From Deinococcus radiodurans R1 = ATCC 13939 = DSM 20539 (GTDB taxonomy: Bacteria; Deinococcota; Deinococci; Deinococcales; Deinococcaceae), in the NCBI RefSeq assembly GCF_000008565.1, contig NC_001263.1, forward strand, positions 1,169,084-1,197,565: 28,482 bases of DNA, written 5' to 3'. A program made the translations under genes and the position numbers. Shown here piece after piece: positions 1 to 28,482 of the stretch (positions within the stretch are counted from its first letter, which is position 1; each line of letters begins with the position of its first letter). Below the pieces are notes generated by a model, which was not told where the DNA came from, did no database searches, and saw nothing but the letters and a program-made list of their open reading frames with translations.

Positions 1-270
1 GCTGCGCTCGTCGGGCACCGGGTGCGAACCGGGCATGACCACGGCTTCCGGCGGCGCGCTGAGGTCGGCGGTTCCGGCAGGCGGCACCACCAGGGTCGGC
101 ACGCCGGGGTAGGCGGCGAGCGCTGCCCGCGCCATCGGCAGGCTCGCTTTGCCGAACGCCAGGATAAAGGCGGGAGGCGGGCCGCTCAGGTGCGGAGCGA
201 GCAGCCGCGCCGGGCTGGCCGAGTCGAGCGCCGCCCGGTACGCCTGTTCCAGCAGAGCACGCGGGTCCAT
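1..270 (-). CDS. Glycerate kinase, MOFRL/DUF4147 family (TtuD/GckA type). Only the N-terminal 90 codons are present; the gene continues past the left edge.
   Basis: It is absent from the ORF track because it runs off the window. The reverse complement from CAT 268-270 reads MDPRALLEQAYRAALDSASPARLLAPHLSGPPPAFILAFGKASLPMARAALAAYPGVPTLVVPPAGTADLSAPPEAVVMPGSHPVPDERS. The GKA..MA and GHPVPDE motifs are hallmarks of the N-terminal domain of glycerate 2-kinase/hydroxypyruvate reductase. A GGAG lies 8 nt upstream of the ATG. Confidence 0.7.
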   Translation of the reverse strand, partial: MDPRALLEQAYRAALDSASPARLLAPHLSGPPPAFILAFGKASLPMARAALAAYPGVPTLVVPPAGTADLSAPPEAVVMPGSHPVPDERS

Positions 271-275
271 TGTTC

Positions 276-434
276 CTACTCCAGTCCAGACAGCTCGGCG
301 TAGAACGGCGCCACGCCGCTGTGGTCGAGGTCGCCCTGTCCGCGCGCGATCATGGCGTCCATCCTATGGGAATATTGGCTTATGGGAATGTTGGCGGCGA
401 CGCCGGTGGCAAAGAGGGGCAGGTCCTGGTGCCG
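276..434 (-). pseudogene. C-terminal remnant of a beta-hydroxyacid dehydrogenase (tartronate semialdehyde reductase GarR/GlxR-like). The Rossmann-fold part is missing.
   Basis: The tail of minus ORF 276..593 reads RHQDLPLFATGVAANIPISQYSHRMDAMIARGQGDLDHSGVAPFYAELSGLE*. By eye it aligns with the C-terminus of E. coli GarR/GlxR (..KDL..A...LP.T.....A.G.G..DHSA...YE.L). A full enzyme needs about 290 codons, but the opposite-strand uraD starts at 535. The stop (TAG 276-278) lies 5 nt before the glycerate kinase ATG, which is operon-like spacing. Confidence 0.45.
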
Positions 435-534
435 GACCGTCGTTGCTGGGCCAAGCGGGAGGCGCCGCTGATTCCCCGGCAAATCGATTCCCAGGCAAAT
501 CACCGCCTCCGCTCTCATGCCAAGATGACCGGCG

Positions 535-1101
535 ATGACCCGCACTCCCCTGACCCTCGAACAGCTCAACGCCCTGAGCGACGACGCTTTCACCGAGCAC
601 TTCGCCGGGGTGCTCGAACACTCGCCGCACTATGCCCGCCGCGCCGCCGCCGGGCGCCCCTTTGCCGATGTCGAGGAGGTCGCCGCCGCCTTTGCCCGCG
701 CGGTGGCCGCCGACGAGCCGGGCGCCCAGGTGCAACTGATTCGCGCCCACCCCGACCTCGCCGGGAAAGCGGCGCTGGCGGGCGAACTGACTGCCGAGAG
801 CGCCAGCGAGCAGACCTCGGCAGGCCTTGACCGCCTTTCGCCGGAGGAATACGCCGAGTTTCAGCGTCTCAATGCGGCGTACCACGAGAGGTTCGGCCTG
901 CCGTATGTGGTGTGCGTGCGCGAGAACACCAAAGACACCATCTTCGAGGGAGCGCGGCGGCGCCTGACGCATACCCAGGAGGAGGAGCAGGCGGCGGCAC
1001 TGCACGAAATCGGGCGCATCGCACGGCTGCGTATCCTCGACCTCGTGCAGGAGGGGCGACAGGAGAAGAGAATGGACGGGCGCCTGATACGGATTCCGTA
1101 G
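535..1101 (+). CDS. uraD: 2-oxo-4-hydroxy-4-carboxy-5-ureidoimidazoline (OHCU) decarboxylase
   Basis: 188 aa. The N-terminus (LNALSDDAFTEHFAGVLEHSPHYA), IRAHPDLAG, and the ERFGLPYVVCVRENTK block are typical of the OHCU decarboxylase family. It sits beside uricase and HIU hydrolase. Confidence 0.85.
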   Translation: MTRTPLTLEQLNALSDDAFTEHFAGVLEHSPHYARRAAAGRPFADVEEVAAAFARAVAADEPGAQVQLIRAHPDLAGKAALAGELTAESASEQTSAGLDRLSPEEYAEFQRLNAAYHERFGLPYVVCVRENTKDTIFEGARRRLTHTQEEEQAAALHEIGRIARLRILDLVQEGRQEKRMDGRLIRIP

Positions 1102-1127
1102 GGGGCTGATACGGTTTCAAATTGAGT

Positions 1128-1152
1128 CCCGGACATGTCCGGGCGAAATTTT
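1128..1152 (+). terminator. Candidate intrinsic terminator after uraD
   Basis: A perfect 16-nt palindrome CCCGGACATGTCCGGG (1128-1143) is followed by CGAAATTTT. It lies 27 nt after the uraD stop. Confidence 0.4.
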
Positions 1153-1237
1153 GCGCGGAGCGCATGGAAAAAATACGGTTTTAAGGAGATGGACGGGCAT
1201 CCGGCGCCTTTCCGGATGTTCGGGAATCGGATTAAAA

Positions 1238-1783
1238 TTATACCCCCTGCTCCAGCCCCGCCAGCATTCGCCCCGCCAGCTCCTCCAGGGTGCGCTGCTC
1301 CTGCGCCGACAGCGGAGCAAGCACCCGCTGCGTGGTCGCCAGATGTGCGGGCAGCAGGTGCGTGACCAGGGCGCGGCCCTGCGGCGTCAGGCGAATACTC
1401 GCCGAGCGGCGGTCACGTTCGTCCTCGCGGCGCTCGATCAGGCCCTTTTCGAGCAGCCGCACGATCCGGTTGCTCGTCGAAGGCCCGGAAATGGCGGCCA
1501 GGGCGCTGAGTTCGGTGGGCCGCAGGCCCTCGGGCGGCGCCGAGCGGTAAAGCGTGAGCAGCAGGTCCCAGCCCGCCGCGTTCAGCCCCGAAGCGGCGTA
1601 GGTCCGCTCGATTTCACGCCCCAGAGCCGCGTGCAGCCGCTCGAGCAGCAGCAGGGTCAGCATCGGCCCGGCGCTGGGGGTCAGACCGTCCGAGTCTGGT
1701 CCCTGACCGTGATTGAGCCTCGCCCAGTCGCTCCGAATCCGCTCCAGAAGGGCTGCCGTGTCGTTGTCCATGCGGGCTGACAC
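1238..1783 (-). CDS. hucR: MarR-family urate-responsive repressor HucR
   Basis: 181 aa. The sequence (MSARMDNDTAALLERIRSDW...RLTPQGRALV...) matches my memory of D. radiodurans HucR. It has a winged-helix MarR core and is divergent from uricase. The start is GTG at 1783; an in-frame ATG at 1771 is an alternative. Confidence 0.9.
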   Translation of the reverse strand: MSARMDNDTAALLERIRSDWARLNHGQGPDSDGLTPSAGPMLTLLLLERLHAALGREIERTYAASGLNAAGWDLLLTLYRSAPPEGLRPTELSALAAISGPSTSNRIVRLLEKGLIERREDERDRRSASIRLTPQGRALVTHLLPAHLATTQRVLAPLSAQEQRTLEELAGRMLAGLEQGV

Positions 1784-1820
1784 CCTAACACGAGCAACAG
1801 TGCTACACTGCGGCCCTCAG

Positions 1821-1838
1821 TAGGTAGACATCTAAGTA
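1821..1838. promoter_or_regulatory. Pseudopalindromic operator in the hucR-uricase intergenic region (probable hucO)
   Basis: TAGGTAGA-CA-TCTAAGTA has 8-nt half-sites matching 6/8 as an inverted repeat, and it is the only clear dyad in the 101-nt divergent promoter region. HucR is known to bind a single dyad here. A TACACT -10-like hexamer lies at 1804-1809. Confidence 0.6.
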
Positions 1839-1884
1839 TCTGGCGGCGGCACCGGGTCGTGTCTTCGTCGGGACACGGGAGGAC

Positions 1885-2777
<893 letters not shown>

Positions 2778-2781
<4 letters not shown>

Positions 2782-3137
2782 GCGGACACCCGGGGCTGAC
2801 CACCCACGTCCTCGACACCGCGCGCGGCAAACCGGCAGCGGGCGTGCGGGTGCAGCTGTGCCGCGTGACCGGCGACACCCGCACGCCCGTCACTGAGGCG
2901 GTCACCAACAGCGATGGCCGCACCGACGCGCCCCTCATTGAGCGCGGCTCGCTCAAACAGGGCACTTATGAGCTGACCTTCCACGTCGCGGACTATTTCA
3001 AGGGCTTCGTCGCCGCTGCCGACCCGCCTTTTCTCGATGTGGTCACGCTGCGCTTCACCGTCGGTGACACCAGTGGGCACTACCATGTGCCGCTCGTCAT
3101 GACGCCCTGGTCCTACAGCACTTACCGGGGTAGCTAA
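2778..3137 (+). CDS. hiuH: 5-hydroxyisourate hydrolase (transthyretin-like)
   Basis: GTG 2778 overlaps the uricase stop (GTGA). The product LTTHVLDTARGKPAAGVRV...HYHVPLVMTPWSYSTYRGS ends in the YRGS tetrapeptide diagnostic of HIUases. The longer track ORF from 2523 overlaps uricase and is rejected. Confidence 0.9.
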
Positions 3138-3156
3138 AGGAATAGAGCGAGTAAAG

Positions 3157-3199
3157 GTCCGGGCACAGGTGAAAAACCTGCGTCCGGACTTTCTCGTTT
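3157..3199 (+). terminator. Intrinsic terminator of the uricase-hiuH transcript
   Basis: A 13-bp stem (3157-3169 with 3177-3189, one mismatch and one G-T) has a 7-nt loop and is followed by TTTCTCGTTT. Confidence 0.6.
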
Positions 3200-3201
3200 C
3201 A

Positions 3202-3230
3202 CAAAAAGCCCTTCCTAATCGGTAGGGGCC
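3202..3230 (-). terminator. Candidate intrinsic terminator of greA
   Basis: An imperfect stem GCCCTTCC/GGTAGGGC (3208-3229) is followed on the minus strand by TTTTT (complement of A 3203-3207). It lies 18 nt after the greA stop. Confidence 0.45.
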
Positions 3231-3247
3231 TTCTCAAAGCTCAGTCT

Positions 3248-3724
<477 letters not shown>

Positions 3725-3733
3725 AACCGAAGC

Positions 3734-3739
3734 AGTATA
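3734..3739 (-). promoter_or_regulatory. Candidate -10 box for greA (leaderless or very short leader)
   Basis: TATACT on the minus strand lies 9 nt upstream of the greA ATG (3724). There is no SD in between. Confidence 0.4.
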
Positions 3740-3772
3740 GAGCAGCCCTGCCCCCTCAGCGCGCCGGAGGGG

Positions 3773-4842
<1,070 letters not shown>

Positions 4843-4846
<4 letters not shown>

Positions 4847-5760
4847 GCGGGCGCAGGCACCGGCGCGGTGCTCAGCGGCATGTTGTCGATCAGCCGCACG
4901 CCGAAGAGCCGCCCCGCGATCAGCACTCGGTTCAGGGGATCGTCGCTCAGCTGGGGCACATCACGCAGGTCCGGCCCCACCACCACCAGGTAATCGAGCG
5001 CCAGCTCCGGCTCGCTCGCCAGCACGTCCAGCCCGGCTTGCCGCAGCCGCCCCGTGTCGCGCTCGCCGCCCGCGTAGGCCGCCTGCACCGCCCGCAGCGC
5101 ACGCGACAGCACGGTGGCCCGCCGTTGCTGCTCAGGCGAGAGGTAGCTGTTGCGGCTGCTCAGCGCGAGGCCCGCGTGCGCCGCTTCCTCGTCGGCGCGC
5201 ACCGTCGGCACGCCCACGATTTCGGAGCGCAGGTTGAGGTCGGCGACGAGGCGGCGCACCACCGCGAGTTGCTGCCAGTCCTTCTCGCCGAAGTACGCGC
5301 GCTCAGGCTGCACGATATTCAGCAGCTTGAGCACCACCGTCGCCACCCCGGCAAAGTGTCCGGGCCGCGCCGCCCCGTCGAGCGGTTCGCTGACCCCGCT
5401 GACCTCGACGCGGGTGCTGAAGCCTGCCGGGTACATTGCTGCCGCCTCGGGATGGAAAACGAAATCGGCCCCCGCTGCGCCCGCCAACGCGAGGTCACGG
5501 TCCAGGTCGCGCGGGTAGGTGGCGAGGTCCTCCGTCGGCCCAAACTGCATAGGGTTGACGAAGATGCTGACCACCACCACGTCGCACTCGGCACGGGCAC
5601 GGCGAATCAGCGTGGCGTGCCCTTCGTGGAGAAAGCCCATTGTCGGCACCAGCCCGACCCGGCCCCGACTTGCGAGTGCCGTCTGCACTTCCTGCGGCGT
5701 GCTCAGAATCTGGGGACGGTGTTCGGTGTCGCTGACCTCATCAGACACGGCGGCGCCCAT
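4843..5760 (-). CDS. panC: Pantoate--beta-alanine ligase
   Basis: 305 aa. It has GLVPTMGFLHEGHATLIRRAR (the HIGH-type motif of PanC), IFVNPMQFGP and YFGEKDWQQL. The exact start is uncertain; the longest ORF overlaps the upstream gene by 20 nt. Confidence 0.9.
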
Positions 5761-6112
5761 CCAGGCCCAGGGCCGACACCAGCGCGTCGAGCAGCCACGA
5801 AATGACCGTCAGCACGATGGCCCCCACGATGGCCGCGCCGAAGCCCGACACGTTCAGGACGGTGACCTGCGCGACCAGCCATAGGACTATGCCGTTGATG
5901 ACGAGGGTAAACAGCCCCAGCGTCAGCAGGTTGATCGGCAGCGAGAGCAGCAGCAGCACGGGCCGGATCAGCGCGTTGACGATCCCCATCACCAGCGCGG
6001 CGACCACGACACTGACCACGTCGGCGCCGGGCGCGAACGACACCCCGTTGTAGACCTGGGTGAGCAGGTACAGGGCCAGTGCGTTGAGCAGCAGTCTGAG
6101 GATGAATCCCAT
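5741..6112 (-). CDS. Small four-TM membrane protein, phage-holin-4_2 / DUF360 (YvlD-like) family
   Basis: 123 aa. MGFILRLLLNALALYLL...ALVMGIVNALIRPVLLLLSLPINLLTLGLFTLVINGIVLWLV is the characteristic DUF360 pattern. Confidence 0.75.
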   Translation of the reverse strand: MGFILRLLLNALALYLLTQVYNGVSFAPGADVVSVVVAALVMGIVNALIRPVLLLLSLPINLLTLGLFTLVINGIVLWLVAQVTVLNVSGFGAAIVGAIVLTVISWLLDALVSALGLDGRRRV

Positions 6113-6118
6113 GCCCAG

Positions 6119-6124
6119 AGTCTA
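6119..6124 (-). promoter_or_regulatory. Candidate -10 box, leaderless promoter of the DUF360-panC-pilT unit
   Basis: TAGACT on the minus strand lies 6 nt upstream of ATG 6112, with no SD. Confidence 0.45.
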
Positions 6125-6240
6125 GAACAGCTCTCCGATGTGCGCCGCTGTAGGAGAGATTCTTTTGCGTTTGGTCAATGTTTTTACGCTTGCAGGCCGC
6201 CGGCACATGCCCGCGCTGGGGCCGTCTGGGGGCCGGCGTT

Positions 6241-6246
6241 TATACT
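6241..6246 (+). promoter_or_regulatory. Candidate -10 box, leaderless promoter of the lipoprotein gene
   Basis: TATACT lies 7 nt upstream of ATG 6254, with no SD. Confidence 0.45.
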
Positions 6247-6253
6247 GCCCGTC

Positions 6254-6838
6254 ATGTTCTCCGCCGCCTCCTTTCGCCCGGCTGTGCTGCCCGGCCTGCT
6301 GGGCGCCGCGCTGCTCAGCGGCTGCGCCCGCACCGCCGACAACTTCACGCCCCGCATCGTCGTCAGCGGGTCCGACGGCGGCACGGTGTCCCAGAATGCC
6401 CAGGCCGCCGTGCATGGCTACGTGCTGGACGACGTGGGCGTGACGCAGATCAAGGTGAACGACCAGCCCGTGACCATCGAGGGCAGCCACAAGATCGCCA
6501 ACTTCAAGTTTCAGCCCGACGCGAAAAACGGCAAGGCGGAGTACACCATCACGGCGCGCGACGCCGCCGGGCACACCAGCAAGGAAACCGTGACCGTGGT
6601 GGTGGACACGACCCCGCCGCAGATTCAGGTCAAGTCGTTCAACCGCGTCGGCAACCTGATCCGGGTGTCGGGCGTCGCCACCGACAACACCCGCGTGGCG
6701 CAGATTCTGATTGACGGCAACCGGCTCAACATCACGCCAGGGCAAAAGGTCGAGTTCTACGCCGAAACGAGCGGCATCTACGCCGACATCACCGTGCTCG
6801 ATGTGGCCGGGAACAAGGCGACGCGCCGGGCGCAGTAA
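6254..6838 (+). CDS. Lipoprotein with two tandem Ig-like (beta-sandwich) repeats
   Basis: Starting at ATG 6254 gives MFSAASFRPAVLPGLLGAALLSGC, a signal peptide with the lipobox LLSGC. The mature part has two related segments (GYVLDDVGVTQIKVNDQPVTI...ITARDAAGH and GVATDNTRVAQILIDGNRLNI...ITVLDVAGN). The upstream extension of the track ORF (6140) is rejected. Confidence 0.7.
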   Translation: MFSAASFRPAVLPGLLGAALLSGCARTADNFTPRIVVSGSDGGTVSQNAQAAVHGYVLDDVGVTQIKVNDQPVTIEGSHKIANFKFQPDAKNGKAEYTITARDAAGHTSKETVTVVVDTTPPQIQVKSFNRVGNLIRVSGVATDNTRVAQILIDGNRLNITPGQKVEFYAETSGIYADITVLDVAGNKATRRAQ

Positions 6839-6857
6839 GTTGTCAGCTCCGTTCGGA

Positions 6858-6863
6858 TAAGCT
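6858..6863 (+). promoter_or_regulatory. Candidate -10 box, leaderless promoter of dedA
   Basis: TAAGCT lies 7 nt upstream of ATG 6871, with no SD. Confidence 0.4.
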
Positions 6864-6870
6864 GCGCCCA

Positions 6871-7473
6871 ATGGAGCACTGGATTCAAGTCATTCTGGGC
6901 TTTTCTTACCTCGGCCTCTTTCTGGTCGTGTTCGCCGAAACGGGCCTGCTGGTGGGGGCCGCGTTGCCGGGCGACAGCCTGCTGATCACGGCGGGCATCG
7001 TGGCGGCGAGCCGCAACAGCAACGTGCAGCTCGATCTGGTCTGGGTCATCCTGTCGGTCATCGCGGGCAGCATTCTGGGCAGCTTGGTCGGGTACCTGCT
7101 CGGCCAGCGCTTTGGCCCGGCCATCTTCAACCGCCAGAACTCGCGCTTCTTTAAACCCGAATACCGCGTCCAGGCCGAGGAATTCTTTGCCCGCGAAGGG
7201 CCGAAATCGGTGTTGCTCGCCCGCTTCATCCCCTTTGTGCGTGCAGTAGTGCCCACCCTGGCGGGGGTCAGCAATATGAACTTCACTTCTTTCGCGTGGT
7301 ACAGCGTGCTGGGCGCCCTGCTGTGGGGTGCGGGGCTGCCGGCCCTGGCGTACTTCGTGGGGCAGCGGGTGCCGCACCTCGACCGCTACATCCTGCTGAT
7401 CGTGGCCGTGGTGCTGGTTCTGAGCTTTATTCCGGTGGCGCTTAAGTTGTTGCAAAGTCGCCAGAAAGCCTGA
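6871..7473 (+). CDS. DedA-family (SNARE-associated/VTT domain) inner membrane protein
   Basis: 200 aa. It has FAETGLLVGAALPGDSLLITAGIVAA and ARFIPFVRAVVPTLAGVSNM, the DedA signatures. Confidence 0.85.
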   Translation: MEHWIQVILGFSYLGLFLVVFAETGLLVGAALPGDSLLITAGIVAASRNSNVQLDLVWVILSVIAGSILGSLVGYLLGQRFGPAIFNRQNSRFFKPEYRVQAEEFFAREGPKSVLLARFIPFVRAVVPTLAGVSNMNFTSFAWYSVLGALLWGAGLPALAYFVGQRVPHLDRYILLIVAVVLVLSFIPVALKLLQSRQKA

Positions 7474-8284
7474 GGGTCGCCAGGGCGTCGTCTAGCAGTC
7501 GGCGGCTGGCCGTGAAGGTGGGCGGCAGCTGGGGAAGGTCGCTGACGGTAAACCACTGCGCTTCCTCGACCTCACCGGGCTGCGGCACGATGTCGCCGCC
7601 CGCGTATTCGGCGGTAAAGGCCAGCATCAGCGAGTGCGGAAAAGGCCAGGGCTGGCTGAAGCGGTACTGCACCTGCCGGACCTTCACGCCGACTTCTTCT
7701 CCGACTTCACGGTGCACGGCCGCTTCCAGCGTTTCGGATGGTTCGACGAAGCCCGCCAGCGTGGTAAAGACGTCAGGCGCTTGCCTGGGACCACGCAGCA
7801 GCAAAAACTCGGTGTCCGGCCCTGTCCCGCGCGAAATCAGGACGATGATGGCGGGCGCGACTCTGGGATAGACCCTCAGGCCACAGCTCGGACAGCGCCG
7901 GGCACGGTCACCCTCACCGGGCCGCATAGGGGTGCCGCACGCGCCGCAAAACTGGTGGCTGCGCTGAAAGTCCACCAGTTGCACGGCCAGCCCCGCCAGC
8001 CCGAACAGCCCGTCCGGCAGCACGCCGAAGCACTGACGCAGGCCGACCAGCTGCGCTCCGGCAGGCGCTTCCCCCGTCAATGGCAAGGCAAACACTGGCC
8101 GCTCACCCAGGCGACCCAGTGCAATGACCGCCTGACCGGCGAGGCTATGGCCGCTTGGCAATTCGCCAGCGTCACTGAGCAGAAGTTTTCCCTCCCGGAC
8201 GATAAAAAAGAGGGCGTCCGGCGCGGCGGGCACCTTCAGGTCGTCCACGAAGTCGGCTGGGCGCTCTGTAGGAAAGCGGTTCAT
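7442..8284 (-). CDS. nudC: NADH pyrophosphatase NudC (Nudix hydrolase; NAD-capped RNA decapping enzyme family)
   Basis: The start is ATG 8284 (MNRFPTERPADF...), 280 aa. It has a Zn ribbon (CGACGTPMRPGEGDRARRCPSCG), the Nudix box GFVEPSETLEAAVHREVGEEVGV, and the NudC-specific SQPWPFPHSLM motif. The ATG overlaps the upstream stop (ATGA 8281-8284). The 5' extension of the track ORF to 8899 is rejected. Confidence 0.85.
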   Translation of the reverse strand: MNRFPTERPADFVDDLKVPAAPDALFFIVREGKLLLSDAGELPSGHSLAGQAVIALGRLGERPVFALPLTGEAPAGAQLVGLRQCFGVLPDGLFGLAGLAVQLVDFQRSHQFCGACGTPMRPGEGDRARRCPSCGLRVYPRVAPAIIVLISRGTGPDTEFLLLRGPRQAPDVFTTLAGFVEPSETLEAAVHREVGEEVGVKVRQVQYRFSQPWPFPHSLMLAFTAEYAGGDIVPQPGEVEEAQWFTVSDLPQLPPTFTASRRLLDDALATLRLSGDFATT

Positions 8285-9420
8285 GCTCCGTTCTCTTCCA
8301 GTCGCAGCACGTCCCCGAACGGGAAGCCCTCGTCTTCCAGCCCGCCGGGCGGCACGACCCACAGCGTCGGCGTGGCTGGGGCTTGCTCGGGAAAGTCGCC
8401 GTAGCCGTCGGTGAGGTAAATCAGCACGTCGGGTTCGTGTTGCTCCAGCAGCTCGAAGATGGGCCGGAAGTCGGTGCCCCCGCCGCCCTGGGGCGGGGGA
8501 ATCTCGTCGCCGGGGCGCAGGTCCCAGGGGCCGTAGGCTTCGGTGTCGGCGTAGTAGAGGGTCGCCCGGACGTGTGGGTACGCGCCGAGCACGCCCTGCA
8601 CTTCGCCCACCAGCGCGCGCACCGCGTCGTCGTCCACGCTGCCGGACGTGTCCACCGCAATCAGCGCTGTGAGTGTCTCGTCGTCCAAGGCTTCCAGATA
8701 GAGGCCGCGTCCCACGAAGCGCCGGTCGAAGCCGCCGAAATCTACCGGCGTGCGCGCCAGAAAGCGCCACAGTTGCGCCCGCCAGTCGAGCCGCGCCGGG
8801 GCGAGGCGCTGGAGTTCGCGGTGCATGCCGAGCGGGTCGTGGCCCTGGCCGCCGCTCATGGCCTCCACGCTGCGGGCCTGGGCCAGAGCTTGCTGCCACT
8901 CGCGGGCCACCTGCCGGCCCGGTTTGCCCTGCTTGCCGGGGGCGTCGCTCGGCGGAGCGTCGAGCAGGTCGTCGCCTTCCTCGTCGCCCTCGCCGTCTGC
9001 TTCGCCTTCGAGCGAGGTGTAGACCTCTTCCACGCTCAGCCGTTCCAGATGCTCGTCGCGGCGCGAGTTGGGCGGGGTGGGCAGCCCAGCGGCGTCCACC
9101 ATGCCGTTGACGATGAGGTCGGCGGCGCGGTTCCAGCGCTTCTTTTCACGCGGGCCGCGCCGCTCCACATGCGAGAGCGCGGCGTGCAGCACCTCGTGCA
9201 GCAGCAGGCCGTCGAGCACGTCCGGCGGCAGGCTGGCAGCGACTTCGGGGTTGAGGTAAACGCGCTCGCCGTCGGTGCCGGCGGCCATCACTTCTCGTGA
9301 GGGAACGATCTCGGCATAGAGCAATAGCGTGGCAAAAAACGCCGACTTGCCGCGCAATCGCAGCCGCGAGCCGGAGACGAGACGTTGGAACTCGGGGGTC
9401 ACCCGAACGGGATCGGTCAT
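8281..9420 (-). CDS. Fusion of a putative zincin metallopeptidase domain (HExxH) and a VWA-like domain (DUF2201-type MoxR partner)
   Basis: 379 aa. It has the N-terminal LLLHEVLHAALSH...NRAADLIVN, an acidic linker (EGEADGEGDEEGDD), and a C-terminal VWA with the MIDAS motif LIAVDTSGSVDD. Its ATG overlaps the upstream stop (ATGA 9417-9420). Confidence 0.8.
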   Translation of the reverse strand: MTDPVRVTPEFQRLVSGSRLRLRGKSAFFATLLLYAEIVPSREVMAAGTDGERVYLNPEVAASLPPDVLDGLLLHEVLHAALSHVERRGPREKKRWNRAADLIVNGMVDAAGLPTPPNSRRDEHLERLSVEEVYTSLEGEADGEGDEEGDDLLDAPPSDAPGKQGKPGRQVAREWQQALAQARSVEAMSGGQGHDPLGMHRELQRLAPARLDWRAQLWRFLARTPVDFGGFDRRFVGRGLYLEALDDETLTALIAVDTSGSVDDDAVRALVGEVQGVLGAYPHVRATLYYADTEAYGPWDLRPGDEIPPPQGGGGTDFRPIFELLEQHEPDVLIYLTDGYGDFPEQAPATPTLWVVPPGGLEDEGFPFGDVLRLEENGA

Positions 9421-10199
9421 GAGATTTCCTCCGGAGCAGGGAGCGCGACGGGAAAAAGGGGAGCGAGCAGCACCAGCATCCCCGACAACAAGGAGCTGAG
9501 CACCAACAGCGCCCAGCCGATCAGTTGCACACTCATCCAGCGTCGGGCGCGGGGGGTGGCGTCGTATTCGTCGGCCAGGAAGATAAATTCGCTGTCCGGC
9601 GCCATCACCACGTCCACGGCCAGGGGACGACGCAGCGTCTGTTTGGGCGGCGTGTCGGTGATCCCCTTTTCCACCAGCAGCAGCCAGAGTCGGTCGCTGG
9701 GGACTTTCAGAACCTCCGACTCCTTCAGGGCCAGTTCCGGTTTGTCATCGGAGTCAAGGTAAGACTCGACGTGGGCGGTGGTTTTGATGGGATGGGCGAG
9801 GTCGGTGAGCCGCCCGCCCACCAGGCCGAAAGCCATAATCAAACAGAACGCCAGCCAGATCACGGCCATCAGGGGCACGCCCAGAAACGACAGGAGCATC
9901 AGACCCGCAGCAACGCCCACCAGAAGACCGCTCAAAATCTCTGAGCCGAACCAGCCCAGATAGCCTGCGGCTGAGTCGACGGGTGACATCAAGAGACCGA
10001 CAGCACCCACGCCCCCGGCTATAAATGCAAGCGTGATGCAGGACCAGACCCACCGGTTCAGCTGAGGTCTCGTTTCGGCCCGTGACATGGCCAGCATGAC
10101 CGGCCAGGGCAGCAGCCAGTCGAACACCAGCAGGCCGAGGCCCATCCAGTGCAGGCTCTGGGGCGAGAACCCGGCTAACCAGCTGACCACGCGGTCCAC
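9417..10199 (-). CDS. Uncharacterised polytopic membrane protein (no family recognised)
   Basis: 260 aa with a GTG start and GAGGG 8 nt upstream. About four N-terminal hydrophobic helices are followed by a ~90-aa soluble segment (RLTDLAHPIKTT...DEYDATPRARR) and a long C-terminal hydrophobic segment (WMSVQLIGWALLVLSSLLSGMLVLLAPLF). It lies in the same operon, 4 nt after the ATPase stop. Confidence 0.6.
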   Translation of the reverse strand: MDRVVSWLAGFSPQSLHWMGLGLLVFDWLLPWPVMLAMSRAETRPQLNRWVWSCITLAFIAGGVGAVGLLMSPVDSAAGYLGWFGSEILSGLLVGVAAGLMLLSFLGVPLMAVIWLAFCLIMAFGLVGGRLTDLAHPIKTTAHVESYLDSDDKPELALKESEVLKVPSDRLWLLLVEKGITDTPPKQTLRRPLAVDVVMAPDSEFIFLADEYDATPRARRWMSVQLIGWALLVLSSLLSGMLVLLAPLFPVALPAPEEIS

Positions 10200-10203
10200 G
10201 GGC

Positions 10204-11226
<1,023 letters not shown>

Positions 11227-11290
11227 GAAGGTACCTCGTGAGAAGAAGCGGCGGGCAGCTGCCGAACAGCAACAGGCCGCTCAACTGCCA

Positions 11291-11296
11291 AGCATA
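11291..11296 (-). promoter_or_regulatory. Candidate -10 box for the MoxR operon
   Basis: TATGCT on the minus strand lies about 65 nt upstream of ATG 11226. The same hexamer precedes osmC and the PLD gene. No convincing -35 was seen. Confidence 0.3.
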
Positions 11297-11343
11297 GGGC
11301 GTCCGGCCCGTTCGTTCAGGAAGCCGAGCAACCAAAGAAAACC

Positions 11344-11377
11344 AAAAAAAGCGGCCCCTCCTCTGGAAGGACCGCTT
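11344..11377 (-). terminator. Intrinsic terminator of the LEA-like gene
   Basis: The minus-strand RNA reads AGCGGUCCUU-CCAGAGG-AGGGGCCGCU, a 10-bp stem including two G-U pairs, followed by UUUUUUU (complement of A 11344-11350). It lies 18 nt after the stop. Confidence 0.65.
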
Positions 11378-11394
11378 TCTGGACCGCGCTGAAC

Positions 11395-12291
<897 letters not shown>

Positions 12292-12297
12292 GTCAGG

Positions 12298-12303
12298 AGC
12301 CTA
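12298..12303 (-). promoter_or_regulatory. Candidate -10 box, leaderless promoter of the LEA-like gene
   Basis: TAGGCT on the minus strand lies 6 nt upstream of ATG 12291, with no SD. Confidence 0.45.
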
Positions 12304-12395
12304 CGCTGCGGCTCTCATGAAAGGATGAGGCCAGATTAGGGAAGGCTTTGGGCTCCCGCCGTTTCGTGCGCGGGCCGCTCCGGGCGCCCGGCCCC

Positions 12396-12401
12396 TACAC
12401 T
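12396..12401 (+). promoter_or_regulatory. Candidate -10 box, leaderless promoter of aroE
   Basis: TACACT lies 6 nt upstream of the in-frame GTG 12408. Confidence 0.4.
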
Positions 12402-12407
12402 GTGACT

Positions 12408-13340
12408 GTGAATGTGTCCGCCCCCGACCCGTCCGCCTCTGTCCCTGCCCGGAGCGGCTCCGGTCCCCGCCGCGCTTTTTTGTTCGCTGACCCGGCGGCG
12501 CACTCGCTCTCGCCCCGGATGCACCGCGCCGCGTTCGCCTGGGCGGGACTGAACGGCACCTACGACGCCGAGCGGGTGCCCGCTCCCGAGTTGCCGACGG
12601 CGATGGCCCGGCTGCGGGCGCCGGACGTACTCGGCGCCAACCTCAGCCTGCCGCACAAGGAAGCCGCGCTGCCGCTGCTCGACGGGCTGTCGGACGCGGC
12701 CCGCGCCATCGGGGCCGTGAACACCGTGATTCACCGCGCTGGGCAACTTTATGGTGACAACACCGACGCGCCGGGGCTGTTGCAGGCCCTCGCAGGCAGC
12801 GGGCTGACTGGGCGGCTGGGCGCCGCAGACCGGGTGGTCGTTCTCGGGGCCGGCGGCGCGGCGCGGGCGGCGGTGTACGCCGGGGCGGTGATTCTGGGCC
12901 GCGAGGTCTGGGTGGTCAACCGCACCCCGGCGCGGGCGCGGGCGCTCGCTGCGGGGTGGCAGGGTGGAGGAGAGGTCCGCGCTGCCGGGCCCGGTGAGGT
13001 GCCGTGGGGGCAGGTCGGCCTCGTCATCAACAGCAGCAGCGCCGGGCTGGACAACCCCGAAGAAACGCCGCTTCCCGGCTTCGACTTCGGACAGCTGCCG
13101 GCCCACGCCGGGGTGTACGACATGGTGTACAAGCCGCGCCGAACCCGATTGATGCGCGACGCCGAGGCCGCCGGGCTGCCTGCTGAAAACGGCCTGGGGA
13201 TGCTGGCGCAGCAGGCCCGGCTGGCGTTTACCGCCTGGACCGGGGTAGACGTGCCGGTTTCGGTCTTTCTGGCCGCGCTGGAAGCTCCGGCTACAGGGCG
13301 TGGCGCAGGCGACGCCGCCCGTACTGAGGCCACACGGTGA
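12408..13340 (+). CDS. aroE: Shikimate 5-dehydrogenase
   Basis: It has HSLSPRMHRAAF, VLGANLSLPHKEAA, IGAVNTV and GDNTDAPGL, plus the NADP Rossmann motif VVVLGAGGAARA. The start is uncertain: the longest ORF begins at TTG 12348, and I prefer GTG 12408 because of the -10 box. The stop overlaps the kinase start (GTGA 13337-13340). Confidence 0.85.
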   Translation: MNVSAPDPSASVPARSGSGPRRAFLFADPAAHSLSPRMHRAAFAWAGLNGTYDAERVPAPELPTAMARLRAPDVLGANLSLPHKEAALPLLDGLSDAARAIGAVNTVIHRAGQLYGDNTDAPGLLQALAGSGLTGRLGAADRVVVLGAGGAARAAVYAGAVILGREVWVVNRTPARARALAAGWQGGGEVRAAGPGEVPWGQVGLVINSSSAGLDNPEETPLPGFDFGQLPAHAGVYDMVYKPRRTRLMRDAEAAGLPAENGLGMLAQQARLAFTAWTGVDVPVSVFLAALEAPATGRGAGDAARTEATR

Positions 13341-16300
13341 GCGGGTTCAACCGTCGCCAGGAGAGCCGGGCGCGTTTGCGAGCGCACTTTCTGCCCTGGG
13401 CGCACTGGCTGCCGGTCCTGATTCTGGGCGTGATTCTGCTGTCGTCGCTCACGGCGGCGGGTCTGGTGTCCCGGCTCACGCACGAGCAGCAGCAGGCCCG
13501 CTTTGCCCGTGAGATCACCGCGCACACCTCGGCGCTGCGGGGGCGCATCAACGACTTCGGCAAGCTGCTCGTCGCCACCCGCGCCTTCTGGCTGTCGCAG
13601 GCGGACCCGCCGACGCCGTCGCGCTTCCGGTCTTTCAGCGCCGGGCTCGACCTCGGTGAGCGCTACTCAGACGTGCAGGCGCTGGGCTTCGTGCGCTGGA
13701 GTGAAACGCGCCTGACCCCGCCGCGCCTCTCGCCGAGCAGCCTCTCGCCCCTGCGCCCCGACGTCCCTGATGGCGGCATCGCGATTTTTCCGTTGCAGAC
13801 GAAGCAGCCCTACCGCGCCCCGATTCAGTTCATCGCGCCGCCGAATGCCGTGAACCTGCGGGCGCTGGGGTTCGACATGTACTCCGAGCCGCTGCGCCGC
13901 GCCGCGATGGATTCCGGGCGCCTGAGCAGCGAAATGCACGCCACCTACCCGCTGCATCTCGTGCAGGGCGGGGTCAACGGCACGCCCCAGAGCGGCTTTT
14001 TGCTGTTCATGCCGGTGTGGCGGGCCGCCGACGGGAGCGCCGCCCAGCCGGGGCAGGGCCAGTTGCTCGGGTTCGTGTACCTGGCGATTCGCTCGGCAGA
14101 GTTCGTGCAGTCGCTCGACGAGAGCTATGGTCATGACCGGCCCACCTCGCGCATCCTGCTTGCCGGGCGCCCGCTGCTGGGGGAGGAGGGGCTGAGTCCG
14201 GCAGCTCCGGGGCTGGTCGCGCAGCCGCCGCTGCAACTCGCCGGGCAGACCTGGCAGGTGTCCTACGCGCCGCCTGCGACCTTCGCCAGCGAGCCGCTCA
14301 ACTGGCTCTCGCCGCTGCTCGCGCTGCTGGGGCTGGTGGCGTCGGGGGGCGCGTTTCTCATCAGCCGCGCACAGGTCGTCGCCCGCGAAAGTGCCGAGGC
14401 CGCCAACCGTGAACTCAGCGAACTCGAACGCCGGCAGCAGCAGGCCCGCGCCGAATTCGAGGCGATTTTTCACGCGATGCAGGACGCGGCGGCCTTCACC
14501 GACGACCAGGGCCGGGTGCGGCTGGTCAACCGCGCCATGGCCGAGCAGTTCCGCACGCCGGCCAACGAGCTGGTGGGCCACCCCCTGACCATGCTGCATG
14601 TGGACCGCCGCCTGGACGACCGCGCCAGCTTTCAGTCCATCACCACGCCCTATCAGCGCAGCGACGGCTCCCGCTTTTACGGCGAAGCGCAGCGCAACGA
14701 GGTGCTCGGCCCGCAAAACCGGCTGCTCGGCCACCTCGAAGTGGTGCGCGACGTGTCCGAGCGGGTCGCTGCCGATCAAGCCCTGCGCGACGAGGAGCGG
14801 CGCTCGCGGGCGATTCTCGACACCATTCCGCACATGCTGTGGGTGAGCGGTCCGCAGGGCGAAATCACCTACGTCAACACCCAGCACCGCGAGCAGCTCG
14901 GTGAGCTGGGTGTTCGCAGCCGACTCGACCCGGCGGACGTGCCCGCCTACGACCTGATGTGGCATGAGGCTTATATCCACCTCAGCACGGCCCGTAGCAC
15001 GGTGCAGATTCGGGTCGGCCCCGACGGCGAGGAGCGGCGCTGGTTCGAGGTGAGGGTGGCGCCGCTGCTGGACGAAGACGGACAGGCCCGCGAGTGGGTG
15101 GCGAGTGCCACCGATATTCATGACCGCCTGCTCGCCGAGCGCGACGCCCAGACGAACGAGGCGCGCTACCGGGGCGTGGTCGAGGGGATGCCGCAGATCG
15201 TGTGGCTCGCCGATCCGCAGGGGCAGGCCACCTATTTCAACCGCCGCTGGGAAGAGTACGTGGGGCCGCAGGCCGGCACCGACCTGATCGCCGCGCTGCA
15301 CCCCGACGACCGCGAGGACTACCGCCTGCGCTGGGCCCAGGCCATCAGCAGCGGGCGACCCTTCGAGGCCGAGCACCGCCTGCGCAACGAGCTGGGCGAG
15401 TACCGCACCTTCGTGACGCGTGGCTTGCCGATTCGCGGGAGCCAGGGCGAAGTTCTCGAATGGGTCGGCACCACCACCGACGTGGACGACAGCGTGTACG
15501 CCGAGAACGCCGCCCGACTGCTCGCCGACGTGACCGAGGCGCTGGTGGTCCGTGCCGGTGACCCGCTGGCGCAGCGCCGCGAACGCTACGAGGCGGTCCT
15601 TGAACTCGTCATGTCGCGGCTGATGGAAGCGGGCACGATCTGGACGCTGGCACGTCCGGGCGAGGAGCCGTCGCCAGACGGAGTGGAACTCACCGAACTC
15701 GCCTCCTGCGCAAGCAACCCCGACTGGCGGCTGCCGCACATCGTGCAGACGGTCCGCGTGCTCGCCCAGCGGGTGGCCCAAACGCGCGAACCCGAATACG
15801 TGCTGACCCACCCGCTGCTGCACGCGGTCGAGGTGTCGGGCGGCGTGTTGCAGCCGCTCGTCGGCATGGACGGCACGGTCCACGGCGTACTGGGGCTGGC
15901 GCACCGGCACCCGCTGCATGACCGTGACCACGAACTCATTTTCGAAATCGCCTCGCGCCTGACCACCGCGCTGGAAAACGACACGCTGCGTGAACAGGCC
16001 ACCGATGCCCAGCACGAGCTGAGGCAGCTCAACCAATCACTCGAAGAGCGGGTGCAGCGCCGCACCCTCGAACTCGAAGAAGCCAACCGCGAACTCGAAG
16101 CGTTCAGTTACTCGGTCAGCCACGACCTGCGCACGCCGCTGCGGCACATCGTGGGTTTTGGCGACCTGCTGCGCAAAGACAGCGCCGAGGCCCTGAGCCC
16201 CAAGAGCCAGCGCTACCTCGGCGTGATTACCGACGCCGCCGGGCGCATGAGCGGCCTGATCGACTCGCTGTTGGAGTTCTCGCGCATGGGCCGCCAGCCG

Positions 16301-16771
16301 CTGCGGCTGGTGCCGGTGGACCTCACCGAACTGGTGGAGCGGGTGTGGCAAAACCTCGAACCCGACCGCCAGGGCCGCGAGGTGCGGCTCACGCTGCGTC
16401 CGCTGCCGCAGGTGCCCGGCGACCCGGCGCTGCTCGAACTCGTCTTCCAGAACCTGCTCTCCAACGCCCTGAAATACAGCCGCACCCGCGAGGTTGCGCA
16501 GGTCACGGTGGCCGCGAGCGAGGACGGCGGCGCGGCGCGCATCACCGTGACCGACAACGGCGTGGGCTTCGATCCCAAATACACCGATAAACTGTTCGGC
16601 GTGTTTCAACGTTTACATCGTGCCGAAGAATTCGACGGCATCGGCATCGGCCTCGCCAACGTGCGCCGCATCGTGACCCGTCACGGCGGTCAGGTCAGCG
16701 GTTCCTCGGTTCCCGGCGAGGGCGCGACCTTCACCGTCGTGCTGCCGCTGCGCCAGGAGCAGGAATCGTGA
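13337..16771 (+). CDS. Sensor histidine kinase: TM, CHASE, TM, three PAS, a GAF-like region, HisKA and HATPase_c
   Basis: 1144 aa. It has TM WLPVLILGVILLSSLTAAGLV, a periplasmic CHASE-like domain (LGFVRW...GFDMYSEPLRRAAMD...GFLLFMPVW), and a second TM LSPLLALLGLVASGGAFLI. PAS repeats are present, for example GRPFEAEHRLRNELGEYRTFVTRGLPI. The H-box is FSYSVSHDLRTPLRHI, followed by N/G boxes (LLSNALKY, DNGVGFD, GIGIGL). Confidence 0.85.
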   Translation: MSGFNRRQESRARLRAHFLPWAHWLPVLILGVILLSSLTAAGLVSRLTHEQQQARFAREITAHTSALRGRINDFGKLLVATRAFWLSQADPPTPSRFRSFSAGLDLGERYSDVQALGFVRWSETRLTPPRLSPSSLSPLRPDVPDGGIAIFPLQTKQPYRAPIQFIAPPNAVNLRALGFDMYSEPLRRAAMDSGRLSSEMHATYPLHLVQGGVNGTPQSGFLLFMPVWRAADGSAAQPGQGQLLGFVYLAIRSAEFVQSLDESYGHDRPTSRILLAGRPLLGEEGLSPAAPGLVAQPPLQLAGQTWQVSYAPPATFASEPLNWLSPLLALLGLVASGGAFLISRAQVVARESAEAANRELSELERRQQQARAEFEAIFHAMQDAAAFTDDQGRVRLVNRAMAEQFRTPANELVGHPLTMLHVDRRLDDRASFQSITTPYQRSDGSRFYGEAQRNEVLGPQNRLLGHLEVVRDVSERVAADQALRDEERRSRAILDTIPHMLWVSGPQGEITYVNTQHREQLGELGVRSRLDPADVPAYDLMWHEAYIHLSTARSTVQIRVGPDGEERRWFEVRVAPLLDEDGQAREWVASATDIHDRLLAERDAQTNEARYRGVVEGMPQIVWLADPQGQATYFNRRWEEYVGPQAGTDLIAALHPDDREDYRLRWAQAISSGRPFEAEHRLRNELGEYRTFVTRGLPIRGSQGEVLEWVGTTTDVDDSVYAENAARLLADVTEALVVRAGDPLAQRRERYEAVLELVMSRLMEAGTIWTLARPGEEPSPDGVELTELASCASNPDWRLPHIVQTVRVLAQRVAQTREPEYVLTHPLLHAVEVSGGVLQPLVGMDGTVHGVLGLAHRHPLHDRDHELIFEIASRLTTALENDTLREQATDAQHELRQLNQSLEERVQRRTLELEEANRELEAFSYSVSHDLRTPLRHIVGFGDLLRKDSAEALSPKSQRYLGVITDAAGRMSGLIDSLLEFSRMGRQPLRLVPVDLTELVERVWQNLEPDRQGREVRLTLRPLPQVPGDPALLELVFQNLLSNALKYSRTREVAQVTVAASEDGGAARITVTDNGVGFDPKYTDKLFGVFQRLHRAEEFDGIGIGLANVRRIVTRHGGQVSGSSVPGEGATFTVVLPLRQEQES

Positions 16772-16853
16772 GCCTGCCGGTCTCAGCGGCGAACCTGCCC
16801 GCAGCGGACCTGGGCGCGGCGCCAGCGCCCGGCACGGCGGTGCCCTGCGGATT

Positions 16854-18005
16854 TTGCATCTGGAAGACAGCGAACTCGACCACGAGCTCGTCAGCATGGC
16901 GCTTGAAGGCGACCTGGGCCGTGACCTTACCATTCAGCGGGTCGAGGACGAGGAAGGCTTCCTGACCGCCCTGCGCGAGTCGCCGCCGCACATCGTCCTG
17001 AGCGACTTCGCGCTGCCGGGCTACGACGGCCTGAGCGCCTTTCATGCCGCGCACCAGCTCGAACCCAACCTGCCCTTCATCATCGTGACCGGGGCGATGG
17101 GCGAGGAAGTGGCGGTGGACACGCTGCGCCAGGGCGTGACCGATTACATCCTCAAGGCGCGCCTCGAACGGCTGGCCCCCGCTGTGAACCGCGCGCTGGC
17201 CGAGGCCGACGCCCGGCTCTCGCGCGAGCGGGCCGAGCAGGAGGTGCGCGCCCTGAACGCCAGCCTGCAATTGCGCCTGGAGGAAGTCGAGCGGCTGCGC
17301 GGCACCACCGAGCGCCAGAACCAGCGGTTGGAGGTGCAGGCGCGGCAACTCGAAGAAGCGCTCAACCTGCAAAAGACCTTCCTGGCCGAAACCAGCCACG
17401 AACTGCGGACGCCGCTGACCGCCCTGCTCGGCTACCTGCGCCGCGCCGAGCGTGAGGCGGGCGGCTCGCAGGTGCTGCAAGACGCGCAGCGCGTCGCCGA
17501 GAACATGACCCGGCTCGTCAACGACCTGCTGCAACTCTCACGCGGTGAACTCGTCCAGAGCATCGAGATGCACTTCGTCAATCTCGGCAACGTGCTGCGG
17601 CAGGTCGGACGCGACTACGGCGTGGAGGCCGACGCGGCCGACTGCGAAATCGTGGGCGACCCCGGGCGCCTGACCCAGGTCTTTGCCAACCTCGTCAGCA
17701 ACGGCATTCGCGTGAGCGGCGGCCCCGACAAGGTGCAGCTCGTCCTCAACTTGCGTCCCGGTGAGGCCGAAGTGCTGGTCGTGGACCATGGCCCTGGCGT
17801 TCCCGACGACATCAAGCCGCGCATTTTCGACAAGTTCTACCGGGGCAAGGAAGCCGGTTCAGCCGGTCTGGGCCTCACCATCGCGCAGCAGGTGGTCACC
17901 GCCCACGCCGGGGCCATCGACGTGCTCGACACCCCTGGCGGCGGCGCCACCTTCCGCGTGCGTTTGCCACTGCCTGACGACGAGGGGGACGAGGATTTCG
18001 CCTAA
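16854..18005 (+). CDS. Hybrid receiver (REC) - coiled coil - HisKA - HATPase_c histidine kinase. The annotated start is probably displaced by a frameshift (see findings).
   Basis: 383 aa from TTG 16854. REC motifs are LEDSELD, IVLSDFALPG (phospho-Asp), FIIVTG and DYILKA. The H-box is ETSHELRTPLTALLGY, and the ATPase motifs are NLVSNGIRV, DHGPGVP and GLGLTIA. TTG 16854 has no SD, while a GTG at 16768 in another frame has AGGAG 8 nt upstream. Confidence 0.85.
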   Translation: MHLEDSELDHELVSMALEGDLGRDLTIQRVEDEEGFLTALRESPPHIVLSDFALPGYDGLSAFHAAHQLEPNLPFIIVTGAMGEEVAVDTLRQGVTDYILKARLERLAPAVNRALAEADARLSRERAEQEVRALNASLQLRLEEVERLRGTTERQNQRLEVQARQLEEALNLQKTFLAETSHELRTPLTALLGYLRRAEREAGGSQVLQDAQRVAENMTRLVNDLLQLSRGELVQSIEMHFVNLGNVLRQVGRDYGVEADAADCEIVGDPGRLTQVFANLVSNGIRVSGGPDKVQLVLNLRPGEAEVLVVDHGPGVPDDIKPRIFDKFYRGKEAGSAGLGLTIAQQVVTAHAGAIDVLDTPGGGATFRVRLPLPDDEGDEDFA

Positions 18006-18033
18006 GTTCTGACTCGTCCTAGTCTGTCTAGAG

Positions 18034-18085
18034 AAAAAAAGACGGAGCCCGCTCAATGAAGTGGGCTCCGTCTCAACTGTTTTGA
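18034..18085. terminator. Bidirectional intrinsic terminator between the REC-kinase gene and the convergent small gene
   Basis: A 12-bp stem GACGGAGCCCGC/GTGGGCTCCGTC (18041-18052 with 18061-18072) has an 8-nt loop. It is flanked by AAAAAAA upstream (U-run on the minus strand) and TCAACTGTTTT downstream. Confidence 0.7.
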
Positions 18086-18094
18086 CTGCAAGTT

Positions 18095-18343
18095 TTACTT
18101 GGCCTTCATCACCGCGTCGTCAGGGTCAAGGTCGACGCCGTGGCGCTTGGCCGCTGCCTTGATTTTGCTGGCGGCTCCGGCGCGGTCTTTGTCGCTGGTG
18201 AAATGGGTCTGGTCGAAGCGGGCAGCAGCGTTGCGGACGTGCTCTTCGTCGTGGATGGGCAGGTGACGGCCACCGTGCGCGTCGATGTAGGCGAAGTCGT
18301 GGTCGGACAGGTCGTCGCGCTTTTTCTCGCTGAGTTCAGCCAT
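18095..18343 (-). CDS. Small conserved hypothetical protein (82 aa; I recall it as the DUF6582-like family with the HVRNA.ARF motif)
   Basis: The start is ATG 18343 with GGAGG 9 nt upstream. The product is MAELSEKKRDDLSDHDFAYIDAHGGRHLPIHDEEHVRNAAARFDQTHF...AAAKRHGVDLD. The longer track ORF to 18499 is rejected for lack of an RBS and an R/P-rich N-terminus. Confidence 0.6.
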   Translation of the reverse strand: MAELSEKKRDDLSDHDFAYIDAHGGRHLPIHDEEHVRNAAARFDQTHFTSDKDRAGAASKIKAAAKRHGVDLDPDDAVMKAK

Positions 18344-18468
18344 GGGAAACCTCCGCGCGCGCAGCCTACGCCCGAGCTGGGAGCGCTGTCTTTGAGGTCT
18401 TCTGAAGAGTCGGGGCTGGGACGCGTGCGGTTCAGACGTGCCCGGCGCCGGGGCGGGCAGCGGGCGCG

Positions 18469-18474
18469 TATGCT
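18469..18474 (+). promoter_or_regulatory. Candidate -10 box, leaderless promoter of osmC
   Basis: TATGCT lies 6 nt upstream of ATG 18481, with no SD. Confidence 0.45.
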
Positions 18475-18480
18475 CGCGGC

Positions 18481-18903
18481 ATGAGCACAAAAAAAACACT
18501 GAACGTGACCTGGCTCGGTGAACAGCGCTACCTCGGCGTCAGCGAGAGCGGGCACCAGCTTTTGATCGACAACAGCCCCGTCAAGGTGGGCGTTTCGCCG
18601 ATGGAAGCGCTGCTCGGCGCCCTGGCGACCTGCACCGCCTACGATGTGGTGGAGATCATGAAAAAGCGCCGCACGCCGCTGGCGAGCTACCGCATTGAGG
18701 TCGAGGGCGAGCGCGCCGACACCGACCCCAAGCGCTACACCCGCATCACCGTGCGCCACATCGCGGCGGGCGAGGGTGTGACCGCCGAGGCGCTGAGCAA
18801 GGCCGCGCACCTCAGCCACGAAAAATACTGCTCGGTGGCGGCCAGCCTCAACAGCGAAATCGTGGTCGAGGCCGAGCTGGCTGGCGAGCCCGCCGCCTCG
18901 TGA
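18481..18903 (+). CDS. osmC: OsmC/Ohr-family peroxiredoxin-like protein
   Basis: 140 aa. It has PMEALLGALATCTAYDVVEIMKK and HEKYCSVAASL, the two conserved Cys motifs of the OsmC family. Confidence 0.85.
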   Translation: MSTKKTLNVTWLGEQRYLGVSESGHQLLIDNSPVKVGVSPMEALLGALATCTAYDVVEIMKKRRTPLASYRIEVEGERADTDPKRYTRITVRHIAAGEGVTAEALSKAAHLSHEKYCSVAASLNSEIVVEAELAGEPAAS

Positions 18904-19736
18904 CCGGGGACGCCGCTGGAACGCCGCCCGTGCGCTACCGGGTCTTCGCGCCGCGTGGGGTGGACGGCGGCAAGGAGGTCAGCGTCTTCGCGGACGCGGC
19001 GGGCGACCTGCAAGCGCGGGCGGCGCAGGCGGACACGCCGCTGAGCGTGTTCGTCGAGTCGGCTGGCCTGGAAGGCGTGCGGCTGCGGACCTTCACCCCA
19101 CAGCGCGAAAAGGGCGAAAGCGACTCGGCGAGCGTGGCGGCGCTGAGTTGGTTGCAATCTCAGGGCCAGCTCGCGGACTTTGCCGAGGTGCAGGCGGGGG
19201 AGAGCAGCACGCCCGCGCAACTGTGCGGCGGCGAGTGGTTGCTCGCGCAGGGCACACCGCAGGTTTCACCGTGTTCGCTGGAACTGGATGACATTGCCGG
19301 GCGGCTGGGCCTGCCTCTCGCTACGGCCCATCTGGCGAGTACCGGACGCCCCAACCTGGTCGCGGAGGTGCCGGACCTCGCGGCCCTGATGGACTATGTG
19401 CCCGCCGCCGCGCCCATCACGGCGAGTGGAGAGGCGACGGGCAGCAGCGGGCTGGTGCTCTACACGCTTGCCGCGCCTGCCGAAGGGCCGCAACGCCGCG
19501 CCGACGTGAGTTTCCGCGCCTTCGGGCCACTGCGGGGCTTTCTGGAAGACGCCGCGAGCAGCAACATGGCGGCCAACCTCGTGGCAGTGCTCGGCGAGCG
19601 CGGGCTGTGGCCCCAAGACAGCAACGTCCTCCGGGCCGCGCAGTGTCAGCCGGGGCGACCGGCGCTGCTCACCGCTCAGTTCTCGGCGCCCGGCGAGGCC
19701 GTGTGGGTGGGGGGCCGCGCCGAGCGCCTGAACTGA
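18900..19736 (+). CDS. PhzF-family (diaminopimelate-epimerase fold) protein, divergent
   Basis: 278 aa. GTG 18900 overlaps the osmC stop (GTGA). By eye, VRLRTFTPQREKGESDSASVAALSWL resembles VRIRYFTPTVEVPICGHATVAA of E. coli YddE. Likewise RAFGPLRGFLEDAASSNMAANLVAVL resembles RMFSPAIGIVEDPVTGNANGPMGAWL. Confidence 0.55.
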   Translation: MTGDAAGTPPVRYRVFAPRGVDGGKEVSVFADAAGDLQARAAQADTPLSVFVESAGLEGVRLRTFTPQREKGESDSASVAALSWLQSQGQLADFAEVQAGESSTPAQLCGGEWLLAQGTPQVSPCSLELDDIAGRLGLPLATAHLASTGRPNLVAEVPDLAALMDYVPAAAPITASGEATGSSGLVLYTLAAPAEGPQRRADVSFRAFGPLRGFLEDAASSNMAANLVAVLGERGLWPQDSNVLRAAQCQPGRPALLTAQFSAPGEAVWVGGRAERLN

Positions 19737-19837
19737 TTGCCGTTCTGAGGTTTACTTTGGCTTTAGAGCTGAAGCTTCTGGCGTTTTAGGCTTGCCGACT
19801 CCTGCCTGCCCCACAGAGTTGAATCAGACAGGCTGGC

Positions 19838-19843
19838 TATGCT
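19838..19843 (+). promoter_or_regulatory. Candidate -10 box, leaderless or short-leader promoter of the PLD gene
   Basis: TATGCT lies 8 nt upstream of ATG 19852, with no SD. Confidence 0.4.
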
Positions 19844-19851
19844 GCCCGTTG

Positions 19852-21438
19852 ATGAAAAGGCGGCCTGCCCTGCGCGCCCGGCGACCCTCGCGGCTGCGGG
19901 GTCGGCGGCGCTGGGGCACCGTGGTTCTCACTGCCCTGGCGGTGCTGGGCAACGGACGGTCTCAGGCACAGGGGCCACGCGGCTTTCCCTTCGGTCTGGG
20001 GCCTGTTCTCCCGGCACGGCCCCTGTTCGCTCCGCCGTGCGCCGCGCCGCAGAGTCGGCTGCAACGGGCGGTGTGGGAGGCCACGGCGGCGGGCGGCACC
20101 GGGACCGACCTGAGCTGCGCCAACGCCTTTGTCGATTTGCCGCGCACGCCGCGTGGGCCAGGCCTCACCCACGACGCCTTCGACGACCTCGCCGCGCAGA
20201 TTCGCGCCGCCCACAGCGAGGTGCTCGTCGCCAATATGCAGTGGGACTTTGGCCTGGGTCTGCCCGGCAGCACGGTGGTCGCGGGTGTGGCTGACCTGTA
20301 TGCCCGCGTCAAAGCTGACCCGGCGGCCTACCCCCAGGGCATGGCGGTGCGCTTTTCGCTCGGTGGCTATCCCGACCTCGTCCGCACGGTGGACGGGGCC
20401 ACGCAGGCGCTCTCGCTCGCCCGTGATCTGCGGCTGCGTGGGGTGCCGCTGGACGACCCGGCGCTCGGCTGGCGCGTCAGCATTCTGAACTATCCGTACT
20501 TCCCGCACAGCCACGTCAAACTGCACGTGATTGACGGCCAGGACCTGACGGTGGGCAGCTACAACATGAGCTGGACCCAGCTGCCCCGCGCGGAAGGCGG
20601 CAACTCGCAGCACGACACGGGCCTGCACCTGCGCGGGCCGGTGGCGCAGGCGGGCGTAGCGGCGTTCGATGACCTGTGGCGGCACTCGCAGCAGCTTCAT
20701 TGCCCGCCGGAGGTCTTGCCAGTGGAGGTGTTTGACCGCTGCTCCCTGGGCCAGGCCGAGCCGCCGAGTCACCCGCTTGCCGCGCGGTTGGCACTTCCGG
20801 CGGGGCAAGCGCGGGCCTACCTGCTCTACCGCCGCCCCGGCGACGACCAGGGGGACCGGGCGCACCTCGCCCTGATCGGCGCGGCGCAGCGCAGCATCGA
20901 GCTGATGCAGGTGGACTTCAGCCCCGAGCCGGCCTGCTGGGGAGCCCAGGCAGGTCCAGACGGCTGCGGCGCTGACAGCCCCGGCTTCCCGGTCTACTTG
21001 CGGGCACTCCTCAGTGCTATGGAACGCGGCGTGCACGTGCGCGTGCTGCTGATGCCCAACAGCGCCGGCATCGAGCGACCTGGCAACCGCGCCGGCGTGG
21101 CGTTGCTGCGGGCCGAGGCGCGGCGGCGCGGGCTGGAACACCTCTTCGAGGCCCGCTACGTCACCTACACCATGCACGACAAGACCGTCACTTTCGACCA
21201 CGAACTGGCGCTGGTCGGCAGCATGAATTTCCACTTCAGCGCCTGGGGCCCGCTGGGGCTGAACGAGGCCGCCCTCGTCACCGACGACCCGCAGGCCGTT
21301 GCCGAGCAGGACGCCACCTTCGAGCGCGTCTGGCAGTCGGACACCCTCAGCCGCCCGGTGCCGCAGGAATGGTGGTTGAAGTTTGTCCGGGTGAACCGGG
21401 ATGCCTCATCTGCCGTCAGTCTTCCTTCTCTACACTGA
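19852..21438 (+). CDS. Phospholipase D superfamily protein with two HKD motifs and an N-terminal signal/anchor
   Basis: Starting at ATG 19852 gives MKRRPALRARRPSRLRGRRRWGTVVLTALAVLGNG, a basic N-terminus plus a hydrophobic helix. The first HKD is HVKLHVIDGQDLTVGSYN and the second is HDKTVTFDHELALVGSMN. The product is 528 aa. Confidence 0.8.
   Translation: MKRRPALRARRPSRLRGRRRWGTVVLTALAVLGNGRSQAQGPRGFPFGLGPVLPARPLFAPPCAAPQSRLQRAVWEATAAGGTGTDLSCANAFVDLPRTPRGPGLTHDAFDDLAAQIRAAHSEVLVANMQWDFGLGLPGSTVVAGVADLYARVKADPAAYPQGMAVRFSLGGYPDLVRTVDGATQALSLARDLRLRGVPLDDPALGWRVSILNYPYFPHSHVKLHVIDGQDLTVGSYNMSWTQLPRAEGGNSQHDTGLHLRGPVAQAGVAAFDDLWRHSQQLHCPPEVLPVEVFDRCSLGQAEPPSHPLAARLALPAGQARAYLLYRRPGDDQGDRAHLALIGAAQRSIELMQVDFSPEPACWGAQAGPDGCGADSPGFPVYLRALLSAMERGVHVRVLLMPNSAGIERPGNRAGVALLRAEARRRGLEHLFEARYVTYTMHDKTVTFDHELALVGSMNFHFSAWGPLGLNEAALVTDDPQAVAEQDATFERVWQSDTLSRPVPQEWWLKFVRVNRDASSAVSLPSLH
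21431..21436 (+). promoter_or_regulatory. Candidate internal -10 box for the downstream lipoprotein gene
   Basis: TACACT lies 6 nt upstream of ATG 21443. The hexamer overlaps the PLD stop codon (TGA 21436-21438). Confidence 0.35.
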
Positions 21439-21442
21439 CGCC

Positions 21443-21952
21443 ATGAGAACACCTTCTGCGCTGCTGTCTTTGGCCGCCGTGGGCCTGCTCGCCTCCTGCG
21501 CTCCGGCGGTGACGGGGCCCCAACTCGGGCGCATCGTGAGTGGCAGCACCGGTGAGGAAGGCACCGTGTCCATCGTGCGCGGCACCCTGCGCCCTATAGT
21601 CGCCGACCCCTTCGCGCCCGACAACGTGACCATCGAAATCGGCGGGCAAACCTACAAGGGCCGCACGCAGATCGTGGGCCGCCCCGCCACGGCTTTGCCC
21701 GCCGGCTGGGGCCTGAGCGTGGGCGTCGGCGGTAGCACCCGCCCCGGGGACAGCGGCCAGGCGGCGCTCGGCTGGGACACCCGCCTCGACAGCCCGCGTC
21801 CTGCGGAGGTCAGCTACAGCGGCAACCTGATCGCCCGCACGAACGGCGCCCGGGTCCGCACCCTGACCTGCACCCTCACCGTGGACGCCCGCGAGCGCGG
21901 CTTCGGCGAATGCACGGGCGAGAACGGCACGAAGTACGCTTTGCAATTCTGA
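21443..21952 (+). CDS. Lipoprotein of unknown function
   Basis: Starting at ATG 21443 gives MRTPSALLSLAAVGLLASC, a signal peptide with the lipobox LLASC. The product is 169 aa and Gly/Thr-rich, and I recognise no family. It starts 4 nt after the PLD stop. Confidence 0.65.
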   Translation: MRTPSALLSLAAVGLLASCAPAVTGPQLGRIVSGSTGEEGTVSIVRGTLRPIVADPFAPDNVTIEIGGQTYKGRTQIVGRPATALPAGWGLSVGVGGSTRPGDSGQAALGWDTRLDSPRPAEVSYSGNLIARTNGARVRTLTCTLTVDARERGFGECTGENGTKYALQF

Positions 21953-21965
21953 AACTTGAAACGCG

Positions 21966-22004
21966 AACGCCTCCGCGCCGTAACAGGTGCGGAGGCGTTT
22001 TTTC
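21966..22004 (+). terminator. Intrinsic terminator after the lipoprotein gene, between convergent genes
   Basis: A perfect 11-bp stem AACGCCTCCGC/GCGGAGGCGTT (21966-21976 with 21989-21999) has a 12-nt loop and is followed by TTTTT. Confidence 0.75.
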
Positions 22005-22010
22005 TCCGTT

Positions 22011-22424
22011 TTAAGGTTTGATCTCGCCCTCATCGCCTTTTTGCCAGTAAGCGATGCGCGTCGCTTCCACCCGAATCATGCAGATGCCCGGCGTTTCCAG
22101 CCCCTGCTCGAACCACTGGTCTAGGTCAGGCGTCCAGTGCGGCTGCATGGTGGGGCGGTGCTCGGTGACGGTGGCGTGGCCCTCGACAGCCACGAACAGC
22201 CCACCTTTGCCCTGAAAGCCGAGGCTCACTTTGGCGTCCTTTTCGATGTCGTGTACGGTGCGCGAGTCCTTCCAGGTGAAAAAGTACGAATTGCCGTCGT
22301 ACTCGACCTCGCCGTTGTTGCTCATGGGCCGCTGCGCGATGTGTCCGTAGGCGGTGTGAGTGGCGAACAGGCACAGGTCAATGCCGCGCATGTCGCGGGC
22401 CAGGTCTTTCAGGGTTTTCGACAT
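22011..22424 (-). CDS. Pyridoxamine 5'-phosphate oxidase-like FMN-binding protein (general stress protein 26 family)
   Basis: 137 aa. Its length and pattern (CLFATHTAYGHIAQRPMS...YFFTWKDSRTVHDIEKDAKVSLGF...GLFVAVEGHATV) fit the GSP26/PNPOx-like split-barrel family. Confidence 0.8.
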   Translation of the reverse strand: MSKTLKDLARDMRGIDLCLFATHTAYGHIAQRPMSNNGEVEYDGNSYFFTWKDSRTVHDIEKDAKVSLGFQGKGGLFVAVEGHATVTEHRPTMQPHWTPDLDQWFEQGLETPGICMIRVEATRIAYWQKGDEGEIKP

Positions 22425-22558
22425 GGCCTCAGCCTGCGGGAAAAGGCCGGGGCGCGGGTGGCCGTTGACTCAAGCCGGCTTGGGAATCCCGCTGGAAGGG
22501 CCGGGGCTGCCCAGTCCGCCTCTGGTCGCTGCCGCCTCCGCGTGCTTTCCTCTGAAGC

Positions 22559-23083
22559 ATGACCTCTGTCATTCGCCCCGCTGTCATTCGCCTGGCCACG
22601 CCCGCCGACCTGCCCGGCATTCTGGAGATCTACAACGACGCCGTGCTGAACACGACGGCCAGTTATGACCTCGAACCCGCGACCCTGCAAAGCCGGGAGG
22701 AGTGGTTCGCGGCGCGGCAGCGGGCCGGGTTCCCGGTGTTCGTGGCGCAGGGGGAGGGCGGCACGGTGCTGGGCTTTGCCAGTTACGGCACCTTCCGCGA
22801 AAAGCCCGGCTACAACGGCACCGTCGAGCACAGTGTCTATATCCGCGACGGTCAACGCGGCGCCGGTCTGGGGCTGGCGCTGATGGAGCGGCTGATTGCG
22901 GAGGCCCGGGCCCAGCACCTCCACGTCATGCTCGGCAGCGTGGACGCCGACAATGCCGGCAGCATCGCCTTTCACGAGCGGCTGGGCTTTCGTCAGGTGG
23001 CCCATTTTCATCAGGTGGGGCGCAAGTTTGGCCGCTGGCTGGACATGGTGTTCGTGGAACTGCTGCTGGACGAGGAGAGCTAA
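22559..23083 (+). CDS. GNAT N-acetyltransferase, phosphinothricin/methionine-sulfoximine acetyltransferase (PAT) type
   Basis: 174 aa. It has IRLATPADLPGILEIYNDAVLNTTASYD, EHSVYIRDGQRGAGLGLALMERLI, NAGSIAFHERLGF and GRKFGRWLDMVFVE, the typical PAT-subfamily blocks. Confidence 0.85.
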   Translation: MTSVIRPAVIRLATPADLPGILEIYNDAVLNTTASYDLEPATLQSREEWFAARQRAGFPVFVAQGEGGTVLGFASYGTFREKPGYNGTVEHSVYIRDGQRGAGLGLALMERLIAEARAQHLHVMLGSVDADNAGSIAFHERLGFRQVAHFHQVGRKFGRWLDMVFVELLLDEES

Positions 23084-23160
23084 AACGGCGTAAGTTTCGC
23101 GACTTAGACAGACCTAACCGAGCGGGAAGAAAAGCCATAAAGTCGCAAGAACAACTGGCC

Positions 23161-23166
23161 TAGACT
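23161..23166 (+). promoter_or_regulatory. Candidate -10 box, leaderless promoter of mazG
   Basis: TAGACT lies 6 nt upstream of ATG 23173, with no SD. Confidence 0.45.
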
Positions 23167-23172
23167 CGCCCC

Positions 23173-23799
23173 ATGCAAGAACTGCTGACCGTCATGCGCC
23201 GTCTGCGTGGGCCAGGGGGCTGCCCCTGGGACCAGGAACAGACCCACGAATCGCTGCGCCCTTACCTGCTCGAAGAAGCCGCCGAGGCTGCCGACGCCGT
23301 GGCCCAGGGCCCGCAAGCCCTCGCCGACGAACTTGGGGACGTGCTGCTGCAAGTCGCCTTTCATTCGGTGATTGCCGAGGGAGAAGGTACTTTCTCCTAT
23401 CCCGAAGTCGAGCGCGGCATTGTAGAAAAGCTGATTCGCCGTCATCCCCACGTCTTCGGGAAAACGCAGGTGAGCGGCAGCGAGGAAGTCGTGAGCAACT
23501 GGCAGGCGATCAAGGCCGCCGAACGGGGCGGTCAACCCCGCAGCGCCGCCGACCGGGTGCCCGCCGCGCTGGGGGCACTGGCACGCGAGGCCAAGACGCA
23601 GAAGCTCGCCGGCAGGGCCAAGACAGGCCGCGCCGAGCTTACCGCCGCTCTAAATGCTGCCCCCGACAGCGAAAGCGGTGTGGCTGAGGTCCTTGCCGCC
23701 GCCGTCGCCTGGGCCAGAAGCCTGGGCGTGGACCCCGAGATTGCTCTGCGGGCGCACACCGCCCAGACGCTCGCCACGCTGCCGGACGAGACGGCATGA
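23173..23799 (+). CDS. mazG: Nucleoside triphosphate pyrophosphohydrolase MazG
   Basis: 208 aa. It has [45 protein letters not shown] and [11 protein letters not shown], the canonical MazG motifs. Confidence 0.9.
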
Positions 23800-24380
23800 C
23801 AGCGCCCCACGACCCCCTCGACGATATTCAGGCCGATCCCTGGGCGCTGTGGCTCTCGGGGCGCACTCGCACCGCGCTCGAACTGCCGCACTACCGCCGG
23901 GCCGCCGTGCTTGTCGCGCTGACCCGCGAGGCCGACCCCCGCGTCCTGCTTACGGTGCGCTCAAGTGAGTTGCCGACCCACAAGGGCCAGATTGCCTTTC
24001 CGGGCGGCAGCCTCGACGCGGGGGAGACGCCCACCCAGGCCGCCCTGCGCGAAGCTCAGGAAGAAGTCGCCCTTGACCCCGCCGCCGTGACCCTGCTCGG
24101 TGAACTCGATGACGTGTTCACGCCGGTGGGCTTTCACGTGACGCCGGTCCTGGGCCGCATCGCCCCTGAAGCGCTCGACACATTGCGGGTCACGCCAGAG
24201 GTGGCGCAGATCATCACCCCGACCCTGGCCGAACTGCGGGCCGTGCCGCTGGTGCGCGAGCGCCGCACTCTGCCCGACGGAACCGAGGTGCCGCTCTACC
24301 GCTATCCCTGGCGCGGCCTCGACATCTGGGGCATGACGGCGCGGGTGCTGCACGACCTGCTGGAGCAGGGGCCGGGCTGA
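23796..24380 (+). CDS. Nudix hydrolase, CoA pyrophosphatase type
   Basis: 194 aa. The ATG overlaps the mazG stop (ATGA). It has the NuCoA motif [21 protein letters not shown], followed by the Nudix box [24 protein letters not shown]. Confidence 0.85.
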
Positions 24381-24394
24381 CCTTCCCAGACCAC

Positions 24395-24428
24395 AAAAAT
24401 CCCCTCCCACGACGGGGAGGGGGTTTTG
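24395..24428. terminator. Bidirectional intrinsic terminator between the Nudix gene and the convergent envelope-protein gene
   Basis: The stem CCCCTCCC/GGGAGGGG (24401-24408 with 24415-24422) has a 6-nt loop. It is flanked by AAAAAT upstream and TTTT downstream. Confidence 0.7.
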
Positions 24429-24442
24429 ACGTTCAGCGGGGC

Positions 24443-25486
24443 TCAGCGAACGGGGGTGATGTTGACCTGGGCGTTCTGGGTCACGTTGTAGGTGTTGATG
24501 AAGGTGCGGTAGCCGGGGGCGATGATCACGACTTCGTGGCCGCCACGAGTCACGTTGAGGGCCAGGCTGCCGTTCTGGATGGTGCCGGCTTCCACGCCGT
24601 CCACGAACACACGGGCGCCGCTCACGCTGCTGCGCAGAACGAAGCTGTAGTTGTTGGTGTTCACCACGGGCGCCGGGGTGGGCACGGGGGTGTTGGTGCG
24701 GTTGAACTCCACGTTCAGGTTGGTGGTGGTGTTGGCACGCACGGTGATGGTCGTGGTGTAGTCGGCAAAGCCGGGGGCCTTGACGCGCACGGGGTAGCTG
24801 CCGGGGGCGATGCCGCTGTAGGTGGTGTTGGCGGCGCCCAGGGTGCGACCGTTGATGATCACGGTGCTGCCGGGAACGTTGGTGCCCACGAACAGGCTGC
24901 CGGTGGTCACGGGAGCGCGGGACGCCACGCTGAAGAACGCGGTGTCACTCACCCAGCTGTTCTGGGGAATGGGATTGACCACGATGCTCAGGGCCTGGGC
25001 AAGCTGGTCCTGGCCGCGGGTGGCGGCGGTGGCGAACTGGTCCTGGGTGGTCTTGAACGAGGTGATCTGGTCGAGGTTCAGCGGCTCAAGGCTGGCGAGC
25101 GCGAGCACCTTGTTCAGGCCCACAGGGCCACCCACGTTGAACACGAAGTTGTCGCCCTGCGAGGGGAAAGTCACGGTGGTGTTCGCCTTGACGAAGTTGC
25201 CGCCGCTGTTGCTCAGGCGGTTGGGCAGAATCTGGGTCACTTCGCCGGTGCTGTCGAGGTTGAACAGGTACACGTAGGCGTCGCGGTTGACGCTGGTGCT
25301 GATGCGGATCGGCTCACCGTCGAGGTACACGGGGTTGGCGCTGCCGGTGGTGTCCTTGTCCACGCGCACGCTGACGCTCAGGTCAGGTTGAGTGGGGTTC
25401 ACGATAATGCTCTGGGCGCTAATTTTAGGGGCGGCGAAAGCAGTGCTGGCCAGCAGGGCCACCGGAATCATCAGAAACTTTTTCAT
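24443..25486 (-). CDS. Secreted envelope protein: signal peptide, DUF4384-like domain, two PEGA-like domains
   Basis: 347 aa. The signal peptide is [18 protein letters not shown]. The DUF4384-like block is [20 protein letters not shown]...TVTFP. The two PEGA-type repeats are VIINGRTLG...[13 protein letters not shown] and VFVDGVEAG...[14 protein letters not shown] strong SD (GGAGGA) lies 4 nt upstream. Confidence 0.75.
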
Positions 25487-25853
25487 GTCGTCCTCCGGAG
25501 AAAAGACTAAGCGGGCAAAGGTGACGGGCCATGAGCGAAACAGGCTGGAACATTAATAGTGATTCAGCCCACCGTCAGGAAGGTGACGTTCCTCGTCAGC
25601 TTCAGCTTTGGACCTTTGATCTAGAGCAGTTCTCCGAATTACGCGTGCGTCGGAACAGCACCGCCACCCGCTCCATTCTCCGTCCTGCTCCATGTTTTGT
25701 ACTCGCTCCGCTCGCCAAAAAGCTGTGCCATCTTTTTGTCAAATGCTCTAAGCGCGATTGAAGCTGTTGCCGTTGCGACTGGGCGAGGTTTTTCTTAAGG
25801 CCGTACCGGCATTCGCCCGGTCTTATGCACTCAATTGCAGTCAGGGCGCGGCT

Positions 25854-25859
25854 TACACT
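25854..25859 (+). promoter_or_regulatory. Candidate -10 box for the TerC-family gene (very short or no leader)
   Basis: TACACT lies 9 nt upstream of ATG 25869, with no SD. Confidence 0.4.
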
Positions 25860-25868
25860 GCGGGTCCG

Positions 25869-26669
25869 ATGTTCGATTTCCTGTCTGCCCTGAGTACCCC
25901 TGAAGCCCTGGTGGGCGTGCTGAGCCTGACGCTGCTGGAGCTGGTGCTCGGGATCGACAACATCATCTTCATCACCCTGCTCGCTTCCCGCTTGCCCCGG
26001 CAGCAGCAGGCATTGGGGCGCACGCTGGGGCTGGGGCTGGCGGTGATTACCCGTTTGGCCCTGCTTGCCAGCGTGACCTGGCTGACGCACCTGACGCAGC
26101 CGGTGCTGACGCTGTTTGGCCACGGCCTGAGCATCCGCGACCTGGTGTTGCTTGCCGGGGGCCTTTTTCTGATGTTCAAGAGCGTGCGCGAGCTGAGCAC
26201 CATGGCCGCCGACCCACTCGGCACCGACCCCGCCAGCAACCAGCCGATCTCACTCGCCTCGGCGCTGATTCAGATTCCGCTGATTGATCTGGTGTTCAGC
26301 CTCGACAGCGTGATCACGGCAGTCGGTATGAGCGGCAGCTTTCCGGTGATGGCGACGGCGGTGGTGCTGTCCATGCTCGTCATGATCGCGGCGAGTGGCG
26401 CCATCAGCCGCTTCATGGACGAGCACCTGCCGGTCAAGCTGCTGGCGACGGCTTTCCTGCTGCTGGTGGGCTCCTCGCTGGTCATGGGTGCTTTCGGGGT
26501 GGAGGTGCCGAGCGTGTACCTGTACTTCACCCTGCTTTTCGCCGGGCTGGTCATGCTCTTTACCGTCCGCGCCGCCCGCAACATCCGCAGCACGTTGGTC
26601 GAGCAGGCCCGCGCCCAGGCCCGCGAGGACCTGCGCCGGGAGATGGAGGAGCAGGACCTGCTGAAGTAA
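25869..26669 (+). CDS. TerC-family integral membrane protein (putative Mn2+/metal exporter family)
   Basis: Starting at ATG 25869 gives MFDFLSALSTPEALVGVLSLTLLELVLGIDNIIFITLLASRLP. The LE..L..DN pattern recurs at IPLIDLVFSLDSVITAVG. The product is 266 aa. The upstream TTG 25758 extension lies in lower-GC sequence and is rejected. Confidence 0.8.
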   Translation: MFDFLSALSTPEALVGVLSLTLLELVLGIDNIIFITLLASRLPRQQQALGRTLGLGLAVITRLALLASVTWLTHLTQPVLTLFGHGLSIRDLVLLAGGLFLMFKSVRELSTMAADPLGTDPASNQPISLASALIQIPLIDLVFSLDSVITAVGMSGSFPVMATAVVLSMLVMIAASGAISRFMDEHLPVKLLATAFLLLVGSSLVMGAFGVEVPSVYLYFTLLFAGLVMLFTVRAARNIRSTLVEQARAQAREDLRREMEEQDLLK

Positions 26670-26672
26670 GGG

Positions 26673-26723
26673 CACAAGGGAAGGCGCCGCAAAGTCAATT
26701 GACTTTGCGGCGCCTCTCTTGTG
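26673..26723. terminator. Long hairpin/palindrome between convergent genes (probable bidirectional terminator)
   Basis: A perfect 34-nt palindrome AGGCGCCGCAAAGTCAATTGACTTTGCGGCGCCT (26682-26715) is extended by CACAAG (26673-26678) pairing with CTTGTG (26718-26723). GGGTTTATTT follows downstream. Confidence 0.6.
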
Positions 26724-26728
26724 CGGGT

Positions 26729-28063
26729 TTATTTCTGCTCGGGATTCTGCGCCGTCGGGGAAATCACCGTCTGACTGTGCTCGACTGTCGTTTCATTGCC
26801 AGGCTCACTTTCCGGGTGCTCCAGCACGGCGGCGAGGTCGAGGTCGCCTTCTTCCAGTTGACGCTGCAACTCCTCGTCGCGGGCGGCCTGCAACTGACCG
26901 TCAATCGCCTCGCGCTGCTCTTCTTCGCGATCGAGCTGCTCCTCCACCTTGCCGCTGATCAGCGCCATCGCCACCGCGTCGGGGATGTCGGGGGCGTCTT
27001 GCAGGTAGAACTCCTGGTAGATCGCCTTGATGATGATCAGAAAGGGCACCGTCAGGAAGGCGCCCACGATGCCGAAGACGCTGCCGAACAGCAACACGCC
27101 CACCGTGACCGACAGCGGGTGCAATTTGCCCGCGCCGCCGAGCAGAAACGGCCCCAGCACGAAGCCCGACACCTGCTGAAACACCAGCACGAAAAGGGCG
27201 ACGTACAGGCCCTTTTGTGGGTCGTCGGCAGCGGCAAACAGAACCGACGGAATGGTCGCCACGATGGGGCCGATGTTGGGCACCAGCTCACCGAGTGCGG
27301 CCAGGATGCCGAAAATCAGCCAGTTGTCTACCTTGAGCAGCATCAGCCCGAGCGCGGTGCAACTTCCGGTGACCAGCATGACGAGCACGGTGGCGCGGCC
27401 CCACCCGCCGAGCTGCTTGAGAATCTGCGCCAGGGCGCGGGCGGCGGGCAGACGGTGGCGTGGCGGCACCGCTCCCAGCACGCCGTTGACCAGCGGCACC
27501 GGGTTGCTGAGCACGAACACCACCATCACCAGCATAACCAGGCCCATGAACACGCCGCCCACGAAGGTGGAGACGATGTTGGGCAGCCCCTTGGCCGCGT
27601 TGGCCGCGAACGACCCAGCCTGCTGAATCAGGCGGTGGACCGACGCTTCGGTCAGCACCGAATTGATGGCCGGGTACCTGTCGATGAGGGCGTTGATCTG
27701 CGCTTCGAGCTCCGGGATGCTCGTCGGCAGGCTGCTCGTCAGTTTGCTGCCCTGCGAAACCAGCGGCGGCACGGCGACCAGCCCCAATAGCACCAGCGCT
27801 AGGACCACCAGCAGCACGGTCAGGGCGCCAGCGGCGGGGCGCGGCATCCAGCGTTCCAGCCAACGGGCCACCGGATTGAGCGCCGTGGCGAGGATGAGCG
27901 CGAGGGTAATGGCGAGCAGCGCCGCGCCCACCTGCCCGAAAAAACTCAGTGCCAGCAGAATGGCAATGATGCCCGCCGCGACGGGCAAAAGGTTGATGAC
28001 CTGCACGTTTTCCGGCTTGCGCGACGGCGGCGAGGAGACGGGAGACCAGCGGTGTTTTGTCAT
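26729..28063 (-). CDS. AI-2E transporter family (UPF0118/PerM-like) permease with an acidic C-terminal tail
   Basis: 444 aa and multi-TM. It has GELVPNIGPIVATIPSVL and LHPLSVTVGVLLFGSVFGIVGAFLTVP, typical of the AI-2E/PerM family. The C-terminal ~90 aa are E/Q/D-rich. A GAGGG SD lies 5 nt upstream. Confidence 0.8.
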   Translation of the reverse strand: MTKHRWSPVSSPPSRKPENVQVINLLPVAAGIIAILLALSFFGQVGAALLAITLALILATALNPVARWLERWMPRPAAGALTVLLVVLALVLLGLVAVPPLVSQGSKLTSSLPTSIPELEAQINALIDRYPAINSVLTEASVHRLIQQAGSFAANAAKGLPNIVSTFVGGVFMGLVMLVMVVFVLSNPVPLVNGVLGAVPPRHRLPAARALAQILKQLGGWGRATVLVMLVTGSCTALGLMLLKVDNWLIFGILAALGELVPNIGPIVATIPSVLFAAADDPQKGLYVALFVLVFQQVSGFVLGPFLLGGAGKLHPLSVTVGVLLFGSVFGIVGAFLTVPFLIIIKAIYQEFYLQDAPDIPDAVAMALISGKVEEQLDREEEQREAIDGQLQAARDEELQRQLEEGDLDLAAVLEHPESEPGNETTVEHSQTVISPTAQNPEQK

Positions 28064-28173
28064 GCGGCCCTCATGATGACGAGTTCTGGCTGACGTGGCC
28101 TTTAAGGAGAGGCGGGGGTGTCTTCCTGCCTCTTCTCACTGTTCCTCAGCGAGTAAAACCCCTTTTCTGCTAC

Positions 28174-28221
28174 TCTAGGGGCAACCAAACAAGCGTTTGT
28201 TTTGCTGCTCGCCCCTAGAGG
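28174..28221. promoter_or_regulatory. Nested inverted repeat upstream of the methylmalonyl-CoA mutase gene (operator or RBS-sequestering hairpin)
   Basis: CTCTAGGGGC (28174-28183) and GCCCCTAGAG (28212-28221) form a perfect 10-bp inverted repeat. The inner dyad is AAACAA-GCGT-TTGTTT (28188-28203). The right arm overlaps the SD GAGGTG (28219-28224). Confidence 0.35.
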
Positions 28222-28229
28222 TGTACCCC

Positions 28230-28482
28230 ATGCCCATGAAGACGAAAAACGAGTGGATGCAAAGCGTCTACCAGCCCGCCACCCAGAAGTTCCCCGAGCG
28301 CAAGTACAACTTCAAGAACCTGTCCGACATGGACCCCGAGCCGATCTATACGGCAGACGACCTGACAGACTGGGACGCCGAGCGCGACCTCGGCTACCCC
28401 GGCGAGTTTCCATATACGCGCGGCGTGCAGAGCAGCGTCTACCGCGGCAAGCTGTGGACCATGCGCATGTTCGCGGGCTTCG
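28230..28482 (+). CDS. Methylmalonyl-CoA mutase family, large (catalytic) subunit, N-terminal 84 codons. The gene continues past the right edge.
   Basis: It is absent from the ORF track because it runs off the window. ATG 28230 gives [84 protein letters not shown]. The GYPG.FPYTRG...YRG.LWTMR..AGF block is the conserved N-terminus of B12-dependent acyl-CoA mutases. The SD GAGGTG lies 5 nt upstream. Confidence 0.85.

Follow-up and report, generated by a model that had tools for sequence, protein, structure and literature searches.

A probable four-gene operon of Deinococcus radiodurans with an AAA+ ATPase/zincin-VWA core pair, a membrane protein and nudC

Four consecutive minus-strand genes, spanning positions 11226–7442 of a 28,482-nucleotide stretch of the Deinococcus radiodurans R1 chromosome (NC_001263.1, positions 1,169,084–1,197,565; here, the window), encode an AAA+ ATPase, a 5-TM protein, a DUF2201_N/DUF2201 zincin-VWA protein and NudC. 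The reading that is considered probable, with some reserve, is that of a single operon containing an AAA+/MIDAS-zincin core pair, a sporadic membrane accessory and nudC as a co-transcribed passenger. The products of the first and third genes are most likely the functional core and, by analogy with other AAA+/MIDAS systems, would act as a remodelling or processing pair. The analysis bears directly on gene structure, family membership, conservation, selection and the distribution of the genes among relatives.

Organization of the locus

The close packing of the four genes, with the junctions reported in the first-pass annotation of this DNA, was found again. The ATPase gene (10204–11226, minus strand; 340 aa) ends with a TGA at 10206–10204, followed by only 4 nt (gccc) before the GTG start, at 10199, of a hydrophobic ORF of 260 aa, the membrane protein gene (9417–10199, minus strand). 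The TGA of the latter shares an ATGA (9420–9417) with the ATG of the zincin-VWA gene (8281–9420, minus strand; 379 aa), the TGA of which shares another ATGA (8284–8281) with the ATG of nudC (7442–8284, minus strand; 280 aa). The previously noted convergent overlap of the operon end with a dedA-family gene (6871–7473, plus strand; VTT domain, PF09335) also holds: it involves the last 32 nt of nudC, and dedA, which lies outside the operon, is its downstream boundary.

SD-like GAGG/GGAGG motifs can be read 5' of the ATPase, membrane protein and zincin-VWA starts. That of the ATPase (GAGG, 11237–11234) lies 7 nt before the ATG in a leader and candidate promoter region (11227–11345, minus strand), where no match to the sigma-70 consensus was found. 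An intrinsic-terminator-like hairpin with a 16-pair stem and a T-run (11346–11380, minus strand), which closes a YtxH/LEA-like gene (11395–12291), marks the upstream boundary of the operon, and no terminator-like site was found at the gene junctions. With a shared strand, junctions of 4 nt, ATGA and ATGA, and a terminator only outside, the four genes most likely form a single transcription unit, from which we infer co-transcription. The flanking genes are housekeeping genes, and neither defence island nor prophage genes were found near the locus.

The ATPase and the zincin-VWA protein

The motifs and domains initially assigned to the ATPase, the zincin-VWA protein and NudC were upheld by Pfam and NCBIfam matches. 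In the midasin/MoxR-like ATPase, Walker A (GPPGVGKS) is found at residues 28–35 and Walker B (ILFLDE, within ILFLDEVN) at 93–98; the Walker A/B residues, the sensor-1 Asn and Arg residues (G31, G33, K34, S35, D97, E98, N135, R153 and R204) are invariant. The protein matches the Pfam models AAA, AAA_5 (27.8 bits versus a cut-off of 22) and AAA_3, the MoxR model, the latter right at threshold (27.0 bits versus 27); AAA_3 is matched by 10 of 12 homologues of the ATPase at E ≤ 0.001. A PDB profile search identified the AAA domain of midasin as the nearest solved sequence (E 1.7e-17), followed by AFG2/SPATA5, VAT and Rix7, and recovered no MoxR, RavA or CbbQ structure at E ≤ 0.001. Given the AAA_3 score at the cut-off and the failure to recover these structures, the analogy with AAA+/MIDAS systems holds at the level of the clade. 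The gene is under purifying selection (dN/dS 0.02–0.08), as is that of the partner (0.024–0.026).

In the zincin-VWA protein, PF13203 (DUF2201_N; E 3e-31, 109.5 bits versus a gathering cut-off of 23.2) precedes, in the N-to-C direction, PF09967 (DUF2201; E 2e-19, 70.3 bits versus 26.4). The zincin motif HEVLH is at 75–79, with H84 as a further candidate metal ligand, and H75, H79 and H84 are invariant. HExxH is present in 90 of 93 loci; a few orthologues have Q or K in place of the catalytic Glu (E76), so that proteolysis may not be the universal activity. Matches to known zincins are weak, both in the PDB (M48, E 0.087) and in Pfam (SprT-like, E 0.0065, below cut-off). The MIDAS is complete (D257, S259 and S261 of DTSGS, T316 and D338), and its D-S-S-T-D pattern is kept in all readable loci. 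The VWA fold predicted for the C-terminal domain is confirmed at the level of the AF2 model (pLDDT 82–91), for which the Foldseek matches are VWA domains, including the MDN1 MIDAS domain (8ql1).

Likewise, RavA-ViaA, CbbQ-CbbO, NorQ-NorD, CoxD-CoxE and midasin (Rea1/MDN1) combine AAA+ modules of the dynein/midasin/MoxR clade with a MIDAS VWA. The window's pair differs from the MoxR/AAA_5-VWA chaperone pairs in the N-terminal zincin domain of the VWA protein, and their known clients (Rubisco, NOR, CODH and complex I) are not encoded near it. The association of a small HExxH zincin with an AAA+ unfoldase also recalls the Wss1/SprT proteases and Cdc48/p97, but by analogy only, as there is no significant homology, the partner ATPase belongs to another clade and the window's protein has no DNA-binding domain.

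Conservation of the pair in cells and phages

The survey of the pair covered 80 genome loci; nudC was followed in 49 representative Deinococcus species and 31 non-Deinococcus loci. The ATPase gene immediately precedes the zincin-VWA gene in approximately 76 of the 80, across five phyla, the pair being found in Deinococcus, Thermales, cyanobacteria, Chloroflexi and one actinomycete; in the window, the membrane protein gene alone separates the two. Identity of the ATPase across phyla is 57–65%, and the tree of the pair broadly tracks genus and phylum groups (Deinococcus, other Deinococcota/Meiothermus, the cyanobacterium). The ATPase and zincin-VWA genes are an ancient, vertically inherited two-gene module, which is also present in many phages. 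Homologues are carried by 339 phage records; the two genes are neighbours in the N4-like phage S6, and three small genes separate them in Thermus phage phiFa. The first-pass annotation knew of no described link between a MoxR/VWA pair, a fused zincin-like domain, a membrane protein and NudC; the pairing of a MoxR-like ATPase with a metallopeptidase-vWA protein has already been noted in group 2.2 jumbo phages (Iyer et al. 2021, PMC7824862), and is catalogued in Pfam and PHROGs.

The window's proteins are full-length matches of phrog_1297 (ATPase, E 1.5e-80) and phrog_1314 (zincin-VWA, E 2.5e-67). The corresponding phage pair, formed by core genes of the N4-like Schitoviridae with a role in virion assembly or processing that has only been proposed, has the same gene order and retains HExxH and MIDAS. 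The window's copy differs in being chromosomal, vertically inherited and only 26–31% identical to the phage pair; furthermore, cellular loci add a gene for an LRV-repeat protein, and the window's lineage adds the membrane protein gene and nudC.

The strength of the PHROG matches and the number of phage records would also fit a domesticated or remnant phage module, the operon being a mosaic of functionally unrelated genes packed by genome compaction only. The flanks of the pair are also hot spots of rearrangement: relatives 95–97% identical to the window show three different downstream states, and repeat hairpins occupy the spacer in sister species. However, cellular copies are far closer to one another (approximately 50–65% across phyla) than to those of phages, the pair tree broadly follows genus and phylum, prophage genes are missing nearby and cellular loci conserve the LRV partner, making such an origin very improbable. 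An LRV/HEAT-repeat gene is adjacent to the pair, on the same strand, in 61 of the 80 loci, in three different orders, although none is present in the window. In these neighbourhoods, the recurrent third partner of the pair is the LRV-repeat protein, rather than NudC or the membrane protein.

The membrane protein

Hydrophobic segments of the membrane protein are at approximately residues 19–37, 53–71, 83–101, 108–128 and 227–249, with a soluble stretch at 129–224. No Pfam or NCBIfam domain was found in it, and the AF2 model obtained for it, with a pLDDT of 51.5, could not be used. With a dN/dS of 0.13–0.16, it is encoded by a genuine gene, evolving fast, yet under purifying selection. Its initial description as an 'orphan' needs correction: the gene is missing from all 80 loci surveyed for the pair, but one distant homologue of equal length (32% identity) is found in a second Deinococcus lineage with no special relationship to that of the window, where it occupies the same slot between an ATPase gene (84–90% identity) and a zincin-VWA gene (79%). 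The protein is a sporadic, lineage-specific accessory, which may serve as a membrane anchor or as an alternative client.

A fast-evolving, sporadic gene of this kind could also belong to a vWA-MoxR-type anti-phage or conflict system, in which the pair would serve as a sensor or as a threshold switch, with the zincin, the membrane protein or NudC as the effector, acting through NAD depletion or membrane damage. NAD-degrading effectors are a familiar defence theme, and the pair has phage homologues. MoxR-vWA pairs have been proposed as the cores of ternary conflict systems containing VMAP, iSTAND, FtsH or beta-propeller components, where a metallopeptidase domain occasionally takes the place of the vWA effector (Kaur et al. 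2020, PMC7159879), and the combination of a MoxR-like/vWA core with a variable third component is shared by the genes discussed here. Unlike those systems, the window lacks VMAP, iSTAND, FtsH, effector-associated domains and effector-type genes, and the third gene of most loci encodes an LRV-repeat protein. PADLOC gave no match for the membrane and zincin-VWA proteins, and only marginal ones for the ATPase (IetA P-loop) and NudC (Nudix). Vertical inheritance, very strong purifying selection and very high conservation across phyla are also unlike the patchy distribution of defence genes, the flanks are of the housekeeping type and NudC itself is a housekeeping equivalog. A conflict system, a role mentioned for MoxR-vWA pairs when the locus was first annotated, is therefore considered very improbable.

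nudC and its association with the pair

NudC scores 244 bits with the NF001299 equivalog model (cut-off, 158) and contains PF09296 (NUDIX-like), PF09297 (Zn ribbon) and PF00293 (NUDIX) domains, the Nudix box GX5EX7REVGEEVGV and the SQPWPFP motif. It is predicted to be an ordinary NAD(H)/NAD-cap hydrolase, sharing NF001299 membership, Zn ribbon, Nudix box and SQPWPFP with E. coli NudC, the NAD(+)/NADH diphosphatase active in NAD-cap decapping. The difference lies in the context, as nudC of crown Deinococcus is embedded in the AAA+/zincin-VWA operon and, in the window, its 3' end overlaps dedA.

The arrangement extends beyond this strain. In 15 of the 49 representative Deinococcus species, nudC immediately follows the zincin-VWA gene, as it also did, within this operon, in four of five further look-ups of Deinococcus NudC; it sits alone, away from the operon, in Deinococcus sp. 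Marseille-Q6407. On the first-pass reading, NudC, and/or the membrane protein, would be the dedicated client or output of a module that would mature, cleave or gate NudC, controlling NAD(H)/NAD-cap hydrolysis at the membrane. Consistent with this proposal, the nudC start overlaps the preceding stop, as in the window, in 17 of 20 nudC-positive Deinococcus loci; D. metalli, D. koreensis and D. aquaticus have the gene within the module, flanked by the zincin-VWA and LRV genes, and in one crown Deinococcus locus (L089) its codons overlap those of both these neighbours. In 19 of the 49 Deinococcus loci, LRV is followed by a further, small Nudix gene, and the presence of two Nudix genes per operon, which exceeds a trivial passenger pattern, leaves room for a functional tie.

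However, in the tree of the pair all nudC-positive loci fall within one crown clade of Deinococcus, so that recurrence of the association in independent lineages, as looked for by neighbourhood analysis, was not observed. nudC is beside the pair in none of the 31 non-Deinococcus loci, and the pair lacks it in basal Deinococcus, Thermales, cyanobacteria, Chloroflexi, the actinomycete locus and phages. Since nudC is limited to a single clade and the pair is without it elsewhere, this amounts to a single origin, with several losses thereafter. Contigs 95–97% identical to the window at the nucleotide level (L081, L082 and L084) retain the ATPase, membrane protein and zincin-VWA genes without nudC, which, in one set of them, is replaced by a 98-bp terminator hairpin. 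NudC also diverges much faster than the pair (48–68% versus 81–88% identity), and is an equivalog-level match that carries no extra domain. By taking into account the single-clade origin, the loss in close relatives and LRV as the usual third gene, the idea of a special NudC-controlling machine was not sustained and is regarded as unlikely; support for a physical or regulatory link to NudC does not extend beyond co-transcription within one genus.

Proposed mechanism

For the preferred reading, a conserved core pair with accessory genes, a mechanism can be modelled on midasin, CbbQ/CbbO, NorQ/NorD and RavA/ViaA. An acidic residue of the client would be captured by the VWA-MIDAS site; the ATPase ring would then mechanically remodel the client, which the fused zincin domain would cleave or hold. 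In most cellular genomes, the LRV/HEAT-repeat protein would be the likeliest scaffold, adaptor or client. In the window's lineage, the LRV gene would have been lost from the locus, with the fast-evolving 5-TM protein wedged between the core genes instead. nudC would have been inserted once, in the crown Deinococcus ancestor, and co-translated, being repeatedly lost since; it is probably co-expressed with the pair rather than mechanistically required by it.

Organization of the probable operon

Four minus-strand genes occupy positions 11226 to 7442 of the window. As obtained from the ORF table and a reverse-strand read, they encode an AAA+ ATPase (340 residues, 10204-11226), a hydrophobic protein with a GTG start (the TM protein, 260 residues, 9417-10199), a zincin-VWA protein (379 residues, 8281-9420) and NudC (280 residues, 7442-8284). 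The ATPase stop codon (10206-10204) is followed, after 4 nt, by the GTG of the TM gene, ATGA overlaps join the TM and zincin-VWA genes (9420-9417) and the latter to nudC (8284-8281), and nudC in turn overlaps the 3' end of the convergent dedA gene (6871-7473, plus strand; VTT domain in Pfam) over 32 nt. SD-like GAGG/GGAGG sequences precede the first three starts of the operon, and no terminator-like sites were found at its internal junctions. The four-gene packing, the junctions and the motifs described in the first-pass annotation are thus correct, every coordinate checked being in agreement. A sigma-70 consensus promoter was sought in the leader and inside the genes and was not found, a test that is uninformative for Deinococcus, and no Rfam families were found in the window.

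The neighbours of the operon are housekeeping genes, namely those of a pilT-like ATPase, panC, dedA, aroE and histidine kinases. Upstream, a 298-residue YtxH-like protein (11395-12291, minus strand) consists of amphipathic repeat units of the KDKAQDV/AQNV type and gives apolipoprotein- or LEA-like matches; it is probably of the desiccation/LEA type, and its gene has its own strong terminator (hairpin and T-run, 11346-11380). A 123-residue protein with four TM segments of the PF04020 'phage holin 4' superfamily is encoded beside panC (5741-6112, minus strand), with no other phage genes near it.

The ATPase and zincin-VWA pair

Scanning 185,579 species-representative genomes with a pattern gave at least 307 zincin-VWA relatives, of which the best 80 loci (49 from Deinococcus, 31 from other organisms) were kept and searched by tblastn with the proteins of the window. 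Among these best 80 of the at least 307 loci, the ATPase gene lies immediately upstream of the zincin-VWA gene in approximately 76; besides the 49 Deinococcus loci, they come from Meiothermus and other Deinococcota, cyanobacteria, Chloroflexi-like MAGs and an actinomycete, with cross-phylum ATPase identities of 57-65%. Both proteins also have full-length matches to phage families (phrog_1297 for the ATPase, E 1.5e-80; phrog_1314, which carries the wrong label 'HNH endonuclease', for zincin-VWA, E 2.5e-67), and tblastn recovered 339 phage records with a zincin-VWA homologue, including N4-like Schitoviridae, cyanophage S-TIM5, Thermus phage phiFa and Bacillus phage G. The phage ATPase gene stands a short way upstream of the zincin-VWA gene within one block, next to it in S6 and separated from it by three small genes in phiFa. 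A MoxR-like ATPase paired with a metallopeptidase-vWA protein has already been noted in jumbo phages, where a role in assembly or processing was proposed (PMC7824862). No functional study of the DUF2201/COG3864 family or of the pair was found in the literature; this very widespread and strongly conserved two-gene module of Deinococcota, cyanobacteria, Chloroflexi, an actinomycete and more than 300 phage genomes is functionally uncharacterised.

The Pfam matches of the ATPase are AAA_5 (27.8 bits), AAA_3 (27.0 bits, equal to its cut-off of 27) and AAA. An alignment of 12 sequences spanning phyla and phages shows no variation in Walker A, Walker B, the sensor-1 Asn or two Arg residues. In a profile search the closest solved sequence is the midasin AAA domain (E 1.7e-17), and no MoxR, RavA or CbbQ structure was recovered at E <= 0.001. 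Because of this and of the AAA_3 score at the cut-off, the earlier 'MoxR-class' label holds for the clade, but membership of the family does not follow. Comparison of the window with metagenomic relatives of 95-97% identity gave dN/dS values of 0.02-0.08 for the ATPase and 0.024-0.026 for zincin-VWA. In two cyanobacteria, Tolypothrix campylonemoides (L056:3070-5169) and Scytonema sp. HK-05 (L071:3195-5294), the ATPase gene contains an in-frame insertion of approximately 370 residues, which starts with Cys after ...RVGSY, ends with ...WCGN followed by Cys and includes LAGLIDADG-like motifs; from these features it looks like an intein with a homing endonuclease.

The zincin-VWA protein consists of a putative metallopeptidase domain (DUF2201_N, PF13203, E 3e-31) followed by a VWA-like domain (DUF2201, PF09967, E 2e-19), and H75, H79 and H84 along with D257, S259, S261 and D338 of the MIDAS are invariant in a 16-sequence alignment. 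Across 93 loci the MIDAS pentad is intact wherever readable and HExxH is intact in 90, its Glu being replaced by Gln or Lys in three (L006, L046 and L063); such replacements are also seen in alignment A1 and in the proteins P0081, P0091, P0093, P0104 and P0120. Since the His ligands and the MIDAS are still intact in the orthologues with a replaced Glu, which are few, their sequences suggest that some copies may bind metal without cleaving, and cleavage may not be universal. The AF2 model has a pLDDT of 76.5 (80-93 for the N-terminal 110 residues and the C-terminal domain); Foldseek retrieved with it only VWA domains, MDN1-MIDAS among them, and the similarity of the zincin domain to solved structures is marginal. 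Deinococcus hopiensis has a second, divergent zincin-VWA copy (P0091, 54% identity, on a 390-kb contig) besides the orthologue (P0025, 85%), which implies that a paralogous or plasmid-borne second module exists in some species.

Neighbours of the pair: LRV-repeat and membrane proteins

Clustering of the neighbouring ORFs identified an LRV/HEAT-repeat protein (PF01816, E 1e-28 to 1e-82) as the usual third partner of the pair. Among the best 80 of the at least 307 loci, its gene adjoins the pair on the same strand in 61 (for example L007:7181-8584, L058:3246-5933 and L065:7787-10717). It lies downstream of the pair in Deinococcus (37 of the 49 loci in this set). In cyanobacteria and Chloroflexi it precedes the ATPase gene, and in Meiothermus-type and actinomycete loci it separates the two genes of the pair. 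A neighbourhood that is kept while gene order is shuffled, as in these three arrangements across phyla, is the classic signature of a functional link. No description of the triad was found in the searchable literature. The LRV gene is absent from the locus in the window and its subclade (L001, L002, L006, L008-L010).

The protein encoded between the pair's genes in the window has five hydrophobic segments and a soluble stretch of approximately 95 residues, and no match to it was found in Pfam, NCBIfam, PADLOC or PHROG. By tblastn its gene occurs in none of the 80 genome loci (the best 80 of at least 307), and a word-indexed search returned a 95%-identical protein as the sole match. Exhaustive HMMER searching added one homologue of 259 residues (32% identity, E 5e-12), which is found on three contigs (72% GC) between an ATPase 3' end 84-90% identical to that of the window and a zincin-VWA 5' end of 79% identity, in a lineage whose distance from the window is no smaller than that of many crown Deinococcus species without the TM gene. 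The helix pattern and a set of residues of the soluble stretch are conserved between the two proteins. The dN/dS with respect to the 95-97% identical relatives is 0.13-0.16, and GC3 of the gene is 0.79; these values indicate a genuine, rapidly evolving gene.

The slot between the genes of the pair is the sole known home of the TM gene, and its occupation in two lineages argues, at the level of gene order, for a functional tie of the TM protein to the pair that is stronger than that of nudC. Whether as anchor, client or LRV substitute, any role of the TM protein is put forward by inference only; its AF2 model, built from 3 sequences, is unusable (pLDDT 51.5). That the TM gene is a decayed LRV gene was considered and rejected, as LRV proteins have no tblastn similarity to the window. 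No direct or inverted repeats of the kind left by mobile elements flank the TM gene or nudC. At the same slot, sister species have a spacer of approximately 90 nt (L001:5912-6000, L002:5910-6000, L006:5913-6000) of tandem heptamer repeats and their reverse complements (e.g. GGATCGT x4 ... CACGTTC x4) forming a long imperfect hairpin, which may serve in RNA processing or be a small mobile repeat.

The position of nudC

The assignment of NudC is at equivalog level (NF001299, 244 bits against a cut-off of 158), and the Zn ribbon, the Nudix box and the SQPWPFP motif are all present. In the best 80 of at least 307 loci, an unbiased set, 15 of the 49 Deinococcus species have nudC directly after the zincin-VWA gene, and none of the 31 loci from other organisms do. 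The association of nudC with the pair extends beyond one strain but, in this set, not beyond part of one genus. In 17 of the 20 nudC-positive loci, the start codon of nudC overlaps the stop codon of the gene before it. Additional NudC look-ups gave the order ATPase, zincin-VWA, NudC, LRV in four of five cases (D. koreensis, D. aetherius, D. aquaticus and D. metalli), three of which add a Nudix protein of 153-163 residues and three of which adjoin uvrD; in the fifth, Deinococcus sp. Marseille-Q6407, nudC is located elsewhere. When the sequences of the pair were concatenated and a neighbour-joining tree was built, a single crown clade contained every nudC-positive locus, with nudC-negative species scattered inside it; basal Deinococcus lineages have no nudC at the locus, a pattern pointing to a single gain and several losses.

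This site differs among contigs that share 95-97% identity with the window. L096 and L097 carry the same four genes; in L081 and L082 the ATPase, TM and zincin-VWA genes are separated from dedA by a 98-bp spacer (L081:2877-2974) that contains a GC-rich hairpin and a T-run; in L084 an unrelated stretch with CGGATTCCG / CGGAATCCG inverted repeats is found downstream (8095-8289). Three downstream states at such identity mark the site as a rearrangement hot spot, at which the presence of nudC varies and the other three genes are retained. NudC has, moreover, evolved much more rapidly than the pair (48-68% versus 81-88% identity by tblastn in the best 80 of at least 307 loci). In part of one genus, nudC is thus probably transcribed together with the module; no comparative sign was found that either needs the other. 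The proposal of NudC as a dedicated partner of the machine is weakened by its restriction to one clade, its loss among 95-97% identical contigs and its faster divergence.

A second small Nudix gene (153-163 residues) follows LRV on the same strand, often with overlapping codons, in 19 of the 49 Deinococcus loci among the best 80 of at least 307 (e.g. L089:7243-7704, L088:7427-7918); it is also found in species with no nudC at the locus and is absent from the window. As two Nudix genes occur repeatedly in the crown-Deinococcus operon, some functional tie of nudC to the module is conceivable, albeit unlikely.

Mechanistic considerations and conclusions

The locus is a lineage-specific variant, with TM gained, LRV lost and nudC retained, of a known but uncharacterised AAA+/zincin-VWA module. 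The catalytic residues of the ATPase are intact, its obligate neighbour has HExxH and a complete MIDAS, selection on both is strongly purifying, and a repeat-protein partner recurs. By analogy with midasin, CbbQ/CbbO, NorQ/NorD and RavA/ViaA, the MIDAS of the VWA domain would bind an acidic residue of a client, to which the ATPase ring would apply force; the zincin domain might cleave or grip the client, with the LRV solenoid, or the TM protein in the window, as possible scaffold or client. An extended version would make the pair an ATP-driven machine for the capture and processing of a specific client, in which the adjacent gene reveals the adaptor or client (LRV in most bacteria, a fast-evolving five-TM membrane tether here), with crown-Deinococcus NudC and the second Nudix protein as true partners, so that an AAA+ machine would control NAD(H) or NAD-cap hydrolysis; we regard this reading, taken as a whole, as improbable. 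The first-pass annotation had also mentioned that MoxR-vWA pairs are proposed as the sensing core of conflict systems. A defence system is unlikely in view of the lack of PADLOC matches for the TM and zincin-VWA proteins, the absence of VMAP, iSTAND or effector genes at the locus, and the vertical inheritance, strong conservation and housekeeping context. Thus, the original observation is confirmed and its interpretation borne out in part, the NudC-centred idea being weak.

What makes the locus interesting is mostly how widely the pair and its LRV partner occur and how well they are conserved, and not NudC. The distinction between core genes and lineage-specific additions is a guide to what to delete and what to pull down, and nudC-plus and nudC-minus variants at 95-97% identity, along with TM-plus and TM-minus species, lend themselves to direct comparison. 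If a role in processing or remodelling is established for the pair, a function would also be assigned to core genes of N4-like phages.
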